Virus record (IMG/VR): IMGVR_UViG_2885686650_000001
Coordinates: 730 to 64,729 of that record
Origin: a virus
DNA length: 64,000 nucleotides
Strand: one strand, 5' to 3'
Both the position numbers and the translations under genes were made by a program. Under the pieces are notes generated by a model. The model searched no databases and was not told the origin of the DNA. It saw only the letters and a program-made list of their open reading frames with translations. Every line of letters starts with the position of its first letter. The first letter of the stretch is position 1. Below, one piece after another: positions 1-64,000 of the stretch.

Positions 1-702
1 AGCAATAGCCTCACCACGACGCATGCCAGTTGTTAAAACAAGAAATAGATACGCTCTAGCCATTGACCAATCATGATTGATACTCGTATCCTCGTTTGTA
101 ATTGAGTTTAACGCCTTGATAAAATCAATTAACTCAGTACGTTCATAATAATTTTTAGTAACGACTGGGATAAATTCTTTCTTCTTACGTGGGGGCTCAA
201 CACTATCAAACGGATTGCTAGGCATAAATTTCATCCGTACTGCAAATCTAAACATCATTTCGGCATAAGCTGTTACTTTGCGATAGCTGGACATTTTCTT
301 AGCTAAGCTACTCATCCATTGTTGGCACGTTAATATTTCAATTTCTTTGATATACATTTTGCCAAATTTGGGCAAGATATGATTTCTAAATATTCGCTTA
401 GTTTTTAAGGCGGTACTATCTTCCAAGTCACTAACATATATTGGCCACCAAAGATCATACACTTGTTGGACTGTGTAACCGCGTTTACGTTGGACTTGCT
501 TTTCAACTGACTCTTTCTTTTTGTGAGTACCATGTTTTAACTCGTACTTAGCATCATCAAACGCGGTTTTGGCAGCCGTCTTTGTTTTAAAGCCATTGAG
601 GGATGTGTCAATACGTTTACCTGTGTGTGGATCTAGACCAAGATAGCCCTTAACTTTCCAAAGAGATTTTCCATCTTGTGTTTTATAACTTTCTATTTTC
701 AT
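1..702 (-). CDS. int: Tyrosine integrase of prophage 1, 5' part (runs off the window)
   Basis: Manual translation from ATG at 702 (RBS AAGGAG): MKIESYKTQDGKSLWKVKGYLGLDPHTGKR...YLFLVLTTGMRRGEAIA; arm-binding N-terminus and box I TGMR motif. Not in ORF track because it is truncated. Confidence 0.93.
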   Translation of the reverse strand, partial: MKIESYKTQDGKSLWKVKGYLGLDPHTGKRIDTSLNGFKTKTAAKTAFDDAKYELKHGTHKKKESVEKQVQRKRGYTVQQVYDLWWPIYVSDLEDSTALKTKRIFRNHILPKFGKMYIKEIEILTCQQWMSSLAKKMSSYRKVTAYAEMMFRFAVRMKFMPSNPFDSVEPPRKKKEFIPVVTKNYYERTELIDFIKALNSITNEDTSINHDWSMARAYLFLVLTTGMRRGEAIA

Positions 703-724
703 TTTATATTTCTCCTTTATTCTT

Positions 725-755
725 GCTTGCACGCGCTGAATTTAGAGAAAATCAG
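725..755 (+). repeat. Copy 1 of motif CTTGCACGC(R)(Y)TGAA, in the int leader
   Basis: 27/31 match to 7701-7730; 15/16 match to reverse complement of 32779-32794. Confidence 0.85.
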
Positions 756-774
756 GCATCACCTCCTTAAATTG

Positions 775-872
775 TGTTAAAATTATGTATACAAATAGCG
801 TAGCGTATTGCTATGCTGATTTGTCAGTTGACGTATCCCAAACTTTGGTCGGTGAGGGGATACGTCTTTTTT
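775..872 (+). ncRNA. Candidate antisense sRNA unit in front of int1 (extended -10 plus terminator)
   Basis: TGTTAAAAT at 775-783; stem GACGTATCCC(830-839)/GGGATACGTC(857-866) then T6; homologous unit at 34199-34296. Confidence 0.5.
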
Positions 873-2112
873 ATTTGTAAAGATTTAGAATTGCTTTAGA
901 AAATTTATGTGAGAGATACGGTGGCACAGCGTTACCAATTTGTTTAAAAGCACTGGTACGTGAAGTTTCAAAGTAGAAATTATCAGGAAAAGTTTGAATT
1001 CTGGCCGCCTCACGGACAGTAATGGAACGATTCTGCTTTACATCAGGATGAATATAATAGTGACCGTCTTTGCAAATATGAGCGACTAGTGTATGTGATA
1101 CAGCATTACTGTCTAGTGCCTTATATCTGTCTAAGAATGAGTGCTTATTCTTATGAGTCTGGTACTTTTTATCCAATTCATTATAGTGTAAATTAATACC
1201 CTTATTTTTTGCGTCGGCAATTAACTTATAAATTTCCAAATCATTTGGTTGATTAGGACGAGCAATGTTTTGAGTTAGGGGAACTTCAGCAGTCTTTCGA
1301 ATATTAGCTTGGACAAATTTACTTGGCTTTCTATTACTATATGAATTGACCTCTTGTCCACTATGCAATTCTGGAAGATCCTGGAATAGTTCTCCAACTG
1401 TATTAGGTGTTTCATGCAGTGTGTTGAGCTCTTTAAAGAACTCAGAAGGTTCAATAGACCCGTCTGTCCCAAAAATAATTAAACGTTCACGCTTTTGCGG
1501 TACACCGTATTTTGAAGAATCAATGATTTGCTTTTCAAGATGATAACCAGCTTCATTGAATTCACTAATCATTTTTGGAAGTAATGGTTCATCAAACTGA
1601 TCTTTAAACGATAATAGGCCCTTAACGTTCTCGAAGATAAAGAATTTAGGGCGATATTTCTTCAAGAATTCAATGTAATAGCGATATAAATAGATACGTT
1701 CATCCGAATCTTTCTTACTTTTGTTACGAGCTCTACCAACAGTTGAATATGCCTGGCATGGTGGCCCACCAATAATACCATCAATGTTTTTGATATTATT
1801 TTTAGCAATTTCATCATCAATTGTTGAAAAAATACCTGCAATAGTATCAGAGTTTATTTCTTGGTTCAGTGTTTTATTTTGTTGATCTAAGGGGATGTTA
1901 CTGAATAGTTGATCATGATTAATTTTCTTGGTCAAATATTGGCAGTATAAGTCTAGTTTATTATTATTCTTTAGATAATAGTAAGCATCGCGTAGTTTGA
2001 GCGTTTCTGCTGCTGCAATATCCATCTCAACGTGATTGAGAATGTTAAATTCATTTGTTCTAAATCCCTCAGTAAGCCCGCCGGCTCCCGAAAACAGATC
2101 GATTATGTTCAT
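871..2112 (-). CDS. DNA (cytosine-5)-methyltransferase
   Basis: Motifs I DLFSGAGG, IV GGPPCQ, VI FENV, VIII QKRER, X QIGNAVPP. Confidence 0.96.
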   Translation of the reverse strand: MNIIDLFSGAGGLTEGFRTNEFNILNHVEMDIAAAETLKLRDAYYYLKNNNKLDLYCQYLTKKINHDQLFSNIPLDQQNKTLNQEINSDTIAGIFSTIDDEIAKNNIKNIDGIIGGPPCQAYSTVGRARNKSKKDSDERIYLYRYYIEFLKKYRPKFFIFENVKGLLSFKDQFDEPLLPKMISEFNEAGYHLEKQIIDSSKYGVPQKRERLIIFGTDGSIEPSEFFKELNTLHETPNTVGELFQDLPELHSGQEVNSYSNRKPSKFVQANIRKTAEVPLTQNIARPNQPNDLEIYKLIADAKNKGINLHYNELDKKYQTHKNKHSFLDRYKALDSNAVSHTLVAHICKDGHYYIHPDVKQNRSITVREAARIQTFPDNFYFETSRTSAFKQIGNAVPPYLSHKFSKAILNLYK

Positions 2113-2163
2113 TGTGATTCACCTCTTAGACCAGGATATCAGGTTAGAAGATAAAAGTAAACT

Positions 2164-4347
2164 TTATCTTTTAGGGGAAGAACTCTCGCCTTTCAGCACA
2201 TTAATGAAACCCTCCGATAACTCTAAAAAAAGAATGGTATTCTTTGCAAGGTCCTTAATACGACTCTCTGTTAATGATGCTGGATTATGTGCGCCAGAAT
2301 GTCCTATTTTTAATTGATCCCCGAAAGTTATGCCATCACTCATTGGGATAAAAGCACGGAAAAAGTTATCTTTCCTATCACTGTTGGTTAGGCCCAGTTC
2401 GTTTGAAATTTTATTTTGTAGTTCTTTATCTCCCCTAACTTGACTGATTAGGCTATCAATAGCTTGAAAGCCACTTCCCAGACTTTTGTTTTGAAACTTG
2501 TTTGCTTCACTATTCTCCGGTCGAAGTCTTTCTTCAATTTCAACATCTGTAATTGACCTCATGGCCGCGCTAATTACATAATTAAAACTTGTGTCGTTTG
2601 AAACCCATAGGGCGTTTAGTTGCATCATGATGGTCCGAAAGAAGTCATTAGTTTCATTCGATTGAAGTTTAAAGTACTTACCGTTCTTCAAAGGGAAAAG
2701 CTCTGATTTTGAAGTTTTACCGTTTTTTTCAAAACGAAGTATAAAGGTATCAGACCAATTTCCTTTGGGGTATTTAACAACAATACATGTTGATTGAGGA
2801 ACATCACGTTCAGATAATTGACCGTTTAACACCTCATTTCCTTCCGATTCATAAAAAGTAAAGTCGCTCGAGTCCAGTCTTTCACCTGAACTTGAATGTG
2901 ACCTTTCTAAGTCAATATAGTCGAGTAGGTTAACTGATTTAAAACAAGGGATTGGTTTCGCAATTTTTGAACGCCTCAGTTTTATCTGGAAAGGCAATGT
3001 GTGACCACTTTCTGTTGGTTTAATTGAAGAAGTGAAGGATGGCCCATTGGTTTCTTTACTTGTCTTTTGAGCAATTTCTTTTGTGGATGTACCGACGTCA
3101 GGCTGTGTGGACATAACGGTCTTAGGTTTCAAAGCAATTTTTTCAAGTTTCGCTTTCACTTGTGATCGCTCTAAATTAACTTGGACTATAAATTCGTTAA
3201 TAAGATTTTTAAATTCCTCAAAGGATTTTTTAGTCGTTTGTAAGCCCTCACGATTAGTTTTTTCTGTTAAATATTGACTTGAACTATTTGCAAGGACGAT
3301 TTGTCCGGCAGATCGGGTATTTGATATTTTTTTTGAGTTATTTCGTGCTGCGTTCTCTAGTGCTAGCCAATCCTCGAGTCCGTAACCAAATAGTTTAAAG
3401 TTATTTCGGTAAATATTTATTCCTGCATCGTACGATAAAAAATCCTTGGTGATTTTACTAGGTGTAACAGAGCTGTTTTCGTATTGAAGTTGAAGATTGG
3501 ACGGCTCATAAAAGTTAAATAATTTAAAGGTGATATCACCAATTTTGCGTAGCTCAGCTTGTTGCTTTTTAATATAATTTTTTATTTTGGAGAGAGTTTC
3601 ATTGTAACCAATAATATCTGTCATTGTTTCTTTTTCGTCTAGTATTTTTGCGTATGCTAAATGTTTCAGGGTAAAAGACTGCTCATCCCAAGTTAGGTTA
3701 AATGTTGACTCAAGTGTTGCGTACCTCGTTGCTTCGCTAAAGCTCATAAGGTTAGTCGAATCTTTTTCGGAGTCAGGTGAAAGAATATTAATTTCAAAGT
3801 TTGTATCATCCAATAAAAGATTCGTTAGATTTTTTCTTAGCTCATCTATGTGGATAACCTCTGGTAGTATGTCTTTGATTGTCAAAATAGTACCGTTTTT
3901 TTTATTGCTACTAAACGTTAAGACATGAATATTGGCATTTTCAACACTGGTAGCGGTTTCTAATTCAGATTTTAGTAGTTTAAAGTGAGTTTCTATCCCA
4001 GTGGAAATGGTATGTACTTCGATGCTATTTCCTAGAGCAAATAAAGTGAAACGCCCGATTCCTTTACCACCGAGTAAACTAGGATTGTTAGTTTTAAAAT
4101 TAGTTCCGGCCCTAAACCAAGTTTCACTAATGTCTTCTGGTTTAATTCCTTCACCATCATCTGAAATGGTAATCTGTTCAGGAAATTGCGATAAATCAAT
4201 TGTGATTTCAGAGGCTTTAGCATCCTTAGCGTTTTTAATTTGTTCAGCAAAAACGATTGAAAGGTTCTCAGTTAGATTACTTCCTAAGAGTTCTGTCAGA
4301 ACGTTAGGGGCCACTGAAAAGTTTCTTGTTGATATCTCTGGTGCCAT
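2164..4347 (-). CDS. GHKL (MORC/HATPase_c-like) ATPase with S5 fold, linker and an uncharacterised helical C-terminal domain
   Basis: Bergerat-fold motifs EQIKNAKDA, SDDGEGI, GGKGIGRF, GTILTI; C-terminus SAAMRSITD...GHSGAHNP is loosely HEPN-like. Confidence 0.82.
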   Translation of the reverse strand: MAPEISTRNFSVAPNVLTELLGSNLTENLSIVFAEQIKNAKDAKASEITIDLSQFPEQITISDDGEGIKPEDISETWFRAGTNFKTNNPSLLGGKGIGRFTLFALGNSIEVHTISTGIETHFKLLKSELETATSVENANIHVLTFSSNKKNGTILTIKDILPEVIHIDELRKNLTNLLLDDTNFEINILSPDSEKDSTNLMSFSEATRYATLESTFNLTWDEQSFTLKHLAYAKILDEKETMTDIIGYNETLSKIKNYIKKQQAELRKIGDITFKLFNFYEPSNLQLQYENSSVTPSKITKDFLSYDAGINIYRNNFKLFGYGLEDWLALENAARNNSKKISNTRSAGQIVLANSSSQYLTEKTNREGLQTTKKSFEEFKNLINEFIVQVNLERSQVKAKLEKIALKPKTVMSTQPDVGTSTKEIAQKTSKETNGPSFTSSIKPTESGHTLPFQIKLRRSKIAKPIPCFKSVNLLDYIDLERSHSSSGERLDSSDFTFYESEGNEVLNGQLSERDVPQSTCIVVKYPKGNWSDTFILRFEKNGKTSKSELFPLKNGKYFKLQSNETNDFFRTIMMQLNALWVSNDTSFNYVISAAMRSITDVEIEERLRPENSEANKFQNKSLGSGFQAIDSLISQVRGDKELQNKISNELGLTNSDRKDNFFRAFIPMSDGITFGDQLKIGHSGAHNPASLTESRIKDLAKNTILFLELSEGFINVLKGESSSPKR

Positions 4348-4377
4348 TGTCTATTCCTCCAACCCAGACCCAAAGTC

Positions 4378-4437
4378 TGCTATAATATTTTTGTACTGAA
4401 TTACTACCCAAAGACACTGTGCCCGCAGTGCCTTTTT
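4378..4437 (+). ncRNA. Candidate antisense micro-transcript between cI and the ATPase gene
   Basis: TGCTATAAT at 4378-4386; hairpin CACTG-tgcccg-CAGTG (4415-4430) followed by a T-run. Confidence 0.45.
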
Positions 4438-4451
4438 ATTTACATAAATAT

Positions 4452-5228
4452 TTAGAGAATAACAATTCCGTGAATTTCAAATTCATCATCCTTAGTTATT
4501 TCAATTGGCTCATATTTTGGATTAAGTGAAATTAATTCGCACTTATTATCTTGACACCAAAATTTCTTTACATAAGCTTTTCCATTCAAGTAGCCTATAA
4601 TAATTTGGCCACTGTAAGCCTCGGTAGCACTCTTTACAAAAATAATCTGCTGATCAGCAAAAAGTGGTTCCATTGAATCACCGTTAACTAATAAAGCATA
4701 GTCATGTGCTGGGACGTGGCCATGATAAGAAACAACATTATGCTCCTCATCCATTAAGACTTCACCGACGCCGGCACTAGCGGCACCATAGATAGTTACA
4801 TCAGTATATGTATTACTATCTTCATTGATATGATCAACAAGATTAATTACACCATCTTGCTCCTTCAGCTGATTCTGAGCGTAAGTATAGACTTTGTGCT
4901 TACGATTCTGATCTAATTGCCTAATTATTAGAATGTGATCCGATTCTTCGGAAGATATTTCAGATGGTTTAACGTTTGATTGTTCTAGTTCTTGATTATT
5001 AATATCTGATGATGAATTATTATTGTTTGACCAACCCATTAAGAATTGCGGAGTGGTATGAAGAATTTTTGCTATTTCTGAAATAACTGAAATTGGAACT
5101 TTATCTATATCGCCATTTTCATAGCGAAAAATTGTTGATCGAGAGACGCCTAATTTATCGGCTATTAGGTCTGCACTAATATGAAGTACTTTGCGTCTCT
5201 GCTTAATTCTTTCTCCTACTGTGGTCAT
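4452..5228 (-). CDS. cI: CI-like repressor, XRE HTH plus S24 autopeptidase
   Basis: N-terminal HTH; YGAASAG cleavage region, NGDSM catalytic Ser, YVKK catalytic Lys; start placed at ATG 5228 from GGAGGT spacing. Confidence 0.95.
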   Translation of the reverse strand: MTTVGERIKQRRKVLHISADLIADKLGVSRSTIFRYENGDIDKVPISVISEIAKILHTTPQFLMGWSNNNNSSSDINNQELEQSNVKPSEISSEESDHILIIRQLDQNRKHKVYTYAQNQLKEQDGVINLVDHINEDSNTYTDVTIYGAASAGVGEVLMDEEHNVVSYHGHVPAHDYALLVNGDSMEPLFADQQIIFVKSATEAYSGQIIIGYLNGKAYVKKFWCQDNKCELISLNPKYEPIEITKDDEFEIHGIVIL

Positions 5229-5268
5229 AAGATAACGCACCTCCAACAAAGTTAATTATAGTAATATA

Positions 5269-5370
5269 GTTGCAAAAATGCAACAAGAAAAGTAGCAATA
5301 TTGCGATTTTTATATTGACAAGTAATTATGAATGTTGTAAATTGTATTTGTTGAGTCGCAATAATGCTAC
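5269..5370. promoter_or_regulatory. Genetic switch: three palindromic operators and rightward promoter
   Basis: GTTGCA-N4-TGCAAC 5269-5284, GTAGCA-N4-TGCGAT 5292-5307, GTCGCA-N4-TGCTAC 5355-5370; TTGACA(5315)-17-TAAATT(5338). Confidence 0.85.
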
Positions 5371-5390
5371 AAAATCAAGGAGATGATGAA

Positions 5391-5636
5391 TTGGTTGACG
5401 TTGATAAATTGAAGAAAATAATTAACGAGCGATCATCACAGGAGATAGTTGCAAAAAAAATCGGTGTTGACCGAAGCACTTTTTATAGAAAGTTAAAAAA
5501 GGGTGGCAATTTCAAGGTGAGGGAAGTTCAGCAATTAGTCAGCGTAATTCCTTTGACTGATGATGAAGCAATTTCCATTTTTTTTAAACCTAAAGTCGCA
5601 AAAACGCTACTTAATAAAGGTGGTGAAAAGGGATGA
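5391..5636 (+). CDS. cro: Cro-like HTH protein
   Basis: Divergent from cI; SQEIVAKKIGVDRSTFYRKL HTH; TTG start after AAGGAG. Confidence 0.85.
   Translation: MVDVDKLKKIINERSSQEIVAKKIGVDRSTFYRKLKKGGNFKVREVQQLVSVIPLTDDEAISIFFKPKVAKTLLNKGGEKG
5595..5610. promoter_or_regulatory. Fourth operator-like site within the cro 3' end
   Basis: GTCGCA-AAAA-CGCTAC fits the operator consensus. Confidence 0.6.
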
Positions 5637-5833
5637 ATGAATTGCTTGCAACTATTAATAAAGCAATTGACTGCTACTTGATTGATTTACAAAGTAATAA
5701 AAAAACCTTTGCAGACGTAAGCAGAGAATTACATCAACAAAGGTTTGATCATAGCAAAAGTGATTTAGAGATTGCAGTTTTAAACGAGCTACAAATCAGA
5801 AATCAAGCTAACGCTATGAAGAAAATCATTTAG
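5633..5833 (+). CDS. Hypothetical early protein
   Basis: ORF with RBS AAAGGTGGTGA, overlaps the cro stop. Confidence 0.65.
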   Translation: MNELLATINKAIDCYLIDLQSNKKTFADVSRELHQQRFDHSKSDLEIAVLNELQIRNQANAMKKII

Positions 5834-6146
5834 TTTCTATTCGAACAACGTTATTGCTTGAATAGATTGTTTTCGGATCATCATGAGTAAAGAAAAAGAA
5901 GTAATTTGCTAAGATTTCCGTAAACGCGGGGATAAGTCCTTCTTCCGCATGACGCCAAAGTTCAAACGGTCCGTTATAGCCGGTTGTTTTGGGAAAATTA
6001 TAAAGGTATGCAGTTGCTTCTTGCTCAGTCATATCAACTGGTACCTTGTCATTTTTTCTGGGCCTAATACCAAACAACAATTCATTTTCATGTAACTCGA
6101 TTTTTGATCCATCACTAAAGAATACTAATGTTTGCAATTTATTCAC
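5826..6146 (-). CDS. Hypothetical leftward cargo protein
   Basis: Own GGAGGT RBS (likely TTG start at 6137) and extended -10 TGAGATAAT upstream. Confidence 0.75.
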   Translation of the reverse strand: MNKLQTLVFFSDGSKIELHENELLFGIRPRKNDKVPVDMTEQEATAYLYNFPKTTGYNGPFELWRHAEEGLIPAFTEILANYFFFFTHDDPKTIYSSNNVVRIETK

Positions 6147-6216
6147 CTCCTTTTGGCTTGATTATCTCACTTGGAGGTTGAAAACAAAATAGTGGAAAGG
6201 TGGTGAATAGGGATGA
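6141..6216. repeat. Cassette-boundary repeat, copy 1 (leftward promoter plus rightward RBS)
   Basis: 35/39 identity to 7424-7462; GAAAGGTGGTGAATAGGGATGA identical to 6717-6738. Confidence 0.8.
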
Positions 6217-6326
6217 ATAAAGAACGAATAATACATTCAATTATTATTTCAATTTTTTGCGGAGTAGTAGGAGGAATAATTGGAGCCGCCGTCATACTTG
6301 TACCTTATTATTTTAGCTTCAAGTAG
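6213..6326 (+). CDS. 37-aa membrane peptide
   Basis: MNKERIIHSIIISIFCGVVGGIIGAAVILVPYYFSFK; strong RBS; below the ORF-track length cutoff. Confidence 0.6.
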   Translation: MNKERIIHSIIISIFCGVVGGIIGAAVILVPYYFSFK

Positions 6327-6661
6327 GCGGCTAACCAGCCAAGAGCAAATCCAACTATGGTTCCTATAATTCCAGAAATAACGGATGAGCTTAACGGAAA
6401 CCAAAAATTATTTTTCTTGTCGATTTGCTTGGATTTTTGCTCTAGTTCTAATTCATTCTCACCATCGGCAGTTAAAAATATTCTTTTGATAGTTGTTCCA
6501 TATTGACCGTTGGATGTTTCAATTTCTGTTTCTAGGTCAATTAATTTTAGGTCATAAAGCTTTCGTAATTGTTCATTGTTATTGAAATAATCATTGTTGA
6601 TTGGGATGTTATGTTCTTTAACATCATTTAGTAGTTTTAGTTGAGTATCGGATAAGTTCAT
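6308..6661 (-). CDS. Hypothetical leftward cargo protein with C-terminal TM anchor
   Basis: RBS AAAGGGG; C-terminal ISGIIGTIVGFALGWLAAYL. Confidence 0.75.
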   Translation of the reverse strand: MNLSDTQLKLLNDVKEHNIPINNDYFNNNEQLRKLYDLKLIDLETEIETSNGQYGTTIKRIFLTADGENELELEQKSKQIDKKNNFWFPLSSSVISGIIGTIVGFALGWLAAYLKLK

Positions 6662-6681
6662 TGTGATCGCCCCTTTAATAT

Positions 6682-6738
6682 AAGTATCTCACTTATAGAT
6701 TGAGAGCGAAATACCAGAAAGGTGGTGAATAGGGATGA
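6682..6738. repeat. Cassette-boundary repeat, copy 2
   Basis: AGTATCTCACTT plus the 22-nt RBS block identical to copy 1. Confidence 0.75.
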
Positions 6739-6992
6739 GCGATAAAAGGATGAGTATGTTTCTTAAAGATTATGTTATGGAACCAGTTGCAAATAAATCA
6801 ATTGATGATGAGTTTAATTTTCCAGTCTCAGAACTAGGAATGGAAATTGTTGAATTGATTAATAAAAAAAAGCCCACATATGTAGCAGCATATGCAAGCT
6901 TGCAATGGGCCTATGATTGTTTGAAATATCAGTCTAATTTTGTACAAGTCCCAGATACTCGTATTCTTCCTTCACAAAATGAGGAAGAATAA
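6735..6992 (+). CDS. Hypothetical early protein
   Basis: ORF with strong RBS. Confidence 0.65.
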   Translation: MSDKRMSMFLKDYVMEPVANKSIDDEFNFPVSELGMEIVELINKKKPTYVAAYASLQWAYDCLKYQSNFVQVPDTRILPSQNEEE

Positions 6993-7401
6993 AAGTTTTT
7001 CTCCCATTAAATAGAGAAAAAGCCAGATGAGTTGGCTTGTATGATTCATATTCCGAAATTGGTAATGGGTCGTTTCCATAGGCAACATTATTGTTTATGA
7101 AATTAACTCGAATAAATTCACTAAGAGCTTCTGCAGGGCTAAGATTAGTCCCTAACTCAAATTTATCATGTAATTCTTCGATTGTACTATAAAAAAGAAT
7201 TGGTAAAGTTCCAAAAGTTTTAATTGAACCTACGTGATCTTTATTCGAGGCACTAAAGAAACTCAGCGTATTATCCGAATTTTCTCTAAAAAAATTAACG
7301 GTGAATTCGTTCTTACCATCAGAATACCATGGTGTTGCATCAATTTCGTTATGCTTAATTACAAATTCAATTAATTGCATTTGGGTAATGGATAGTTTCA
7401 T
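6934..7401 (-). CDS. Hypothetical leftward cargo protein
   Basis: ATG at 7401 after GGAGGTGA; promoter in repeat copy 3. Confidence 0.75.
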   Translation of the reverse strand: MKLSITQMQLIEFVIKHNEIDATPWYSDGKNEFTVNFFRENSDNTLSFFSASNKDHVGSIKTFGTLPILFYSTIEELHDKFELGTNLSPAEALSEFIRVNFINNNVAYGNDPLPISEYESYKPTHLAFSLFNGRKTFILPHFVKEEYEYLGLVQN

Positions 7402-7405
7402 TTTT

Positions 7406-7462
7406 ATCACCTCCTTCAAAGCGATTATCTCACTTGGTGGTAAAAAACAAAATAGTTGAAAG
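7406..7462. repeat. Cassette-boundary repeat, copy 3
   Basis: TCACCTCCTT...ATTATCTCACTTGG...AAAACAAAATAG as in copy 1. Confidence 0.8.
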
Positions 7463-7695
7463 AAATGAGAAACATGACTGAAGAAGCATTAAAAGAAATA
7501 CGGTTAATTTTCCGTGATGAATTACTTCATGCGAATGCTCGCTGGCTTGATACCAAAGCAGCTATCGCATATGTGAATGGTGTTCGAGCCTTACAGCACT
7601 TACGTGAATCAGGATTATCTCATTCAAGAGTTGGCGGCAAGCTTCTATATGACCGTCAAGAAATAGATCGATTACTCGAAAAAATGAAAAAATAA
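7456..7695 (+). CDS. xis: Excisionase-like MerR/HTH_17 DNA-binding protein
   Basis: WLDTKAAIAYV...RVGGKLLYDRQEIDRLLE winged-HTH pattern in the early region. Confidence 0.7.
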   Translation: MKEMRNMTEEALKEIRLIFRDELLHANARWLDTKAAIAYVNGVRALQHLRESGLSHSRVGGKLLYDRQEIDRLLEKMKK

Positions 7696-7700
7696 AAAAT

Positions 7701-7730
7701 GCTTGCACGCGTTGAAATTAGAGTAATCAG
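7701..7730 (+). repeat. Copy 2 of the CTTGCACGC motif, just after the xis stop
   Basis: GCTTGCACGCGTTGAAATTAGAGTAATCAG vs 725-755. Confidence 0.85.
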
Positions 7731-7746
7731 AATACGAGGAATGAAA

Positions 7747-7857
7747 ATGTTAGTTCTTGATACAGTATCCGTATTATTTACAGCAATAATTGCAATCCCA
7801 GTCGGTTACATAATTGCAAAGATTGATTGGCACCATTTAAAAAAATATTTTGGTTAG
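7747..7857 (+). CDS. Small membrane peptide
   Basis: MLVLDTVSVLFTAIIAIPVGYIIAKIDWHHLKKYFG; RBS GAGGA. Confidence 0.55.
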   Translation: MLVLDTVSVLFTAIIAIPVGYIIAKIDWHHLKKYFG

Positions 7858-7864
7858 GTGAATT

Positions 7865-8044
7865 ATGAAGCACTTGGATTTAGCAACATTAGAAACAGTC
7901 ATGGCATCAATTGATAACTTAGCAAAAACTCAGCGAATTAAAACGGACAGTGGTGCCTTAAAAGGCGTCTTAGCTGCTTGGGATGAAGTTGAAGGATTAG
8001 CTAATGAAGAAAAAGAATTGAGACGTCAAGAATACGCTAGATAA
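7865..8044 (+). CDS. Hypothetical 59-aa protein
   Basis: Open frame with RBS AGGTG, fills the gap between neighbours. Confidence 0.55.
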   Translation: MKHLDLATLETVMASIDNLAKTQRIKTDSGALKGVLAAWDEVEGLANEEKELRRQEYAR

Positions 8045-8061
8045 GTAAGGAGGAACTATTT

Positions 8062-8310
8062 ATGAAGGCACAACAAAAATTATCATTATCAATTAATGGC
8101 GAGTATGTCAGTTTGATCTTGCCCGAATTACAAATGGCACTTTGGAATAAATTTCAATTACGAGTCAAGTTTGAAAATGGCAATTTTCCTAGTGATCCAG
8201 TTCAAAAGATTCAGCTCTTATTTATGGGCACAAGCGATCTTGCTAAAAAGGTCAAAGAATTCATTGAAACTGATTACGAATTGTATCACGAAGAAACTAA
8301 TGAAAAGTAA
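8062..8310 (+). CDS. Hypothetical protein
   Basis: RBS AAGGAGG. Confidence 0.7.
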   Translation: MKAQQKLSLSINGEYVSLILPELQMALWNKFQLRVKFENGNFPSDPVQKIQLLFMGTSDLAKKVKEFIETDYELYHEETNEK

Positions 8311-8504
8311 AAAAATGACAAAAAAATAGCCGTTGCCAAGGCAACGACCATCCATAACTCTTCCAAGATTCAGTATACACCTGTTGTGGATTTGGTCAAT
8401 AGAAAGCTTGTTCTGCAAGCTTTTTCTTTCGCCCCGGTAACGACTGATGCGAGCTTGTATTGGGTATTAACGTTAGCACGAAACTAAGGCAAGGAATTGA
8501 AATC

Positions 8505-9302
8505 ATGTTATTTTACAGGGAAAAGAAGATTGATACTGGATCGTATAGAGAAGTGGATATCATACCGAGGACTTCAGCAGCAGAAGAAGTAGCCAAGCGT
8601 GGAACTCGTTCGAAGAAGAAAAAGGTTAGTCGTCCACAACAGCAATCTTTGAATGAGAAGAACTCTAAAAGATATTTGCTTGAGTTAGCTAATGGCAATT
8701 TTGGTGAAGGTGATTTGCATGTGACTTGCACTTATTCAGATGAATTTTTACCGAAGACTGTCAAAGATGCTGAACGTGAGATAAACAACTATTTACGTAG
8801 AATTTCCTACCGAAGAAAAAAGCTTGGTTTAGATCCATTGAAATATATTTTAGTAACTGAGTATAAGTTAAGCGATGAAGGTTTCACCAAACGAATTCAT
8901 CATCACATCATTATGTCTGCTGGATTGAATCGGGATGAGGTTGAGTCGATTTGGTCAAAGCGTGGCCAAATGCTTGGTTTTGTAAATGCTGATCGAATTC
9001 AAACTGGTAAGGATGGTTTGGAAGCATTAACACGTTATCTAACAAAAGACCCACAAGGTAGAAAACGTTGGACTTCATCCAGAAATCTTGTTCGACCTGT
9101 TGAGCGAACAAATGATTACAAGTACCGAATTTCCAAAATTGAGAGTTTGGCCAAACAGGTAGATAAATCATGGCAGTATTTTGACGAAAAATATCCTAAG
9201 TATGAAATTACCAAGATTGAGTCAGTCTTTTACGAGGACACTGGCTGGCACATTTATTTGCGCATGTGGAAAAAAGAAAAACCGCGAGGAGATATTAATT
9301 AA
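8505..9302 (+). CDS. HUH-endonuclease (rolling-circle type) replication initiator
   Basis: Motif 1 HVTCTY, motif 2 RIHHHIIM, motif 3 YLTKD; followed by ssb. Confidence 0.75.
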   Translation: MLFYREKKIDTGSYREVDIIPRTSAAEEVAKRGTRSKKKKVSRPQQQSLNEKNSKRYLLELANGNFGEGDLHVTCTYSDEFLPKTVKDAEREINNYLRRISYRRKKLGLDPLKYILVTEYKLSDEGFTKRIHHHIIMSAGLNRDEVESIWSKRGQMLGFVNADRIQTGKDGLEALTRYLTKDPQGRKRWTSSRNLVRPVERTNDYKYRISKIESLAKQVDKSWQYFDEKYPKYEITKIESVFYEDTGWHIYLRMWKKEKPRGDIN

Positions 9303-9529
9303 TGAAAATGGAAGATAAAGATAAGTTGGCTTATTTGAATGAAGACCAAAAAGTCTATTTGCGGCTAGTTAGAAAGTCATTACCAATGCATGATTTTGAT
9401 ATGCAGCGGACTTTGGTTTATTTGGCCAAACATGGGGATGTTATCAAACCGTTTGAGCGTGAGGCAACTAATAATTTATCAGGGTTTCAAAAGAATCAAG
9501 TTTTATGTGAGTTACTTTTGCCATATTAG
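9302..9529 (+). CDS. Hypothetical protein
   Basis: Translationally coupled ORF. Confidence 0.65.
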   Translation: MKMEDKDKLAYLNEDQKVYLRLVRKSLPMHDFDMQRTLVYLAKHGDVIKPFEREATNNLSGFQKNQVLCELLLPY

Positions 9530-9540
9530 GGGATGAGGAA

Positions 9541-10080
9541 TTGATCAACAGTGTTGTTTTAATTGGACGACTGACTAAAGATATTGAACTGAAATATACG
9601 GTCAGTGGCATTGCAGTGGCGACTTTTATACTGGCCGTCAATCGTCAATTTACGAATGCCCAAGGTGAGCGTGAAGCTGACTTTATTCAGTGTGTTCTTT
9701 GGCGTAAGGCGGCGGAGAACTTTGCCAAATTTACACACAAGGGATCATTAGTAGGCATTAATGGCCGGTTTCAGACTAGAAATTATGAGAATAATCAGGG
9801 CAATCGTATTTATGTATCTGAAGTGATGGTTGAAAACTTCAGTTTATTAGAACCCAAAAATAGTAGTGCTAATAATCAACTAGCAAATCAGCAAAATAAT
9901 GTGGCCAATTCGACCGATTCTACAAGTAATCAATTCAGAAATCCTTATCGGGATGAATCTGAGCAGGCCAATAAATCAGCCTCAAAAAGTGATACTGGAA
10001 ATCTTTTTGAAAAGCAAGACGATCCATGGGCCGCTGGTTCTGAACCGATTGATATTTCTGATGATGATTTACCATTTTAG
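9541..10080 (+). CDS. ssb: Single-stranded DNA-binding protein
   Basis: MINSVVLIGRLTKD OB fold; acidic tail DDDLPF. Confidence 0.97.
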   Translation: MINSVVLIGRLTKDIELKYTVSGIAVATFILAVNRQFTNAQGEREADFIQCVLWRKAAENFAKFTHKGSLVGINGRFQTRNYENNQGNRIYVSEVMVENFSLLEPKNSSANNQLANQQNNVANSTDSTSNQFRNPYRDESEQANKSASKSDTGNLFEKQDDPWAAGSEPIDISDDDLPF

Positions 10081-10095
10081 GGAGGTAGTAGACAA

Positions 10096-10386
10096 ATGAC
10101 ATTACATGATAGTTGGAAAGGTGGTTTCACCTTAAATTTTAGTGGCGATTCAATGTTTGATGAGGAGTGGCTACTAGATGAGCGCAATAAAGAACCAGAT
10201 GAATTACATTTTATGGGCTATGATGCCAATTTATATCCGTTACCGAATCTTTCTAAAATTCCATCACAGCATCGGCAAGAAGTAATTAATCAAGCATTAT
10301 CTCGATTTAGAAAAGTGAATGCAGATGTTTGGTTAGACGATTGTCAAATCAAGAATAGGGTCAAGGAAAGTGCGATTGATGATTAA
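10096..10386 (+). CDS. Hypothetical protein
   Basis: RBS GGAGGT. Confidence 0.7.
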   Translation: MTLHDSWKGGFTLNFSGDSMFDEEWLLDERNKEPDELHFMGYDANLYPLPNLSKIPSQHRQEVINQALSRFRKVNADVWLDDCQIKNRVKESAIDD

Positions 10387-10762
10387 GACGGATAGAGTAC
10401 CAGATATTACAGCCTCGCCCTATGAAGATGAAAATCTCTTTACCTATCAGGAAAAGCAATGTGATCGTTTTTGGTGGCAGATTTTAAGTAAAGAAATTCA
10501 TTTTGCTGTTTATTATAAAATTAAAAATAAAGGGTCAATGATTCTGAAATATCGCTATACAAAGAGTCCGAGATATCATATGCTATTTCAGCTAACAAGC
10601 TATGACACCAATGAACTACCAATCAGTCATTTTGACATTACCAGAAGTATTCTTGATGGCAATCTTTTACACGAGTCTGAAGAGATTATGATGAGAATGC
10701 CTTATAGCGATAATTTCTTAACTTATTATGTAAAACTCTATTTACCGGAGGAAAATAAATGA
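10370..10762 (+). CDS. Hypothetical protein
   Basis: Coupled ORF in the early operon. Confidence 0.65.
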   Translation: MRLMIKTDRVPDITASPYEDENLFTYQEKQCDRFWWQILSKEIHFAVYYKIKNKGSMILKYRYTKSPRYHMLFQLTSYDTNELPISHFDITRSILDGNLLHESEEIMMRMPYSDNFLTYYVKLYLPEENK

Positions 10763-11070
10763 CAAAAATTGCTTGGCATTGTGCGACACAGAAAGACTTG
10801 ACCGATTTGACAAAAAAATTAACTCAAAGGGACTTCATTATGTTTGGTGGTGTTCTACCTACTACATTAGTGATGGATAGAGAGTTCAAACTAGGAAAAC
10901 GGACAATGAAGCTTCATACCGATATGGTAATCAATAATACTATGGGACTTGAGAATATTCTTTCCACAAGTCGCATGGATGAATGGGTGAAACATAAAGG
11001 TGATCCAGATTACGATTGCTATACAGTTGTCGAATTTGTGGCTGGAGATAATCCGGAAACATCACATTAA
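10759..11070 (+). CDS. Hypothetical protein
   Basis: RBS GGAGG, ATGA overlap. Confidence 0.7.
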   Translation: MTKIAWHCATQKDLTDLTKKLTQRDFIMFGGVLPTTLVMDREFKLGKRTMKLHTDMVINNTMGLENILSTSRMDEWVKHKGDPDYDCYTVVEFVAGDNPETSH

Positions 11071-11170
11071 GGTCATATAGTTATTGTTTAAGTAAATAAC
11101 ATAAAAAAGCCCGCACTAGGCGGACTACTCAACAACTTATCAAAACTTATTATATCATGGGAGTGGTCTC

Positions 11171-11578
11171 TTGGAGCGAGTAATATTTAATCATATCGTA
11201 AGTATTTTACGTGACTATCCTTATATTGATAGTTATGTGAAAGACCGCGAGGATGAACTAATGCATCCTTGGAAGGAATCAGATAGGAATGTTGGCGGCG
11301 GGCGTTCTAATATTCCTGGTAAGCCAGTTGAAGCAATGGCAATTACGATTGCAGATGATCGCCGCTTATCGAACTTAGAAAGAAATAAAAAGATTGTAAC
11401 AAGATGTTTGGAAAGTTCCGATAGTTCGACCCAAACAATCATTCATGAGTTGTATATTAAGCAGCACCCAACACTAACAATTCAAGGTGTGGCCAACAAA
11501 GTGAGCCTCTCATTATCGGCAGTAAAAAAACGGCGTGAGCATTTCTTTGAAGATGTTAGGCAACAATTAGGCTGGTAA
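11171..11578 (+). CDS. ArpU/RinA-family late transcription activator
   Basis: LRDYP...NVGGGRSN...DDRRLSNLERNK and C-terminal HTH; position at end of early region. Confidence 0.88.
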   Translation: MERVIFNHIVSILRDYPYIDSYVKDREDELMHPWKESDRNVGGGRSNIPGKPVEAMAITIADDRRLSNLERNKKIVTRCLESSDSSTQTIIHELYIKQHPTLTIQGVANKVSLSLSAVKKRREHFFEDVRQQLGW

Positions 11579-11644
11579 GTAGAAGTGTCCAAATTGTATC
11601 CTAATTGGCTATAGTAAGGGACTATTATTGTATTGTTGATAGTT

Positions 11645-11698
11645 GAGACGTGAGTTGGTGTTTACAAACATCTTGGTTCGATTCCAAGACGCGTTTTA
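11645..11698 (+). ncRNA. tRNA-like mini-element (acceptor-like stem plus T-arm, no full cloverleaf)
   Basis: CTTGG-TTCGATT-CCAAG T-arm at 11672-11688; flanks GAGACGTG/CGCGTTTT can pair. Confidence 0.4.
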
Positions 11699-11771
11699 GC
11701 CATGCGATGACCTCCTTTAAAAAATAAATCTAATTGCCTTAGTTTTAACAGCGAGCGTGGCAAGTGACGGT

Positions 11772-11805
11772 AAAACTTCATCTCATTATTGGGATGAAGT
11801 TTTTT
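11772..11805. terminator. Bidirectional terminator downstream of hicB
   Basis: AAAACTTCATCTC-attatt-GGGATGAAGTTTTT. Confidence 0.75.
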
Positions 11806-11824
11806 ATACATAAAAAAGCTAGGC

Positions 11825-12217
11825 TTAAACACCTAGCTTTTCCTTTAATGCTTCAGTTAAAGTTGCACTGAAATTAATACCTTGCTTATTTCCTAGTTCA
11901 TTTAAGTAATTCGGAATGGTCAAGGTTTTCTTTATCACACTGTTATCGTGGCGCCGTTGATAGTCTGATACGTTGACTCTAACAAAGCTGGCTGATTGAT
12001 TAGTGTTAACAGCCGGAAGTGAGTCATCATCAGCTGGTAAATCGCTTTCTAGACTAAAAGTGCCGATATAATCTTCTGCCATTTCTAAAGCGTCAGCAAC
12101 AGATTTACCCTCAGTCAAACCATCAAGAGCGGGAATGCTAACAGTATAGGGATAATTTTCATCATTATCTTTGGTTAATATTACGGCGTAAACAACGATC
12201 TTATCTTTGGTTTTCAT
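11825..12217 (-). CDS. hicB: HicB antitoxin
   Basis: YTVSIPALDGLTEGKS...AEDYIG N-terminus; KKTLTIP...NFSATLTEAL RHH C-terminus. Confidence 0.93.
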   Translation of the reverse strand: MKTKDKIVVYAVILTKDNDENYPYTVSIPALDGLTEGKSVADALEMAEDYIGTFSLESDLPADDDSLPAVNTNQSASFVRVNVSDYQRRHDNSVIKKTLTIPNYLNELGNKQGINFSATLTEALKEKLGV

Positions 12218-12273
12218 AATAAAACTCCTTTTCAAAATAAGTTAGTGCAAAGATTGGATAACAAAGCAAGGGC

Positions 12274-12447
12274 TCATTTGAGCCCGTGCTTTTTGATTAG
12301 TGCTTTGGCAAGTGATTCTTTGATTTCAGGATGTCGGGGAATTTGTTCTTTAAGTTTTCCGTTTGTCCAAATATCATGATTACCACCGTGGTTTAACAAG
12401 TACCAACCAGCTTTTTTAAACTTCTTTTCCAACTTGAACCTTTGCAT
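12274..12447 (-). CDS. hicA: HicA mRNA interferase toxin
   Basis: GWYLLNHGGNHDIW...IPRHPEI motif. Confidence 0.93.
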   Translation of the reverse strand: MQRFKLEKKFKKAGWYLLNHGGNHDIWTNGKLKEQIPRHPEIKESLAKALIKKHGLK

Positions 12448-12477
12448 TTCTAACTCCTTTCCCTTACCACACTTATT

Positions 12478-12520
12478 ATAATACACGTATTTAATACATA
12501 TGTCAACGTATTTAATACGT
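12478..12520 (-). promoter_or_regulatory. hicAB promoter with two palindromic operators
   Basis: TTGACA-17-TATTAT on the minus strand; ACGTATTTAATACAT(12486) and ACGTATTTAATACGT(12506). Confidence 0.75.
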
Positions 12521-12553
12521 ATGATTAAACTTTTTTAGTTAGGAAGTGCTGCC

Positions 12554-13072
12554 TTGCCAAGGGTTCACAGATGTCGGGCAATGGGTTGCCATGTGATGGT
12601 TCAGTGGCCAGCTCATTATTGTCAGCAACATAAATCATTAGAAGTTAAGTTAGAACAACGTGACCGCAGTTTTTATAATCATGTCACGAGAAATAGAACT
12701 GTTAGTAAGCGTGAGCAGTATCAGTTTTATAAAACAAGACTGTGGCGCTCGTTGCGTCTGTCAATTCTTGCTAGGGACTTACACTTATGTCAGTACTGCA
12801 AAGCCATGGGAGTTATCACAGTGGGCAATACTGTGGACCATGTAGTGCCGTTTGAAGTTAAGACTGAATGGAAAGACAAAGAGGACAATTTGCTAACGTG
12901 TTGCCCTGATTGTCATAAATTTAAGACACGTTGGGAACAAAGTTACTATGGCACAGGCCAAGGCAATGCTATCAGGGATGTTGAGCCAGTGACCGACGTA
13001 AAACGGGTAGCAAGTATTATTTTTGGAATGAAATCAGCTAAAAATGATTTTGATACCCCCCCTCAAAGCTAA
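12554..13072 (+). CDS. Packaging-associated HNH endonuclease
   Basis: CQYC...TVDHVVP...NLLTCCPDCHKFK; directly before terS. Confidence 0.92.
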   Translation: MPRVHRCRAMGCHVMVQWPAHYCQQHKSLEVKLEQRDRSFYNHVTRNRTVSKREQYQFYKTRLWRSLRLSILARDLHLCQYCKAMGVITVGNTVDHVVPFEVKTEWKDKEDNLLTCCPDCHKFKTRWEQSYYGTGQGNAIRDVEPVTDVKRVASIIFGMKSAKNDFDTPPQS

Positions 13073-13144
13073 TCTAAGGGGAGCCACACCGAGCTGTAGT
13101 CTCGTAAGTTTTGCCAATTTTGAATTTTTTTACCCCGGGGGGTG
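13056..13144. other. Probable cos region
   Basis: C7 run...GGGGAGCCACACCGAGC...CCCCGGGGGG between HNH and terS, the usual cos position. Confidence 0.55.
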
Positions 13145-13161
13145 TTAGAAAATGAAGGGAG

Positions 13162-13641
13162 GTGGGTGCAATTGTAAAAAAGTCATTCAAAGACCAAGAC
13201 AATGGGATGTTACCAAAACGCCCACCGTCTTATTTAGGAAAAATCGCGGCGGCAATGTGGCGGAAAGTTGTTCCCGTTTTAGAGAGTCAATCAGCAGTTC
13301 AGCGAATTGATGCCAACTTAGTGGAAACTTACTGCAGTGCGTATGAAATTTATCGTGAGTCTTATCAGTCTATCAAAGAAGATGGCATTCAAACTGAAAT
13401 TTATGTCAGCCTGCAAAATAATAAAGGCGAAATTGTTGGTAGTGAATTTAGAGGTTACAAAAAGAATCCAGCTACTGGAATTTTTAACGATGCTAGCAAG
13501 CAATTGACTCTGATTGGGACTCAATTAGGATTGTCACCTAAGAGCCGCGCCGAATTAACTAATCTTAGAGGCGTAAAGACTAAGAATAGTTCGGGTAACG
13601 TTAAGCAAATGAATGCTGAAAAGGCTAAGTTCTTTGGTTAG
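13162..13641 (+). CDS. terS: Terminase small subunit (P27 family)
   Basis: PPSYLGKIAAAMWRKVVP...KKNPA...LGLSPKSR. Confidence 0.92.
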   Translation: MGAIVKKSFKDQDNGMLPKRPPSYLGKIAAAMWRKVVPVLESQSAVQRIDANLVETYCSAYEIYRESYQSIKEDGIQTEIYVSLQNNKGEIVGSEFRGYKKNPATGIFNDASKQLTLIGTQLGLSPKSRAELTNLRGVKTKNSSGNVKQMNAEKAKFFG

Positions 13642-13654
13642 GTGGTGAGATACG

Positions 13655-15532
13655 ATAGATAAAATAGATTTAACTCAGTCAAAAGATGTTATTGGCGCTT
13701 TTAAGTCACAGGATTACAGTCAAATTTTAAAGAAATATGATGATCCAGGTACTCAATATGCTTTAAGCGTACTAATGGGCAAGCAAATTGCTGGTTATAA
13801 AATGCAACTGGCCTGTTTTCGTCACTTGCAAGACTTGCGCCGAGTTGAAAATAAACTTGATAATTTTAAATATGAGTATGACTTGAAAAAGGTCGATTCT
13901 ATTTTAAACTTTGCTGCTGTTTGTCCTGATGTTGATGCTGGTGAGCCGTTACCTTTAATGCCATGGCAAAAGTTTATGCTGCTTCAAGTCATTGCTTGGC
14001 GGGATCAATACAACAATAAGCGATTTACCGAAGGCTATATTAGTGTTGGCCGTAAGCAAGGTAAAACATATTTGATGGCGATTATTAGTTCATACTCCTT
14101 TTTTGTTGAAGGATATGGGCTGTTTAATCAAGATTATTTATTGGCGTCTAATACCGCCGACCAAAGCACTAAATTATTTAGTTATGTTTCGTTTATGATG
14201 CAATATTTGATTGACACAAATGATTTCTTTGGCCAAATTGCACTTGATGAAAATATTGAGGTTCAAGCCAATCGTGTTATTGCTAAGAATCAAGTTAATA
14301 GGCTAGTAAAAATCTCCAATGAGTCTGGTAAGTATGATAGTTATCACTTTACGAATGCTATTTATGACGAATCTGGGGATGAAAAAGCTGGTAAATATAC
14401 TTCAAGAATTATTACTGGTCAAGCTGATGTTAAAAATCATCAATTTTTAAAGATTTCAACTGCTTATGAGTTTCTAAATACAGAATTTTATAATGATATT
14501 AAGCGCAGCGTTGAGAATATGGAACGCGATTATGACCGTACTTCGGAAAATGAACTTTGTTTGGTTTGGAGTCAGGATAATGAAAATGAGGTTTATCAAC
14601 CTGAAACTTGGGTTAAATCTAATCCATTAATGGATTTGCCGGGTAAAAAAGCAAAAAAGACGAGTGATCTGATCACACTTCGCGACACAATGATTAACAA
14701 GGGCAAGCTTAATGAGTTTCAAAATAAGAATATGAATATCTATTTGCAGGTAAATACGGATAGCTATTTGAAGTTGAATGATGTTGAGAAAGCAATAATC
14801 CCAAAATTTACGTTAGCAGCGCGTCCGGTTTATATCGGGTTTGACTATTCTTTATTTAGCGACAATACGGCCTTGGCCTTTTTATTCCCGTATCTTGACG
14901 GTGATAAAAGAAGATGGTTCATTTATCAACATTCCTTTATTCCATGGCAAAAGGCCGGTTCAATTGACGCTAAAGAGAAACAGGATGGTATTAATTATCG
15001 TGAATTGGAGAAGCAAGGCTATTGTTCGATTACACGGCACCCACAAGGAATTATTAATGGTGATCAGGTCTATAGCTGGTTAACTAATTTTGTTGAGGAT
15101 AATCAACTGGACGTTTTGTGCTTCGGCTATGATGCCATGGGAGCAACCACATTTACAAAGCGCCTCGAGCAAAACACAGAATGGAATATTTTACCGGTTA
15201 AACAGCGGACTGGTGAGCTTAAAGATCCAACTAAGTTTCTACAAACCGGATTTATTGAGGGCTCGATAAAAAGATTTGACGATAAGATTATGGAAAAGGC
15301 CTTATTAAACGCCCAAATTTATGAAGATAAAGTTGGTATTCAAGTTGATAAGGCCAAGGCCACTCTAAAGATTGATGTTGTTGATGCCTTAATTGATGCA
15401 TTATATCAGGGGATGTACCATTTTGAAGATTTTGCTGAAGTAAACGATCCGTCCAAACAGGTTGAGCGAATGTCAGCTGAGCAAGTAGCTGAATATATTA
15501 AGTCAGGAAAATTTGGGTTTGGAGGTGATTAA
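13655..15532 (+). CDS. terL: Terminase large subunit (probable ATA start at 13655; first ATG at 13775)
   Basis: Walker A GRKQGKT, Walker B IYDES, nuclease KIDVVDA; frame open from 13649 after an in-frame TGA. Confidence 0.95.
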   Translation: MDKIDLTQSKDVIGAFKSQDYSQILKKYDDPGTQYALSVLMGKQIAGYKMQLACFRHLQDLRRVENKLDNFKYEYDLKKVDSILNFAAVCPDVDAGEPLPLMPWQKFMLLQVIAWRDQYNNKRFTEGYISVGRKQGKTYLMAIISSYSFFVEGYGLFNQDYLLASNTADQSTKLFSYVSFMMQYLIDTNDFFGQIALDENIEVQANRVIAKNQVNRLVKISNESGKYDSYHFTNAIYDESGDEKAGKYTSRIITGQADVKNHQFLKISTAYEFLNTEFYNDIKRSVENMERDYDRTSENELCLVWSQDNENEVYQPETWVKSNPLMDLPGKKAKKTSDLITLRDTMINKGKLNEFQNKNMNIYLQVNTDSYLKLNDVEKAIIPKFTLAARPVYIGFDYSLFSDNTALAFLFPYLDGDKRRWFIYQHSFIPWQKAGSIDAKEKQDGINYRELEKQGYCSITRHPQGIINGDQVYSWLTNFVEDNQLDVLCFGYDAMGATTFTKRLEQNTEWNILPVKQRTGELKDPTKFLQTGFIEGSIKRFDDKIMEKALLNAQIYEDKVGIQVDKAKATLKIDVVDALIDALYQGMYHFEDFAEVNDPSKQVERMSAEQVAEYIKSGKFGFGGD

Positions 15533-15737
15533 ACTGGTGAAACAAGTAAATAAAGCAATAAAAGTGTTGGTGAGTTATCTGCCAACACTTTTATTTTTGG
15601 CCGGAATTTTGGCACTAGTCATTAGTGTATGGTTATGGAAACCGATTGTTGGTGGCCTTGCCTTGGGCGTTGCCTTAATTGTTTTAGGGTTAATGTGGGA
15701 TCGTGCTGCTGACTTGAAGCAGAAAGGGGGTGATTAA
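15513..15737 (+). CDS. Small membrane protein between terL and portal
   Basis: Two hydrophobic segments; typical position in cos-type LAB phages. Confidence 0.75.
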   Translation: MGLEVIKLVKQVNKAIKVLVSYLPTLLFLAGILALVISVWLWKPIVGGLALGVALIVLGLMWDRAADLKQKGGD

Positions 15738-16909
15738 TGATGTTATTTCGCCCTGCTACGCGCCTTAATAGTTTGTCACTTGATAGTGGTGATGAAATTG
15801 ACTTTACTGATCCACGAATTGTTGATTTTTTACATGCCAATGATTATACAAGTGCTGATGAAGCATTGAAGAATAGTGATTTGTATGCATTGGTGGCCAG
15901 AGTGTCAGCGGATGTGGCGACGTCACAATTTATGGCTAATATGCCACGTGCTCAGACACTTTTAGATAATCCGACACCAACGGCTAACAAACATGCTTTC
16001 TGGCAGTCAGTAGCTGCCCAATTGTTATTAGATGGCAATGCTTACGCTTATATGTGGCGGAATGTGAATGGTATTGTGGCGAGATTGGAATATTTAAGAC
16101 CTTCTCAGGTATCAGCGTTTTTATTGGATGACGGTTCTGGACTAACCTACAACATTACATTTGATGAGCCCTCAATTGGTATTCTTAATAATGTGCCGCA
16201 AGGAGATGTCCTGCACTTTCGACTATTATCGACTAATGGTGGCAAAACTGGTCGAAGTCCACTACTTTCGTTACAAAATGAATTAAATATTAAGCACAAT
16301 AGCAATAAATTGACGTTAGAAGCACTTGGTAAAGCAATCATGCCTAATGGTATTTTGCATATTAAGGGTATGGGTTTACTTGATAATAAACGAAAAATCG
16401 CTTTGTCCAAGGGATTTGAGAAACAAGCAAATGGTTCTAGTGGCCCAGTAGTCCTAGATGACCTTTCAACTTATGATCCACTAGAAATTAAATCTGATGT
16501 TTCCAGTCTATTGTCATCAACCGATTGGACTTCACGACAAATTGCTAAAGTTTATGGCATTCCTGACAGTTATTTAAATGGGCAAGGTGATCAGCAGTCA
16601 AGTATTGTCATGATTGGCGAATATTATGCCAACGCACTGCATCAATACACAGCTGCAGTTGAATCTGAATTAACTCAGAAATTGAATGTGACGGTTTCAA
16701 TCGACTTGATGCCTGCAATTGACCAAGACTTAAGTTCATATGCAGCTACCGTCGGTGATGCGGCCTCTAAGAAAGTTATCACTACAGAGCAAGCCAATTT
16801 CATGCTACGAAAGAAAGGCTTCATTCCATCGGATGCGCCTGATTATGATCAAGGGCAACTTGCTAGTACAACTTTGAAAGGTGGTGATAATAAAGATGAC
16901 AGTAATTAA
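15737..16909 (+). CDS. Portal protein (HK97 family)
   Basis: LLLDGNAY, VLHFR...GRSPL, IAKVYGIP. Confidence 0.95.
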   Translation: MMLFRPATRLNSLSLDSGDEIDFTDPRIVDFLHANDYTSADEALKNSDLYALVARVSADVATSQFMANMPRAQTLLDNPTPTANKHAFWQSVAAQLLLDGNAYAYMWRNVNGIVARLEYLRPSQVSAFLLDDGSGLTYNITFDEPSIGILNNVPQGDVLHFRLLSTNGGKTGRSPLLSLQNELNIKHNSNKLTLEALGKAIMPNGILHIKGMGLLDNKRKIALSKGFEKQANGSSGPVVLDDLSTYDPLEIKSDVSSLLSSTDWTSRQIAKVYGIPDSYLNGQGDQQSSIVMIGEYYANALHQYTAAVESELTQKLNVTVSIDLMPAIDQDLSSYAATVGDAASKKVITTEQANFMLRKKGFIPSDAPDYDQGQLASTTLKGGDNKDDSN

Positions 16910-17594
16910 TATTAAAGGTGATGTAGTTGACAATTTAACTGGTCAAATCTATTCTTATTTACAAATTCCTGCGGTTTATCCAGCAACGGTTCAGCAAGGT
17001 TTGACTGATGCGAATGGGGATGACGTGACTTTACAAATTGCTAGTAATGGTGGTGATGTTTTCGCTGCCAGTGAAATTTATACGATGCTACGCCAGTATA
17101 GTGGCAAGGTTAATGTTGAAATTCAGGGTCTAGCGGCGTCAGCAGCTTCGGTAATTGCAATGGCCGGCGATAATATCAAAATGGCGCCGACAGCGTTATT
17201 GATGATTCATCGGGCTTGGTCAGTGTCACAAGGTAATACTGATGATATGCAACATGAAGCTGCAGTTCTCAACAAAATCGACCAATCAATTGTTGGTGTT
17301 TACGAAGCAAAAACGGGGATGGATGAACAGAAACTACTTGATTTGATGACTCAAGAAACTTGGTTAACAGCAGATGATGCAACCAAACAAGGATTTGCTG
17401 ATGAAATCATGTTTGTTGATGAAAACAAACCCCAGGTGCTTAACAGTGTTAGCCCGGTTGCTAGTAAGAACGCTGTTAATAAATTATTAAATTTAATCAA
17501 TAAAGCCAGTTCTTCGGAGAAGAATTCAACTCATAAACATGAGAAGAATCTTCAACAAAGTAAACTGGCTATTTTAATGTCAAAAAAGGAGTAA
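16896..17594 (+). CDS. ClpP-like head maturation protease
   Basis: IASNGGDVF, GLAASAASVIAMAG, MIHRA, ETWLTADDA. Confidence 0.95.
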   Translation: MTVINIKGDVVDNLTGQIYSYLQIPAVYPATVQQGLTDANGDDVTLQIASNGGDVFAASEIYTMLRQYSGKVNVEIQGLAASAASVIAMAGDNIKMAPTALLMIHRAWSVSQGNTDDMQHEAAVLNKIDQSIVGVYEAKTGMDEQKLLDLMTQETWLTADDATKQGFADEIMFVDENKPQVLNSVSPVASKNAVNKLLNLINKASSSEKNSTHKHEKNLQQSKLAILMSKKE

Positions 17595-17598
17595 TGAA

Positions 17599-18837
17599 AT
17601 GAACAATATTAACAAAATTAATGATGCTTGGATTGCATCAGGACAAAAGGTATCTGATTTAAATGCCAAACTAAATGCCGCTGTTTTAGATGACAAATTT
17701 GACGAAAAAACATTCACGGAAATGAAGAACCAACGTGATCAAGAAAAGGCTCATCGTGACGCACTTAAAGACCAACTCGATGAAGCACGAGCTCAAGATG
17801 TTTTGGCAATGGATGATAAGGATAAAAAGCCACTGACGCCAGTTGAGAAAAATCTTAAAGATAAGTTTGTTTCTAACTTTAAGGCCATGATGCGTGGCGA
17901 TGCTAAAGTTTTAAATTTAGCCACTTCTTCAACAGATGCTGAAGGCAATGCTATTGGTTTAGTCATTCCTTCAGATATTCAGACGGCTATTCACACTTTA
18001 GTTCGCCAAATGGCCAGTTTGGAACAATATGTAAACGTCGAAAACGTGACGACAGCAAACGGTTCTCGTGTGTATGAAAAAATGTCAACAATTACGCCAC
18101 TTACTGCGCTTGATGACGAAGATGCTGAAATTAAGGATAATGATGATCCTAAATTACAGTTGGTTAAGTATGTTATTAAACGGTTCGCTGGGATCACAAC
18201 GGCCACTAATTCGTTATTGAAAGATACAACTGAAAACATTCTAGCTTGGTTGGAAGGTTGGATTGCAAAAAAGGTAGTCGTTACTCGTAATAGCGAAATT
18301 ACTAAGGTGCTTAATAATGCTCCCAAGAAGGCCTCAATCAAGAGCTTTGATGATGTGAAGGACTTGAACTTAAACGGCGTTGATCCTGCTATTGCCGCGA
18401 CATCATTTTATTTAACAAATCAAACTGGTTACAGCATTTTGTCAAAGGTCAAAGATGCTATGGGTCGTTATATTATGCAGCCAACAATTGCAGATCCCAC
18501 CATTAAGCAAATCGATGGTAAACAAGTACTGTGTATCGCCGATCGTTGGTTAGCCGATCCTGCTAAGGATACACACCCGCTTTACTTTGGTGATTTAAAG
18601 CAGGCTATTACATTGTTTGACCGGGAACAGATGTCAATTTTAGTAACTAATATTGGCGCCGGTGCGTTTGAAAAAGACCAAACAAAAGTTCGAGTAATTG
18701 ATCGCTTTGACGTTCAACCAACCGATACTGATGCAGTTGCGGTTGGTTCGTTCAGCACTATTGCTGACCAAAAAGCTAATTTTGCTGCTGCAGCAGCTAC
18801 TACGGACGCAACTACGACTGATACAACAAAAGCCTAG
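17599..18837 (+). CDS. Major capsid protein (HK97 fold)
   Basis: N-terminal coiled delta domain; GLVIPSDIQT; LYFGDLK; RVIDRFD. Confidence 0.95.
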   Translation: MNNINKINDAWIASGQKVSDLNAKLNAAVLDDKFDEKTFTEMKNQRDQEKAHRDALKDQLDEARAQDVLAMDDKDKKPLTPVEKNLKDKFVSNFKAMMRGDAKVLNLATSSTDAEGNAIGLVIPSDIQTAIHTLVRQMASLEQYVNVENVTTANGSRVYEKMSTITPLTALDDEDAEIKDNDDPKLQLVKYVIKRFAGITTATNSLLKDTTENILAWLEGWIAKKVVVTRNSEITKVLNNAPKKASIKSFDDVKDLNLNGVDPAIAATSFYLTNQTGYSILSKVKDAMGRYIMQPTIADPTIKQIDGKQVLCIADRWLADPAKDTHPLYFGDLKQAITLFDREQMSILVTNIGAGAFEKDQTKVRVIDRFDVQPTDTDAVAVGSFSTIADQKANFAAAAATTDATTTDTTKA

Positions 18838-18902
18838 ATTAAATAATAGTCGCTAATAAATAAACAATTCGCTAGGCGGGCGGCTATTAAGGAGGTGGTT
18901 GA

Positions 18903-19280
18903 GTGCCACAATATCTAAAGATTGATGGACTAAAAACATCTTTACGTATTGTTGATACTGGTGATGAAGTAATTGATAAAAGTGTTGATGATCGCTTGGC
19001 TAGCTGTTTGGGTGCTGCAGAAATCTATGTTCAACATTCAGTTGGGGAAGATGTTACTGATTTCTTCAATGATGATGGTGTTAAGGAACTATATGAGATT
19101 GCAGCATATGCCTTGGCCACTACCTACTATCAAAACCCAGCAACGATTACCACAGGCCAACAAACTAATGTTGATCCAGTAATGAACAGTATCATTGGCC
19201 AATTGCGTGGCGATTATGCTTTACGGAAGGATAGTGTTGCTGATGATGGTTCAATTAACCAACCCAGCACGTTTGGATAA
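18903..19280 (+). CDS. Head-tail connector (gp6-like)
   Basis: LKTSLRI...AAEIYV...ATTYYQNP. Confidence 0.85.
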   Translation: MPQYLKIDGLKTSLRIVDTGDEVIDKSVDDRLASCLGAAEIYVQHSVGEDVTDFFNDDGVKELYEIAAYALATTYYQNPATITTGQQTNVDPVMNSIIGQLRGDYALRKDSVADDGSINQPSTFG

Positions 19281-19593
19281 ACTGATTCATTTTGGCAAGC
19301 AAGATAGTTCAAAAATGAATCAGAATGGTATTCCTATTTTAGGCTTTGTTGAATCCTTTAAAGCATGGGGTGGTGTTTGGCAACTAACGACAACACAATT
19401 ACTACAGATTTCAGGGATGAACCTTAGTGATAATCAAATTTTTGTGGTTCGACACCGTGAATCTTGGACAGATGTAATTGATGCCAAGATTGGAACTAAG
19501 GTATATCACGTCAAGAGTATTGTCCCTGATGTGGCTGATACACCCACTAGTTATGATCTGGTTACTTTGGAGAAGGTGATTAAGAATGGCTGA
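19246..19593 (+). CDS. Head closure / head-tail adaptor
   Basis: Synteny; FVVRH...YHVKSI...YDLVTL. Confidence 0.8.
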   Translation: MVQLTNPARLDKLIHFGKQDSSKMNQNGIPILGFVESFKAWGGVWQLTTTQLLQISGMNLSDNQIFVVRHRESWTDVIDAKIGTKVYHVKSIVPDVADTPTSYDLVTLEKVIKNG

Positions 19594-20056
19594 TGAATTT
19601 GCTTCTTCAATTGAAGAATGGATGAATCAGGTTGATTTTGCTATAACTCTAACAAATGAGGATAAGGCAAAAATTACTGGTGCTGGTGCTGAAGCATTTA
19701 CTGAGGTACTGAAAAAGAATACGCCAAGGTCAGACGTAAATTATAATGCTAAAGGTAAATCAGCAGGTCACGCCAATGCTAAACATGGAAACAGCCACAG
19801 AAAGAAGCAGCACTTGGCCGATTCGATTACTTACAAAAGTGGTCATACTGCTGATAACTTAGCAACTGGTGATACTGATGTTGGTTATAGCGAACACTAT
19901 TACGATTTTTTGGCACGAATTATCAATAATGGTAAAAAGAAAATGTCGCCAAAAGAAATGGCCAATATGTATTACTCAGATAAGTCTCAGCAAGAGGCAC
20001 AAAAACCAGTAGAAGAGGCCATGCTGAAAGCCTATAAAGAGGTGCGGGGTCAATGA
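19586..20056 (+). CDS. HK97-gp10-like neck protein
   Basis: KAKITGAGA...HLADSI...ARIINNG. Confidence 0.8.
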   Translation: MADEFASSIEEWMNQVDFAITLTNEDKAKITGAGAEAFTEVLKKNTPRSDVNYNAKGKSAGHANAKHGNSHRKKQHLADSITYKSGHTADNLATGDTDVGYSEHYYDFLARIINNGKKKMSPKEMANMYYSDKSQQEAQKPVEEAMLKAYKEVRGQ

Positions 20057-20424
20057 CAGCGGTAATGGATGCAACGAATTTACTGAAATCAGCGTCTGTC
20101 AATGATATTGATGGTGTTTATCCCAATTTATTGTCAGCTGATATTCAGGCCGATACTTCAAAAACAGTAATTCTAGTTACGGATGTTAATGAACGATACG
20201 GCAGCTTTGGTTCAAATCGCAGTACAACCAAGGATTCAACGATTGCACTCAATATTTTTTATGGCATTAACTCAAACGCAAGTAGAGACACAGTGGAAGA
20301 AACCATTGTGTCTCTTTTTGAAGACAATGACTGGCGAATTATTTATTCGCCTGGTCAGACAATCGATCCAGACACACAGCAAATTACCAAAATAATGCAA
20401 TTTTCAAAGACGAAAGGACGTTAA
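20053..20424 (+). CDS. Tail completion protein (DUF806-like)
   Basis: Synteny; QTIDPDTQQI motif. Confidence 0.75.
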   Translation: MTAVMDATNLLKSASVNDIDGVYPNLLSADIQADTSKTVILVTDVNERYGSFGSNRSTTKDSTIALNIFYGINSNASRDTVEETIVSLFEDNDWRIIYSPGQTIDPDTQQITKIMQFSKTKGR

Positions 20425-20427
20425 AAA

Positions 20428-21105
20428 ATGGAATTAAAAGGTTTAGCAGATTTTATCATTGGGCTTTATGGGCCAGACGGAACTTTATTAAAGGATAAAG
20501 ACAAGGGATTAAGTGAAACGGGTCTTTATAAAGTTGATTTAAATAGTTCAAAAGGTGCAACACAGGCCAATATGACTGGATTAGCGCCAACAGTGACCAA
20601 GGTTTATGGTTCCAATGCAGTTGCAGAACAAAATATTGGGACACCAAGTCCTGCTATCGCTTTAGCAGCTAATGATATTCCACACACTATCTACGATAAA
20701 ACAGTTGGACTGGAGAAGGATGAGGTTAATACAGGTTATGCTGCCAGACCCGGTCAAACTTCCATGGGTGGTGTTATTGTTCACTCACAAAGCGCCGATG
20801 GTACCGTGGATGCATATATGGCATTTCCACAAGGGACTATCACACCTGGCGAAATGAATTTGCAAACTAATACAGAAAACCCAGTTAGTGTTCATGATGC
20901 GCTAACACTTTCAACGCAGGCGCGGGGATCAGATAAGTTAATGTATCAAAAATTTTATTCGGATGAGCCCAATTTTGATTATGAAAAAATGCTGGCGTTT
21001 ATTTTTCCAGGTTATGTTGCTAAAACAACATCTGAAGCAGCTCAAACTAGTGGCTCCAGTGAAGCAGCTGGCTCAACACCAAAAACTGATAGTACTACAG
21101 CATAG
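20428..21105 (+). CDS. Major tail protein
   Basis: Synteny; GATQANMTGL...LQTNTE...DALT. Confidence 0.88.
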   Translation: MELKGLADFIIGLYGPDGTLLKDKDKGLSETGLYKVDLNSSKGATQANMTGLAPTVTKVYGSNAVAEQNIGTPSPAIALAANDIPHTIYDKTVGLEKDEVNTGYAARPGQTSMGGVIVHSQSADGTVDAYMAFPQGTITPGEMNLQTNTENPVSVHDALTLSTQARGSDKLMYQKFYSDEPNFDYEKMLAFIFPGYVAKTTSEAAQTSGSSEAAGSTPKTDSTTA

Positions 21106-21204
21106 TTAGTGCTGAGAAGTGAATTCTAAGTAAATTTCAGACAGAACGATGAGTAACTAATCGTTTGGGTGGGTGTGGTGGCATGTCTAAAAGGAGATTT
21201 TTTA

Positions 21205-21603
21205 ATGAATTACGCAAAAGTAGATGTAACACGAATCGGTATCAAAGAACCAATCTCAGTTCCACAGACAAAAGGGAATTTTCGTCGTTGTTTAGTTGCA
21301 CTTCGTGACTTGGCACAGACAGACGTTGATCAAATCAAACGTGATCACGAAAGTAATTCAATTGAAGTTGATGATGATTCATTTGCGATTTCGATGCTTG
21401 ATGAATTCCAAAAGCAGTTGGATCATCTTGATAATATGAGTGATTTTATTATTAAAATTTTGCATTTGAAGAAAAAAGATGTCGAAAAACTGGATGATTT
21501 AAGCGCCGATGAGATGGGCGAATTTGTGGGCGAAATTGCCAGTACTGTGATTGGGATTAATAGTCAGGAACCCACAGAAGCTGATTTAAAAAGTAACGCC
21601 TAG
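21205..21603 (+). CDS. Tail assembly chaperone (gpG-like)
   Basis: Between MTP and TMP; acidic. Confidence 0.82.
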   Translation: MNYAKVDVTRIGIKEPISVPQTKGNFRRCLVALRDLAQTDVDQIKRDHESNSIEVDDDSFAISMLDEFQKQLDHLDNMSDFIIKILHLKKKDVEKLDDLSADEMGEFVGEIASTVIGINSQEPTEADLKSNA

Positions 21604-21808
21604 TCAATATGTTAATGAATTGAATGGTGCCATTGAAGATGCCGACTATTTGGAGCAGCAGGCGTTAGTTGATTTTGGTATTTTACCTGAGGATTTTGAA
21701 AAATCTGATCATATCAGAATGAATGAAATTCTGAGTGCAAAGCCTAAAGATAAACGTGCCGTTGATGCTTTTGAATTTATGAATTCATTAAGAAAGGGAG
21801 GAAGATAA
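21590..21808 (+). CDS. gpT-like chaperone extension in the +1 frame
   Basis: Frame opens at 21590 within TTA AAA AGT; no RBS-linked ATG. Confidence 0.6.
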   Translation, partial: KVTPSQYVNELNGAIEDADYLEQQALVDFGILPEDFEKSDHIRMNEILSAKPKDKRAVDAFEFMNSLRKGGR

Positions 21809-21811
21809 TAA

Positions 21812-24800
21812 ATGGCAGGTAAAATTCCAGCTGGTGAATTTAATACTCGTGTAAGTCTTGATGGTGAGCAACCTGTCAAAACACTGAAGCAAATGCGTTC
21901 AGAGGTCTCCTCTTTGACAGCATCTTGGCGAGCCCAATCTGCTGAGCTAAAAACTGCAGGTGACATGGTTGGTTCTGCAAAAACAAAGTTTGAAGGTTTA
22001 TCAAATGCAGTTTCTAAGCAGAAGGATTATGTTGCACGTTTAAAAAAAGAGCAGGATGCTTTAGACACTTCAACTAATAAAGGTGCCGAAGAGTCGGCAA
22101 AATTAGAAAAGCAGATTTCATCAGCAACCATTAAACTTTCTTCATTGACCACGCAGCAATCTAAGGCCAAAGATTCATTGAAGTATTATGAGTCCGGATT
22201 AGCTAGCGCCCAGACCGAATTACGCAGCATTAGTGAAACCTCACGTTCTTATGTGACTCGATTACAGGCTGAGGGTAAACAAACTGCTGCTAATAAGGCT
22301 GAAATGAGTGGCTTACGTGGCTCTTATGAAAAGATGTCATCAATTTATAAGATTCAGTCTGAGGAACTTGCTAAGATTGAACGCGAGTCCGGTAAAACGA
22401 GTGAAGCTTACTCAAAGCAGTCAGTTCGTGTTAATCAAACTGCCACTGATATGGCCAAAGCTAAAACTCGAATGTCTGAACTTGATAGCGAGATGCGAAA
22501 GGCTAATCCATCAGTTTTTGATAAGTTACGTTCGCATTTGAAGAGTGTTAATAGCGAAGCTGATAAGACGCCGGGACTTTTTAAGAAGATCGTTGCTGGT
22601 GGTGTTGTTAGTAATGCAATTACCAGTGGCTGGCAGGCATTATCTGGTAGCATCAAATCTACTGTTAAATCAGGGCTGGCATTGAATGAGGCCGGCGAAG
22701 AGCTTGGTAATACTTGGAAAAACATGGGTAAGTCCAGCAATGATATTGGTATTATGGGTGACCAACTTGGTTATTTACGGTCTCAAACAGGTGCAACTGG
22801 TATTGAAATTAATACTTTGCAGAAGACAGTTGATACTTTTACTGGTGGTGTTACTGAAAAGACAGTAGTTATTAGTGCCGGACTTGCTGGTATTGCGACG
22901 GCTAGTCATATTGGCGGCGAAGGTATGGACGGCTTGTCCAAATCTTTGGCCCGTGTATTAGCTTCTGGTAATTTAACGACTTCTGGCTTGGCCAAACTTG
23001 AAAAATTAGCCCCAACTTTAGGCGAGCAGTTATCAAAGGCAGCGGGCGTTAGTCAGACTGCTTTTAATGACATGGTTGCTAAGGGAAAGATTAACGCTAA
23101 TGATTTAAAAGATTTACTGTATAAGATTGGTACTACCAGCAGCAAGACTTTTGATGAGTATGGCAAGACCTCTAAAGGTGCCATGGCTCAAATTCAAGGC
23201 GGCTGGACAACTTTAAAAGCAAATATGACTAAACCACTGTTGGATGTTAAGAATAGTGGGATGACCAATTTAGCTTCTTTGGTGAATAGCCCGGTACTTC
23301 AAAAAGCGGCCACTAGTTTAGGTGTTGGTGTCGCAAATATAGCAGCCAAAGGTGAAGCATTCTTAGCTTATATTGCCAAACATAAAAGTGATGTGACTGG
23401 TATTGCCGGCGATATTTTCAAAATTGGCAAAATTGCTGGTGAAGAAGTTTGGTCAATCTTTAAAGACGTAATCAAGGAAGCCGCCGGTTGGCTTGGTGTT
23501 GGTGGTAAAAATGCTAAGACCATGAAAGATCCTTTGGAGGCTATTCACGATGTTCTTGATGCGATTGTTAAGAATAAATCTGGCATTGAAACGACTACTA
23601 AAGTTGTGATGAGCCTTTTTGCAATTAAAAAGGCATTAGGTTTTGCTTCGGCTCTGAGTCATGTAACAGGCGGGCTAGAAAAGCTAGGTAGCTCCAAAAT
23701 TGTTGGTGGAATTCTGAACCTTAACAAAAGCCTTGTCAATGGCAGCAAATTAGGTGGCGTCGGCCAATCAATCAAGTCGGCTGGTGGTTTAAAAGGTTTA
23801 TCAACAGCTGGCAAAGTTAGTACTGGTCTGGCCGGGGCCGGAGTTGCCTTGGATGCCGGAATTGATATCTACTCAGCCATCAAAGAAAAAAATCCAACCA
23901 AGAAATTTGAAGATTTTGGCTCTGGTGCCGGTAAAGCAATTGGTGGTGGACTTGGCCTGTTTTTTGGCGGCCCGCTTGGTGCTGCTGTTGGTGCCAAAAT
24001 TGGTGGTGTTATCGGTAAATGGGGCGGCTTAGGTACTAAAAAATTTATGGATGGCTGGAATAAAGCGGGTTCTAAGAAGAAACCGGATGACTGGCTTGAA
24101 GGAATTGGCTGGAACGCCCATAAGATGTCGACCAAAATTGGCAAGTGGTGGAATGATAACCAAAAAGCCAATGAGAAGGCCCAAAAGAAACAACAAAAGG
24201 CCCAAGATAAAGCTAACAAGGCTGCTCAAAAGAAATGGAATTCCTATTGGTCTAATGTTAGCAAGGGTTGGACTAAATTCTGGGGTAATGTTGGTAAGAA
24301 TGATGATAAGTCAGTTGCTAAACGTAAAAAAGCCCAAGAAAAAGTCAATAAAACACTTCAAAAAAATTGGAATTCTTACTGGTCTAATGTTGGCAAAGGT
24401 TGGAACAAACATTGGAGTAGCGTCGGAAAAGCCAATGATAAGGCCTTTGCCAAACGGAAACGTGATCAAGCTGCGACTAATAAAGCTATCTCAAAGTCAA
24501 TGAGTGCCTGGTGGTCAGGTATTCAAAAAAATTGGAATAGTTTTTGGTCTAGTGTCGGTAAAAAAGGTAGTTCGGGGATGAATTCACTTCATTCCACAAT
24601 TACTAGGCGAAATAACCAGATAGGCAAGAGTTGGCGTGAGATGTGGTCAGGTCTTGCAAGTTGGTTCGGTGGTATTTGGTCAGGAATAAAGAAACATGCA
24701 AAGTCTGGTATGAATGGTGTAATTGATATTATCAATGGCGCAATTGGTGGTATCAACTTTGTTTGGGAGAAATTCACCGGTAAGAATGCTATAAAGAAAT

Positions 24801-26023
24801 TACAAAGGCTATCAACTGGTGGTGTCGTTGGGTCAATGCAGAAAGTCATGTTAAATGATGGCGTTGGCTCCAATTGGAAAGAATTATTTGTCACGCCTAG
24901 TGGTCATGCTGGAATGTTTAAAGAGCGCAATAAGATTAGCTATTTGCCTAGGGGGACCCGTGTTTTCAACGGCGACGAAAGCAAGTCAATTATGTCATCA
25001 ATCGGTATAGAACACTTTGCAAACGGTGGTGTTATTGGCGATATTGGCAACTTCTTTAAATCTGGTTGGGACAAACTAGAAATGGTTGGTAAGTGGCTGT
25101 CAGCACCACAAAAGTATGTTTCAAGCATGATCAATAATGCCGTTAATGGCGCCTTTGCAGATGTACAAATGTTTACTGACTTAGGAAGAGGTATTGGACA
25201 TCAAATGATTGGTGGCGTTGCCGACTGGTTCAAGAAACAGTTAAAAGGTATAGAGGATAAACTCCAAGAATCATCTGCTGGCAGTGGGGCCGCCTATAGT
25301 CCTTCGTTAATCAAAAAGGCTGCGGCACAAATGCATGCAAATCCAACTGATGCTTATATTAAGATGCTTGGCCAAGTTATTATGAGTGAATCTGGTGGCA
25401 AAAGTGTTGTCCAGCAAATTCATGATGTGAACTCCGGCGGTAATGAAGCTAGAGGTATCTTGCAATACACACCACCAACCTTTGGCTATTATGCCGTCAA
25501 AGGTCATAAGAATATTATGAGTCCTTTTGATCAGTTACTCGCTTTTTTCAATAATTCTGACTGGAAGAATGCCATTGGTTGGACGACGATTTGGGGTAAG
25601 CGCAAGGTTGATTGGTTACATTCAGGGCCTCAAGGACACAGAAGATTTGCAAATGGTGGTTTTACTAATAAACCGGCTATATTTGGTGACCAGGGGCTTG
25701 AAGCAGCAATTCCAATGTCTGCCTTAAAGTCTAGTCGCGGCTATGAAATGCTTGGTAAGACAGCTGCTGCCATGGCTGCCCGCGACAATATTTCGGACAA
25801 TTCAGAAAATAATAAAGAGTTAAATAACAAGTTGGATGATGTTATTTTGCTTATGAAACAAATGATAAAGGGACAGAATGAATTGCTTACTGCTTTGGTT
25901 GAAAAGAATTTGACGATTAATACTAAAACCTTAAATAAGGTAATGGCTCCAGAACAGTCATTTACTAATCGTCAACGTCAAGTCTTGGCTCAAAGGGGGA
26001 TTGCAATTGACACAAGAATCTAA
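21812..26023 (+). CDS. Tape measure protein with C-terminal lytic transglycosylase (SLT) domain
   Basis: 1403 aa, W-periodic repeats; MSESGG...ARGILQY...FDQLLAFFN. Confidence 0.95.
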   Translation: MAGKIPAGEFNTRVSLDGEQPVKTLKQMRSEVSSLTASWRAQSAELKTAGDMVGSAKTKFEGLSNAVSKQKDYVARLKKEQDALDTSTNKGAEESAKLEKQISSATIKLSSLTTQQSKAKDSLKYYESGLASAQTELRSISETSRSYVTRLQAEGKQTAANKAEMSGLRGSYEKMSSIYKIQSEELAKIERESGKTSEAYSKQSVRVNQTATDMAKAKTRMSELDSEMRKANPSVFDKLRSHLKSVNSEADKTPGLFKKIVAGGVVSNAITSGWQALSGSIKSTVKSGLALNEAGEELGNTWKNMGKSSNDIGIMGDQLGYLRSQTGATGIEINTLQKTVDTFTGGVTEKTVVISAGLAGIATASHIGGEGMDGLSKSLARVLASGNLTTSGLAKLEKLAPTLGEQLSKAAGVSQTAFNDMVAKGKINANDLKDLLYKIGTTSSKTFDEYGKTSKGAMAQIQGGWTTLKANMTKPLLDVKNSGMTNLASLVNSPVLQKAATSLGVGVANIAAKGEAFLAYIAKHKSDVTGIAGDIFKIGKIAGEEVWSIFKDVIKEAAGWLGVGGKNAKTMKDPLEAIHDVLDAIVKNKSGIETTTKVVMSLFAIKKALGFASALSHVTGGLEKLGSSKIVGGILNLNKSLVNGSKLGGVGQSIKSAGGLKGLSTAGKVSTGLAGAGVALDAGIDIYSAIKEKNPTKKFEDFGSGAGKAIGGGLGLFFGGPLGAAVGAKIGGVIGKWGGLGTKKFMDGWNKAGSKKKPDDWLEGIGWNAHKMSTKIGKWWNDNQKANEKAQKKQQKAQDKANKAAQKKWNSYWSNVSKGWTKFWGNVGKNDDKSVAKRKKAQEKVNKTLQKNWNSYWSNVGKGWNKHWSSVGKANDKAFAKRKRDQAATNKAISKSMSAWWSGIQKNWNSFWSSVGKKGSSGMNSLHSTITRRNNQIGKSWREMWSGLASWFGGIWSGIKKHAKSGMNGVIDIINGAIGGINFVWEKFTGKNAIKKLQRLSTGGVVGSMQKVMLNDGVGSNWKELFVTPSGHAGMFKERNKISYLPRGTRVFNGDESKSIMSSIGIEHFANGGVIGDIGNFFKSGWDKLEMVGKWLSAPQKYVSSMINNAVNGAFADVQMFTDLGRGIGHQMIGGVADWFKKQLKGIEDKLQESSAGSGAAYSPSLIKKAAAQMHANPTDAYIKMLGQVIMSESGGKSVVQQIHDVNSGGNEARGILQYTPPTFGYYAVKGHKNIMSPFDQLLAFFNNSDWKNAIGWTTIWGKRKVDWLHSGPQGHRRFANGGFTNKPAIFGDQGLEAAIPMSALKSSRGYEMLGKTAAAMAARDNISDNSENNKELNNKLDDVILLMKQMIKGQNELLTALVEKNLTINTKTLNKVMAPEQSFTNRQRQVLAQRGIAIDTRI

Positions 26024-26741
26024 TCAATATGGGTTTAGATTTAATGGCCATCATTCAAGTGAATTCTCAGTTTATGTTGTTTACGGCTCAGAAACTGAAG
26101 GCTATCCTGCCAAGACTAAGGATTTGGTAACATTACCAGGATCAAGTCAGGTTCTTGATTTGTCTAATCTATATGGTCCTGTTTACGGAGAAAGGACTAA
26201 ATCTTTAACGCTGGTGCTTGCAGGTGAAGCATTACTTGGCCGTGAACAGATGACTCAAGCATGGACACGAGTGATTAACTGGTTAATGAAACCAGACCAT
26301 AAGGTGGTTTATCAGAGTGATTTAATGCCTGAATATCATTATTTGGCCGAGGTACAGAATGCACCTTCATTAAGTGAAGTGAATGATGCCGGGCAGTTAA
26401 CGATTGAATTTCAATGCTACTCTTTCCGAATCAAAAACAAACCTGAATTTGATGATATATGGGATGATTTCAACTTTGATACTGGTGTGGCACAAGAAAC
26501 TCATTATATTGGTTCAACCTCAACTCCTGGTGTTTTAATTAATACTGGTGTTGCCGAAGTGCCGACTACCGTTAAAGCTAGCGAAGCAGTCACTTTAATT
26601 ATCAATAGTGAACAATATGAACTACAAGTCGGTGACAATTCTTCAACAGAGTTAGTCCTAATGCCGGGTGAGAATGACATTACGATTAGGGGAAGCACTA
26701 CTGCGAAGGTAGATTTCAGCTGGTATCAAGAGGTGATTTAA
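26001..26741 (+). CDS. Distal tail protein (Dit)
   Basis: Follows TMP; FNGHHS, YHYLAEV, DDIWDDFNF. Confidence 0.85.
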   Translation: MQLTQESNQYGFRFNGHHSSEFSVYVVYGSETEGYPAKTKDLVTLPGSSQVLDLSNLYGPVYGERTKSLTLVLAGEALLGREQMTQAWTRVINWLMKPDHKVVYQSDLMPEYHYLAEVQNAPSLSEVNDAGQLTIEFQCYSFRIKNKPEFDDIWDDFNFDTGVAQETHYIGSTSTPGVLINTGVAEVPTTVKASEAVTLIINSEQYELQVGDNSSTELVLMPGENDITIRGSTTAKVDFSWYQEVI

Positions 26742-28678
26742 TGTATCAAGTCTTTATTAAGCAATCGTGGAATGGTAAAGAACTATTAATTCATAGTGCG
26801 CATAATAATATGTTAAAAGTGGCTAATGGTGTTGTTACTCTGGATGTCGCTGCTATTCCATCTTTTACTTTTACTATTTACGCAAATAATCCTGGTTATG
26901 ATCAGCTGCATTATTTAACGACATTTGTTAGAGTGTTTGATACAAGAAATCAAAGAAATATCTTTGAGGGCCGCATTTTAGTTCCCAGTGAGCCCTTGGA
27001 AAGCAATGGCCAAATTTATAAGGAATATACCTGCGAGGGCTACGAAGCATTTCTGCATGACAGCAGGCCTGATTTTGTAGATTTTACAAATCAAACACGA
27101 GCACAAATTCTTACCACGCTAATTAATAAGCATAATCAACAAATGAAGGATGGCGGTAATGATTTTAAATGCATTAAGCTGGGAAATATTGATTTGGGAA
27201 GTTCCGCCATCTCTTACCGATATACTGATGACAATGTTGATACCTTTGAAAATATTAGCAATCTAATTCTTGCTGATGGCTTTGAAATGGCGCTTCGGGT
27301 AGTCAATGGTGATTTATATCTTGATGCCGCTAAATCAATTGGTGGCAAAGGACAGCAAAAAATTGAATTAAAAAAGAATTTATTATCATTTACCAGAAGT
27401 ATTGATCCTACTTCCTTGGTGACCGCATTTAAGCCGTTGGGGAATGTAATTGATACTAATGATGATAATACTGACAAAGGGACTGCCAGACTGACAATTG
27501 CATCAGTCAATAATGGCAGTCCTTTAATTCGTAACGAAAAATTGATTAGTGAATTTGGCTTAATAGTTGGTAGTAACACTTGGGATGATATTACAGATGC
27601 AAATTTATTAAAAAGTACTGGGATTAGTTACTTTAACGGTCTATCAGTGGCTAGTGTCACCACTCAAATACAAGCAGTTGATTTATCCCTCGTTGATCAG
27701 AGTAAAAAGCAAGACCCGTTATTGTGTGGTTGGTCTTATCGGACTGTAATTTCGGTAAAAGGGATTGATGCAGTTTTTCGAATCACTCAGCAAACTTTAA
27801 ATCTTAATAATGTCGAGCAAAATACTATTACAATTGGTGATCGGGTTGTCGGTCAGGAGAGTTATGATGCTTTATTTGCTGCTGATGTAAAAGCAATGGC
27901 AGATATCAAAGCAAAAGTCGATTATCAGAACAAAAAATTAGCTGAAATGAAACAGTTGTCCACTGATTATCGAACTGCCAATGATAAACAGATTGCTTCG
28001 CTGCTTGAAAAAATCAAAGAGCTAGAATCAACAGGTGCCAGTTACTTTGAGGGCTCAATTATTGACGTCTCTGAATTTCAGGGTTCAATAAACTGGAATC
28101 AAGTTGTTAGTGGTGGCTTAGCACTAGGGATTATTAGAATTCAAGACGGTAGCGACTATCAGGATAAAACCTATCAAGTGAATGTACCAGGGGCTATTGC
28201 AGCAGGCGCTAATTATGCGGTTTATGCTTATTTTCACGCCTTGAATCCAAGCGATGCGGTAACTGAAGCAACGGATTTCTATAATCGAACCCAAAAAGTA
28301 ATTACTGGAAATGTTCAACCGCGTTTCTATGCAATTGACGTTGAGGCGCCAACTGTCACTAACGGAACCATGAGGGATGCTGTTAATTCTTATATGAATG
28401 CACTGAACAATCTTGGCGTAAGTGATGCTAAGATTGTTCTTTACATTTCTAATAATTTATACAGCAGCTTCAATCTTGATGTTTCGCGAGCAGGGGCAGT
28501 TTGGCTGCCAACATACGGCGCCAATGATGGAAATATTCCAACTAATTACAAACCGAATTTTGCTTATGACCTTTGGCAGTATACCAGTGTTGGCAAAGTT
28601 TCTGGTATTAATGCCAATGTTGACATGAACACTAGCCCAAGCAGTCGCTTTAAAGAAAATTATCTAAAAAAGGGGTGA
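26741..28678 (+). CDS. Tail-associated lysin (Tal) hub with C-terminal GH25 muramidase
   Basis: Prophage tail endopeptidase-type N-terminus; IIDVSEFQG...YAYF...IDVE...LWQYTS. Confidence 0.88.
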   Translation: MYQVFIKQSWNGKELLIHSAHNNMLKVANGVVTLDVAAIPSFTFTIYANNPGYDQLHYLTTFVRVFDTRNQRNIFEGRILVPSEPLESNGQIYKEYTCEGYEAFLHDSRPDFVDFTNQTRAQILTTLINKHNQQMKDGGNDFKCIKLGNIDLGSSAISYRYTDDNVDTFENISNLILADGFEMALRVVNGDLYLDAAKSIGGKGQQKIELKKNLLSFTRSIDPTSLVTAFKPLGNVIDTNDDNTDKGTARLTIASVNNGSPLIRNEKLISEFGLIVGSNTWDDITDANLLKSTGISYFNGLSVASVTTQIQAVDLSLVDQSKKQDPLLCGWSYRTVISVKGIDAVFRITQQTLNLNNVEQNTITIGDRVVGQESYDALFAADVKAMADIKAKVDYQNKKLAEMKQLSTDYRTANDKQIASLLEKIKELESTGASYFEGSIIDVSEFQGSINWNQVVSGGLALGIIRIQDGSDYQDKTYQVNVPGAIAAGANYAVYAYFHALNPSDAVTEATDFYNRTQKVITGNVQPRFYAIDVEAPTVTNGTMRDAVNSYMNALNNLGVSDAKIVLYISNNLYSSFNLDVSRAGAVWLPTYGANDGNIPTNYKPNFAYDLWQYTSVGKVSGINANVDMNTSPSSRFKENYLKKG

Positions 28679-28679
28679 G

Positions 28680-29276
28680 ATGATGGCAGAAGTAAGTGGA
28701 AAAACTGAGTATCAGGATCCAAGTTCAATACCAGAAAAACAAACTTTTTCACCTGATAATATTGATCCAATTGCTTTAGATATTGCACGTTTTATTAGAA
28801 CAAAAATGTATGGTGCAGATGTCCGTGAATCGTTAGCGCGTTGGGTTGAAATTACCCAAGCTGTTTTGGATTACTATGGTGTCGATTCCATTAAGTTTAA
28901 AAATGACTTAATGGTTCAACAAAACAAAGTCACTCAGCGGCAAGATGATGTTACCAATCAATTTACTCAGATTCTAGCAAATATTACCTCGGACAGTGAA
29001 CTGATAAATGCTAGAACCGACGTAACTGGCAAAAACTATCAAACGCTAAAAAAGCGATTAGATACTATGCAACTTGAAACAGCAATTTTGTTAGATGCTG
29101 AGGGAGTAACTGAAATCAGAACGCTGCAGCTAACTGGGTTAACTACCACAAGCACTCCGTATAAGTATGAACTAATTAGTACTGTAATCGGTGACAGCTT
29201 TAACAAAAATAATCGTGGATTGATTATCAAGAACTTGTCTAATATTAATTTTGAGAAAGTAAGTGATATTGCATGA
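28680..29276 (+). CDS. Baseplate upper protein-like
   Basis: IRTKMYGADVRESLA, SELINAR; homologous to 58582-59361. Confidence 0.7.
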   Translation: MMAEVSGKTEYQDPSSIPEKQTFSPDNIDPIALDIARFIRTKMYGADVRESLARWVEITQAVLDYYGVDSIKFKNDLMVQQNKVTQRQDDVTNQFTQILANITSDSELINARTDVTGKNYQTLKKRLDTMQLETAILLDAEGVTEIRTLQLTGLTTTSTPYKYELISTVIGDSFNKNNRGLIIKNLSNINFEKVSDIA

Positions 29277-29620
29277 CAGAAATCGTTAAGGTAATGCAGA
29301 CGGATACGACCGGTAATCAGACGCAAGTTTATCCACAAACTCATGTGGATGCAATTGTTGGGCTGGATGATGAAATTAAAAATCATATTACAGCACCGAC
29401 AGCTGGAAATGACGGATTATCGGCCTATGAAATTGCAGTTAAAGATGGTTTTAGTGGAACAGAGGTTCAATGGTTAGCAAGCCTAAAAGGGACTAACGGT
29501 ACGAATGCTACTACAACCAGTGCTGCTACTTCGGCTGCTAACGGCCTAATGAGCGCCGCTGACAAAAAGAAACTTGATTCTGTACCGGTAATTTCTTTTG
29601 TAAAGGTAAAGGATGTGTAA
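29273..29620 (+). CDS. Tail fibre-like protein
   Basis: QVYPQTHVDAIVGL; GLSAYEIAV...QWLASLKG; GLMSAADKKKLD fibre repeat. Confidence 0.72.
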   Translation: MTEIVKVMQTDTTGNQTQVYPQTHVDAIVGLDDEIKNHITAPTAGNDGLSAYEIAVKDGFSGTEVQWLASLKGTNGTNATTTSAATSAANGLMSAADKKKLDSVPVISFVKVKDV

Positions 29621-30049
29621 TTGATGGCTAGTTATGTAGCAAATATGAAAGATGAGCAAAACAATATTATTTATCCAGTTGCGCGATATGATGATCTGAT
29701 TAATCGCCCAGCAGCGCCAATTGATACTGGTTGGGTTGCATTGGCAATTACTAATGCTACTGGTAATCTATGGATTCGTAGAATTGGTAGTCGCGTAATC
29801 GTCAATGGTAAAATTCATTTCTCAAAGGATGCGATTCCAACATCTCCAGTAAATTTATGTACAACTATCCCAGACAATATGGTTTGGCACGACACTAACA
29901 AAACAGGGCGCTATAGCTTTTTCTCGGCATTTTCTCCGTTGACAGAAAATATGGCCCGGTTACAACTAAATGCTGCTACAATTGCAATTTTGAATTGTAC
30001 GGCATCAGCAAATGATTATCAGATCGATATGGAATGGGAGGTAGATTAA
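29621..30049 (+). CDS. Receptor-binding protein candidate
   Basis: DTGWVAL...WIRRIGSRVIVNG head-domain pattern. Confidence 0.65.
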   Translation: MMASYVANMKDEQNNIIYPVARYDDLINRPAAPIDTGWVALAITNATGNLWIRRIGSRVIVNGKIHFSKDAIPTSPVNLCTTIPDNMVWHDTNKTGRYSFFSAFSPLTENMARLQLNAATIAILNCTASANDYQIDMEWEVD

Positions 30050-30372
30050 TAATGAAAATTCAATATGAAATTGATCCTAATGGCGCATTAACTGGGCATA
30101 CTCGTTTAGTTAGTTTAGATACTGATTCCACAGAGAATTGGCATGATGGCTGGGTGAGTGACGGATTTAGTCAGCATAAATTTATTAATGGTAATTGGGT
30201 AGGCAGTGATGATGATTATGAAAAGCCTGTACCAGTATTAACTGATCAGGAAAAAGTCAATATCGCACTAACCAAGGAACTAGCTGATACTAAATTACAA
30301 TTGGAAACCGCCAATAATGGTTTAATCGCCTTAAAAAAAGAAGTTGCTGAAATGAAAGGAGCGCAAGCATAA
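30034..30372 (+). CDS. Tail fibre assembly chaperone-like
   Basis: HKFINGNWV plus C-terminal coiled coil before XkdX. Confidence 0.6.
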   Translation: MGGRLIMKIQYEIDPNGALTGHTRLVSLDTDSTENWHDGWVSDGFSQHKFINGNWVGSDDDYEKPVPVLTDQEKVNIALTKELADTKLQLETANNGLIALKKEVAEMKGAQA

Positions 30373-30485
30373 TGGCTTATCTTTTAACTTATTACCAGAT
30401 GAAGAAATTTAATGATGATGATATGAAGTTGTTCGTGACTATTGGCTGGATTACTCAAGAACAATATGATTCTGTTAAAGCCTAA
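30372..30485 (+). CDS. XkdX-family peptide
   Basis: MAYLLTYYQMKKFNDDDMKLFVTIGWITQEQYDSVKA. Confidence 0.7.
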   Translation: MAYLLTYYQMKKFNDDDMKLFVTIGWITQEQYDSVKA

Positions 30486-30511
30486 ATTATTAAGAATAAG
30501 CCAAGGGAGGA

Positions 30512-30841
30512 ATGCAAATGCCACCGCACCAAATATTTGGCCTATCATGGGCTGAAATGCTTTCCATTCTTAGCATTCTTGGCATAATTTATGCTGGAAT
30601 TAAGGGACTTTTAAGAAATTTTAGAAATACTATTATGGATCCGCTCAATCGGCAAATGAAGCAGCTATCAGATGCTATCAAAGAGCTATCAAAAAATTCT
30701 ATTTCTGAACACCAAAAGTTGGAAAACCATTTGAATGCGCATGATATTCATTTTGCCAAGAATGATGAGGATATTAATCTTTTAAAACAAACAGTAGGTA
30801 TCAAGAAAAGGAATAGGGATGAAACTAATGAAGAAAATTGA
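30512..30841 (+). CDS. Membrane/coiled-coil protein of the lysis cassette
   Basis: One N-terminal TM then coiled coil, upstream of holin. Confidence 0.7.
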   Translation: MQMPPHQIFGLSWAEMLSILSILGIIYAGIKGLLRNFRNTIMDPLNRQMKQLSDAIKELSKNSISEHQKLENHLNAHDIHFAKNDEDINLLKQTVGIKKRNRDETNEEN

Positions 30842-31076
30842 TTGGGCATCAAGAATTAAGAATAAAACTTTTTGGCTGGCGTTAGTGCCGGCTATTTTAT
30901 TGCTCGTTCAAACTGTTTTGACTCCATTTGGGTATAAGTGGGATTTTGGTGTATTAAATGCAGAATTAGCCGCAATTATTAACGCTGCTTTTGCAGTATT
31001 AACTATTTTAGGTGTTGTCAATGATCCAACTAGTTTGGGCTTTACTGATAAGGAGGGAAAGAATGAAGTTAAATAA
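30819..31076 (+). CDS. Holin (phiLC3 family)
   Basis: IDWASRIKNKTFWLALVPA...GVVNDPTSLG. Confidence 0.92.
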   Translation: MKLMKKIDWASRIKNKTFWLALVPAILLLVQTVLTPFGYKWDFGVLNAELAAIINAAFAVLTILGVVNDPTSLGFTDKEGKNEVK

Positions 31077-32355
31077 AAAAGTTGTTACTATGATGACCGC
31101 TGCTGCAGTGGTTATTTTTATGTCTGCACCAATTAATCAGGTAGCAGCTGCCAAGGGTGATCATGGTGTTGATTGGTCAAAGTATCAGGGCTCACATGGT
31201 GTATATGGCTATCAGCAAGATAAATTCGTAATCAGCCAAGTTGGCGGCTATTACAATGGTCAGTTTATTGACCAACTGACCTACCAAACCCAAGTCAGTT
31301 CAGCAATTGCGGCCGGGAAGCGTGCTCACACCTATATTTATTCTCAATTCTCAGGTCGTGAACAGGCTGATGCAATGCTAAATTATTATCTACCAAAAAT
31401 CCAGACGCCAAAGGGCTCAATTGTTGCTTTAGATGTTGAGAGTGGCCAACCAGACACTGATTCAGTTATTTATGCCCTGAATCGTATTAAGGCGGCTGGA
31501 TATACTGCAGTATTATATGGCTACAAAAATTTCTTAGTTAGTCACATTAATTTGAGCACAGTAGCAGCACAATACCCGCTTTGGTTAGCCGAATATCCAG
31601 ACTATAATGTTACACCTGACCCAAATTATAATTATTTTCCTAGTTATGATAATGTGGGTATTTTTCAATTCACTAGCACCTATATTGGTGGCGGTTTGGA
31701 CGGCAATATTGATTTAACCGGCGTTACTGATAATGGCTATGGCGGTAATATTAAAACCAATTCAGGAAAAGTCGTTGTTAAACCAAATTCAACGACTTCT
31801 GCAATTAATGTGGGGCAATCTGCAAATAATACTGCTAAAGCAAACATCAAGTCGGGTGATACTGTAAAAGTTAACTTAACTGCCACTAAATGGGCTAACG
31901 GTGTTGGGATGCCAGCTTGGGTTCGCGGCAAGACGTATCAAGTTCAGCAAGTTAGTGGTAACAAAGTTTTACTTGCCGGCATCATGAGCTGGGCCAATAA
32001 ATCTGACGTTGAGTTGTTGAGCGTTGGCAGCACAAGTACACCAGCAACTAACTCTGCAAATAGTTATACCGTGCAATATGGTGACAGTTGGTGGGCAATT
32101 GCTAATAAGTTTGGAATTAATATGTATTCGTTAGCGGCAGTCAACGGCAAAACCATTAACACAGTGATTTATCCTGGGCAGCGTTTAACTATCGGCTCAG
32201 CCACTGTAAGCTCTGCACGAACATACACTGTCAAATACGGAGATAGTTGGTGGCTGATTGGCTCTAAGCTTGGTATTAGCATGTATACACTAGCTGCCAA
32301 AAATGGTAAAACCATTAACTCAATGATCCATCCTAATCAAATATTGATGTATTAA
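31063..32355 (+). CDS. Endolysin: signal peptide, GH25 muramidase, SH3-like domain, two LysM
   Basis: GVDWSKYQG, ALDVE, FQFTS; two YTVxYGDSWW repeats; N-terminal basic-hydrophobic-AAA signal. Confidence 0.95.
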   Translation: MKLNKKVVTMMTAAAVVIFMSAPINQVAAAKGDHGVDWSKYQGSHGVYGYQQDKFVISQVGGYYNGQFIDQLTYQTQVSSAIAAGKRAHTYIYSQFSGREQADAMLNYYLPKIQTPKGSIVALDVESGQPDTDSVIYALNRIKAAGYTAVLYGYKNFLVSHINLSTVAAQYPLWLAEYPDYNVTPDPNYNYFPSYDNVGIFQFTSTYIGGGLDGNIDLTGVTDNGYGGNIKTNSGKVVVKPNSTTSAINVGQSANNTAKANIKSGDTVKVNLTATKWANGVGMPAWVRGKTYQVQQVSGNKVLLAGIMSWANKSDVELLSVGSTSTPATNSANSYTVQYGDSWWAIANKFGINMYSLAAVNGKTINTVIYPGQRLTIGSATVSSARTYTVKYGDSWWLIGSKLGISMYTLAAKNGKTINSMIHPNQILMY

Positions 32356-32357
32356 AA

Positions 32358-32398
32358 TAAGCCTACTTCCTAAATTGGAGGTAGGCTTATTTTTTATT
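32358..32398 (+). terminator. Rho-independent terminator after lysin
   Basis: AAGCCTACTTCC-taaatt-GGAGGTAGGCTT then T-run. Confidence 0.85.
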
Positions 32399-32507
32399 TG
32401 AAATTGGATTACTTAGGGGATTATAGAGCTCTTTTTCAGTTATATGAATTCGATTTTTCATACTGATTGACCTGGAATATCCTTATTTTCATTTCCAATC
32501 AGTGGTG

Positions 32508-32627
32508 TTGACATTTTTACGAAAAAAAAGGTAATCTATTAACATTGCACCGCCTATGTAAACACCAAAAGTACGAGCTAATCCATTTAACAATTAAAGC
32601 CTATCTCATAGTTGAGGTAGGCTTTTT
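32508..32627 (+). ncRNA. Candidate ~85-nt sRNA A
   Basis: TTGACA-18-TAATCT promoter and terminator 32596-32627 with no ORF between. Confidence 0.45.
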
Positions 32628-32655
32628 ATTTGCAAACTCAATCTAACATCTCACT

Positions 32656-32767
32656 TAGACTTTGCAAATTTCGGCGATATTCTAAAAGTTTGCGTATATG
32701 TATGTGAGCGCCTGATTAACGCTCAGATTTTTGGTGGCCATCTTTTAGGGCAAGGGTGGCTGTTTTT
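32656..32767 (+). ncRNA. Candidate ~80-nt sRNA B
   Basis: TAGACT-16-TATTCT; hairpin TGAGCG/CGCTCA; 10-bp terminator stem plus T-run. Confidence 0.4.
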
Positions 32768-32778
32768 ATATGTAAAAT

Positions 32779-32794
32779 ATTCAGTGCGTGCAAG
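32779..32794 (-). repeat. Copy 3 of the CTTGCACGC motif, in the att arm
   Basis: Reverse complement CTTGCACGCACTGAAT. Confidence 0.75.
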
Positions 32795-32813
32795 ACTAAT
32801 TTTTGGTCTGTTT

Positions 32814-32833
32814 TATGTGGCAAATATGTGGCA
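32814..32833. repeat. Integrase arm-type direct repeat (prophage 1 side)
   Basis: TATGTGGCA twice with 11-bp period. Confidence 0.7.
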
Positions 32834-32888
32834 CATAAATGACATTTTTTTCACTATCCTATTATATAGCGGGTTGCAGAATTTCCAC

Positions 32889-32906
32889 CGACTCCCCTCA
32901 CCTCCA
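32889..32906 (+). other. att core: 3' end of a tmRNA/tRNA-like gene
   Basis: CGACTCCCCTCACCTCCA = part of T-loop, T-stem and acceptor strand ending CUCCA (compatible with G3:U70 of tmRNA); the 5' part is absent. Confidence 0.7.
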
Positions 32907-33004
32907 TAATAATAGTTTTATCCGTTTCGATTAAGACCATGAATGCTGATTTAATAACATTTATGGCCTTTTTGTTTTTATTAATTTTGATTGGTTTTTG
33001 AACC

Positions 33005-33026
33005 GATGTGTACAAGATGTGTACAA
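33005..33026. repeat. Integrase arm-type direct repeat (prophage 2 side)
   Basis: GATGTGTACAA twice in perfect tandem. Confidence 0.75.
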
Positions 33027-33028
33027 AT

Positions 33029-34180
33029 TCAAAGTGCAGATAGCGCGTCAACAGTGGCTTTTACCTCGGTGTCTTCCAAACTCTTTAATAGATGAGTGTA
33101 CACATTCTGAGTCATGGTAACATTACTATGACCTAACCGCCGAGAAATATAATTAATGTTGATGTGTTTGTAAATCAAGAACGAAACATGAGTGTGTCTT
33201 AAGCCGTGGAAAGTGATTGGGTCAGATATACCTAGCTCTTTTTCTAGTGCCTTGAGACTGCGATTTATTGACGAATTAGAGGGTACCTCGTGTCTGGCAT
33301 TACGAAAAACCAAATTATACTTATCACGGTATCCCTGATACAGATAAACCTCAGACTGTTCTTTTTTTAACCGATGTAGCGCAATTAAAAGATTGTCGGA
33401 AACATCAATTATTCGAACGCTTGATTTATTTTTTGTTTTGGTGAATCCAGACCTAAATTGGTAATCCCAAGTCTTGTTAATATTGATTTGCTTATTCTTA
33501 AAATCGACATCTTTCCAAGTTAATCCAAGAATTTCGGAATATCTTGCGCCCGTCAGTGCACCGGTTGCAATCAGATAATAGGGGAAATGCTCAGAATAAT
33601 TGGCAAACTCAGTTGTAGTGTTGATTAGCTTCTTAAAATCATTCAATTCTAAATACTTAATTTTACTTTCTGTCTGATCATCAGGTATGCTAACGCCATT
33701 GGTAAAATTGGAGTAAACAATCTGGTCATCAATTGCGTTATTGACCATGCTGCGAACGTAGCCATTAAGCTTGCTAATTGTATCTTTTGAGCGCCGTTTT
33801 GGAATACGGCGGTCCTTACCAGTAGAAAAGTCATTGATAAATTCTTGCCAATCGCTTTTGGTGATGGTCTTTAATTCCCGAAGTGGACCAAAGTATTTCA
33901 TTAATTGGCCACGAATAATGGTATAGCGTTTTTCTGTTATTTCTGCATGCTTGCCAGCCTTAAATAATTCTATCCAGCGGTCCCAATAATCCATAAAAGT
34001 AATTGTGCTATTATCTAATGTCGCGCCGTGGGCATATTTAGTTTCAATTTCTAGGCTGGCATTTTCGGCTGACCGTTTTGTTTTAAAACCCGACTTACTT
34101 ACATATTTACGCTTGCCGTCTTTATCGATATAACTAACTCGATATTGCCAAGACTTTCCACGTTTCATAATATTTGCCAT
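33029..34180 (-). CDS. int: Tyrosine integrase of prophage 2
   Basis: TGARYSE, KTK, HGLRHTH, RLGH...TQNVYTH catalytic set. Confidence 0.97.
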   Translation of the reverse strand: MANIMKRGKSWQYRVSYIDKDGKRKYVSKSGFKTKRSAENASLEIETKYAHGATLDNSTITFMDYWDRWIELFKAGKHAEITEKRYTIIRGQLMKYFGPLRELKTITKSDWQEFINDFSTGKDRRIPKRRSKDTISKLNGYVRSMVNNAIDDQIVYSNFTNGVSIPDDQTESKIKYLELNDFKKLINTTTEFANYSEHFPYYLIATGALTGARYSEILGLTWKDVDFKNKQININKTWDYQFRSGFTKTKNKSSVRIIDVSDNLLIALHRLKKEQSEVYLYQGYRDKYNLVFRNARHEVPSNSSINRSLKALEKELGISDPITFHGLRHTHVSFLIYKHININYISRRLGHSNVTMTQNVYTHLLKSLEDTEVKATVDALSAL

Positions 34181-34198
34181 AGCGTTTCCTCCAAATTA

Positions 34199-34296
34199 TG
34201 TTAAAATTGAGTACAGAAAGAGCCTATACCCTATGTATAGTTTTTTTCGTGGTTGACGTATCCCAACTTTGCACGGTGGGGGATGCGTCTTTTTTT
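34199..34296 (+). ncRNA. Candidate antisense sRNA unit in front of int2
   Basis: TGTTAAAAT at 34199; GACGTATCCC/GGGATGCGTC stem plus T-run; homologous to 775-872. Confidence 0.5.
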
Positions 34297-34419
34297 ATTA
34301 TCTAATTTTATACTGACCAGGACTTAGAGTTTTACTAATAGCAAATTCCTGACCATTTTCAAATCTGAAGGAAACAGTTATAGGTGCAACATCACTGTTA
34401 CCAGCGGTGTGGGGCTTTT

Positions 34420-34908
34420 TTATGCCCAAGCGTATTCTTCTGATATTTTAACGCCATCAGTTAGGTCAAACATAAAGCCCTTGTGCCAAAATTTTTCGCC
34501 AAATGTTTTGCGAAAATAGTCAAAGGCTGACTCCAGAATCCATGGTTGCACATCCATCTCACGAGCAACATCATCCAGTGTCATAGAATCACCACCTAAT
34601 GAGTTTACAACGTCATCCAGGGTAACAATGCGGCCACCAGCTATCATGCGAGCACGGCGCTCAGATTGAGCTGTTTGTGAGTCGTCATAATCCATTTGAA
34701 TACCGACCGACGTTAGATAATGGCCATATTCTTCATTGATAATTGACACTTTTTCTTTTTGTGTCAGCTTGGGATTGATAAAAATATAATCCTCGCCATC
34801 TGTGTTTTTCCAGAGACCGTCAACACCAAATTCAGTAATTCTTTCCGTTTCAATAACAGAGATATGATCAGTCTCAATTTCTTCAACTAAGGTATCATAT
34901 TCGTTCAT
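34420..34908 (-). CDS. ImmA/IrrE-family metallopeptidase
   Basis: IFINPKL...INEEYGHYLTS...ERRAR; adjacent to an XRE repressor. Confidence 0.9.
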   Translation of the reverse strand: MNEYDTLVEEIETDHISVIETERITEFGVDGLWKNTDGEDYIFINPKLTQKEKVSIINEEYGHYLTSVGIQMDYDDSQTAQSERRARMIAGGRIVTLDDVVNSLGGDSMTLDDVAREMDVQPWILESAFDYFRKTFGEKFWHKGFMFDLTDGVKISEEYAWA

Positions 34909-34911
34909 AGA

Positions 34912-35265
34912 CTATTCGTCGTCCTTTTTATTCTGAGCTTTGAACCCAGCAATTAGAGCGTTAGTCATTTCATCTAGCTGTTGGATTTGTTCCTTGGTCA
35001 ATTGGCGAGTTCCTTCAGCATAGTGAGCCGCCATTGCATTTGTATGCATCTTTTTGCCTGCTATTTCGGGGTTGTCGGTGCGACCTAAAAGATAGTCGGT
35101 AGACACGTTAAAGTAATCAGCAACCTTAGTTAAATTTTGCCCGCTTGGAATTTTCTTTTTCCACGAATAAAGAGTATTCGTTCCTAATCCTATTTTTGTT
35201 TCTACTGCATTTACAGATAATCCTTGTTTGTCAGCCAATTTTTTTAGTCTATCAAAAGGCGTCAT
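34912..35265 (-). CDS. XRE-family repressor lacking a protease domain (ImmR-like)
   Basis: FDRLKKLA...KVADYFNVSTDYLLGRTD. Confidence 0.92.
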   Translation of the reverse strand: MTPFDRLKKLADKQGLSVNAVETKIGLGTNTLYSWKKKIPSGQNLTKVADYFNVSTDYLLGRTDNPEIAGKKMHTNAMAAHYAEGTRQLTKEQIQQLDEMTNALIAGFKAQNKKDDE

Positions 35266-35295
35266 TAAAGCATTCCTCCTGATACAGAAACAGCA

Positions 35296-35485
35296 TTTTA
35301 AATAAAAGTCTAAAACAGAGTTGACTTTTAAAACAAAGACTAATATACTGTTTTTGTAAGCTAATTTGATAGCTAATTAAACCATTAAAAAGTAAGCTAT
35401 AAAACCGTTCCCCAACGTCCTTTTAGTTTAAAAGTGGCTTATTTAACTATGCTTTGATTTTAAATCAAAGACTAAAATAAGTCAA
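35296..35485. promoter_or_regulatory. Face-to-face promoters with three 18-bp operator-like repeats
   Basis: TTGACT(35321)-17-TATACT rightward; TTGACT-17-TAAAAT leftward (35485-35457); TTTTAAAwmAAAGwCTAA at 35296, 35326, 35458. Confidence 0.8.
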
Positions 35486-35547
35486 CTATCTTTTAATTTG
35501 GCTGTCGTTTTAGCTTACATACATAAATAGCGAAAGGAGGTAATGAG

Positions 35548-35694
35548 ATGAGTGAGGATTTAAGTGAACTTGAACTATTAAAAAAAGAAGTTAAACAGTT
35601 AAGAGCAACTGTCAACTTCTTAGTTGGATATATGAATGCAAAAGACCCTGATTTTACTTATCTTCCGAAGTTAAATCAACACCGAACATTTTAG
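35548..35694 (+). CDS. 48-aa hypothetical protein
   Basis: RBS AAAGGAGG; MSEDLSELELLKKEVKQLRATVNFLVGY. Confidence 0.6.
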   Translation: MSEDLSELELLKKEVKQLRATVNFLVGYMNAKDPDFTYLPKLNQHRTF

Positions 35695-36220
35695 CTAATT
35701 CTGCTACCTTTTCTAATTTAGAAAGATCACCAGTTGCGATAGCGTTCATAAGTAATTCAGCCCCCATTTTTTCTCCCAAATTATTTAAATCGTTGTTTGT
35801 ATCTAACTGTGTTTCAGCAATAACTTTAATCATTTGTTCCAAACGTAATTGAAAATCATCGATGTCTGGTGCAGTAACTGTATATTCAAGAGCACGTATT
35901 CCTTTAATGTCGAACGGAATTTCCTTAATCGACTGGGTCAGTATTAAGTAGGGTTTTTTAGTTGAGAATCGATATCCAAGTTCAAACATGACATTGGGAT
36001 TGGCGTTCGTGATATCAGCAATTACCAAATCCGAATTATCTAATTGTTCGAGAATGGAGTCACTAATATCAGTTACAGATTGGATCAAGTCAGCACGTAG
36101 AACATCGTAATCGAGCTTTTTTGCAACAGGATTAATAAAGGTATTCATAACAAAATCTGCATCACGACGTTCATTTGAATTTTTGTCACCAATTGGTGTT
36201 ACAAAAAATATTTTCTTCAT
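35654..36220 (-). CDS. Nucleoside 2-deoxyribosyltransferase-like (NDT fold) protein, leftward cargo
   Basis: IFFVTPIG...DLVIADITNANPNVMFELGYR...IPFDIKGIRALEY. Confidence 0.85.
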   Translation of the reverse strand: MKKIFFVTPIGDKNSNERRDADFVMNTFINPVAKKLDYDVLRADLIQSVTDISDSILEQLDNSDLVIADITNANPNVMFELGYRFSTKKPYLILTQSIKEIPFDIKGIRALEYTVTAPDIDDFQLRLEQMIKVIAETQLDTNNDLNNLGEKMGAELLMNAIATGDLSKLEKVAELAKMFGVDLTSEDK

Positions 36221-36295
36221 TAATTTTTCTCCCTTGATTTGATGAGTTAATTATCTCATGAGGAAAATTAAAAACAATACGAAAGGAGGAATAAC

Positions 36296-36493
36296 ATGCC
36301 AACAACATTACCCGGTCGAGAGTTGATCAAGAAATATATCGACCAAAATAGCATCAGCGTTGCCAGTCTGGGTCGCATGTATGGCGTCGGAAAGATGTAC
36401 ATGGGTGAAGTGTTATCGGGAAAGAAATCCGGGCCATCTGCCAATGCTTTGATTTTAAAGATTATTGATGACCTGAAAATTGTTGATAAATAA
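36296..36493 (+). CDS. Cro-like HTH protein
   Basis: SVASLGRMYGVGKMYMGEVLSGKK. Confidence 0.8.
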   Translation: MPTTLPGRELIKKYIDQNSISVASLGRMYGVGKMYMGEVLSGKKSGPSANALILKIIDDLKIVDK

Positions 36494-36507
36494 AAGGAGA
36501 AAAAACA

Positions 36508-36651
36508 ATGATACATCACTATTTGACGAAATATGTAGATGAGCATGACCGATTTATTGCCGAATCTTGGATACAGTTTAATCTTTTTAAATGGTCATTC
36601 TGCTTTTCAAAGCGACAAATGATATTAAAAAAGCCGTCCGAAGACGACTAA
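36508..36651 (+). CDS. 47-aa phage protein
   Basis: MIHHYLTKYVDEHDRFIAESWIQFNLFKWSFCFSKR; RBS AAGGAG. Confidence 0.65.
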   Translation: MIHHYLTKYVDEHDRFIAESWIQFNLFKWSFCFSKRQMILKKPSEDD

Positions 36652-36656
36652 TTGGA

Positions 36657-36821
36657 TTACTTCTTTTCCCAGCCATTGCCGGGTTCTGTGGTTGGTGGTA
36701 ATCGGTCACCTTTACCAATGGTTGCATTGTGACCACCAGAGACTTTTCCGCCACGGGGACCAACTTCCGTATATTTGCCAGGGCTTTGATTATCAGTACC
36801 TGGCTTGATAGGTTTTGTCAT
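36657..36821 (-). CDS. YjzC-like protein
   Basis: MTKPIKPGTDNQSPGKYTEVGPRGGKV...GDRLPPTTEPGNGWEKK. Confidence 0.82.
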   Translation of the reverse strand: MTKPIKPGTDNQSPGKYTEVGPRGGKVSGGHNATIGKGDRLPPTTEPGNGWEKK

Positions 36822-36977
36822 TTAACCACTCCATTCTACTTTGAAATGTGTTTTAAGAACGACCGGCGAAGGCGTGTTCTTAATACGTCCTAATTATATA
36901 ACTAACATAATTAAAACGCAACATGTTGCGCAATTGTACTTGATAATAAACTGTATGGTGTGCTTGGAGGTAATTAA

Positions 36978-37169
36978 ATGTGGGATAAAGTGCAAGTGAT
37001 TTTGAACGATAAAGATATGACAATTAATCAGTTGTCAAAGTTGATTGGCTATAAGAGCAACTCTATTTTGTACTCATTCAAGCACGGGAAAATTAAGAAG
37101 CCAAGTTTTGAATTGATGGAAAAAATAGCCGACGCCTTAGATGTCAGCTTGGACATATTTAGAGAGTAA
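36978..37169 (+). CDS. XRE HTH protein
   Basis: MTINQLSKLIG...KKPSFELMEKIADALDVSLDIFR. Confidence 0.88.
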   Translation: MWDKVQVILNDKDMTINQLSKLIGYKSNSILYSFKHGKIKKPSFELMEKIADALDVSLDIFRE

Positions 37170-37183
37170 AAGGAGGAAAAGTA

Positions 37184-37945
37184 ATGAACGAATTAATTAA
37201 AACCATCAAAAAAGAGGATGGGACGATTGCAGTAAGCGGTCGAGATCTACACGAGTTTTTAAAAATCGCAACTGAATTCAAGAAATGGTTCGGTCGAATG
37301 ACAGAATACGGATTTAATGAGAACCAGGATTATATAAGGGTAACCCAAAAATGTCCTACCCCTGGTGGAGTCCAAGATGTTACAGATTTTGTCATGACAA
37401 TCGATATGGCGAAAGAAATTTCAATGATTCAACGAAATGAAAAAGGTAAGCGAGCACGTCAATATTTTATCGAAGTCGAAAAGAGATATAAGCAAGGTCA
37501 GATTGATATGACTGGCCTAAGTCCTGAAACGCGAATGGCAATGGCAACAGCTCAAGCATTGGCCAATCAAGAATTGAAACTCAAAAGTATGGATACAAAG
37601 CTAGATAGCATTGCGGATATCGTCGGCACGTCAACAATGGATTGGCGCAAATCAACTCAACATCTGATTAACCGCATTGTCCAAATTCAGGGCGGTGAAG
37701 TCGAGAATTGGAAGTCAGTCCGCAATGACATTTATGACGAAGTTGATCGTCGTGCCGGTTCATCGCTCAGCATTCGATTAACTAATCTCAAACGGCGAAT
37801 GGCTGAAGAGGGCGTCACTAAATCTAAGCGAGATAAAACGACCAAGGTCGACGTGATCGGTAACGACAAGAAATTAATTGAAATCTATATGGCAGTGGTC
37901 AAAGATTTCGCAATCAAATACAGCATCTGGAAAGAGGAATACTAA
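37184..37945 (+). CDS. Antirepressor (AntA-type N-terminus)
   Basis: VSGRDLHEFL...MTIDMAKEISMIQRNEKGKRARQYFIEVE. Confidence 0.92.
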   Translation: MNELIKTIKKEDGTIAVSGRDLHEFLKIATEFKKWFGRMTEYGFNENQDYIRVTQKCPTPGGVQDVTDFVMTIDMAKEISMIQRNEKGKRARQYFIEVEKRYKQGQIDMTGLSPETRMAMATAQALANQELKLKSMDTKLDSIADIVGTSTMDWRKSTQHLINRIVQIQGGEVENWKSVRNDIYDEVDRRAGSSLSIRLTNLKRRMAEEGVTKSKRDKTTKVDVIGNDKKLIEIYMAVVKDFAIKYSIWKEEY

Positions 37946-38163
37946 TGGCTAAGGATAAAGAAACAATTCGTAATGTGCTATATATGCTTGAAGAAATCCA
38001 AAAAATCGACCCAAACAAGGTTTATACAATCGAATATATCGACGCTCCATCTGAGCAAGTAACACCGTTGGGGCGCGCCAAAGATTTAGCGGAAACAGCC
38101 GTCGATATGCTTGGAAACAGTGAAGAATACGGCGACATTACTACTTATCCAACGGTTGATTAG
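37945..38163 (+). CDS. Hypothetical protein
   Basis: Coupled ORF. Confidence 0.65.
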   Translation: MAKDKETIRNVLYMLEEIQKIDPNKVYTIEYIDAPSEQVTPLGRAKDLAETAVDMLGNSEEYGDITTYPTVD

Positions 38164-38175
38164 GAGATGATCTAA

Positions 38176-38520
38176 ATGCCATTAAACAAGATACACGTCA
38201 CAATCAGCGACTTAGCAGTTTCACTGCCAGAAGGTTTCGAAATCATTGAAACTAAGCGTCGAGAAGAGCTTGAACGCAAAGCAGATATGGACGGTTGGTG
38301 GACGACAGCTGATGTGGTTGAACGATATAAGCGGGCACCAACTTGGTTCACTGATCACGTTTTAAAAGTTCCACGGTTCGAAAAAATCTTGCGCAACAAC
38401 GTGGTCATCTATGCGGATACAGGTGGCAGTTATCTTTTTGAGCCAACAAGCTTTGCAAGGTTCATGCGAGATTATTTCCCGGAAATTTCGTCAAATCTAG
38501 AAAAACAGAAGGTGCGGTAG
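38176..38520 (+). CDS. DUF771-like DNA-binding protein (possible excisionase)
   Basis: WWTTADV...WFTDHVL...SYLFEPTSFARFM. Confidence 0.7.
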   Translation: MPLNKIHVTISDLAVSLPEGFEIIETKRREELERKADMDGWWTTADVVERYKRAPTWFTDHVLKVPRFEKILRNNVVIYADTGGSYLFEPTSFARFMRDYFPEISSNLEKQKVR

Positions 38521-38628
38521 TGGATGTTTTAGTTTTTATGGCCGTGGTTTTCGGTGGTCTCTATGTATATGACGCCATCAAAACACATTCAGTGAAGAAG
38601 GCCGCTCATATGATGTTTGAGTTAGGAG

Positions 38629-38907
38629 ATGAAACCAATGAAGCTAACCAAAATTGAAGAAGAGGTAATCAAGTTAATGCGCCAAGGTGCTGACGTTGAG
38701 TTATATCTTACTAATTGTGAAACAGAAACCGAAGCTAAAGAATTTGTAAAGCCGATTGCTGATTTGGTAAACGAAGATGTTCGGCGAATTCACGCAAAGT
38801 CTGATATTGTCGGTGATTACTTTAAAACTGGCGGAATCATATCAGATGAATCATATGGCTCGGTAAGTGTTATGGCTTTCCTGGTAAATCGAGATGACCG
38901 CCTATGA
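38629..38907 (+). CDS. Hypothetical protein
   Basis: RBS AGGAG. Confidence 0.65.
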   Translation: MKPMKLTKIEEEVIKLMRQGADVELYLTNCETETEAKEFVKPIADLVNEDVRRIHAKSDIVGDYFKTGGIISDESYGSVSVMAFLVNRDDRL

Positions 38908-39086
38908 CACAATCCTTAGAACGTTTGAACACGTTGCAAGACGTATACAACTGTCTCTGGAATTTATCTAAAACCAGTGGAATTAAGCGCAACTGCGATA
39001 AATATAAAGGTGTTTGCCTATCAATCGCTGAAGTCAGAGGCCTAATTGAAGAAGAAAGGCGGCGGTTGAGTGTTTACTCAGGATAA
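38904..39086 (+). CDS. Hypothetical protein
   Basis: ATGA overlap. Confidence 0.55.
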   Translation: MTQSLERLNTLQDVYNCLWNLSKTSGIKRNCDKYKGVCLSIAEVRGLIEEERRRLSVYSG

Positions 39087-39271
39087 TTTTTCAGCAGCAG
39101 AACGTCTCTGGGAACGTCAAGAAATGGAAATGGCTGAGAACGGTGAGTCAGGGCCTTTCCCGCTTGGTGATTATGATGAAGATTAGCCAACAAAAAAGCT
39201 AACTACGGTCGCACCCGAAGTTAGCCATGACAAAATTATGCAAGCTCATTGTAACAGATTGAGGTTAAAAA

Positions 39272-40135
39272 ATGAAATTTATTAGAACAACAAATATGAG
39301 CCGCCTTGATTGGCTAAAGCTCAGGACTCAAGGAATTGGCGGTTCAGATGTTTCCGCAATTCTAGGAATGAATAATTGGCGGTCGCCGTATCAAGTATGG
39401 GCCGAGAAAACTGGCCGATTGATTCTCGATGACACGGAAGACAATGAGTTCATTCACTGGGGAAACATCATGGAACCAATCTTGGCCAAAGAATTCGAGG
39501 ACCAAACAGGAAAGAAAGTGTTCCGGCCTAACAAAGAATTTATCCACCCTAAATATGATTTTCTCCGTGCCAATATTGACCGAGATATTGCCAAAGAACC
39601 GGGCTTTCTCGAAATTAAAACGGCTATGGAATACAAGTCATCAGAGTGGGATGGAGATGAAGTTCCAGTCCCTTATATCCTACAGGTCCAGCATTACATG
39701 AATGTTTTAAATCGCCCTTACGTTTACTTTTGCGCCTTGATTGGCGGACACAAAACGGTCATCAAAGAAGTTGAACGTGATCAGGAATTGATTGATACAT
39801 TTACGCCGAAGCTTGTTGATTGGTGGCAAGAATATGTGGTCGCTGATAAAAAACCGCCAGTAGACGGAAGCAACTCCACGACTCAAACACTACGCGAGCT
39901 CTTTAAGACAGACGACGGTGAGACCATCAAATTAACGGAGTCGCTGAATGGCCAGCTCAGAATCAGAAAGCAATTAAAGCAATCTGGGGATGAGTTATCG
40001 AGCCAAGTATCGTTAATCGACAACCAGATTAGAGAAGCAATGGGGACGGCGAGTGAAGCTGAGAACGACAGCTTTAAAATCACTTATCGTGCCAACAAAA
40101 AAGGCACTCGAATTTTAAGAATAAAGGAGAAATAA
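39272..40135 (+). CDS. yqaJ: YqaJ-family 5'-3' exonuclease
   Basis: WLKLRTQGIGGSDV, ANIDR, LEIKT, QVQHYM. Confidence 0.95.
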   Translation: MKFIRTTNMSRLDWLKLRTQGIGGSDVSAILGMNNWRSPYQVWAEKTGRLILDDTEDNEFIHWGNIMEPILAKEFEDQTGKKVFRPNKEFIHPKYDFLRANIDRDIAKEPGFLEIKTAMEYKSSEWDGDEVPVPYILQVQHYMNVLNRPYVYFCALIGGHKTVIKEVERDQELIDTFTPKLVDWWQEYVVADKKPPVDGSNSTTQTLRELFKTDDGETIKLTESLNGQLRIRKQLKQSGDELSSQVSLIDNQIREAMGTASEAENDSFKITYRANKKGTRILRIKEK

Positions 40136-40137
40136 AA

Positions 40138-41022
40138 ATGGCAGTCAGCAAAGATATTACAAAGGCGATTAAAAATGAGCCACAAAAAGTAGATCCAAAC
40201 ACGCTAGGCATCAAATCGTTGATGGGTATGCCATCGATGAAATCTAAGTTTGAAAGTGTCCTCAAGGAAAAATCAAACGGCTTTATCACATCAGTTTTAA
40301 ATTTGGTCAATAACGATACCTATTTGGCCCAAAGCAATGCGATGTCAATCGTCACATCTGCAATGGTAGCAGCAACTTTAGATTTGCCAATTGATAAAAA
40401 TTTGGGATATGCATGGATTGTGCCATTTAAGGATAAGAGTCATGGTTTCCAGCAATATGCCCAATTCCAGATTGGCTACAAAGGCTATATTCAATTAGCC
40501 TTACGGACCGGCCTTTATAAGCACATCACCGCCACCGTGGTTTATGAGGGTGAAATCAAGAACTGGGATCGCCTCAAGGAGAGCTACGAGCGTGGAGAAC
40601 GAACGAGTGACGAGGTGGTCGGTTATCTAGGCTATTTTGAGACAATCAACGGTTTCCAAAAAACGGTTTATTGGACAAAAGATGAGATGGAAGCTCACCG
40701 GGTCAAGTTTAACAAGGCTAAGAACAAGAACCAGTTGACAGGCGTTTGGGCGTCAAACTACGACGCGATGGCAATCAAAACCGTGCTGAGAAATATGCTA
40801 AGCAAGTGGGGGATTTTATCAATCGAAATGCAAAAAGCTCAAGGCGCTGACGGCCAAGTCATTGATGATGCTAATGATATTGACGACTCAGGAAACATCT
40901 TAAAAGATGTTACTCCAGAAGACGCTGCCACGGAACCAGAAGAATTAGATGAACCAACCGGAACTGCTACACCTGAGCAAATGGATTTCAGCGATGTTGA
41001 TAAGCAGCTTGGCACGAAGTAG
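40138..41022 (+). CDS. recT: RecT-family recombinase
   Basis: LGYAWIVPF, QFQIGYKGYIQLA, MAIKTVLR. Confidence 0.96.
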   Translation: MAVSKDITKAIKNEPQKVDPNTLGIKSLMGMPSMKSKFESVLKEKSNGFITSVLNLVNNDTYLAQSNAMSIVTSAMVAATLDLPIDKNLGYAWIVPFKDKSHGFQQYAQFQIGYKGYIQLALRTGLYKHITATVVYEGEIKNWDRLKESYERGERTSDEVVGYLGYFETINGFQKTVYWTKDEMEAHRVKFNKAKNKNQLTGVWASNYDAMAIKTVLRNMLSKWGILSIEMQKAQGADGQVIDDANDIDDSGNILKDVTPEDAATEPEELDEPTGTATPEQMDFSDVDKQLGTK

Positions 41023-41030
41023 GCGATCAC

Positions 41031-41144
41031 ATGGATGATGAATTATACGTATGGTGCGAAATCTGCGGTAAGCACGATGCCATGTATATCGGCGAAGGCG
41101 ACTTTTTATGTGATAGCACCGGTCAAGTTTATAACGCTTGGTAA
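41031..41144 (+). CDS. 37-aa Cys-rich peptide
   Basis: CEICGK...C motif; short ORF between recT and the initiator. Confidence 0.45.
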   Translation: MDDELYVWCEICGKHDAMYIGEGDFLCDSTGQVYNAW

Positions 41145-41156
41145 GGAGTGATCTGA

Positions 41157-41978
41157 TTGGCCAACCAAGACGGATTTATCAAATCCTATCGGAAGAATGT
41201 TGGTTCGCTTGCTTGGTCGAGTGGAGATTTATTTAAACTTTGGCATCTATGTTTATACAAGGCTAACTTTAAAAATCGAGTCATTACTTTTAACGGTCAG
41301 CAGATACCGTTGAACAGGGGTCAATTCGTCACAGGGCGCAATGCACTGCGGGATGAGATGAACGTCGGAGTTAAACCTGAACAGCAAGTGAACAGCAGTT
41401 TTGTATGGAGAGGGCTAAAGAAATTTGAAAAAGCCGAAATGTTGCACATCAACTCAACTCACCAATACAGCGTCGTGACGGTCTTAAACTGGGATACCTA
41501 TCAGCAAAGTGAACAGCTACCGAACAGCTATCGGACAGCTACCGAACAGCAAACCGACACAGACAAGAACGTAAAGAATGATAAGAATGAAAAGAATATA
41601 ACAACAACATCATTAAGCGAGAAAAATTTGAAATCAGTTTTCGATTTTTGGGAACAAAGTGGCTTTGGATTATTATCGCCAACCACGATGCAAAACTTTG
41701 AATATTGGGTTGATGACTTTACGAAATTGGGAGCCACTGAATCAGACTCTTTCCAGTTGCTCAAAAAAGCAATCCAGGTATCTGATCAGAATGGCGTTAA
41801 AAAGTACGCCTATGTAAATTCAATACTCAAGAATTGGCGAGAAAAAGGATTCAAGCAAGTAGCTGATGTGGATGCAGCGGAGGCTCAAAGAAATTCTCAA
41901 AAATCGAAGAATACTCGTCAGCCGACTGAGGCGGTTGGCAAGTATTTACAAGGTGATGATGATGACCTGCCATTTTAA
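41157..41978 (+). CDS. Replication initiator with DnaD-like domain
   Basis: RGQFVTG...VVTVLNWDTYQ; YVNSILKNW. Confidence 0.9.
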   Translation: MANQDGFIKSYRKNVGSLAWSSGDLFKLWHLCLYKANFKNRVITFNGQQIPLNRGQFVTGRNALRDEMNVGVKPEQQVNSSFVWRGLKKFEKAEMLHINSTHQYSVVTVLNWDTYQQSEQLPNSYRTATEQQTDTDKNVKNDKNEKNITTTSLSEKNLKSVFDFWEQSGFGLLSPTTMQNFEYWVDDFTKLGATESDSFQLLKKAIQVSDQNGVKKYAYVNSILKNWREKGFKQVADVDAAEAQRNSQKSKNTRQPTEAVGKYLQGDDDDLPF

Positions 41979-41992
41979 GAGGTGGTGAATGA

Positions 41993-42913
41993 ATGGATAG
42001 CGTTGAAGAGGCTCAAAAAGAGCTTGAATACAATCGAAAGATTAATGACGGAAAAACCAAAATTAAAAGTGATGTCGGTCGTGCAATGGAAGCAGCCATG
42101 AGAAGGCTGTTTGAACACTACGGCGCGAAATGTCCTGAATGTGGTGCGTTAATGTGGCGGCCAAAGCAAAGACATCCTGATGGCAGTCCAAGGCCTGGTG
42201 CTTGCGGAGTATGTGGCTATATGGAGCCGATTAACGGCAAGAGTGAAACAAAAGAGCAACGTGAGAAACGATTGAAGTTTCAGGCCGAGAAAAAGAGCAC
42301 CAAAATTACGGCAATTGCCTATTATGGAGCTTACTCTTGCTTTGCTACAGAATTACCACAAACTGCCCGATTTACAAATTTTATTGTTAAAACCGATCAA
42401 CAGCGGCGAGCTTTTAATCAGGCGCAAGCTGTCGCCAATAAGTTGATTCACGGCGAATTAATTCACAGTTTTATCGTCGGGACTACTGGAGCTGGTAAAA
42501 CTCACTTGGCCAGTGCAATTGCTTGGCAAACCTTAATGGCAAAGCAGTACCGCTACAAGATGATATTCATTGACTGGCCAGGATGGATTGGCAAGGTAAA
42601 AAAGGCAATGAACGACCCGAAAACGCAAGTAGAAGTCGATAAGACACTCAGTGAAATCAGCCTTGCTGACCTAGTGATTATTGATGATATCGGCGCCGAA
42701 AGAAAGACCGATTACACCGTGGAACAAATCGAAAAGATTAGTCGTAAACGGGAAGATAAAAGATTGCTTTTAACGACAAATCTTGCTGCCAAAGAACTGA
42801 AAGAAAAATATGGCCAGAGAATTTGGTCGAGATTTAGAGTTTTTCTTGGTGATAACACTATTCTGATGAACGATATTCCTGATTATCGAGTACACCAGAC
42901 GAAAATTATGTAG
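41993..42913 (+). CDS. DnaC/IstB-like helicase loader ATPase
   Basis: Zn fingers; GTTGAGKTHLA; LVIIDDIGAE; TTN; RIWSR. Confidence 0.92.
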   Translation: MDSVEEAQKELEYNRKINDGKTKIKSDVGRAMEAAMRRLFEHYGAKCPECGALMWRPKQRHPDGSPRPGACGVCGYMEPINGKSETKEQREKRLKFQAEKKSTKITAIAYYGAYSCFATELPQTARFTNFIVKTDQQRRAFNQAQAVANKLIHGELIHSFIVGTTGAGKTHLASAIAWQTLMAKQYRYKMIFIDWPGWIGKVKKAMNDPKTQVEVDKTLSEISLADLVIIDDIGAERKTDYTVEQIEKISRKREDKRLLLTTNLAAKELKEKYGQRIWSRFRVFLGDNTILMNDIPDYRVHQTKIM

Positions 42914-42929
42914 ATTTGGGGTTGAGCAG

Positions 42930-43403
42930 ATGATGAAAAATAGTTCGCCGACGGCCTTAAATAAACGAGGAATCAAGGTCAGCTTTGACGGATACAAGTT
43001 TGATTCCCAAAAGGAATACTTGTTTTACTCGAAGTTCGTTAAAGATTCAGGTTATAAATTCGACGTTCATCCAGCCTATGAGTTGGTCGCGACGACACCG
43101 ATTGAGCAGGCTAAAATTGGCTCAGCAAGATATACGCCTGATTTCGTGATCTATGATAATGAGGGCAAAATTAAGCACGTTTACGATGTCAAAAACAGTT
43201 TGACTGTTTATGGTATCGATGCATCTGCTAAGCTCAGATTCCGATTGTTTGCTGCTAAGTACGGTATTCCCGTTGAGGCAGTTGTGGTCAGGGCTAATGA
43301 TTTTAAGACAATTGCACAATGTGTGACTAAACCGCTCAACGAGAAACAACCATTAATCAAAAAAGATTTTAACTATAACTGGCTTGAGGCCACTAATTAT
43401 TAG
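42930..43403 (+). CDS. DUF1064-like PD-(D/E)xK endonuclease
   Basis: FDGYKFDSQKE...YTPDFVI...DVK. Confidence 0.8.
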   Translation: MMKNSSPTALNKRGIKVSFDGYKFDSQKEYLFYSKFVKDSGYKFDVHPAYELVATTPIEQAKIGSARYTPDFVIYDNEGKIKHVYDVKNSLTVYGIDASAKLRFRLFAAKYGIPVEAVVVRANDFKTIAQCVTKPLNEKQPLIKKDFNYNWLEATNY

Positions 43404-43416
43404 GAGGGAATAAATT

Positions 43417-43977
43417 ATGTCATTAAACTTTTATTCAGATATCGACGCACTATCAATCGACGGCAAGGACAATCTTGCTATCAAGCTCAAGACACCAAGT
43501 GTTCGGTTGCAAGACAAACTGGACGAGTTAAACGCCTTAAAATCAGGCGGTTCAGTAAATATCTTAATTGAATCAGCAGTTGTCACATTCGAAGAAGAAA
43601 CACTCGCTGGCTCAGATGATAAACGGTTTGAATATTACCAAAATGACGATGGCTTATGGGTACGCAAAGAGAATGCCCAGACCGACTTAGAACTTGAAGG
43701 CGTCGACCAATATGATACTCACAAAGTTGAAATAACGGCTGATGTTATTGATCAATTTATCCTATCTCAGAAGGTCGAATATCTTGAAGACAAGAAGTTT
43801 AATCCTAAAGAAATTCTTGCCAAAATCTCAGAAGGCGAAGAGATTGATGAAATCTCTCAAAGTATGAAACTTGCAACCATTGACTTAGTTAAGAAACTCA
43901 ATAAGGCCCGCAACTACTTTGCACCATTTGCCGCTCAATGGATGAGCGACAAGGAAAGCAAAGAGGATAACGGCTAA
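43417..43977 (+). CDS. Hypothetical phage protein
   Basis: RBS AGGAGG; acidic. Confidence 0.8.
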   Translation: MSLNFYSDIDALSIDGKDNLAIKLKTPSVRLQDKLDELNALKSGGSVNILIESAVVTFEEETLAGSDDKRFEYYQNDDGLWVRKENAQTDLELEGVDQYDTHKVEITADVIDQFILSQKVEYLEDKKFNPKEILAKISEGEEIDEISQSMKLATIDLVKKLNKARNYFAPFAAQWMSDKESKEDNG

Positions 43978-44216
43978 TGACATGGAAAGCGGTAGTTTTA
44001 ATTATCTTTGGATTCTGTATGTTGGTTGCAGTTATTGCAGCTATTGCTGGAGTGATCATGGCTCATAAAGTGTCGAAGCGAATCAATGATGAAGTTGACG
44101 AGTTTGACTGGTCAGATCGGCACAACCGACTAGAAAAATAGGCAACAAAAAAGCCCACCTCGCAAGGCAGGCATTGGTTTAATCGCGTTAAATCAATTAT
44201 AACACGGGGTGGCGTA

Positions 44217-44657
44217 ATGAAGTATAGCGTTAAAAGGTTTAGTTGGTTGGAAAGTTACCTCGAAAATGAGGAAGAGATCGCCAGTCTGCAGATCAGTTTG
44301 AATCGTAGTCGAATTGAGTTAACTCGTTGGGTTGAGGGTGACTTGGCCAAAGTACGACTTGAAAAAGGATCCCGGGCTTCAAGACTCGAAGAGATTATCA
44401 GTGAGAACGAACGACTGCTGAGGGAAGACATATCGCTCCGTGAGCAAACACTCGATCTGATCAATCACTTTGATGGTATTGAGAATGAGATTCTCAAACG
44501 CAAATACGTTAAGGGTATGTCATTGATTGAAATTGCTGACTGTGATGATATCGGATATTCTTATTCGACGGTCAAGAAGATTCACGCCGAACTCAAGCGA
44601 ACACTGAGATTCTTGGACAAATGGGACCTGCCGGAAAAAAGTTCCAAAAAAGAGTAA
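44217..44657 (+). CDS. Late transcription activator (DUF1492/sigma-region-4-like)
   Basis: ILKRKYVKGMSLIEIA...YSTVKKIH; last early gene. Confidence 0.8.
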   Translation: MKYSVKRFSWLESYLENEEEIASLQISLNRSRIELTRWVEGDLAKVRLEKGSRASRLEEIISENERLLREDISLREQTLDLINHFDGIENEILKRKYVKGMSLIEIADCDDIGYSYSTVKKIHAELKRTLRFLDKWDLPEKSSKKE

Positions 44658-44782
44658 CCAAAAAGGTGCCGACAGATTGAAATAGGCGTGTTATGGTTAT
44701 AGCATGATAAATTTAAGTGAGAGCAACTGTTTCCGATTTGGAAATGGTTGCTCTTCTTATGTTGTTAAGGGAGGTGATAGCC

Positions 44783-45118
44783 ATTGCAGAACTAAGAGCT
44801 GACAGACAAGGACCACACCGTGTTGCTTTCAATAAGAACAAGAAGATTATACTCAAGACTCAATCAGTCTGTGGCATCTGTGGTAGGCCAGTTGATAAGA
44901 CGTTGAAGGCGCCTGACCCAATGAGTCCAGTCATTGATCACATCATACCGATTAATAAGGGCGGACATCCAAGTGACATTAACAATCTGCAGCTGGCTCA
45001 CTGGAGTTGCAACCGACAGAAGTCTGACAAGTTGTTCAACGTCGTCAAGGAAGAGCCGAAAGTTCTTGGCAATCGAAACCTTCCACAAAGCTGTGATTGG
45101 TCGTCTTACAAGGGATAA
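44783..45118 (+). CDS. HNH endonuclease (probable ATT start)
   Basis: RADRQGPHR...CGICG...IDHIIP...NLQLAHWSCN. Confidence 0.9.
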   Translation: MAELRADRQGPHRVAFNKNKKIILKTQSVCGICGRPVDKTLKAPDPMSPVIDHIIPINKGGHPSDINNLQLAHWSCNRQKSDKLFNVVKEEPKVLGNRNLPQSCDWSSYKG

Positions 45119-45176
45119 AGAATAGTTAATATTATTTATCCAATTGTTTTTAGAACGTTTCTGACGATAGATTAGA

Positions 45177-45240
45177 GGGGGGATACCTCCACCTCCTCAG
45201 CGACACGCGACCTTCACGCTGTCACTGTACATATTTTCTC
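45177..45240. other. Probable packaging-site region
   Basis: G6...ACCTCC...CCTTCACGCTGTCACTGTAC between HNH and portal. Confidence 0.35.
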
Positions 45241-45264
45241 TTGAGTGAGAAAGGAGTTGGTAAA

Positions 45265-46539
45265 TTGAGTTATCGAGGTATGAATTATTTAAGAAATAAG
45301 CTTAATAGCAGGCGTTCGCGTGTTAATATGCGCTATCGCCAATATGCAATGAAATATCAGGATGCGGAGGTTGGTGTCACGATTCCGACACAACTTCGCG
45401 GTCGCTATCGCTCAGTTTTAGGTTGGTGTGCGAAGGGCGTCGATTCACTTGCTGATCGTTTGGTTTTTCGAGAGTTTGATCATGATGATTTCGAAGTAAA
45501 CGAAATTTTTCAGCAAAATAATCCGGATGTTTTCTTTGACAGTGCGGTATTATCCGCTTTGATTGCCTCATGCGCCTTTATTTATCTGTCAAAAGATGAA
45601 AATAACCAGGTTCGGCTGCAGGTTATCGAAGCTAGTAATGCGACTGGCATTATTGATCCAATTACTGGACTGCTGACCGAGGGTTACGCCGTTTTGAGTC
45701 GTGACGATTATGGCAATCCTACTTTGGAAGCTTATTTTATTCCTGGCATTACATGGTTTTATCCAAAAGATGCGAGTCCGTTCTCAGTTACAAATAATGT
45801 TAGCTCGCCACTGCTTGTTCCAATTATCCATCGACCTGACGCCGTTCGCCCCTTTGGCCGTTCGCGCATTACGCGTTCGGGGATGTATTATCAACGATAT
45901 GCGAAGCGAACACTTGAACGTGCTGATATCACGGCCGAGTTTTATAGTTTTCCGCAAAAATATGTTACTGGTATTAGCAATGAAGCAGAGCCACTTGATG
46001 GTTGGAAGGCGACTGTTTCTAGTATGCTTCAATTTACTAAAGACGGTGATGGCGATAGACCGACGCTGGGACAGTTCACGACGCCGGCGATGACGCCGTT
46101 TACCGAACAATTGAAAACTGCAGCAGCTGGTTTTGCTGGTGAAACTGGATTGACAATGGACGACTTAGGATTTGTGTCAGAAAATCCGTCAAGTGTTGAG
46201 GCAATTAAGGCAAGTCATGAGAACTTGCGATTGGCCGGCCGTAAAGCGCAGCGCTCATTTGGTTCCGGATTACTTAACGTAGCGTACTTGGCAGCTTGTT
46301 TGCGAGATGATTATCCATATTTGCGGAATCAGTTCGCATTAACTTTACCAACTTGGGAGCCATTATTTGAAGCTGATGCTAGTATGCTGAGTCTAATCGG
46401 CGATGGTGTTGTTAAGCTAAACCAAGCAATTCCAGGATTCATTGATAAGAACGTAATTCGAGATTTAACCGGCGTGAATGGTTCAGCAGCTGCTGGACAG
46501 CCAGCAGCTAATTTAGGAGCTGATGCGAATGGACAATGA
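45265..46539 (+). CDS. Portal protein (SPP1 gp6-like)
   Basis: GWCAKGVDSLADRL, PFGRSRI, AEFYSFPQKY. Confidence 0.92.
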   Translation: MSYRGMNYLRNKLNSRRSRVNMRYRQYAMKYQDAEVGVTIPTQLRGRYRSVLGWCAKGVDSLADRLVFREFDHDDFEVNEIFQQNNPDVFFDSAVLSALIASCAFIYLSKDENNQVRLQVIEASNATGIIDPITGLLTEGYAVLSRDDYGNPTLEAYFIPGITWFYPKDASPFSVTNNVSSPLLVPIIHRPDAVRPFGRSRITRSGMYYQRYAKRTLERADITAEFYSFPQKYVTGISNEAEPLDGWKATVSSMLQFTKDGDGDRPTLGQFTTPAMTPFTEQLKTAAAGFAGETGLTMDDLGFVSENPSSVEAIKASHENLRLAGRKAQRSFGSGLLNVAYLAACLRDDYPYLRNQFALTLPTWEPLFEADASMLSLIGDGVVKLNQAIPGFIDKNVIRDLTGVNGSAAAGQPAANLGADANGQ

Positions 46540-47746
46540 TATTGTTCCTGGGCTATTAGCAGATATTCAGAAGCAATTTTACCTCGAGACAACTCAGTCA
46601 AAAAAGTTGAAGGCTGCATTATTAAAACTAGAAAAAAATAAGGCTACTTATCAGGATGTCAATGAATTTGCTATTGAGGTTGGAGAAACTTTATCAAAAG
46701 TTCTAAGCGACAATATTTATAGTGAGATCCTACCTGATCAAAAAATGTATTATAATATCGCTCAAAGAATTTTAGAGCCAACCTTGAAGAATAATTATGA
46801 TCTGATTTCTGGCTATGCTGCAGACGTACAAAAAAGTCTGAATCAAGCAGCAAATCTCAATTTAAAAGCCCAGGTGCCAGAATATAATCAAGATCGTACG
46901 AATGGCATTATCAACAGAGTTTCATCAGAAGAAAATTTTGACGATATTAAATGGATTCTTGATGATCCTATTGTCAATTTCTCTCAGAGTGTGGTTGATG
47001 ATTCGATTAGGGAGAATAGTGAATTTCAGGCGAAAGCAGGGTTAAGACCAAAATTAATTCGTAGGGTATCAGGACATGGTTGCGCATGGTGTCGTAATTT
47101 ATCGGGATCATATGATTATGGAGATGCCCCTGAAGATATTTATCGACGCCATGATAATTGCAGGTGCACAGTTGATTTTCAACCTAGTAGTGGCCGCCGA
47201 CAAAATGTTTGGTCGAAGAAGTGGTATAAATCACAAAATGATGCTAAAATCGAAGTAAGAAAGAATATTGGCGTCTTAGTTGAAAGCGGCGCTAAAAATT
47301 ATGCGCGGGACGAGAGTACAGATTTTCTTTTTTCAAAAGAACATGTTCGAAGGCAAAAGTATGCCTTTACTCAATACGACGAAATTAAAAATAGTGATCA
47401 GAATTTAGAAAAGAGAAAAATCTATTCAAACATTAGGAAGTATAAGTCCATGAGTGATTTCTCTAAGCGTGATGTGGATATTGCGTTTGATCATGTTTTT
47501 AATGACATTCATGATTTAGAAAATGGTAAGGGGCTTTTTACTCCGGACCCTGATATGGCATATTCTTGGACCCGCTTAATAAATGATGAGTCAATACGAG
47601 AGCACGATTTAATTCTGTTAAGACATGAGCGCTGTGAGAGAGATTACATGAAAAAAGGCATGGACTATCATAAGGCGCATGTTGAAACGGATAGTAAGTT
47701 TGATTATGCTGGAGCATTGAAAAAATATAAAGAAGGGAGAAAATGA
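46523..47746 (+). CDS. Minor head (MuF-like) protein with C-terminal toxin-like extension
   Basis: CAWC...HDNCRC at ~aa 190-215; ~150-aa extension with PDPDMAYSWTRL...HERCE...YHKAH. Confidence 0.8.
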   Translation: MRMDNDIVPGLLADIQKQFYLETTQSKKLKAALLKLEKNKATYQDVNEFAIEVGETLSKVLSDNIYSEILPDQKMYYNIAQRILEPTLKNNYDLISGYAADVQKSLNQAANLNLKAQVPEYNQDRTNGIINRVSSEENFDDIKWILDDPIVNFSQSVVDDSIRENSEFQAKAGLRPKLIRRVSGHGCAWCRNLSGSYDYGDAPEDIYRRHDNCRCTVDFQPSSGRRQNVWSKKWYKSQNDAKIEVRKNIGVLVESGAKNYARDESTDFLFSKEHVRRQKYAFTQYDEIKNSDQNLEKRKIYSNIRKYKSMSDFSKRDVDIAFDHVFNDIHDLENGKGLFTPDPDMAYSWTRLINDESIREHDLILLRHERCERDYMKKGMDYHKAHVETDSKFDYAGALKKYKEGRK

Positions 47747-47973
47747 TGCTTACCTATAAATTGATTGATATTGTTGACGGCTTTTATCATTATGAGATTT
47801 ATCCTGAAGGTAAAGTTGCCGACAAGGGAACGCTTATTTTTAATCCCCTCACTAAAGTTGTAAAAACACTAATTGAACCTAATAGCCCATTTGATTGTTT
47901 GGGTCATTTTGCACAAGATTTTGTTGGCAAAAATGGTGAGTTTAAGGAATCAGGAATGGTAGCGTGGTATTGA
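47743..47973 (+). CDS. Putative immunity protein
   Basis: Small ORF coupled (ATGA) to the toxin-like gene; YEIYPEG...G motif; ends AWY. Confidence 0.65.
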   Translation: MMLTYKLIDIVDGFYHYEIYPEGKVADKGTLIFNPLTKVVKTLIEPNSPFDCLGHFAQDFVGKNGEFKESGMVAWY

Positions 47974-48043
47974 ATATCTATTAAGTAATTCAACAATGGA
48001 ACGTGTTAAAGACACGTTGAAAGATATTAAGGAAATGATTCTT
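47966..48043 (+). pseudogene. 3' remnant of a YjcQ-like gene
   Basis: GIEYLLSNSTMERVKDTLKDIKEMIL with no start, overlapping the immunity stop. Confidence 0.55.
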
Positions 48044-48049
48044 GAATGT

Positions 48050-48081
48050 AGCACTCGACAAAATATTGAGTGCTATTTTTG
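48050..48081 (+). terminator. Terminator after the toxin/immunity cassette
   Basis: TAGCACTC-gacaaaatatt-GAGTGCTA then T-run. Confidence 0.75.
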
Positions 48082-48148
48082 TACCATAAATTTTTGACCC
48101 AAGCATGTCATTAAACTGCGGTGGAAACATGATTGAAGGGGGATTTGT

Positions 48149-49546
48149 ATGACTACTAAAGCAAGACTTGGTAATCAGCATCCTACTCAATCGGTGATTT
48201 TACCATTTACTAATTCTTTATATGAAACTGCAATTGAGACTTACGAGAAATCGGGTCGCAAAGCCCAGGAGTGGCAGGTTGAATTAACCAAAGATATTTT
48301 TGCGGTGAATGATGAAAATTTGTGGACGCACACAAAATTTGGTTACAGCTTGCCGCGGCGAAATGGGAAAAATGAAGTTGTGGCAATCCGTGAAATGCAA
48401 GGCTTACAAAATGGCGAACAAATGCTTCATACGGCACACCGAACGACTACTAGTCATTCGGCTTGGGAACGTCTACTGAGGTTACTTGATAAGGCAGGCA
48501 TTTATTATGAGTCGTTACGCGCAACTGGACGAGAAAAAATTGAAATACCTGATACTGGTGGTCGAGTTGAATTTCGAACGAGAACTTCAACTGGCGGTTT
48601 AGGTGAAGGTTTTGATTTATTGGTAATTGATGAAGCTCAGGAGTATACAGCTGATCAAGAATCATCGTTAAAATACGTTGTAACCGACTCAGATAATCCT
48701 CAAACGATTTTTTGCGGGACACCGCCAACGCCTTTATCTTCTGGAACTGTTTTTGTAAACTTTCGGAATGAAGTGTTAAGCGGAAAATTGCAAAATGCGG
48801 GTTGGGCTGAATGGGGCGTTTCAAAGCAATCTGATGTGAGAGACCGTGCACTTTGGTATGAATGTAATCCTTCTTTAGGAACGGTTTTTACAGAACGTTC
48901 GATTCAAGACGAAATCGGCTCTGATGTGATTGATTTTAATATCCAGCGGCTTGGTCTTTGGATTAAATACAATCAAAAGTCAGCAATTTCTGAAAATGAA
49001 TGGGATGAATTGCAAGTGAAGTCATTACCAATATTAAGAGGACCGTTGTTTGTTGGTATCAAGTATGGCAATGACAATGCAAATGTGGCCATGAGCGTGG
49101 CCGTTAAAACTTTATCCGGAAGAATTTTTGTTGAGGTCATTGATTGTCAGTCGATTAGAAACGGTAATCAATGGATCATCAACTTTTTGAAGAAAGCTAA
49201 CGTTGCTAAAGTTGTTGTTGATGGTGCCAGTGGCCAAAATATTTTATCAGGCGAAATGAAGGACTTTGGAATAAAAGAACCTTTATTACCGACTGTTAAA
49301 GAAGTGATTATGGCCAATTCGTTGTGGGAGCAAGGTATTTACGGAGAAAGTATTTGTCACGCTGATCAACCGTCGTTAAAAACCGTTGTTACTAATTGCG
49401 CCAAGCGAAATATTGGCAGTAACGGCGGTTTTGGGTATAAGTCGCAGTTTGATGATATGGATATTAGTTTAATGGATAGTGCGCTGTTAGCGCATTGGGC
49501 TTGTGTAACGCTCAAACCCAAGAAGAAACAACAAATCAGGTATTAA
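48149..49546 (+). CDS. terL: Terminase large subunit
   Basis: PRRNGKN Walker A, LLVIDEAQ Walker B, GTPP. Confidence 0.95.
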   Translation: MTTKARLGNQHPTQSVILPFTNSLYETAIETYEKSGRKAQEWQVELTKDIFAVNDENLWTHTKFGYSLPRRNGKNEVVAIREMQGLQNGEQMLHTAHRTTTSHSAWERLLRLLDKAGIYYESLRATGREKIEIPDTGGRVEFRTRTSTGGLGEGFDLLVIDEAQEYTADQESSLKYVVTDSDNPQTIFCGTPPTPLSSGTVFVNFRNEVLSGKLQNAGWAEWGVSKQSDVRDRALWYECNPSLGTVFTERSIQDEIGSDVIDFNIQRLGLWIKYNQKSAISENEWDELQVKSLPILRGPLFVGIKYGNDNANVAMSVAVKTLSGRIFVEVIDCQSIRNGNQWIINFLKKANVAKVVVDGASGQNILSGEMKDFGIKEPLLPTVKEVIMANSLWEQGIYGESICHADQPSLKTVVTNCAKRNIGSNGGFGYKSQFDDMDISLMDSALLAHWACVTLKPKKKQQIRY

Positions 49547-49626
49547 ACGACTCTTTAATTGGAGTCGTTTTTTAATACCAAAATTACCGAGACAGCCGGG
49601 TAAGCTGGAGAAAGGATTGACAAATT

Positions 49627-50079
49627 ATGGCAGATTTTAAAGCAATTGAATCACAGGAAGAATTAGACAAGATTGTACAGGAGCGTTTAGCACGTCAAAA
49701 AGAAAGTCTTGAGAAGAAGTTTGGTGATTACGACAAAATTAAGGCTGAAAATGCGACATTACACCAATCTTTAGAGGAATCTAAGGTAAAGACTGCTGGC
49801 TTTGAGAAGAATATTGGCGAATTGAATAGTAAAGTTGCTGGCTTCGAAACGGCCAATTTACGAACCAAAGTTGCCTTGGAACACGGCCTACCTTACGATC
49901 TCGCCAGCCGTTTAGTCGGGGATGACGAAGAAAGTATTTCTGCTGACGCTGAACGTTTATCTGGTTTAATTGGGAAACAGCAACCGGTACCACCACTTAG
50001 AGATTCAGAAGGTACTGGCGATGATAAAAATGGCGCCTACGAATCATTAATTCAAGGGCTTAAATCAGAAGGAGAGTAA
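49627..50079 (+). CDS. Scaffolding protein (DUF4355-like)
   Basis: SQEELDKIVQERLARQK; precedes capsid. Confidence 0.85.
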   Translation: MADFKAIESQEELDKIVQERLARQKESLEKKFGDYDKIKAENATLHQSLEESKVKTAGFEKNIGELNSKVAGFETANLRTKVALEHGLPYDLASRLVGDDEESISADAERLSGLIGKQQPVPPLRDSEGTGDDKNGAYESLIQGLKSEGE

Positions 50080-50084
50080 TAAAA

Positions 50085-50984
50085 ATGACAGTTCAAAGTA
50101 AAGCAAACTTATTTGATCCAACATTAGTTACAGATTTAATTAATAAAGTAAAAGGGAAGAGCTCATTAGCAATTCTTTCTCAGCAAGTACCAATTCCTTT
50201 TAATGGCCAAAAAGAATTTACATTTACGATGGATTCCGACATTGATGTTGTCGCTGAAAATGGCAAGAAATCGCATGGTGGGATTAGCGTTGAACCAAAA
50301 ACAATTGTGCCAATCAAGGTAGAATATGGTGCGCGTATCAGTGATGAGTTTCTAATTGCAACGGATGAAGAAAAAATCGATATTATCAAAGGATTTAATG
50401 AAGGCTATGCGAAAAAGCTTGCCCGCGGTCTTGATATCATGGCTTTTCACGGCCTAAATCCACGTTCAGCTACTGCATCAACAGTAATTGGCGATAATCA
50501 TTTCGATAGTAAAGTTGATCAGACGGTTGAATTTTCAAAGGATGATCCAGACGCTAACATTGAGGCAGCCGTTGCCATGATTCAAGCTAATAGCGAAACG
50601 GTCTCTGGCTTAGCAATGAACACGGCCTTTTCAGCTGCTTTAGCTGGGATGCGCACTGGTGGTACGACTAACATTCGCCTATTCCCAGAACTTGCTTGGG
50701 GTGCTAATCCTGGTAGTATTAATGGCTTGCCTGCCGATATCAATACAACCGTGGGTGTCGGTCAAAAAGATGAGGCAATTATCGGTGATTTCGTCAATAA
50801 CTTTAAGTGGGGCTACGCTAAAGAGATTCCGATGGAAATCATCAAATATGGTGATCCGGACAACTCTGGCCAAGATTTACGCGGGTATAATCAGGTTTAT
50901 TTACGGTCAGAAACTTATCTTGGCTGGGGAATTATGGACCCTAAAGCATTTGCTCGTGTCATTCAACCCGCAGCTGAGGCCTAA
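50085..50984 (+). CDS. Major capsid protein
   Basis: LFDPTLVTDLINKVKG...PIKVEYGARISDEF...YNQVYLRSE. Confidence 0.92.
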   Translation: MTVQSKANLFDPTLVTDLINKVKGKSSLAILSQQVPIPFNGQKEFTFTMDSDIDVVAENGKKSHGGISVEPKTIVPIKVEYGARISDEFLIATDEEKIDIIKGFNEGYAKKLARGLDIMAFHGLNPRSATASTVIGDNHFDSKVDQTVEFSKDDPDANIEAAVAMIQANSETVSGLAMNTAFSAALAGMRTGGTTNIRLFPELAWGANPGSINGLPADINTTVGVGQKDEAIIGDFVNNFKWGYAKEIPMEIIKYGDPDNSGQDLRGYNQVYLRSETYLGWGIMDPKAFARVIQPAAEA

Positions 50985-50986
50985 CT

Positions 50987-51313
50987 ATGGAATATCGTAA
51001 TAAGCACACTGGCATCACTATCAATACGAATTGCAAAATTGCGGGAAATGATTGGGAGTTGGTCGATAAGCAAAATTCGGCTAATCAGCAGGTGACTGTG
51101 AAGCAAGAAAATGTTACTAAACCAGCTGATCAGCCAGATCAAACTGAAACCGATGAGATCCGTGATGAAGAACTGGATGCGGCTAATGCAGCTGGTATTG
51201 AGGATGTAACAGTTAAAGAAATCAAGGCGGAACTTGATGCCCTTGGTGTTGAATATGACCCTAAGGCTAAAAAGCCGGCCCTATATGCTTTGATGATGAA
51301 ACACGGGAAGTGA
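50987..51313 (+). CDS. Head-associated protein with C-terminal HeH/LEM-like domain
   Basis: YRNKHTG N-terminus; TVKEIKAELDALGVEY...KKPALY C-terminus. Confidence 0.65.
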   Translation: MEYRNKHTGITINTNCKIAGNDWELVDKQNSANQQVTVKQENVTKPADQPDQTETDEIRDEELDAANAAGIEDVTVKEIKAELDALGVEYDPKAKKPALYALMMKHGK

Positions 51314-51317
51314 TCTG

Positions 51318-51713
51318 ATGACAAGTTTTGCCACAACTGATGATGTAACCAAACTTTGGCGGTCTCTGACAGCTGATGAAATGGTTCGGGCCAAATCATT
51401 GCTTGAAGTGATCTCTGATTCATTGCGTGAAGAGGCCAAAAAAGTTGGTAAAGACATCGATACAATGGTTAAGGATAGCCCATCGTATGCTAATGTTGCC
51501 AAATCCGTCACGGTTGATGTTGTGGCCCGAACTTTAATGACATCAACCGACCAGGAACCAATGACCCAGACGACTGAGAGCGCCCTGGGTTATTCTTTTT
51601 CTGGATCCTATTTGATTCCTGGTGGCGGCTTATTTATCAAAAATTCTGAGTTAGAGCGTCTAGGCTTACGTCGGCAAAGATATGGGGCGATTGATTTCTA
51701 TGACACGAATTAA
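51318..51713 (+). CDS. Head-tail connector (gp15/gp19-like)
   Basis: FATTDDV...TESALGYSFSGSY...GGLFI. Confidence 0.85.
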   Translation: MTSFATTDDVTKLWRSLTADEMVRAKSLLEVISDSLREEAKKVGKDIDTMVKDSPSYANVAKSVTVDVVARTLMTSTDQEPMTQTTESALGYSFSGSYLIPGGGLFIKNSELERLGLRRQRYGAIDFYDTN

Positions 51714-52038
51714 AGGAATCACGGTTACGTTAGTCGACAAAGTGAAAACGGGAACTGATCCATTTGGCGCTTCCACATATGATGATGTAGAAGTTTCAAT
51801 TGATAATGTTCTTGTCAGCCCAACATCATCTGCTGATGTGACTAATCAATTGAGCCTCACAGGTCGTAAAGCAGTTTATGACTTGGCGATTCCAAAAGGC
51901 GATAAGCATACCTGGGAAGGACGTAAAGTAAAGTTCTTTGGCCAGACTTGGCGCGTGATTGGCATACCGCTTGAAGGAATCGAAGCGATGATTCCATTAG
52001 ACTGGAATAAGAAAGTTCAGGTGGAGCGCTATGAGTAA
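51682..52038 (+). CDS. Head-tail adaptor
   Basis: Synteny; DPFG...NVLVSP...YDLAIPKGD. Confidence 0.8.
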   Translation: MGRLISMTRIKGITVTLVDKVKTGTDPFGASTYDDVEVSIDNVLVSPTSSADVTNQLSLTGRKAVYDLAIPKGDKHTWEGRKVKFFGQTWRVIGIPLEGIEAMIPLDWNKKVQVERYE

Positions 52039-52264
52039 AGTCTTTAAATTAAATCGTCAAGGTATCGCTGATCTAATGAAGTCGCCATCGATGCAGCAGG
52101 TTTTACGAAACAAAGCAACTGAAATTCGTGGCCGTTGTGGTGATGGCTACGAACAAGATATCTTTGTTGGGAAGAACCGCGCCAATGCGATGGTGTCGGC
52201 TACTAGCTTTAAAGCCAAAAGAGATAACTTAAAAAATAACACGTTATTAAAGGCGGTGCGTTAG
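52031..52264 (+). CDS. Neck protein
   Basis: Synteny; LMKSPSM...RANAMV. Confidence 0.75.
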   Translation: MSKVFKLNRQGIADLMKSPSMQQVLRNKATEIRGRCGDGYEQDIFVGKNRANAMVSATSFKAKRDNLKNNTLLKAVR

Positions 52265-52600
52265 TTGATTGAAATAATTGTTCAAGAATATTTGGCTGAA
52301 CAGCTATCGGTTCCAGTGGTTTTATCACACGAAACTGGTTTGCCGGATAGTTATGTTATTCTTGAGAAAACTAGTAGTACTAAGGTCGATCAGGTCAAAT
52401 CAGCAACCTTTGCCTTTCAGTCATATGCGCCATCTTTATATGAAGCGGTTAAATTAAATGAACTCGTTAAGTCAGCTGTTGAGTCGTTGATCGAATTGAA
52501 TGAAATATCTGGCGTGCATTTCAACAGTGATTATAACTATACAGATACAGAAACCAAACAATACCGATATCAAGCTGTTTTTGATATCGGTTTTTTTTAG
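52265..52600 (+). CDS. Tail terminator-like protein
   Basis: ATFAFQSYA...YRYQAVFD. Confidence 0.78.
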   Translation: MIEIIVQEYLAEQLSVPVVLSHETGLPDSYVILEKTSSTKVDQVKSATFAFQSYAPSLYEAVKLNELVKSAVESLIELNEISGVHFNSDYNYTDTETKQYRYQAVFDIGFF

Positions 52601-52614
52601 GAGGATGAACAACA

Positions 52615-53190
52615 ATGGCAGATGCAAAAAATGTTTCCACTGCTAAACCACGAGTTGGCGGGGCTGCGTTTACAGCACCTTTGGGGACCAAATTACCAAT
52701 TGATGCAGTTGATACCTTGGACCCAGCTTTTAAGGAGCTGGGCTATATTTCAGAGGACGGTCTAGTTAACACGAATACGCCATCCAGTGAAACTATCAAA
52801 GCCTGGGGTGGCGATGTGGTGGATTCCGTTGAAACAGAAAAGGAAGATACCTTTAAATATACATTAATTGAAGCATTGAATATTGCGGTATTAAAGGAAA
52901 TTTACGGTGAAGACAATGTCACAGGTGACTTGAAAACCGTCGTTAAAATCAAGGCTAATGCAATTCCGTTACAAGCACATGTTTTAGTTTTTGATATGAT
53001 TTTGAAAGACGGTATTGTGAAGCGGATTGTCGTGCCAATGGGCAAGGTCTCAGAAGTAGGCGACATTACTTATGCCGATGGGGATGCACTTGGTTATGAA
53101 ACTACTTTAACCGCCATACCAGATGATACTAAAAACACTCATTATGAATATATCCAAAAGCCTCAAGCTGATGCGGGAACGGAGGAATAA
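52615..53190 (+). CDS. Major tail protein
   Basis: APLGTKLP...LGYISEDG...AWGGD. Confidence 0.9.
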   Translation: MADAKNVSTAKPRVGGAAFTAPLGTKLPIDAVDTLDPAFKELGYISEDGLVNTNTPSSETIKAWGGDVVDSVETEKEDTFKYTLIEALNIAVLKEIYGEDNVTGDLKTVVKIKANAIPLQAHVLVFDMILKDGIVKRIVVPMGKVSEVGDITYADGDALGYETTLTAIPDDTKNTHYEYIQKPQADAGTEE

Positions 53191-53457
53191 TTGATGTTAA
53201 AAGGAAAAACAAAATCCGGATTTGTATATCAAATTGCCGACGCTAGATTGCAAAATTATGAATTGGTTGAAAAAATCAGTGCTTATGAGGATAACCCTTT
53301 GGAACTGCCAAAAGTGGTTAACCTTCTATTAGGCGAAGAGCAAACTAAAAAGTTAAAAGACCATCTGCGGACTAAAGATGGGTTAGTACCAGTTGATGCA
53401 ATTGGTAAAGAAATTGCAGAAATTTTCCAGGAGCAAGCTAAGTTAAAAAAATCTTAA
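53191..53457 (+). CDS. Tail assembly chaperone with -1 slippery site
   Basis: A AAA AAA at 53445-53451; the -1 frame runs directly into 53469-53837. Confidence 0.85.
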   Translation: MMLKGKTKSGFVYQIADARLQNYELVEKISAYEDNPLELPKVVNLLLGEEQTKKLKDHLRTKDGLVPVDAIGKEIAEIFQEQAKLKKS

Positions 53458-53468
53458 GCCTTGTTGAG

Positions 53469-53837
53469 ATGATCAAGACTGATGAGGATGCCTTAGTTTG
53501 CGACTTAGCAGAAACATATCATATTTTTGATTACCGACAGCTACCTTTAGTAAAGGTGGCTGTTTTTGCATATGGCCTGCCAGATAAATCGAGAATTAAA
53601 CTAAAACTAAATAATTTGAAAGTTGATCTAGATACTTTGTTACTTGCAACCGCGGTTGATCGTCTGAGCCTTTTGGTCTGGAGCAAAACCGTTGACGGTC
53701 AAAAGGGTCGCCGGCAGCCTAAATCATTGGCACAATTATTGCAGACGACAGAAGTTGATCGGCAAAAATTATCATTTGCGAGTGGTCAAGAATATGAGGC
53801 CGTTAGGGCACGGCTAATTCAAGGAGGTGGTAAGTAA
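53469..53837 (+). CDS. gpT-like chaperone extension (DUF5361-like)
   Basis: DALVCDLAETYHI; reached by -1 frameshift. Confidence 0.82.
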   Translation: MIKTDEDALVCDLAETYHIFDYRQLPLVKVAVFAYGLPDKSRIKLKLNNLKVDLDTLLLATAVDRLSLLVWSKTVDGQKGRRQPKSLAQLLQTTEVDRQKLSFASGQEYEAVRARLIQGGGK

Positions 53838-55909
53838 TGGCAACAGAGTTAGGACAAGCCTATGTTCAAATTATGCCTTCTGCTAAGGGAATTTCTGGTG
53901 CAATTTCGCGGCAACTTAATCCAGAAGCATCAGCTGCTGGCCAAAGTGCCGGCGGTTTATTAGGTGGTAAGCTAGTGACTGTCTTGAAAGGCGCGGTTGC
54001 AACAGCTGCAATTGGTAAAGCCATCGCCACTTCGATTTCTGCTGGCGCTGATTTACAACAATCCCTTGGTGGTATTGAGACCTTATTTAAGGGTAGTGCT
54101 GACAAGGTTAAGAAATATGCCAACGAGGCCTATAAAACTTCTGGACTATCCGCTAATGATTATATGGAAAATGTCACTAGTTTTAGTGCGTCATTGTTAC
54201 AGTCGTTGGGCGGTAATACTGCCAAAGCTGCTGATCAAGCTAATACCGCGATGGTCGATATGGCCGATAACTCAAATAAAATGGGCACGTCCTTGGACTT
54301 GATTCAAAACGCTTATCAAGGCTTTGCAAAGCAAAATTACACCATGTTAGATAACTTAAAACTAGGTTACGGTGGTACTAAGACCGAAATGGAACGTCTG
54401 TTAAAAGATGCGACGAAACTAACTGGTGTGAAGTACGACATTAACAATCTTAGTGATGTCTACAGTGCAATTCACGCAGTTCAAGGGCAATTGGGAATTA
54501 CTGGTACGACAGCCAAAGAAGCGGCCTCGACCCTGAGCGGATCCTTAGCTTCAATGAAATCTGCTGCATCAAATGTACTTGCTGGTCTTTCTTTGGGCCA
54601 GGATATTACACCGGCCTTACAGTCCTTAATTTCAACAACATCGACATTTCTGTTTGATAATTTGATACCAATGATTGGTAATATTATTAAAGGTTTACCA
54701 ACGGTTATTTCCACGTTCCTAACTGAGGGTGTTCCACAGTTGTTGGAATCGGTGATGAATTTGATTACACAGGTTGGTGCCGGAATTTCTGAGAGCATAC
54801 CAACTTTTATCAGTAAGTTTAGTCAGCTGATTCCAGCAATCACAACTTGGCTATCAACTAATCTACCGACTTTCCTAAATACTGGCGTGCAAATACTGAC
54901 CAATATTGGAAATGGTATCATTCAGGGATTACCACAATTAATTGGTGTTGCTAGTTCCTTAATTGATACCTTCGTCAGTTTTTTGTTCGAGAATTGGCCT
55001 AAAATTCTAAATTCAGGGGCGACGCTATTAGTCAATTTGATTAGTGGCATTGTCCAGAATTTACCAGCCATTGGTACCAGCGCTATCCAAGCGGCAGGTA
55101 AGTTCATTGATACGATTGTCCAAAAAGCACCAACTTACGTGCAAACTGGTTTTAATATTTTGGCAAAGTTAGTTTCTGGTATTTTGAACAACTTGCCGTC
55201 GCTCATTTCAACAGCATTTTCCCTGGTAACAAAATTTGCTGGGATGATTATCCAAAAACTACCGAGTATCATTGCTGCCGGTGTTGAAATCTTGCTAAGT
55301 CTGATTGGCGGAATTTTAAAATCTTTACCTAGTCTGTTAAAGGCGGTCGGCAGAATTGGTAGTACGATCATCGACAATGTGACAAAAATTGATTTACTAG
55401 GTGCTGGCAAAGCCATCATGGAGTCCTTACTTGAAGGTTTACAAAAAGCTTGGGGTAAAGTGAAAGAGTTTGTCGGCGGAATCGCTGACTGGATCAAGAA
55501 ACATAAAGGCCCAATCAGTTATGACCGTAAATTATTGGTACCTGCTGGTAATGCTATTATGTCAGGACTTAATAGTGGCTTGATCGATGAATTTAAAAAT
55601 GTTAAGCGGACAGTTGCCGGTATGGGATCACAGCTTGGTGTTGAACTACAACCACAAATCGCAACAACTGCCGGCCAATTAACCGCCCAGTTAAATGCTG
55701 ATACAACCAGATTTAACAATTTAGGGAGAGATGATTTTTCTGATACCAATAGTACTAAGGCTTTAGAATTACTGCAGGCGATTGCTGATAAGCGCACAGT
55801 AATTGATGGCTCAAGCGTTAGCAGTGGTTTATCTCCATATATTAGCCAGAAATCCGTATCACGGACACAAACAGTAGAAAGAGGTGGCGCGGTTGAGGTC
55901 AGATTCTAG
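53837..55909 (+). CDS. Tape measure protein (690 aa)
   Basis: ATELGQAYVQIMPS...LDNLKLGYGGTK; hydrophobic repeats. Confidence 0.93.
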   Translation: MATELGQAYVQIMPSAKGISGAISRQLNPEASAAGQSAGGLLGGKLVTVLKGAVATAAIGKAIATSISAGADLQQSLGGIETLFKGSADKVKKYANEAYKTSGLSANDYMENVTSFSASLLQSLGGNTAKAADQANTAMVDMADNSNKMGTSLDLIQNAYQGFAKQNYTMLDNLKLGYGGTKTEMERLLKDATKLTGVKYDINNLSDVYSAIHAVQGQLGITGTTAKEAASTLSGSLASMKSAASNVLAGLSLGQDITPALQSLISTTSTFLFDNLIPMIGNIIKGLPTVISTFLTEGVPQLLESVMNLITQVGAGISESIPTFISKFSQLIPAITTWLSTNLPTFLNTGVQILTNIGNGIIQGLPQLIGVASSLIDTFVSFLFENWPKILNSGATLLVNLISGIVQNLPAIGTSAIQAAGKFIDTIVQKAPTYVQTGFNILAKLVSGILNNLPSLISTAFSLVTKFAGMIIQKLPSIIAAGVEILLSLIGGILKSLPSLLKAVGRIGSTIIDNVTKIDLLGAGKAIMESLLEGLQKAWGKVKEFVGGIADWIKKHKGPISYDRKLLVPAGNAIMSGLNSGLIDEFKNVKRTVAGMGSQLGVELQPQIATTAGQLTAQLNADTTRFNNLGRDDFSDTNSTKALELLQAIADKRTVIDGSSVSSGLSPYISQKSVSRTQTVERGGAVEVRF

Positions 55910-56633
55910 GCAATACGGAGTAACTTTTTGTGGCCAGCATACTTGGAATGATTTAGGTTTGGTGGTTCTGGACAAAAAGATTACTTTTCCTAAAAGAGAC
56001 AAGGCTCAAATAGCGCTACCTTATTCAAGTAAGATTATTGATTTGAGCACACTTTATGGATTACAGCCTTATGTAGAACGAACCATTGAATTAACTTTTT
56101 TGATCATCGACCAGGAAACTTTATCGAAGGATGCTTTGTATAACCGCTGGACTAAAGTAATTAATTTATTTGAATCGCCTGAAGGCAAGTCACCACTGAT
56201 TGATGATATTATGCCGGAGTATTACTATCTGGCCGAACTGGTAGATCCGCCGACGTGGGATGAATACCGATATCATGGCAAGTTCACGTTAAAGTTTGAC
56301 GCGTATCCATTTCGAATTCATGTCAAGCCTGAGGGCGATGATATTTGGGACACATTTAATTTTGAGAGCGACGTGGCACAAATAACCAAGTATGAAGTTA
56401 ATGGTTCTAAGGATATCGAACTAATCAATATCGGTACAAATGAGGTGCAACCAACAATTGTTGCTAATGCGAATTTTGTTTTGATTACTTCTACTAAGAC
56501 AATCAATATTTCAGCTGGCACTACGAACCCTGATCTAGTCCCTTATCCCTTTGTTTTGCCAGTCGGTGAAAGCAAGATTCAGATTCAGGGCACTGGGACA
56601 ATTGAATTTCAATGGCAGAAGGAGTTGATCTAA
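55884..56633 (+). CDS. Distal tail protein (Dit)
   Basis: YYYLAE, DDIWDTFNF; homologous to 26001-26741. Confidence 0.85.
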   Translation: MARLRSDSRQYGVTFCGQHTWNDLGLVVLDKKITFPKRDKAQIALPYSSKIIDLSTLYGLQPYVERTIELTFLIIDQETLSKDALYNRWTKVINLFESPEGKSPLIDDIMPEYYYLAELVDPPTWDEYRYHGKFTLKFDAYPFRIHVKPEGDDIWDTFNFESDVAQITKYEVNGSKDIELINIGTNEVQPTIVANANFVLITSTKTINISAGTTNPDLVPYPFVLPVGESKIQIQGTGTIEFQWQKELI

Positions 56634-58573
56634 TGTACGAGGTGACACTCAGAAATGGGTGGAATGGCGAAGAGATATTAATTCATTCTGGTCACAGTGG
56701 CCGACGACTCCTTAAAGGTCAAATTGTTAAAGCAGTTGGATCATATGATTCTTTCAGTGGAGCCGTCGATCCTACAAACATTGGATACAATCTACTTCGT
56801 CCAATGCAAACTTTTATTAAAGTGACTCGCACTGACAAAGAGCGAGTTTTGTTTGAGGGACGGTTGCTTGATACTCAGCCAGCGATGAGTTCTGAGGGGA
56901 TAGTTAACCAAGACTTTTCTTGTGAGGGTTTAGAGAGCTTTTTACATGATTCCGTTCAACCCTGGGCGGAGTTCCATAACATTTCACCGAAAGATTTCCT
57001 TCAGTCACTGATTACTGAGCATAACAAGCAAGTTGAATCATATAAGCAGATTAAGCTTGGTAATGTTACTGTCACCAATTCAACTGATAACGTTTATCGT
57101 TTTAGTGATGATACCAAGGATACGTACGATAACATCAAGGAAAAGCTACTTGACAAACTTGGCGGGGAAATCCGTATTAGACACGAATTAGATGGCCTAT
57201 ATCTGGACTATGAACCGGTGATTGGAGAGCAATCTAACCAGGTCATCAGGCTTCAGTCTAATTTGATTTCCATTACACAAAAATTAGACCCAACGCCAGT
57301 TATTACAGTATTGAAACCATTAGGAAAGGCCGAAGAACGAACCACAACCGATACCGACACGACTCAGGCCGTCTCAACGCCCAGATTAACTATTGCGACG
57401 GCTAATAGTGGCAGTGAATTTTTACGAGATGAAAACCTCATTAGTCAGTTTGGTATTCTGATCAGGAGCAAGACCTGGGACGATGTGACCAATGCGACAA
57501 TTCTCAAGACTAAGGGTCTAGCGTTTATGAACAGTCAGGAGCCTGTTAAACAGCAAGTCCAAATTAAGGCCGTTGATTTATCGTTAATTGACAAACGGAT
57601 TGATGATTTTATTTGTGGAAATTACTATCACATCATCAACCCAATTATGGCGTTTGATCAGGTACTACGAATTGTCAGTCAGACGATTGATATTTGCGAC
57701 GCTAATAACTCAGTCATTGGTGCCGGCGACGTTCTAATGAGTCAGGAATCTTATAATTTGCAATTAAAACAGAATGCAGAGAACGCTGCTAGAATTGCTG
57801 AAAACTTAAGGCTGACAAATTCGTTGCAGGCTTCTGAGTTAGCTAAACTACAGGCCACGGCGAAGACGCAATCCGAAAAGATTGATTCGCTTGATAAGGC
57901 CGTTAAAGAACTGCAAACACCGGTCGATAAAGGCTATTACGAAGGCTCGATTATCGATGTTAGTTATTACCAGGGATCAATTAATTGGACATCGGTTAAA
58001 AGCGCAGGCCTTGCCCTGGGAATCGTTAGGGTTCAGGACGGCACGACAACGATCGATGCCAACTATAAAACGTATCTTGCTGATATTACTAATCTTGGCC
58101 TTAATTACGCCGTTTATGCGTTCTTCCGTGGCCAGTCTGTTAGTGATTCTGAGCAAGAGGCGGTGAACTTTTACAATCGAACTCAATTGGCAGTCGCTGG
58201 AAAAACGCAGCCAAGATTTTACGCTATCGACGTCGAAACAATTGAAATGGGCGGCAGCGCAAGCTTGATGCGTTCTGGAGTTGAGGCATACATGAATAAG
58301 CTCAACGAGTTAGGTATCCCAGATAGCAAGATTGTCCTGTATATCGCAAACAACCTATACGCTAGCCTGAATCTTAATGTCAGCCGCGCCGGATCAGTTT
58401 GGTTGCCAACTTATGGAGCAAATGATGGGTCGATTCCGACTGATTACAAGCCAAGTTATCCCTATGACCTGTGGCAATACACGAGTAAGGGAACTATTGC
58501 TGGTATATCAGGAAATGTCGATATGAGCACGAATCCAAGCAGTCGATTTAAAGAAGCATATCTTAAAAAGTAA
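56612..58573 (+). CDS. Tal hub with C-terminal GH25 muramidase
   Basis: Colinear with 26741-28678; IIDVSYYQG...IDVE...LWQYTS. Confidence 0.88.
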   Translation: MAEGVDLMYEVTLRNGWNGEEILIHSGHSGRRLLKGQIVKAVGSYDSFSGAVDPTNIGYNLLRPMQTFIKVTRTDKERVLFEGRLLDTQPAMSSEGIVNQDFSCEGLESFLHDSVQPWAEFHNISPKDFLQSLITEHNKQVESYKQIKLGNVTVTNSTDNVYRFSDDTKDTYDNIKEKLLDKLGGEIRIRHELDGLYLDYEPVIGEQSNQVIRLQSNLISITQKLDPTPVITVLKPLGKAEERTTTDTDTTQAVSTPRLTIATANSGSEFLRDENLISQFGILIRSKTWDDVTNATILKTKGLAFMNSQEPVKQQVQIKAVDLSLIDKRIDDFICGNYYHIINPIMAFDQVLRIVSQTIDICDANNSVIGAGDVLMSQESYNLQLKQNAENAARIAENLRLTNSLQASELAKLQATAKTQSEKIDSLDKAVKELQTPVDKGYYEGSIIDVSYYQGSINWTSVKSAGLALGIVRVQDGTTTIDANYKTYLADITNLGLNYAVYAFFRGQSVSDSEQEAVNFYNRTQLAVAGKTQPRFYAIDVETIEMGGSASLMRSGVEAYMNKLNELGIPDSKIVLYIANNLYASLNLNVSRAGSVWLPTYGANDGSIPTDYKPSYPYDLWQYTSKGTIAGISGNVDMSTNPSSRFKEAYLKK

Positions 58574-58581
58574 GGGGTGAG

Positions 58582-59361
58582 ATGATGGCAGAAGGTAAAG
58601 GTGAAGCAGAATATCGCGACCCTGAACACGTTCCGGAAAAACAACAATATGATCCAGACAATGTTAAGCCGCTAGCCCAACAGTTAGCGGCTTTTCTGCG
58701 AACTAAAATGTATGGCAAAGATGTTCGGGAAACACTAGCGCGTTGGATAGAAATAAACTTGGCAGCACTTGAATTTTTGCGAGATGATCAGCAAACGTTT
58801 AAAGTTGATTTAACTGGCAAACAAACGGCCGTAACCAATCGTCAAACGGAAGTTGAGAAGCGACAAACTAATCTCGAAGGACGTTTTACTAATGTTATTG
58901 CTAATGCCACTAAAGACAGCGAAGTAATTGATGCTAGAAGTTCCGCTATTTATGGCTCATTTGGTGTGCTAGATCAGCGGCTAGAAAATATCGAACAGGC
59001 ACTAGCATTATTAGCACCGACTGGTTACACAGTAACGATTAACCACGGCCTAGGTCGCAATCCGACAGTAACGGTTGTCTATTATGAGTATGCGCTGGGC
59101 ACTGAGCCAAACGGCCTGGGAACTGGCCCTGAAGGCACGTTCGGCGGCACACCAAGTAAGACGCTTGAATCGACAGTCAGCTATCCGGACGCCAATACAG
59201 CCAAGATTGATTTGCCAGTTGGTTTTAAATTGACAGGTGATCCGGTATTTCAGCCGGCGGATAATCGCTGGTATATCATTGACGGCTATCGAACGTTAAG
59301 ATTTGACCTGGGAGTTACTGCAGACGACACGCCAAACACTGGTGACCAAAGCCAACTGTGA
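58582..59361 (+). CDS. Baseplate upper protein-like
   Basis: LRTKMYGKDVRETLA; SEVIDAR; INHGLGRNP C-terminal domain. Confidence 0.75.
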   Translation: MMAEGKGEAEYRDPEHVPEKQQYDPDNVKPLAQQLAAFLRTKMYGKDVRETLARWIEINLAALEFLRDDQQTFKVDLTGKQTAVTNRQTEVEKRQTNLEGRFTNVIANATKDSEVIDARSSAIYGSFGVLDQRLENIEQALALLAPTGYTVTINHGLGRNPTVTVVYYEYALGTEPNGLGTGPEGTFGGTPSKTLESTVSYPDANTAKIDLPVGFKLTGDPVFQPADNRWYIIDGYRTLRFDLGVTADDTPNTGDQSQL

Positions 59362-59423
59362 CGGCGCCTAGCAATCTAGTGGTAAGCCCGGATGAAGACA
59401 GTGTCAAACTAGAATGGGAGTGA
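59358..59423 (+). CDS. 21-codon micro-ORF encoding Fn3 strands A-B
   Basis: GTG overlapping the upstream TGA; TAPSNLVVSPDEDSVKLEWE. Confidence 0.55.
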   Translation: MTAPSNLVVSPDEDSVKLEWE

Positions 59424-59427
59424 TGGA

Positions 59428-59916
59428 ATGATTTATTATATTTATCAGAATAATGAAAAAGTGAAAGAAGTCGAAAATGCTAAGACAGTAACCATTACCG
59501 GATTGGCGCCGAATACCAAGTATACTTTTGCAGTCAGCGCATGGAATGGTATTCGCGAAAGTGCTAAGTCTAACGTTGTCACTATTACGACTGCAGCTAT
59601 CCCTGTAACAGCCATTACGTTAACCATTGACAAGACAATGGAAGTTGGCCAAACAGTTAAGGCTGCTATCACATTGACACCAACTAACGCAACTGATAAG
59701 ACGGTCACTTATAAGACGAGTGATACATTAATTGCGACAGTTGGGACTGACGGGTCGGTTAAGGCAATTAAACCGGGAACTGTAACGCTGACAGCCACAG
59801 CTTCGAGCGGCAAAACGGCCACGGCGTCGATTACGATTTACGAAGCCTTAGTGACAGTTACTAATTTGGCCAGTTCGGCCGTTACTTCCAGCGGCGTAAC
59901 ATTAACTTGGTCGTAA
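59428..59916 (+). CDS. Fn3 (strands C-G) + Big_2 Ig domain + Fn3 strands A-B
   Basis: YYIYQN...TITGLAPNTKYTFAVSA; PVTAITL...TPTNATDKTVTY; TNLASSAVTSSGVTLTWS-stop. Confidence 0.85.
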   Translation: MIYYIYQNNEKVKEVENAKTVTITGLAPNTKYTFAVSAWNGIRESAKSNVVTITTAAIPVTAITLTIDKTMEVGQTVKAAITLTPTNATDKTVTYKTSDTLIATVGTDGSVKAIKPGTVTLTATASSGKTATASITIYEALVTVTNLASSAVTSSGVTLTWS

Positions 59917-59933
59917 AGTGAGGTGAGAGCCTC

Positions 59934-60383
59934 ATGCAATATAAGGTTTATCAGGGCACGGTGCTGAAAACTACCGTCACTAGCAAGACTGCTAATATCA
60001 CAGGACTGGCGCCACTGACCAGTTACACATTTGGCGTTGTGGCTAATAATGGGTTGAGAGATAGCGCTAAGGCTAGTCTGACCGTTAAGACACGTGGTGT
60101 TAGGTTTGTTATTCCAACAACGTTAACAGTCGGTGCTACTATTACATTGCGCTATCAGGAGTATTCACTGGGACTAGTTCCGCTGGGTAACGAACCAGCG
60201 GGGATGTTTGGTGGTGGCAATAATGCCAATCTATTGGCTAAAGTTATTTCGACCGCCAGTGGATCAAGTACGGTCGAGTTAACAGTATCAAATGCAAGTT
60301 TTGCGGACGGCACTAAATTAAATAAGTTAGAAGACGGTAGCTTTGGGGCCTTTAACGGTGCTAAAGCTATTTATTTTGGATAG
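59934..60383 (+). CDS. Fn3 (strands C-G) plus a domain shared with the BppU-like protein
   Basis: YKVYQG...NITGLAPLTSYTFGVVA; RBS GAGGTGA. Confidence 0.8.
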   Translation: MQYKVYQGTVLKTTVTSKTANITGLAPLTSYTFGVVANNGLRDSAKASLTVKTRGVRFVIPTTLTVGATITLRYQEYSLGLVPLGNEPAGMFGGGNNANLLAKVISTASGSSTVELTVSNASFADGTKLNKLEDGSFGAFNGAKAIYFG

Positions 60384-60392
60384 AGGTGATCT

Positions 60393-60546
60393 TATGGATA
60401 CCAGTGATTTAAATGTTATTGCCAAAAATCAAACGAAGTTAGCAAAAGCTACTTTAACAGCCATGCTGATTTGCTTACAGCCAACTGATACAATGTCAGT
60501 GAGGAGCGTGAGAAGAAATGAAAGCAAAAAGCGAAAAGAAAATTAG
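60393..60546 (+). CDS. Short tail-region ORF, possibly truncated by the following insert
   Basis: RBS AGAGGTGA; MDTSDLNVIAKNQTKLAKA. Confidence 0.5.
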
Positions 60547-61219
60547 TCTGTTTTTAAGGATAATTGGAACTTCTATTTTGGCAGTTTTACCATTAGTAGC
60601 ATTTTTACTAACTAAGGAATCGGCAGTTTTATGGCCGGTTACAGTTTTATCTGTGATTGGGATCATTGGAATTGATATTAATTGGTACTCGTTATCATTG
60701 CGATATGGTGATGCTGGTGTGGTTATTGTCAAACAATTGGCTGAAGCACAGAAAACTGCAGATCAGATTAATGTTTCTCTGGATAAATTCAACAAAACGG
60801 TATCTTTATTCTTAGATACTAATATGGCCGAGATTGAGGCAACGAATAGATTTGCCACTGGACCAAGACCTGATTATCTGATGAAATTTATTAAATCCGC
60901 AGAAGAAATGATGGTGGACTTTGGTGGTGGCGATTCAGAACAGCAAACCTTATTAGAGGGGGTTAAGGCAAACCTGATCAACTCATATGATGCTGAACTC
61001 AATGTCGCATTTCCAGAGATTGCCCAGGAAGCCAAACAGTACTTTTTTGATGGTTCCGTGAGAACAGATGATTTTTCAGAATACAATTCTAAAAGAGCGG
61101 TTGTTGATTTTGATAGATTACGCAAGATAGATTTAAGTTCGTTAACCTGGCAGAAACAGATTGCTTACAAAAAAATGTTAGATAAACTTGAAACATTCAT
61201 GGAACATTATTTTAATTAA
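60518..61219 (+). CDS. Membrane protein (two N-terminal TMs), moron-like
   Basis: Hydrophobic aa 8-55, soluble acidic remainder; followed by a terminator. Confidence 0.8.
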   Translation: MKAKSEKKISLFLRIIGTSILAVLPLVAFLLTKESAVLWPVTVLSVIGIIGIDINWYSLSLRYGDAGVVIVKQLAEAQKTADQINVSLDKFNKTVSLFLDTNMAEIEATNRFATGPRPDYLMKFIKSAEEMMVDFGGGDSEQQTLLEGVKANLINSYDAELNVAFPEIAQEAKQYFFDGSVRTDDFSEYNSKRAVVDFDRLRKIDLSSLTWQKQIAYKKMLDKLETFMEHYFN

Positions 61220-61227
61220 TTATTTTT

Positions 61228-61254
61228 AAAGACGCCTAATCAGCGTCTTTTTTG
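61228..61254 (+). terminator. Terminator before RBP cassette 1
   Basis: AAAGACGC-ctaatca-GCGTCTTT then T-run. Confidence 0.75.
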
Positions 61255-61276
61255 ATACAGAAAAGGAGAGGTAACT

Positions 61277-61669
61277 ATGGCAGAGTTATCACCGATTTTT
61301 AACGGAATGGAAAACGGCCCGACAGCTATTGATACGAATTTTAAAAATATCAATACTGTTTTGGCCACGTTGAGCGCGACAAGTTCGATGCAAGAAATTA
61401 AAGGAGTTAACGGTGCGGCAAAGTCCGCTTGGCTAACGGTGGATAAGGTATCTCATATCTGTGTACTTGTTATCTGGTCTAAATTGCCCAAAAAAACTAC
61501 TACCATGTATTGGATCCCAGCAGAATATGCGGCACACGCTGATAGAATTCCAGTGATTAAATGCGGGGATCAGGCGACGTTATCAATTAACGGTAATGGG
61601 AACGTTCAACTTTTAGGTAATACAAGCGATTCAGCAGATGCAATCGGTTTTGCGGTTTGGGGGTATTAG
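61277..61669 (+). CDS. Receptor-binding/fibre protein, cassette 1
   Basis: IFNGMENGPTAIDTNF N-terminus; beta-rich head. Confidence 0.7.
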   Translation: MAELSPIFNGMENGPTAIDTNFKNINTVLATLSATSSMQEIKGVNGAAKSAWLTVDKVSHICVLVIWSKLPKKTTTMYWIPAEYAAHADRIPVIKCGDQATLSINGNGNVQLLGNTSDSADAIGFAVWGY

Positions 61670-61670
61670 G

Positions 61671-61943
61671 ATGGACAAATTAATTTATTTTTACAAAGAT
61701 GATTTAAGTTTTGATCATGTTGGTGTGATTGTAAAAGGTGAAAAGGTTCCTGAAAATGCTACTTTAGCGGCACCACAAGGATATGAACCTTTTACTTATG
61801 ATCAGGCAACAGATACTTGGTCAGGAATTGATGAAAAGACTTGGAATGCAAGTCATCCTGATATTAGTCCGGAACCAACCGAACAAGATAAAATCAACGC
61901 GATGGTTTTCGAACAAATCGCAGCACTTCAAACTGAAAAATAA
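61671..61943 (+). CDS. Fibre chaperone-like protein, cassette 1
   Basis: PENATLAAP...YDQATDTW...PEPTEQDKINA. Confidence 0.65.
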   Translation: MDKLIYFYKDDLSFDHVGVIVKGEKVPENATLAAPQGYEPFTYDQATDTWSGIDEKTWNASHPDISPEPTEQDKINAMVFEQIAALQTEK

Positions 61944-61956
61944 GGAGAATATTAAT

Positions 61957-61995
61957 ATGAATATTTTAACCGTCCAAAAAGTCGGGGGGGGGTAA
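61957..61995 (+). other. 12-codon leader ORF ending in a G9 tract
   Basis: RBS AAGGAG; MNILTVQKVGGG-TAA; G run 61984-61992. Confidence 0.6.
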
Positions 61996-62050
61996 AAATA
62001 CCCTAACCACGGGCTTTATAGCTTGTATAAAAAATAAATATCGTTCGGGA

Positions 62051-62086
62051 TAGCACTGATTAACTGCCATAGTCAGTGCTATTTTT
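62051..62086 (+). terminator. Terminator-like hairpin before RBP cassette 2
   Basis: TAGCACTGA...TCAGTGCTA then T5. Confidence 0.7.
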
Positions 62087-62110
62087 GAACTCAAAAAAGG
62101 AGAAAAAATA

Positions 62111-62569
62111 ATGGCACTGATTAAAATTTTCAAGGGCATAGAAAATGGTCCTGAGGCAATTGATGATAATTTCAATTTTCTAGATCAAAACAAACCTAAT
62201 AAGACCGACGTCGAGTCAAAGGTAGATATCAGTATTTGGCATAATGAGCCAATGCGTAATGGTTTTACAGGAAGCGTTCACTGGCGAGTAATGAAGTTTG
62301 CATCATCGGATGCAAAATTAGTTGAAATTATTGCAACTGTGGGTAATTTGGCTGGTAATTCGGGGAAATATTTGTGTGACTTTCCTGCAGAGTTAGTACC
62401 CGCCAGAGAGATTCCGTTGAATTGGGCGCAATCTCGTAACAATGACTTTGATAAGGTCGGAGTGAGTCTAGGGGGAGAAAAAACCAGTTTACGTTTAAAT
62501 TTTACTGTTGGCGGCCCTAGCAATCTTTCTGTTGATATCCATCAGATGTATTGGACTGATCTTATTTAG
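62111..62569 (+). CDS. Receptor-binding/fibre protein, cassette 2
   Basis: IFKGIENGPEAIDDNF N-terminus; different head. Confidence 0.7.
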   Translation: MALIKIFKGIENGPEAIDDNFNFLDQNKPNKTDVESKVDISIWHNEPMRNGFTGSVHWRVMKFASSDAKLVEIIATVGNLAGNSGKYLCDFPAELVPAREIPLNWAQSRNNDFDKVGVSLGGEKTSLRLNFTVGGPSNLSVDIHQMYWTDLI

Positions 62570-62582
62570 GAGGAATCTAGAA

Positions 62583-62870
62583 ATGAATAAATGGTATTTA
62601 TTTGATAAAAGCACTGGAGCATATGAGTTTAATTATTTGGAAGCTACTAAACAGCCTGAAAATTCGACGGACGTTGATCCTGGTGATCTAACGAATCCTG
62701 TTTGGGATGGAAATCAATGGGTTGCTGGGCAAAGTGAAGTGCCAGAAGAACAGCCTACTCAGCAGGAACAGCTAAATGCTAGTGTGCTGGCTCAGATTGC
62801 CCAGAACAAGGCTGACCAGGATAAATTCAATGCTCAAATTCTACTGGCAATGGCCAAAGGAGGAAATTAA
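62583..62870 (+). CDS. Fibre chaperone-like protein, cassette 2
   Basis: PENSTDVDP...PVWDGNQWV...PTQQEQLNA. Confidence 0.7.
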   Translation: MNKWYLFDKSTGAYEFNYLEATKQPENSTDVDPGDLTNPVWDGNQWVAGQSEVPEEQPTQQEQLNASVLAQIAQNKADQDKFNAQILLAMAKGGN

Positions 62871-62871
62871 T

Positions 62872-62997
62872 ATGTATCAATACATTGTTAAGTATTACAA
62901 GATGGGTCTTTACGAAGACTCACAGTTAGATATTTTTGTATCAGCAGGGATGATGACTGCAGACCAAAAAGAAGAGTTAATTACTGAAAAATCATAA
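62872..62997 (+). CDS. XkdX-family peptide
   Basis: MYQYIVKYYKMGLYEDSQLDIFVSAGMMTADQKEELI. Confidence 0.8.
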   Translation: MYQYIVKYYKMGLYEDSQLDIFVSAGMMTADQKEELITEKS

Positions 62998-63031
62998 GTT
63001 TATTTTTGCAAACGAAAAGAGGTGAGGGACT

Positions 63032-63409
63032 TTGTTTGCAAAATGTAAAAAGAGTCCGATGCACGTTGCGCTTGGATTAGGAATGATTGCAATTGGGATT
63101 TGGCTGATCATGAATGACCGCTTCTTCATTTGGCCGCCTGAAGCAGTTGAAGTTGTAAATGATGATATCTGGGGATTCATGTTTGCTTTAGTTGGTGTTG
63201 GCCACCTTATCTGGGTGTATGACTCAGGCAAATCCGTAAAGTGGAACAGGGTTTTGCTCACATTGACTGGTGGTCTTATGGGCTTTCTGACTGTATATCA
63301 ATTCTTAATATGGAACGCAACAGGGCATTACATGAGCTGGATTAGCAATGCCATAATCACAGCCTTTGTGCTGATCTTAGCGCGAAGGAGTGATTCGGGT
63401 AATGCATGA
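63032..63409 (+). CDS. Four-TM membrane protein of the lysis cassette
   Basis: Four hydrophobic segments; precedes holin. Confidence 0.75.
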   Translation: MFAKCKKSPMHVALGLGMIAIGIWLIMNDRFFIWPPEAVEVVNDDIWGFMFALVGVGHLIWVYDSGKSVKWNRVLLTLTGGLMGFLTVYQFLIWNATGHYMSWISNAIITAFVLILARRSDSGNA

Positions 63410-63593
63410 GTTATTGATTACTTACGCACCGTATATTAGTGGCATTATGGGTGCAGTATTAGCATTTTTAACCTATCGGGAATCAAAACGAAAATCGCAG
63501 CATGACGAACTTCATGAGTTATATGAGGAAATGAAGAAACAGCGTGATGATGCGCTAAAACAACTAGATGAAATGAGGAAAAAGAATGATTGA
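63402..63593 (+). CDS. Single-TM coiled-coil lysis-cassette protein
   Basis: TM followed by charged coiled coil. Confidence 0.7.
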   Translation: MHELLITYAPYISGIMGAVLAFLTYRESKRKSQHDELHELYEEMKKQRDDALKQLDEMRKKND

Positions 63594-63864
63594 AATTATC
63601 CAAACAGCCAATGCCAGCGCAATTGTAATGATTGCGTTACTGGTAGTCCTGATCACTTGGGCAATTAAACAAACTCAGATTGATAATCGCTGGTTGCCAT
63701 TGTTAGACATGGCAGTCGGCTTTTTAATTGGAGTCGTAGTTTACTTTGCTTGGCGAGCAGCCTTTGACAGTATGTTAGTTGCTGGCTTAGACGGAGCAAT
63801 TGCTGGGCTGGTAGCCGCTGGTGGCTATGATGCTGTCAAATCACTTTTAGGAGGTAGTAAATAA
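63586..63864 (+). CDS. Holin
   Basis: IKQTQIDNRWLPLL...GAIAGLVAAGGYD. Confidence 0.85.
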   Translation: MIEIIQTANASAIVMIALLVVLITWAIKQTQIDNRWLPLLDMAVGFLIGVVVYFAWRAAFDSMLVAGLDGAIAGLVAAGGYDAVKSLLGGSK

Positions 63865-64000
63865 ATGAACGCAGATGAATTTTTCGAAAAAGGTAAAAAA
63901 ATGGTGGCTGATTATGCCAACAAACATTTGGATAAATCAGATGAAAAGCAGATCACTACTGATGATGTTTACGTGGTTTGGTCATCTAAGGTGTTGCAAA
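63865..64000 (+). CDS. DUF6275-like protein, truncated by window end
   Basis: MNADEFFEKGKKMVADYAN...DDVYVVWSSKVLQ. Confidence 0.6.
   Translation, partial: MNADEFFEKGKKMVADYANKHLDKSDEKQITTDDVYVVWSSKVLQ

Follow-up and report, generated by a model that had tools for sequence, protein, structure and literature searches.

Organization of the locus

The window, by which we mean the whole stretch of 64,000 nucleotides analysed here, belongs to a host genome of 2.53 Mb with a GC content of 42%. The closest named relatives of the integrase (Int) are from Lacticaseibacillus, and homologues of the unit upstream of int are present in phages of Lactobacillus and Latilactobacillus, from which we infer that the host is a member of the Lactobacillaceae. 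The att core, CCCCTCACCTCCAT, corresponds to the 3' end of ssrA (tmRNA), and its three occurrences indicate that two prophages are inserted in tandem at this site, with prophage 1 extending from -680 to ~32907. The two prophages differ both in their integrases (int1 versus int2) and in their arm repeats (ATGTGGCA versus ATGTGTACA), the ATGTGGCA arm-type repeats being found on both arms around the core of prophage 1. Comparison of the int region of prophage 1 with deposited phages (megablast, blastn) returned no match to this phage. The main features are as follows.

-680, 32894-32907 and 65309: att core CCCCTCACCTCCAT
1..702, minus strand: int1, tyrosine integrase of prophage 1, continuing left of the window to ~-512 (404 aa in total; open reading frame and Pfam PF14659/PF00589)
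702-700, minus strand: ATG start codon of int1, with an AAGGAG Shine-Dalgarno (SD) sequence 5' of it (CTCCTT on the plus strand, 712-717)
871-2112, minus strand: Dcm (C5-cytosine) methylase
2164-4347, minus strand: HATPase_c_3 (GHKL ATPase) protein of 727 aa
4452-5249: CI-type repressor with HTH_3 and S24 domains
5364-5636: Cro-like gene, divergent from the CI-type repressor
5826-6146 (phrog_6996), 6308-6661 and 6934-7419, minus strand: three leftward genes that interrupt the rightward early genes, with the Cro-like gene on one side and the HTH gene on the other
7465..7695, plus strand: HTH gene, excisionase-like, 76 aa, 5' of motif copy 2
7747..7857, plus strand: small hydrophobic ORF 3' of copy 2 (read from sequence), with synteny kept in other lineages
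31012-32355: lysin, the last of the late genes, followed by three plus-strand terminators
33029-34180: int2, integrase of prophage 2

The methylase and the GHKL ATPase, encoded between the repressor and int, may form a methylation-linked defence or moron module; related phages carry other cargo in the corresponding place. The label 'xis-like', applied to the HTH gene in the earlier note, is weak in the window itself, where the HTH_17 match (E 0.004) falls below the cutoff, and draws on positional homologues elsewhere, which are assigned to phrog_668 and sometimes to HTH_17 or phrog_66. Such positional equivalents were found in 21 loci and encode proteins of 76-102 aa. Eight of the ten equivalents tested match phrog_668 ('HTH DNA binding protein'), while matches to HTH_17 were obtained for three (above the curated cut-off for two of these) and to phrog_66 (excisionase and regulator) for two.

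Three copies of a 16-base motif

Three places in prophage 1 that are associated with integration and excision share a 16-base motif.

726-741, plus strand: copy 1, CTTGCACGCGCTGAAT, present as its reverse complement in the int leader RNA (region 725-755, minus strand)
7702-7717, plus strand (region 7701-7730): copy 2, CTTGCACGCGTTGAAA, in the early-transcript sense, with complementarity to the int leader
32779-32794, minus strand: copy 3, CTTGCACGCACTGAAT, inverted, in the int-distal att arm

The sequences and coordinates given for the three copies in the earlier note are exact, and its measurements were reproduced: regions 725-755 and 7701-7730 are identical at 27 of 31 positions with one gap, copy 1 and the int ATG are 23 nt apart, 6 nt separate the TAA of the HTH gene (7693-7695) from copy 2, and copy 3 is 20 nt away from the first ATGTGGCA arm repeat (32815). 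Many further copies scattered in the host genome had been named as an outcome that would speak against the proposed link; the core TTGCACGCNNTGAA occurs at these three places only in the entire 2.53-Mb genome, and is absent from 60 related genomes.

Nevertheless, the three-copy match in this window alone is barely above background. With up to three mismatches, there are four matches in the window versus 0.47 expected, and none of 100 shuffles reaches four; the fourth, at 47565, has three mismatches and lies within an ORF. The single-locus statistic is weak, given that the longest match of the leader with at most one mismatch spans 17 nt and that random control windows of 45 nt from this 14-kb region reach as much as 15 nt. 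In addition, a 16-mer triple with at most two mismatches is not rare in 64 kb if picked post hoc. Match length alone was therefore dropped as evidence, and the significance of the motif derives from the recurrence of equivalent positions in other phages. A sigma-70 promoter reading of the motif, with TTGCAC serving as -35 and, at copy 3, TATAAA following after 17 nt, was likewise rejected: nothing resembling a -35 hexamer is present in the motifs of other lineages, and no promoter was predicted at either copy 1 or copy 2.

The leader hairpin of int1

Copy 1 is part of a predicted hairpin in the int leader, preceded in the int sense by a second SD-like element.

709..752, minus strand: int leader hairpin, with a stem between the SD (712-717) and the anti-SD UUUUCUC (~745-751) and with copy 1 at the apex (minimum free energy fold)
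742..768, minus strand: pseudo-SD AAGGAGGTGATGCC (755-768) and a 5-codon mini-ORF, MPDFL* (759-742), reaching into the anti-SD arm (read from sequence)

Many phages, this one included, contain an extra 55-70 nt between the int start and the small RNA unit described below. In the int sense, this leader insert consists of the pseudo-SD AAGGAGGTGATGCC, the anti-SD arm, a GC-rich apex of ~15 nt and the true SD. Pairing between the SD and the anti-SD is found in the minimum free energy fold of 17-18 of the 19 lineage representatives, with differing stem sequences. The retrieval of loci by Int similarity from genome and viral collections yielded relatives of at most 32% identity, which are unusable for leader comparison, and Int relatives at 60% identity sit on 2-5-kb contigs and were left out of it.

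The hairpin is followed by AUAUAAAAUG, with no U-run, and no minus-strand terminator-like site that could serve as an attenuator was found in 600-1000. Nor was an int-sense promoter identified between the methylase gene and int; the int leader may be present solely through read-through from the repressor operon. The pseudo-SD/mini-ORF block is kept in most related leaders and may either encode a leader peptide or offer the anti-SD another sequence to pair with. It comprises a perfect anti-16S-like SD, AAGGAGGTGAT, located 2 nt before the ATG of the 5-codon ORF that ends in the anti-SD arm; a AAGGAGGTG(A/T/G)TGCC block followed by a short ORF is found again in most related leaders.

A putative Lacto-int small RNA beside int

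Adjacent to the leader, and on the strand opposite int, lies a compact unit with the hallmarks of a small RNA gene, a second version of which is located in front of int2.

773..872, plus strand: small RNA unit opposite int, with a TRTGnTAAAAT promoter (773-783) and two hairpins plus a terminator (789-872)
34188-34300, plus strand: second Lacto-int-type unit, 5' of int2, 74% identical to 762-872

The promoter is of the Gram-positive extended -10 type (TGTGTTAAAAT), the unit ends with a T-run, and its minimum free energy structure consists of two hairpins (z -5.5). In the alignment of related units, covariation was counted in the terminator hairpin, because the other hairpin is too length-variable to align. 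The terminator stem displays six compensatory pairs along with many G·U pairs that are valid for the plus strand only. A DNA search with the segment 560-900 among 400 family genomes matched 44 of them, in addition to the region 5' of int2 in the window, and the conserved portion of this segment is 773-872. The int2 unit abuts the int2 ribosome-binding site (RBS) and is accompanied by neither a leader hairpin nor the address motif.

The 773-872 unit appears to be the Lacto-int motif, which was described as two hairpins located 5' of phage integrases in Lactobacillales (Weinberg 2010, Genome Biol 11:R31, PMC2864571, Additional file 1). In that description, Lacto-int is drawn in the int sense, with its function given as unknown and the comment that it is 'possibly an inverted repeat in DNA', and the first hairpin is backed by covariation in the published alignment (PMC2864571). 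The motif has no Rfam accession or model. The likeness lies in the position, with 773-872 adjoining the int1 leader, the second unit 5' of int2 and homologous units 5' of int in 44 of the 400 genomes, and, upon visual comparison with fragments of the published alignment, in the shared AAGUUUGG and the order UUUUAC...-RBS. By contrast, the published motif is confined to the two hairpins and includes no three-copy address, no SD-sequestering leader hairpin and no post-xis hairpin. Unlike in the published drawing, we favour transcription of the unit from the strand opposite int, considering its promoter, its T-run and the strand-specific G·U pairs.

The whole window yielded nothing when searched against Rfam at the gathering threshold. 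Against the RF00242 model (ctRNA_pT181), the small RNA units score 41.6 bits (E 1e-4) for 773-872 and 36.6 bits (E 1.2e-3) for the int2 unit, both below the gathering score of 56. Similar to the pT181 countertranscript, the unit is predicted to specify a small RNA that folds into two hairpins, has a promoter and a terminator of its own and runs antisense to the leader of the putatively regulated gene; CAAACUUUGGUC is common to both terminator loops. However, besides the subthreshold score, there is no attenuator in the int leader, the target is an integrase rather than a replication initiator, and the address motif has no pT181 counterpart.

Recurrence of the motif positions across phage lineages

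Comparison of related phages indicates that many Lactobacillaceae phages have a three-site 'address', of which the 16-base motif is the version found in this prophage. The apex of the int leader recurs after the HTH gene in 15 lineages, each with a different motif code, represented by 27 loci. The second copy is invariably found 3-8 kb upstream of int, in the identical DNA orientation and 1-12 nt past the stop codon of a gene for an HTH protein of 76-102 aa, with a small hydrophobic ORF coming next. The apex sequences themselves are wholly different between lineages, as exemplified by ACCTAGGCGGGTAG, GTGGGGCACACGTTCACAAG, TCCCGGGCAGGATTCA, AGCGTGGGAGCATAAA and CCCGTGCGAGGACGAT. Invariably, int and the HTH gene are encoded on opposite strands, which makes their transcripts complementary to each other at the motif. 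A family-wide pattern search added three new lineages and no more.

In the window, copy 2 is itself embedded in a predicted hairpin.

7670..7728, plus strand: copy-2 hairpin, formed by the arms GATTACTC (7670-7677, still within the coding sequence, at its 3' end) and GAGTAATC (7721-7728) and with the stop codon and copy 2 in the loop (minimum free energy fold)

Hairpins of this type, with lineage-specific stems and the 5' arm within the last codons of the HTH gene, are predicted in at least 11 of 18 lineages, and in lineage B the stem has undergone a compensatory change from GAAT/ATTC to GGAT/ATCC. Overall, the predicted folds display the complementary sequences in loops for copy 1 in 17-18 of 19 lineages and for copy 2 in at least 11 of 18.

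Phages without the leader hairpin provide a complementary view. In prophage 2 of the window and in phage Sha1, the int RBS abuts the small-RNA promoter, and the leader hairpin, copy 2 and copy 3 are all missing, from which we conclude that the three sites come as a set. A prophage of lineage B, L071 (G366:C1:969500-985000), carries copy 1 and an exact inverted copy 3 (G366:C1:1013390) 40.5 kb apart, with no convincing copy 2 behind an HTH gene in the 12 kb examined, and may be a natural partial variant. A candidate copy 2 at 972 kb in the G366 prophage was rejected, given that its alignment requires a gap, that the gene in front of it is unrelated and that its duplex energy does not stand out. 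In the circular lineage-B genome OP650937, the order is copy 3 (6504), attP, int (~6862-8024), copy 1 (8042) and copy 2 (13858). This 41.8-kb circular record (OP650937.1, L113) is deposited as 'Hujiaoplasma phage zrk29-2' with the tag UNVERIFIED_ORG; its int leader is 98% identical to those of lineage-B Lactobacillaceae prophages, which renders the stated Tenericutes host doubtful.

RNA pairing versus DNA sites at copies 1 and 2

The earlier note had put forward two explanations for the motif, namely, a DNA site for the Xis-like protein, or an RNA switch in which the transcript past xis pairs with the int leader. The comparison across lineages bears on both. In RNAduplex calculations, the post-xis window ranks first among the 310-1333 windows considered as leader partners in all 19 loci, with duplex energies of -34 to -54 kcal/mol compared to a mean of ~-17 (sd ~4.5; z ~-5 to -7). 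In prophage 1, none of 1293 windows forms a better duplex with the leader than copy 2 (7701-7730), at -46 kcal/mol versus a mean of -16.9. Furthermore, eleven of the twelve transitions that distinguish copies 1 and 2 keep a G·U pair between the leader (minus-strand) RNA and the early (plus-strand) RNA and one is of the opposite kind (binomial p ~0.003; 7:1 at interior positions). The similarity between the two copies beyond the loop runs into the anti-SD arm and never into the SD arm. When copy-2 RNA is added in silico, the probability of the SD being unpaired increases in 18 of 19 lineages, from a mean of ~0.33 for the leader alone to ~0.69, with ~0.46 for a shuffled control.

The principal alternative is that all three copies are duplex DNA sites for the small HTH (excisionase-like) protein encoded 5' of copy 2, a reading that we consider rather unlikely for the set as a whole. 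Binding would promote excision at the att arm, tune int at the leader and small-RNA promoter (~-65 to -35 relative to the small-RNA start), and mediate autoregulation or block read-through at copy 2. The 9-12-bp core common to all three copies would make a plausible single winged-helix footprint, but the similarity between copies 1 and 2 spans 18-27 nt and reaches specifically into the anti-SD arm. Likewise, the two copies are placed at the apices of hairpins with co-varying stems, which a duplex DNA site does not need, and the 11:1 bias towards G·U-compatible changes is unexpected for a DNA site, where the two directions of transition would be about equally frequent. Copy 2 is always joined to the HTH gene, which would ensure that protein and site are inherited together, and lineages B and F have the same arm repeat, GGTGCAC, yet a different motif and a different HTH protein, which likewise speaks for the DNA-site reading. 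However, a site directly past the stop codon of the regulator's own gene would be unusual, and a single non-palindromic copy per place contrasts with the tandem repeats usually bound by known directionality factors. Thus, for copies 1 and 2, the comparison favours the RNA switch over the protein site on account of lineage co-variation, hairpins, duplex energies and the G·U bias. Judging from these sequence patterns, copies 1 and 2 probably pair as RNA, and a kissing-loop interaction likely couples Int translation to xis transcription.

The consequence of pairing for Int is less certain. A negative version of the pairing, in which the duplex is an RNase III substrate or blocks the leader, such that Int is switched off once lytic transcription runs, and in which read-through of the late terminator produces a leader-like decoy from copy 3, appears quite improbable. 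It draws on the same evidence of pairing between copies 1 and 2 as does activation, long perfect RNA duplexes are typical targets of RNase III, and four of the six substitutions of copy 3, when read as plus-strand RNA, are G·U-compatible with copy-2 RNA. However, excision requires Int and the directionality factor together, so that repression of int by the xis transcript would be hard to rationalize. Moreover, the SD is predicted to be sequestered without a partner and opened by it, and copy 3 is located downstream of a plus-strand terminator. Even so, that pairing activates rather than represses is offered tentatively, based as it is on modelled structures.

Recombination relics or hot spots at module boundaries or duplications, or else chance similarity, have a very low probability: although copies 1 and 3 are inverted repeats around int-attP in circular DNA, copies 1 and 2 are direct repeats around the lysogeny module, and the length of the match in this one locus is close to background, the cores are kept at equal functional positions in 15 lineages with fully diverged flanks, where relics would decay, the lineage-specific motifs are unable to serve inter-lineage exchange, and chance could not have put the best match of ~25 loci no more than 12 nt away from the same stop codon.

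Copy 3 and the att arm

The third copy is located in a different setting, at the far end of the prophage.

32733..32764, plus strand: last terminator-like hairpin in the late region, with 14 nt between its end and copy 3
32815..32833: two ATGTGGCA arm-type direct repeats, with three more beside the int stop codon, left of the window

An inverted third copy, consisting of a 9-16-nt core of each lineage's own motif, was identified in all nine lineages for which the far prophage end is available, in each case between the late terminator and the Int arm repeats. The order is constant: the late plus-strand terminator comes first, then a brief AT-rich segment (often TTATGTAT), then the motif as its reverse complement, and finally the tandem Int arm-type repeats. 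The distance from copy 3 to the arm repeats is 0-20 nt, or 75-90 nt in two cases. Every lineage examined has one copy at each of the three places, with no tandem copies.

Because copy 3 is inverted, a leftward (int-sense) transcript would carry the motif in the sense orientation. No leftward terminator is present between copy 3 and the core in 11 of 13 prophages; in the remaining two, both of one att type (OP650937, G366), a strong leftward terminator separates copy 3 from int. In at least six lineages, the late terminator beside copy 3 has a T-run also on the minus strand (read from sequence), so that a leftward transcript would end just past the motif. No leftward promoter that could feed copy 3 passed a two-hexamer scan, and TATAAT-like boxes were seen by eye in several lineages. 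Neither strand is predicted to form a hairpin displaying copy 3. As a partner of the leader, copy 3 taken as minus-strand RNA ranks between 2nd and 232nd of 1,600-3,000 windows, and the energy ranks thus lend no support to a strong RNA partnership; nor do its substitutions preserve G·U pairs with the leader, four being G>A versus two that are compatible.

Copy 3 therefore fits the RNA model poorly. It may be either a partner of int in the 3'UTR of the int transcript from circular phage DNA, or a protein site, and it could be that the HTH-protein reading is true for copy 3 alone. In all nine lineages, copy 3 lies beside tandem Int arm-type repeats, where a directionality factor would bind, and in one att type it is insulated by terminators on both sides; by contrast, the spacing to the arm repeats is variable, which speaks against such a site. 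For this copy, the DNA site suggested in the earlier note remains a serious candidate, given its location next to the Int arm repeats.

Proposed mechanism

Under the preferred reading, namely, RNA pairing between copies 1 and 2 with activation of int, the closed leader hairpin, with its SD/anti-SD stem and the reverse complement of the motif at the apex, would hold Int low in the lysogen together with the Lacto-int-type antisense RNA. Upon induction or during early infection, the early transcript would carry the post-xis loop, which would kiss the loop of the int leader. Pairing would then spread from the loops into the anti-SD arm, and the freed int SD would allow translation of Int alongside the excisionase-like gene.

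A role for copy 3 in cis, at the 3' end of the int transcript, is doubtful, and this part of the scheme is more tentative. Located just beyond attP from int, copy 3 would allow an int transcript made from circular DNA to carry the address on its own 3' end, in cis, which could permit Int synthesis without the early transcript during establishment. Integration would sever copy 3 from the int transcript, making it a positive counterpart of lambda sib. Taken to its full extent, the address would be a three-way sensor of the physical state of the phage, such that circular DNA unlocks the int RBS by itself, integration silences it and the xis transcript restores it in trans; we regard this as unlikely. 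Equally unlikely is the corollary that Int would reappear only together with the directionality factor. In a still more exotic version, the address RNA, or a complex of RNA and protein, would recognize the att-arm copy as DNA.

Relation to known systems

Activation of translation by an anti-antisense RNA is exemplified by DsrA-rpoS, RNAIII-hla and GlmZ-glmS. As in these cases, an inhibitory hairpin hides the SD, and an RNA acting in trans pairs with the anti-SD side and opens the hairpin, all of which is predicted here. However, the putative activator would be the 3' end of an mRNA behind an xis-like gene rather than a dedicated small RNA, both partners are encoded by one phage, and the pairing sequence is re-coded in each lineage.

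In phage lambda, sib is an RNase III hairpin that destroys the int mRNA, that is, a negative control. The resemblance lies in the location of the site across attP from int, such that integration separates it from the int transcript; by contrast, copy 3 matches the leader loop over a short single-stranded stretch, and whatever effect it might have as RNA would be positive. Sites of directionality factors include X1/X2 of lambda Xis, the Cox boxes of P2 and those of TorI in KplE1, and some of these factors also regulate int transcription. Copy 3 alone resembles them as a short site in the att arm by Int arm-type sites, whereas there is one copy per place here versus tandem repeats there, and the two other copies are found at apices of predicted RNA hairpins with G·U-compatible substitutions.

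The kinds of control invoked here, including kissing-loop, anti-antisense and sib-like position effects, are already known. For the putative three-site address, no published description was found: a full-text literature search returned only Weinberg 2010 for Lacto-int and nothing on the lineage-B motif sequence, and broader searches covering integrase, excisionase and antisense RNA returned no description of such a link.

Outside the lambda paradigm, it is, to our knowledge, largely unexplained how temperate phages of Gram-positive bacteria come to make Int alone when integrating and Int plus Xis when excising. If true, the proposed mechanism would be an RNA-level solution to this problem in phages of lactic acid bacteria, based on an mRNA-to-mRNA address, and would provide the orphan Lacto-int motif with a function and a context. 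Re-coding of the address in each lineage would insulate a prophage from co-resident ones, as in the tandem pair at ssrA of this host. The scheme would also offer orthogonal RNA pairs of 14-20 nt for engineering of Lactobacillaceae, and would have a bearing on prophage stability in starter and probiotic strains.

Further occurrences of the small RNA elements

Within the early region of prophage 1, the gap 7404-7464 contains ACTTGGTGGT, which resembles the conserved loop of the small RNA, ACUUUGGUCGGU, in the same sense. In the related elements L055 (~2700-2800), L079 (~650-750) and L074, a tRNA gene is found directly past the small RNA terminator, on the int-upstream side. The conserved terminator hairpin of the small RNA alone also adjoins tRNA genes in the absence of an integrase.

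Follow-up and report, generated by a model that had tools for sequence, protein, structure and literature searches.

A prophage-borne pair of a DNA methyltransferase and a MORC-type ATPase with a HEPN-like tail, a candidate phage defence cassette

Between its integrase and repressor genes, a 64,000-nucleotide stretch of a viral genome (IMGVR_UViG_2885686650_000001, positions 730 to 64729; hereafter the window) carries a pair of genes that, judged from sequence, is most likely a variant of the predicted paraMORC-HEPN plus methylase kind and a candidate for phage defence. One gene encodes a C5-cytosine (m5C) DNA methyltransferase, P0001, and the other a 727-residue protein, P0002, that is built of four parts: a GHKL+S5 ATPase, a low-complexity linker, an Ig-like beta-sandwich and a HEPN-like helical domain. 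We read the pair as a prophage-borne defence system resembling restriction-modification (R-M), gated by methylation and with a candidate HEPN-type nuclease as its output, and place the probability of this reading at roughly 0.6. The reading draws on the domain architecture of P0002, on its intact ATPase motifs, on a methylase partner that is obligatory among its relatives, on the mobile context, and on the kinship of its tail with PD-Lambda-5_A, a validated defence protein.

The locus and its relatives

Four genes of the region share one orientation, on the minus strand. The tyrosine-type integrase is represented by its N-terminal part (1 to 732; Phage_int_SAM_3, E 3e-15, and Arm-DNA-bind_4) and continues beyond the window edge. 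The genes for P0001 (413 residues; 871 to 2112) and P0002 (2164 to 4347) lie between it and a repressor of the cI/LexA type (4452 to 5249; HTH_3, E 6e-10, and Peptidase_S24, E 8e-25), and the interval from int to cI holds no further ORF of note. The 51-nt spacer ahead of the methyltransferase ATG (2113 to 2163) contains the Shine-Dalgarno sequence AAGAGGTG. The spacer that leads from the repressor to the ATPase gene (4348 to 4451) contains a hairpin (4415 to 4430), a Shine-Dalgarno sequence GGAGG and a possible weak promoter, TTGGGT-18-TATTAT, which was picked out by eye and falls below the threshold of the promoter scan. Immediately past the methyltransferase stop codon, a hairpin with a 10-bp stem (830 to 866), its T-run on the plus strand, can be read from the sequence. 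The two-gene operon between cI and int, co-oriented with cI, is thus as the earlier note had described it, and two absences it reported were found again: the 99.99%-complete genome has no Vsr, and no restriction endonuclease gene was found near the pair.

P0001 matches PF00145 (E 8e-61) and TIGR00675 (E 1e-52) in profile searches and is the sole PF00145 gene of the genome. It is 45-61% identical, target recognition domain (TRD) included, to the methylases that adjoin six related ATPases, and the near relatives have methylases of a single conserved m5C clade, in which the TRD is conserved. Its best PADLOC match is DrmMII (PDLC02649, E 3e-143). Assignment to DISARM was rejected, since the neighbours are only the GHKL gene and int, with no drmA/B/C-type genes at the locus. 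PADLOC and Pfam overlook the branch to which P0002 belongs: the methylase is labelled DrmMII or MTase_II, and in the ATPase only the GHKL core is seen. Megablast of the pair region against phage records found no match. Public sequencing runs contain near-identical DNA fragments from digester and fermentation metagenomes; RNA-seq among them yielded a single 210-nt contig, internal to the methylase gene, which is not enough to assert transcription.

The ATPase gene adjoins a DNA methyltransferase gene in all ten related loci examined, in tandem or convergently, and this conserved pairing agrees with the earlier statement that MORC-type ATPases occur with methyltransferases in R-M-like loci. The partner belongs to the m5C clade in near relatives and is an amino-methyltransferase in distant ones, which suggests that the mark matters rather than m5C chemistry. 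The prophage slot between integrase and repressor, which had been called a recurrent defence site, is occupied again in the relatives at L006, L007 and L044. Elsewhere, the pair at L008 lies on a conjugative element, and those at L003 and L045 are in defence islands with SinI R-M or McrB. At L044 the ATPase gene is broken and the methylase next to it is intact, as expected if the cassette decays as R-M systems decay.

Domain architecture of the 727-residue protein

The GHKL (Bergerat) ATP-binding domain of P0002 (aa 1-198; 3754 to 4347, minus strand, as are all P0002 coordinates below) carries E35/N39, D63xGxG67, G93GKGIG98 and G152-T153. In 26 sequences, Bergerat motifs I-IV are conserved at E35, N39, G65, G67, G93-K95-G96-G98 and G152-T153, with D63 near-invariant. 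It is followed by an S5-type transducer domain (aa 199-372; 3232 to 3753) with an invariant R314 and a near-invariant R366, and by a helical hairpin (aa 373-406; 3130 to 3231; model helices 374-395 and 397-406) that closes the ATPase module. An AF2 model of aa 1-410 (pLDDT 88, pTM 0.88) aligns over residues 11-405 with MORC3 (Z 21.5; 283 residues at 3.1 A), SMCHD1 (20.6), MORC2 (19.8) and MutL (16.9), with GyrB and ParE also among the matches, while Hsp90 N-domains align to residues 2-196 at Z 14-15. Structure comparison of this model found no nuclease in aa 1-410. By its modelled fold and its neighbourhood, the ATPase half is of MORC/paraMORC type; the HATPase_c_3 match (aa 31-130, E 2e-14) and the MORC3 alignment bear out the GHKL ATPase/S5 half that had been recognized from sequence.

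A linker rich in Ser, Thr, Lys and Asn (about aa 407-449; 3001 to 3129), of low complexity and variable in length in the family alignment, joins the ATPase to the tail. In an AF2 model of aa 450-727 (pLDDT 84.5) the tail forms a beta-sandwich and then a helical domain. The Ig-like sandwich (aa 450-545; 2713 to 3000) matches Ig, FnIII and S-layer domains at Z 6-8, with an rmsd of 2-3 A over about 80 residues. The linker, beta-rich domain and helical C-terminus proposed earlier, with the motifs of the latter, are thus all seen in the alignment and the model.

The helical domain (aa 566-722; 2182 to 2652) is the candidate effector. Ten of the roughly 15 structures it matches are HEPN proteins (4txa, 8oz7, 3o10, 8xdj, 4nqf, 2hsb, 6tug, 1wwp and 1ufb are HEPN structures so matched), at Z 6-8, a range that chance matches between helical bundles also reach. 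Roquin, AbiA, sacsin, Csm6 and HEPN toxins are represented. A profile search with the tail recovers about 40 rare relatives. Two apparently standalone helical proteins, P0077 and P0083, were discarded, being a fragment at a contig end and part of a disrupted gene. In 37 sequences of about 15-45% identity, R597 and H687 are invariant, N661 and G685 are nearly so, and residue 601 is acidic. H687 precedes the last helix, but 5-7 positions upstream of it K, R, Q and D all occur, and the invariant R597 sits on a different helix. The canonical Rx4-6H motif is therefore not intact, as the earlier note had observed, because its arginine is not fixed among the relatives.

Direct searches with the tail were largely silent. 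No Pfam, NCBIfam, PHROGs or PADLOC model matches it directly in P0002, no Pfam model matches any of the 37 helical-domain family members, and the 37-member helical profile finds nothing among PDB sequences. In Foldseek searches of the aa 450-727 model against PDB, AFDB clusters and ESM Atlas the Ig-like domain dominates, with no significant helical match, and a protein-atlas feature search returned weak leads only (Met-zincin 0.80, LsoA HEPN 0.76). Membership in Ymh (PF09509) or DUF4145 (PF13643) is excluded by Pfam and by hhalign: against alignments of these families built from genome hits, the helical profile gave non-significant P values of 0.33 and 0.03, respectively, in alignments that cover only the His motif and the last helix.

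Kinship with known defence systems

The tail can be placed through its relatives. PD-lambda-5 is a two-gene prophage defence system that protects against nearly all phages tested, described as compacted RM+Abi (PMC9519451) and listed as HEPN-bearing (bioRxiv 10.1101/2024.10.26.620412). PADLOC models for PD-Lambda-5_A match the helical domain, taken alone, in 26 of the 37 relatives (best E 3e-15), and one relative, P0060, aligns with PD-Lambda-5_A over 360 residues (E 5e-16). The motifs LRxx[IF]E and HSxxHN are common to P0002 and to the PD-Lambda-5_A-like protein P0091. P0002 itself is not matched by the PD-Lambda-5_A models, and the PDLC03996 model has no match in its genome. On the sequence evidence of profile-found relatives and shared motifs, the P0002 tail is probably a member of the family of the PD-Lambda-5_A C-terminal domain. 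The divergent HEPN-like fold that had been suggested for the C-terminus finds support in this kinship and is in keeping with the HEPN structures matched at Z 6-8. The effector was also called unrecognized; this holds insofar as no Pfam model finds the tail, but a tail linked to a validated defence protein is not wholly unrecognized. In the elements that computation could check, the earlier interpretation is otherwise supported.

The likeness to PD-lambda-5 extends to the cassette, each consisting of a methyltransferase and a larger protein with a C-terminal helical, HEPN-like domain of what is probably one family. It does not extend to the N-terminal half, which in P0002 is a MORC-like GHKL+S5 ATPase; positions 1-208 of PD-Lambda-5_A are unrelated to it (hhalign of the GHKL profile against P0091, P 0.26). 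That N-terminal domain is possibly ParB-like, on the basis of an EGNRR motif and a match to ParB 4umk at E 0.66. The methylases differ too, the partner of P0002 being of the m5C type and that of P0091 D12/Dam-like. In the literature we found no account of the mechanism of PD-lambda-5.

The architecture of a paraMORC-HEPN protein with a methylase had been predicted by 2008 and 2013: paraMORCs accompanied by Dcm were proposed as R-M components (PMC2292703), and paraMORC-HEPN fusions in R-M neighbourhoods as analogues of PrrC/RloC (PMC3710099). The pair described here shares with those predicted systems a GHKL+S5 ATPase beside a Dcm-type methylase, a location on mobile DNA and a C-terminal HEPN-type domain. 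It differs in lacking helicase, Vsr and any separate nuclease gene, and P0002 differs from the paraMORC-Ymh(HEPN) fusions in a tail that is neither Ymh nor DUF4145 and in the insertion of an extra Ig-like domain. The putative REBASE enzymes R.NmeAIP and R.LweSORF291P are, by description (PMC2441816), paraMORC-type kin that can be set beside P0002. PrrC and RloC likewise place a C-terminal HEPN nuclease under the control of an NTPase domain, with PrrC tied to an R-M system (PMC3710099). Their ATPase, however, is of the ABC type rather than GHKL, they have no sequence relationship to P0002, and PrrC needs a complete type I system, whereas P0002 is accompanied by a methylase only.

Proposed mechanism and alternatives

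In the mechanism we propose, the m5C methyltransferase would mark resident DNA. On binding ATP, the ATPase of P0002 would dimerize and clamp around DNA, by analogy with MutL, MORC and Hsp90, and a clamp closed on DNA without the methyl mark would switch on the tail. The tail is most likely a metal-independent HEPN-type nuclease, and, once active, it would stop the infected cell or the expression of the invader, following the 'RM+Abi' logic. The cassette is probably an addiction module as well. The target of this attack arm may be RNA and not DNA. In the lysogeny-side operon the gene for P0002 precedes that for the methylase, and with R ahead of M a simple R-M system would have difficulty in establishing itself in a new host whose DNA is unmethylated.

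The strongest competitor, which we nevertheless consider unlikely, takes P0002 for an ATP-dependent or type II-like enzyme that cuts unmethylated DNA at or near the methylase site, with the tail as a new recognition and DNase module. Families of REBASE type that begin with a GHKL domain and are paired with m5C enzymes do exist, HgiDII being an isoschizomer of SalI (PMC2441816), and the R and M genes at L006 and L007 converge, a typical type II arrangement. NF050001 (BbrUII/HgiDII) and two PADLOC REase_II models match the N-terminus of P0002. The NF050001 match, however, scores 76 bits against a curated cut-off of 550 and covers aa 11-261 only, and hhalign with a true member relates the two proteins (probability 97%) over aa 7-161, the GHKL domain, with an m5C methylase adjacent in both cases; no relationship extends to the S5 and tail regions. 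At the C-terminus of P0088, a true member, lies a D...ELK segment of PD-(D/E)XK-like look that is absent from P0002. Membership in BbrUII/HgiDII was accordingly rejected, and with homology confined to the GHKL domain the pair does not match this characterized type II R-M family. It also counts for this competitor that fusions of a GHKL ATPase to a C-terminal nuclease are known from validated anti-phage systems, namely VcSduA (GHKL-Shedu), which gives direct immunity (PMC12137116), and Tiamat (bioRxiv 10.64898/2026.09.30.754977), but their effectors are PD-(D/E)xK domains (DUF4263 and DUF3883) and a methylase is not obligatory. The TmtA model matches P0002 at 17.5 bits over aa 32-113, the GHKL core only, and Tiamat was rejected on this ground; PADLOC matches to Druantia and Tiamat are likewise confined to the GHKL core or marginal. 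Three further points tell against DNA cleavage. No DNase fold was found in either model of P0002 (aa 1-410 and aa 450-727), the relatives of the tail are of the HEPN type, a superfamily known for RNases, and the fast divergence of the tail next to a conserved methylase TRD would be odd if the two recognized a shared sequence.

A quite improbable alternative is that nothing is cut. The ATPase would trap, compact or silence unmethylated DNA, and the HEPN-like domain would serve dimerization or regulation only. As general background and the Tiamat preprint (10.64898/2026.09.30.754977) have it, GHL ATPases depend on a dimerization domain at the C-terminus, and HEPN domains occur as obligate dimers. 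Eukaryotic MORCs entrap and compact or silence DNA. The rank of MORC3, SMCHD1 and MORC2 as top structural matches, and a canonical catalytic arginine that is not fixed, would suit such a clamp. The invariance of R597 and H687 and near-invariance of N661 across very divergent sequences suggest chemistry rather than packing, however, and in PD-Lambda-5_A the tail family follows an N-terminal domain of another kind, which is how an effector would be expected to behave. Least credible is a role outside defence, with the MutL-like ATPase (Z 16.9) aiding T:G repair as a substitute for Vsr in a genome that has none, or with the pair, placed in the lysogeny operon, regulating the prophage life cycle epigenetically, since the amino-methyltransferases of distant relatives create no deamination problem, the cassette also occurs in defence islands and on conjugative elements, a protein of proven defensive function is among the relatives of the tail, and no mismatch-recognition partner accompanies the pair.

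The methylation-gated, HEPN-type reading bears on a wider group of proteins. A 2008 prediction cast prokaryotic MORC/paraMORC ATPases linked to methylases as immune proteins from which the eukaryotic MORCs descend (PMC2292703), and we found no report in the literature on how any of them senses methylation or on its output. The cassette is a minimal case, with two genes, no helicase or separate nuclease, and a tail tied to the validated PD-lambda-5. It offers a compact model for how a GHKL clamp might pass the methylation state of DNA on to a HEPN-type effector, and for whether RNA or DNA is the target. More tentatively, the pair may be an R-M system without DNA restriction, in which a MORC-type clamp reads methylation and gates a non-canonical, RNA-attacking HEPN nuclease whose catalytic arginine comes from a different helix, with PD-lambda-5 driving the same effector by a different, possibly ParB-like clamp. 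If this is true, a single immune design would combine exchangeable clamp and effector modules.

Gene arrangement of the cassette

The gene for the 727-aa protein (2164-4347) and that for a 413-aa C5-cytosine methyltransferase (871-2112) lie between a cI/LexA-type repressor gene (4452-5249), beyond which a cro-like divergent region comes next, and a tyrosine integrase gene cut by the window edge (1-732). All four genes are on the minus strand. The gap from the ATPase gene to the methylase gene is 51 nt, and the methylase gene has its own Shine-Dalgarno sequence. The 104-nt spacer downstream of the repressor gene contains a hairpin (4415-4430), a strong Shine-Dalgarno sequence and, judged by eye, a possible weak promoter. 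Hairpins flank the cassette on both sides (830-866 and 4415-4430), with T-runs on the plus strand; judged from their sequence, they would stop antisense transcripts, not the operon. The genome, 99.99% complete, encodes no Vsr and no second PF00145 protein. The earlier note's coordinates and description of the two-gene locus were found correct when the reading frames and the flanking int and cI genes were re-read, and its statement that Vsr is missing holds genome-wide. Short contigs nearly identical to this locus (271-4370) are present in metagenomes from an anaerobic digester and from a fermentation, and a single 210-nt RNA-seq contig falls within the methylase gene (1073-1282).

Domain architecture of the 727-aa protein

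Pfam recognizes only HATPase_c_3 (aa 31-130) in the ATPase half. Modelled with AlphaFold2 from an alignment of 26 relatives, aa 1-410 (pLDDT 88, pTM 0.88) match complete GHKL+S5 ATPase modules across residues 11-405 in structure comparison: MORC3 (Z 21.5; 283 residues, 3.1 A), SMCHD1 (Z 20.6), MORC2 (Z 19.8), GRP94 (Z 19.2), MutL (Z 16.9) and ParE (Z 16.7). This model contains no further domain, and no nuclease fold in particular. The Bergerat motifs (E35/N39, D63xGxG67, G93GKGIG98 and G152-T153) show little or no variation even in relatives of only 20% identity, conservation from which an active ATPase is expected. P0022-P0052, proteins of about 750 aa that are annotated as sensor histidine kinases and end in a second HATPase_c domain, have the complete GHKL+S5 module (aa 1-400) as well; such proteins are discussed as the paraMORC-histidine-kinase class (PMC8011034).

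Between the ATPase module and the tail lies a variable, low-complexity linker (aa ~407-449). In the model of aa 450-727 (pLDDT 84.5), an Ig-like beta-sandwich at aa 450-545, which resembles Ig, FnIII and S-layer domains at Z 6-8, precedes a helical domain (aa 566-722). Foldseek results for the tail were swamped by the Ig-like domain. A structure search independent of Foldseek, applied to the helical part, returned a series of HEPN structures, namely Roquin (4txa, Z 7.9), AbiA (8oz7, Z 6.9), 1wwp, the sacsin HEPN domain (3o10), a HEPN toxin (8xdj), 4nqf, 2hsb, Csm6 (6tug) and 1ufb, with Z values that lie within the chance range of helical bundles, so that the weight rests on enrichment for one fold and not on score. 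R597 and H687 do not vary in any of 37 helical domains that share about 15-45% identity, and N661 and G685 are almost as constant. Four positions downstream of R597 stands an acidic residue, and H687 is directly ahead of the last long helix, the position of the HEPN histidine. The basic residue that a HEPN domain should have 5-7 positions upstream of H687 is not fixed across the set, which leaves the canonical Rx4-6H motif incomplete, as the earlier note had said; its GHKL ATPase/S5 half, beta-rich domain and helical C-terminus are likewise borne out by the two models, and its linker by the alignment of relatives. Pfam and PDB sequence searches found nothing for any of the 37 domains, and hhalign comparisons of the helical profile with Ymh (PF09509) and DUF4145 (PF13643) alignments collected from genomes were not significant; both placed H687 on the HEPN histidine. 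Two relatives, P0013 and P0015 (loci L007 and L006), have no Ig-like domain and instead carry long tandem low-complexity repeats (GSGPT... or PVDEDHKNNN[RK]Q...) between ATPase and helical tail.

Proposed function and rival readings

A methylation-guarded defence and addiction cassette is the best-supported reading of the pair; to the claim that it is a methylase-guarded defence cassette with the HEPN-type tail as effector we assign a probability of about 0.6. The methylase would mark resident DNA, the MORC-like ATPase would form an ATP-gated clamp on DNA, by inference from MutL, MORC and Hsp90, and unmarked DNA would license the tail. The HEPN-like fold, together with Arg, His and Asn residues that are invariant or nearly so, points to a tail that would then act as a metal-independent nuclease; that it specifically cuts RNA rather than DNA we propose only tentatively. 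Earlier work put forward this logic for paraMORCs in general (PMC2292703) and, casting them as PrrC/RloC analogues, for paraMORC-Ymh fusions (PMC3710099). Awkward for any restriction-modification (R-M) reading is the position of the attack gene ahead of the methylase gene in the lysogeny-side operon: a new lysogen, its DNA still unmethylated, must then be shielded by some delay or trigger.

Validated GHKL-nuclease fusions exist (HgiDII/BbrUII, VcSduA and Tiamat). The protein might restrict DNA directly in the HgiDII manner, which we consider unlikely. With the NCBIfam BbrUII/HgiDII model it scores 76 bits, below the cut-off of 550, over aa 11-261 only. In profile comparison with a true member of that family, P0088 (L010:1489-3453; 759 bits), which is encoded with its m5C methylase, homology is confined to aa 7-161, and P0088 ends in a D...ELK segment, whereas the window protein has no such segment. 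Membership is thereby rejected, and the match to an already characterised type II R-M system that would have spoken against the earlier note's reading was not obtained with BbrUII/HgiDII. The P0088 C-terminus (GRFDVF...FVMVELK) looks like a PD-(D/E)XK motif; Pfam found no match there, and a 2008 classification gave the BbrUII/HgiDII C-terminus no assignment. Matches to PADLOC models of Tiamat (TmtA) and Druantia were marginal, and both candidates were rejected.

Full-length relatives are rare, with seven (33-46% identity) found among 5.8 billion clusters. A DNA methyltransferase gene adjoins the ATPase gene in every related locus read (L001-L009, L044 and L045). It is followed by an integrase gene in L001/L002, and is the recorded neighbour in L004/L005, L009, L044 and L045; in L006 and L007 it is convergent, accompanied by HTH repressors, an M78 peptidase and an integrase. 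The Companilactobacillus suantsaicola locus (L003) is flanked by a SinI R-M system on one side and a PLD-helicase gene on the other, and L008 has MobL, a T4SS coupling protein and a serine recombinase as neighbours. The m5C methylases fall into one clade and share 45-61% identity with the window enzyme from end to end, target-recognition region included, against 23-27% for an unrelated SinI-type or HgiDII-partner methylase. A more distant ATPase branch pairs with amino-methyltransferases of about 405 aa, not with m5C enzymes. In one such metagenomic prophage (L044:3476-6955), what remains of the ATPase gene, beside cI and cro, is three pieces of 443, 47 and 242 aa next to an intact amino-methyltransferase gene, as if the attack gene had decayed and the methylase been retained. 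Obligatory partnership, a methylase class that can be swapped, and a setting on mobile elements or in defence islands are the signature of R-M-like modules and disfavour a role in deamination repair; any non-defence role is very improbable, as is non-nucleolytic silencing. The best PADLOC match of the window methylase is DrmMII of DISARM (PDLC02649, E 3e-143, full length), with no DISARM genes adjacent. Automatic annotation could mislabel the enzyme on this account; the match may be a lead to its specificity, and is not a result.

Probable kinship of the tail with PD-lambda-5

PD-lambda-5, encoded by two genes of an E. coli prophage, is reported to protect against nearly every phage tested and was described as a compacted RM+Abi system (PMC9519451); a later survey places it among HEPN-bearing and DNA-modifying systems (bioRxiv 10.1101/2024.10.26.620412). 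Scanned alone, 26 of the 37 helical domains match PADLOC models of its large protein, PD-Lambda-5_A (best E 3e-15). The relative P0060 aligns with model PDLC03996 over 360 residues (E 5e-16), and P0015, whose methylase is 47% identical to that of the window, matches eight of the models. By hhalign, P0012-P0021, which have no Ig-like domain, also connect with the family (probability 95%, E 4e-8). The window's own protein, from the most divergent subclade, has no direct match to the PD-Lambda-5_A models. The tail-profile search of 1.84 billion proteins, which returned 43 representatives, reaches P0054 at E 2.5e-13 and P0060 at 1.9e-9. Through these, and through the clear resemblance of its AMRSITD and GHSGAHNP motifs to LLRTFIE and FHSYVHN in P0091, a PD-Lambda-5_A-like protein from another Bacillota genome, the window protein appears linked to PD-Lambda-5_A at the sequence level. 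The effector domain, unrecognised according to the earlier note, has no Pfam or PDB sequence match but is tied through its relatives to a validated defence protein, PD-Lambda-5_A. The N-terminal part of PD-Lambda-5_A, in contrast, is unrelated to the GHKL module.

A cassette of this kind is already known on paper. What sets this one apart is that an Ig-like domain connects a MORC-like module with a PD-lambda-5_A-type tail, that it is pared down to two genes, and that it is invisible to Pfam and PADLOC. P0091 (511 aa) itself adjoins a D12/Dam-like methylase (L048:1393-3630), and an EGNRR motif in its N-terminus recalls ParB/Srx domains, with a match to ParB (4umk) at E 0.66 only. If this ParB-like reading is real, ParB-like and GHKL modules would be two different nucleotide-gated DNA clamps driving the same HEPN-like tail.

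Follow-up and report, generated by a model that had tools for sequence, protein, structure and literature searches.

A C-terminal domain common to phage MuF head proteins and VgrG/Pvc8 spikes: a candidate polymorphic toxin with a coupled small partner gene

Introduction

MuF toxins are abundant in the prophages of gut and dairy Firmicutes, and most of their C-terminal extensions are classed as "unknown". To our knowledge, the (p)ppApp synthetases are the only type of MuF payload that has been worked out biochemically, and Apk2 is the sole experimentally characterised example of the architecture that we propose here. Apk2 is a MuF–(p)ppApp synthetase toxin with the immunity proteins IapK and Aph1, of which IapK neutralises by binding; in Apk1, this toxin domain is linked to a PAAR protein of the T6SS (PMC12226406). 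In the survey of MuF polymorphic toxins by Jamet et al. (2017; PMC5576092), gp35 of the Streptococcus mitis phage SM1 was the seed of the MuF3 profile, and the MuF toxin of a Streptococcus mitis phage, along with the small ORF lying downstream of it, was described as homologous to a MafB toxin–immunity module.

The MuF domain also occurs in other settings. SPP1 gp7, which has a capsid role at the portal (PMC12226406), Mu gpF and r1t ORF28 are short minor head proteins with neither a C-terminal payload nor a small partner gene downstream. Among the polyvalent proteins that phages and conjugative elements encode, MuF serves as a hub domain, and the effectors enter together with the DNA (Iyer et al. 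2017; PMC5512222).

Here, we describe a locus in a 64,000-nucleotide stretch of an IMG/VR virus record (IMGVR_UViG_2885686650_000001; hereafter, the window), in which a MuF3-type head domain is followed by a C-terminal domain, X, and by a short gene, Y. As in SM1 gp35/gp36, the MuF3 domain is N-terminal, the gene follows that of the portal protein, the extension begins at the same junction, and a small ORF (<150 aa) overlaps the end of the MuF gene. The payload itself differs, with X and the 76-aa Y where SM1-type phages have another C-terminus and a 59-aa ORF, which in pSY22 is a Cys_rich_CPCC protein, and in Jamet's scheme X would fall under "C-terminal extensions without known domain". The locus resembles Apk2 and Apk1 in that one toxin domain is common to phage MuF proteins and to the tip proteins of contractile injection systems, with immunity genes adjacent, but Apk2 has a RelA/SpoT-like fold and a known reaction, whereas X has no recognisable fold or reaction. 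The head domain is homologous to those of SPP1 gp7, Mu gpF and r1t ORF28, the last of which aligned over its 254 aa. Unlike the polyvalent proteins, the window protein bears just one payload and comes with a partner gene of its own, and in a Pfam search X was absent from LPD and the other families derived from Iyer et al. We consider it probable that the locus is a MuF polymorphic toxin module, that is, an injected effector with cognate immunity, in which X would represent a novel family of toxins within a system of a known type.

Results

Gene Organisation of the Locus

The features of the locus are listed in Table 1. The 407-aa ORF from which the original prediction started is present as described, and was matched by PHROG 2494 ("minor head protein") at E 2.8e-122. 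The true start of the gene is, however, likely to be the ATG at 46529, giving a protein of 405 aa, since this codon is preceded by GGAG at 46516–46519 and since both the homologues and a database record begin at residue 3. Residue numbers below refer to the 407-aa translation.

Table 1. Positions of the features of the MuF3–X locus in the window.
Feature	Position	Strand	Basis
Portal protein gene	45241..46539	+	phrog_104, E 5.7e-123; weak SPP1_portal match; directly upstream, overlaps MuF start
MuF3–X fusion protein gene, 407 aa	46523..47746	+	ORF listing and translation
MuF3-type minor head (portal-associated) domain, aa 3–253	46529..47281	+	Homology to SM1 gp35 and r1t
Domain X, aa ~255–400	47285..47722	+	Family search, alignment, AF2 model
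Gene Y, 76 aa, candidate immunity/inhibitor	47743..47973	+	Sequence; phrog_36787; synteny with X
Terminator-like hairpin (putative), 11-bp stem, 7-nt loop, then U-run	48048..48082	+	Pattern scan
Large terminase gene	48149..49546	+	phrog_9 terminase large subunit, E 1.9e-70; downstream

The payload cassette is flanked by the MuF domain and the large terminase gene, and the same gene order is found in r1t, SM1, IPP45 and the Javan phages. The MuF gene directly follows the portal gene in the head and packaging module of the prophage, which also encodes a tyrosine integrase, an ImmA-like protein and an HTH repressor, as a temperate phage would. As part of the MuF toxin reading as a whole, we take the phage to be, probably, a temperate siphophage and the MuF gene a module of its head region.

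The MuF3 Head Domain and Its Variable C-Termini

Residues 3–253 are 50% identical to residues 1–252 of SM1 gp35 (E 5e-96), in agreement with the proposal that this is a MuF-like head protein, and the 254-aa minor head protein of r1t aligns over its whole length with the same domain. The match to PF25310 (VG15) was weak (E 0.006), and the PF04233 profile (Phage_Mu_F, MuF1) gave no match in the 407-aa protein at E ≤ 0.1. By sequence, the window protein belongs to the MuF3 branch and not to MuF1. The CRC motif that had been noted near residue 215 corresponds to C213-R214-C215, and together with C187 and C190 upstream and with H210 it forms a CxxC...HxxCxC pattern, in which the four cysteines and the histidine (C187, C190, H210, C213 and C215) are invariant among MuF3 relatives. 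The division of the protein into a head domain and a C-terminal addition is real, but the boundary falls at about residue 250–253 rather than near 215, and the addition, by homology to r1t (254 aa) and SM1 gp35, amounts to about 150 aa instead of the ≈190 aa proposed.

The C-terminus that follows this scaffold varies from phage to phage, as expected for MuF proteins with exchangeable payloads. In r1t, the MuF protein ends at 254 aa and is not followed by a small ORF. IPP45 and Javan182 have a different C-terminus of ≈200 aa and a DUF7675 ORF, pSY22 has yet another C-terminus and a 59-aa Cys_rich_CPCC ORF, and in SM1, gp35 is 403 aa long, with the 59-aa ORF gp36 overlapping its 3' end. The C-termini on the MuF3 scaffold are therefore either unrelated to each other or absent.

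Domain X

Using a representative search at E ≤ 1e-3, we found the X family to comprise 773 clusters at 50% identity, from Lactobacillales, Clostridia, Negativicutes and beyond. Among the best 148 of the 773 X-bearing representatives, PF04233 was present in 43, PF06152 in 22 and PF25310 in 18; X is found, paired with Y, behind at least four MuF subfamilies. It remains at the extreme C-terminus even in those phages in which a zincin-like domain separates it from the MuF domain. An alignment of 42 family members showed H324, R351, D362, H368, E369, E372, M376 and H386 to be conserved. The motifs picked out from the single sequence are conserved columns of this alignment and read F-D-H324-V-F326, P341-D-P-D-M-A-Y-S-W349-T-R351-L, H368-E369-x-x-E372-x3-M376 and Y-x-x-A385-H386. 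The AF2 model of X (pLDDT 94.8) is all-alpha apart from one beta hairpin. The pattern of conserved His, Arg, Asp and Glu residues is enzyme-like, and these residues may constitute an active site.

The description of the domain as uncharacterised held up: neither the single sequence nor a profile of X gave a Pfam, NCBIfam, PADLOC or PDB sequence match, the only PDB profile match being to the PhiM1 ejection protein gp50, at a non-significant E of 0.68. A structure match to the same PhiM1 particle had Z 3.4, and the best match to any unrelated fold had Z 3.8. Fold searches with Foldseek against the PDB, with VIA-align (wide), and against AFDB clusters, AFDB Swiss-Prot and the ESM Atlas yielded family members or noise alone; none of these searches linked X to the fold of a known toxin, nuclease, peptidase or other enzyme. 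An Atlas feature search pointed tentatively to a cluster with Pyocin_S in 37% of its members (score 0.81).

Several known enzyme classes were considered by motif. Zincin-like metallopeptidases carry an HExxH motif on their active-site helix; the family motif of X is H368-E369-x-x-E372, and the second histidine is absent in the window protein and in most members. No peptidase appeared among the Foldseek and VIA matches, although a missing match does not exclude a zincin fold. HEPN domains have an Rx4-6H motif, Fic/Doc proteins a contiguous HxFxDGNxR and MazG-like pyrophosphatases an ExxE. Neither the HEPN nor the contiguous Fic/Doc motif occurs in X, and the histidine that would precede D362 in an HD phosphohydrolase is not conserved. 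A MazG-like ExxE pyrophosphatase was also considered. The fold searches gave no support for any of the five classes (zincin, HD phosphohydrolase, HEPN, Fic/Doc or MazG-like).

Gene Y

The 76-aa ORF that had been described as coupled by ATGA is present, its start codon overlapping the stop codon of the MuF gene in this way, and a GGGAG ribosome-binding site lies upstream. Y was matched by phrog_36787 at E 2.8e-16; taken together with the PHROG 2494 match to the MuF ORF, this places the observation far beyond chance. Homologues of Y form 26 clusters, with conserved Y17, P21-E22 and a C-terminal A-W-Y. The AF2 model (pLDDT 94.6) consists of a five-stranded sheet and one helix. Y had no Pfam, NCBIfam, PADLOC or PDB match, and its best fold matches (PDB Foldseek and VIA-align wide) were unconvincing GNAT-like or cap-binding fragments, with Z no higher than 4.8. 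No extra copies of Y were found in its own genome.

A terminator had been predicted after the small ORF. A hairpin with a U-run does exist, but it lies 75 nt past the Y stop codon and ≈70 nt before the terminase gene, in a gap of 175 nt, and terminator-like sites are no more numerous in the region than in shuffled sequence (2 found, 1.8 expected). The RNA fold of the Y–terminase intergenic region had z = −2.67. No promoter of its own is evident for Y. The suggestion that lysogens are immune is without support, since Y lies in a late operon and is translationally coupled to the MuF gene, with weak promoter-like matches upstream.

These features bear on the idea that X and Y act inside the lysogen, as a toxin–antitoxin, abortive-infection or superinfection-exclusion pair that is not delivered by the virion. 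The genes overlap and are co-transcribed, like type II toxin–antitoxin pairs, and the region has somewhat more promoter-like hexamers than expected (15, compared to 7.1 ± 2.6 in shuffles). Against this, practically every phage copy has the toxin part joined covalently to a virion protein, and this part belongs to a late operon, X is also fused to injection spikes (see below), and there was no PADLOC match. Furthermore, the toxin gene comes first and its partner downstream, which is the order of polymorphic toxins. We therefore regard action as a lysogen-resident pair as very improbable.

Linkage of X and Y

To describe the relationship between X and Y, we used 80 IMG/VR loci and 80 species-representative genomes, gathered with a 10-sequence alignment. 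X was C-terminal and directly followed by an ORF of ≈75–100 aa in all 157 testable loci, phage and genome alike, and in 127 of them this ORF was recognised as Y by its profile. A profile-recognised Y, starting between −13 and +26 nt from the X stop codon, was present in 73 of the 80 IMG/VR loci; five others had an 82–88-aa ORF overlapping the 3' end of X, and two were truncated. The species-representative genomes had a recognised Y in 54 of 80 cases and, in another 25, a 76–101-aa ORF whose start fell between −55 and +9 nt relative to the stop codon; one was truncated. The coupling of X and Y is obligate, and the proposed association of a small partner gene with the C-terminal domain thus extends to every testable locus. 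In one case (P0057), Y is fused in frame to X, on a single contig that could reflect an indel artefact.

X on Injection Spikes and in Other Proteins

X also occurs at the end of VgrG/Pvc8-family proteins of 950–1070 aa in Paenibacillus and Brevibacillus, where it retains H324, W349, H368-E369, E372 and M376. By sequence, X is a C-terminal domain common to phage MuF proteins and to other polymorphic-toxin delivery proteins. The X-bearing VgrG/Pvc8 gene is preceded by a DUF4280 (PAAR-like) gene, with an Imm11 gene nearby, and is followed by a conserved protein of 173–175 aa that is different from Y; in P. durus, the downstream partner is a 273-aa protein with an Imm3 match. Evolved VgrG/Pvc8 spikes of T6SS and of extracellular contractile injection systems likewise end in an effector domain, and the present ones follow this plan, with X at the end, the PAAR-like gene upstream and the partner downstream. 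They differ from the phage loci in the delivery machine and in the partner, which belongs to the 173–175-aa family instead of Y. One AFDB cluster member with X carries the name "Rhs family protein", which is an annotation only.

The presence of X on spikes, which have no capsid, is difficult to reconcile with a role for X–Y as a structural or assembly accessory of the head, acting non-enzymatically and without toxicity at the DNA end, the portal or the scaffold, with Y as an assembly chaperone. The position of the gene in the head-morphogenesis module, the PHROG label and the PhiM1 ejection protein match, statistically insignificant as it is, would agree with such a role. However, r1t, phiLC3 and other close relatives build their heads with a 254-aa MuF protein and have neither X nor Y, and the conservation of His, Glu, Asp and Arg is the pattern of a catalytic site. 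A purely structural function is accordingly one that we consider quite improbable.

A different architecture was found in a giant actinobacterial protein, high in GC and 5865 aa long, which contains four internal, apparently intact X domains and has no Y. The remainder of this protein had no relatives in Pfam, the PDB or the Atlas. AFDB matches suggest that there are more internal X domains in actinobacteria. The four-X protein is a better fit to a multi-effector "polyvalent protein" than to a simple toxin–immunity cassette.

Discussion

Comparative evidence upholds the core of the original prediction, namely a MuF head protein, a swappable payload domain and a partner gene; the more specific claims of toxicity, metal dependence, packaging into virions and ejection go beyond it. 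The mechanism that we propose is as follows. The MuF3 domain would, by homology with SPP1 gp7, position the protein, in a few copies, at the portal inside the capsid. X would be an enzyme that reaches the cytoplasm of the next host cell along with the DNA. Its active site is probably a metal-binding or acid–base centre made up of H324, R351, D362, H368-E369, E372 and H386, and, judging from the conservation pattern and the secondary structure of the model, four of the active-site residues may share one face of a single long helix. Y, presumably made in equimolar amounts from the overlapping gene, would bind and neutralise X in the producing cell during virion assembly. X–Y is a mobile cassette, and at least four MuF subfamilies have acquired it as a graft behind the head domain. 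VgrG/Pvc8 spikes of contractile injection systems have received X alone, with a different downstream protein in place of Y.

Alternatively, X could be a non-lethal effector, injected to act in the early phase of infection in takeover or counter-defence, with Y as a chaperone, packaging adaptor or temporary inhibitor. Iyer et al. read the enzymatic domains found in fusion with MuF as effectors that enter along with the DNA (PMC5512222), and the 5865-aa protein, in having four X domains but lacking Y, resembles a polyvalent protein. The occurrence of X behind a zincin-like domain in the same polypeptide in some phages would also fit, as would the one in-frame X–Y fusion, which is odd for an immunity protein, and the location of Y in a late operon. 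On the other hand, a strict small partner in 157 of 157 testable loci is what a self-harmful activity would need. The Imm11, Imm3-type and PAAR-like genes of the VgrG/Pvc8 loci are the setting of antagonistic toxins, and the replacement of Y by another family there is what is commonly seen with immunity proteins, not with an obligatory cofactor. On balance, a non-lethal role seems unlikely, and we favour the MuF toxin module with cognate immunity.

A more far-reaching version of the MuF toxin module, which we put forward tentatively as a possibility, is that X is a new fold and a new enzyme class with an H...R...D...HExxE...H site, catalysing a reaction new among interbacterial toxins. X would then be a warhead used on capsids, on contractile-injection spikes and in giant actinobacterial proteins, and Y and the 173-aa protein would be independent inhibitors.

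X is now delimited as a large family for which there are a confident model, a short set of candidate catalytic residues and an obligate partner, and which has VgrG/Pvc8 proteins as a second delivery context. Both the chemistry of the toxin and the fold of the inhibitor could prove to be new, and X–Y would inform how temperate phages in lactic acid bacteria manipulate competitors or the cells that they have newly infected.

Genomic context of the MuF3-X gene

The gene for the MuF3-X fusion protein lies in a temperate siphophage that occupies 33-64 kb of the window and looks complete. Besides a tyrosine integrase, this phage encodes an ImmA-like protein, an HTH repressor, and recombination and replication genes; the downstream order is HNH, portal, MuF, large terminase, scaffold and major capsid, followed by tail and lysis genes. 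The window's own genome contains a single copy of X (the C-terminal domain, aa ~255-400) and a single copy of its partner gene Y. The siphophage is the second of a tandem pair of different prophages, and the first has no MuF-X-Y module. The unusual order of the packaging module, with the large terminase after MuF and its cassette, is common to r1t, SM1, IPP45 and Javan phages; in SM1, a cos site is annotated between HNH and portal. Payload cassettes and other small ORFs accumulate in the MuF-terminase interval.

Coordinates of features in the window and in related loci and proteins
Feature	Position	Strand	Remarks
First prophage	8460-32355		
Second prophage	33029-64000		
Tyrosine integrase	33029-34180	minus	
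Packaging module	44717-49546		
MuF3-X ORF	46523-47746		407 aa
Y ORF	47743-47973		76 aa; ATGA overlap with X stop; GGGAG upstream
Open frame past Y stop	47966-48091	plus	
Hairpin with U-run	48048-48082		75 nt after Y; ~70 nt before terminase gene
Phage_min_cap2-X-Y fusion P0057	L008:2749-4464		Y homologue at aa 408-487
Non-X payload cassettes on MuF3	L011:1807-3424; L012:1801-3478; L013:1807-3187; L182:5211-6591		
VgrG/Pvc8-X loci, Paenibacillus and Brevibacillus	L019:2057-6084; L100:3279-7883; L101:3610-7437		
Internal X domains of P0014	aa 1954-2074; 2095-2214; 4351-4471; 5565-5685		E 1e-22 to 1e-26

The head domain and its boundary

The ORF flagged in the original prediction is real, and its likely true start is ATG 46529 rather than ATG 46523, as indicated by GGAG at 46516-46519 (9-nt spacer) and the alignments of relatives. 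Over residues 3-253 the protein shares 50% identity (E 5e-96) with aa 1-252 of gp35 from Streptococcus mitis phage SM1, the segment from which the MuF3 minor head profile of Jamet et al. (PMC5576092) was seeded. The head domain had been predicted to end near a CRC motif (213-215). However, Lactococcus phage r1t has a minor head protein of 254 aa that can be aligned from end to end with the MuF3 part, including the invariant CxxC...HxxCxC, and the boundary is therefore placed near aa 250. When the protein was compared with 50,697 phage records by tblastn, the N-terminal part was found in 97, with coverage of 80% or more of the whole protein in only 13 of these, which are S. suis and S. mitis phages. 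A BLAST-detectable copy of Y was present in just 11 records, all among those 13; Javan330, one of the other two, has a diverged 79-aa ORF at the Y position.

Domain X

With aa 250-407 as the query, 1.84 billion representative proteins yielded an X family of 773 clusters (E<=1e-3). Among the top 148, X accompanied Phage_Mu_F in 43, Phage_min_cap2 in 22 and VG15 in 18, the remainder being mostly short or MuF3-type proteins. X occupied the extreme C-terminus, also in proteins that have a zincin-like or CdiA_C-like segment between MuF and X. Of 400 other genomes sampled evenly across the phylum, three had X. An alignment of 42 sequences showed H324, F339, R351, E369, E372 and M376 to be invariant, and D362, H368, A385-H386 and Y395 to be among the nearly invariant residues; the motifs picked out in the original prediction coincide exactly with these conserved columns.

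X matched nothing in Pfam, NCBIfam or PADLOC, and nothing significant in the PDB by sequence or by profile. The AlphaFold2 model is very confident (pLDDT 94.8, pTM 0.88) and consists of seven helices and one beta hairpin, with D362, H368, E369 and E372 on a long helix (model residues 111-128). Foldseek, proposed earlier as a check, found no relative of this model in the PDB or the Swiss-Prot AFDB; VIA-align against 48,161 chains likewise gave none (best Z 3.8), and the AFDB clusters and ESM Atlas returned same-family members only.

The partner gene Y

The predicted coupling of a 76-aa ORF through ATGA is confirmed. The model of Y is confident (pLDDT 94.6), with a small five-stranded sheet and one helix, and a fold search gave no significant match. 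In six distant X loci checked by hand, a Y homologue directly followed X in every case, as a separate 76-79-aa ORF abutting or overlapping the end of X in five and as an in-frame fusion in one. Among 80 IMG/VR viral loci, the profile recognised Y in 73, where it begins -13 to +26 nt relative to the stop codon of X; in five, a Y-like ORF of 82-88 aa that escaped the profile overlaps the 3' end of X, and two were truncated. The corresponding numbers for 80 species-representative genomes were 54, 25 (76-101 aa, start -55 to +9 nt) and one. The ORFs missed by the profile follow the Y pattern, and many share the tail of recognised Y, ...(A/M)W(Y/F/G/C). X and Y are thus an obligate pair in phages. 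The genomes belong to Enterococcus, Lactobacillaceae, Clostridia, Lachnospiraceae, Oscillospiraceae and Selenomonadales, and a few are metagenome bins from other phyla. Protein P0057, on a single contig, is the sole X-Y fusion among 148 representatives and 160 loci, and may be natural or the product of a one-base assembly error.

The terminator predicted after Y stands in so far as a hairpin with a U-run is present, but terminator-like sites near it are no more frequent than in shuffled sequence. An open frame just past the Y stop reads GIEYLLSNSTMERVKDTLKDIKEMI... When aligned with the C-terminus of the YjcQ-family gene found next after Y in locus L009, it shows 29% identity; it may be what is left of a downstream gene that was lost.

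Cassette exchange on the MuF3 scaffold

Sister phages differ in payload at the same junction of the same MuF3 scaffold. The window's phage, Clyde and Javan330 carry X and Y (76-79 aa), while r1t has neither an extension nor a downstream small ORF. IPP45 and Javan182 have an unrelated C-terminus of ~200 aa followed by a DUF7675 ORF, and pSY22 and SM1 a third C-terminus followed by a 59-aa ORF (Cys_rich_CPCC in pSY22, gp36 in SM1). IPP45 is a pneumococcal phage and Javan182 is from S. equi; their ~200-aa domain is likewise uncharacterised. A swappable C-terminus with a small downstream ORF is what defines a polymorphic toxin by architecture. Jamet et al. (PMC5576092) report that one MuF toxin from an S. 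mitis phage, together with the small ORF after it, is homologous to a MafB toxin-immunity module.

X on contractile-injection spikes

The phylum sample also contained a 1034-aa protein that ends in X; it is encoded in a 6.9-Mb genome, and four VgrG/GPD models match its N-terminal region, each of them weakly. Named homologues of 950-1070 aa with PF05954 are the Paenibacillus "contractile injection system protein, VgrG/Pvc8 family" and the Brevibacillus "late control protein". X is thus re-used on injection spikes, beside immunity-type genes: in three loci the order is DUF4280 (PAAR-like), VgrG/Pvc8::X and a conserved 173-175-aa partner (45-57% identity among the three) that is unrelated to Y. 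The P. durus version of this partner has 273 aa and an Imm3 match, and two of the three loci (L019, L101) have an Imm11 match a few genes upstream. A second VgrG gene is found upstream in L100 and L101, and pentapeptide-repeat genes in L019 and L100. Spike-borne X retains H324, F339, P341-D342, W349, K/R351, H368-E369, E372 and M376. In its occurrence on both phage MuF and injection-spike proteins, X resembles the characterised Apk toxins: Apk2 is fused to MuF, Apk1 is carried by a T6SS PAAR protein, and each has immunity genes next to it (PMC12226406).

Interpretation

The original prediction of a MuF polymorphic toxin is partly supported, the comparative evidence bearing out its architecture of an uncharacterised enzyme-like payload and a small partner. 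We consider it fairly probable that MuF3-X and Y are toxin and immunity protein. X would then be toxic, with a putative site that would bind metal, and Y would bind and block it; the MuF3-X protein would be packaged and ejected with the DNA. The accompanying claim that lysogens are immune found no support, Y being a translationally coupled late gene with only weak promoter-like matches upstream.

We keep alive the alternative that X is an effector which is injected without being lethal, like the "polyvalent proteins" of Iyer et al. (PMC5512222), because of the X-Y fusion in P0057 (which may be an indel artefact), the four internal X domains of P0014, and AFDB matches pointing to more internal X domains among actinobacteria. 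P0014, a high-GC protein of 5865 aa, keeps nearly all conserved residues in its four X domains, has neither Y nor any other recognisable domain, and is perhaps a polyvalent protein or one with several warheads. As for the X/Y family itself, it apparently has a new fold, and X and Y would be a new family of toxin domain and partner within a type of system that is already known.
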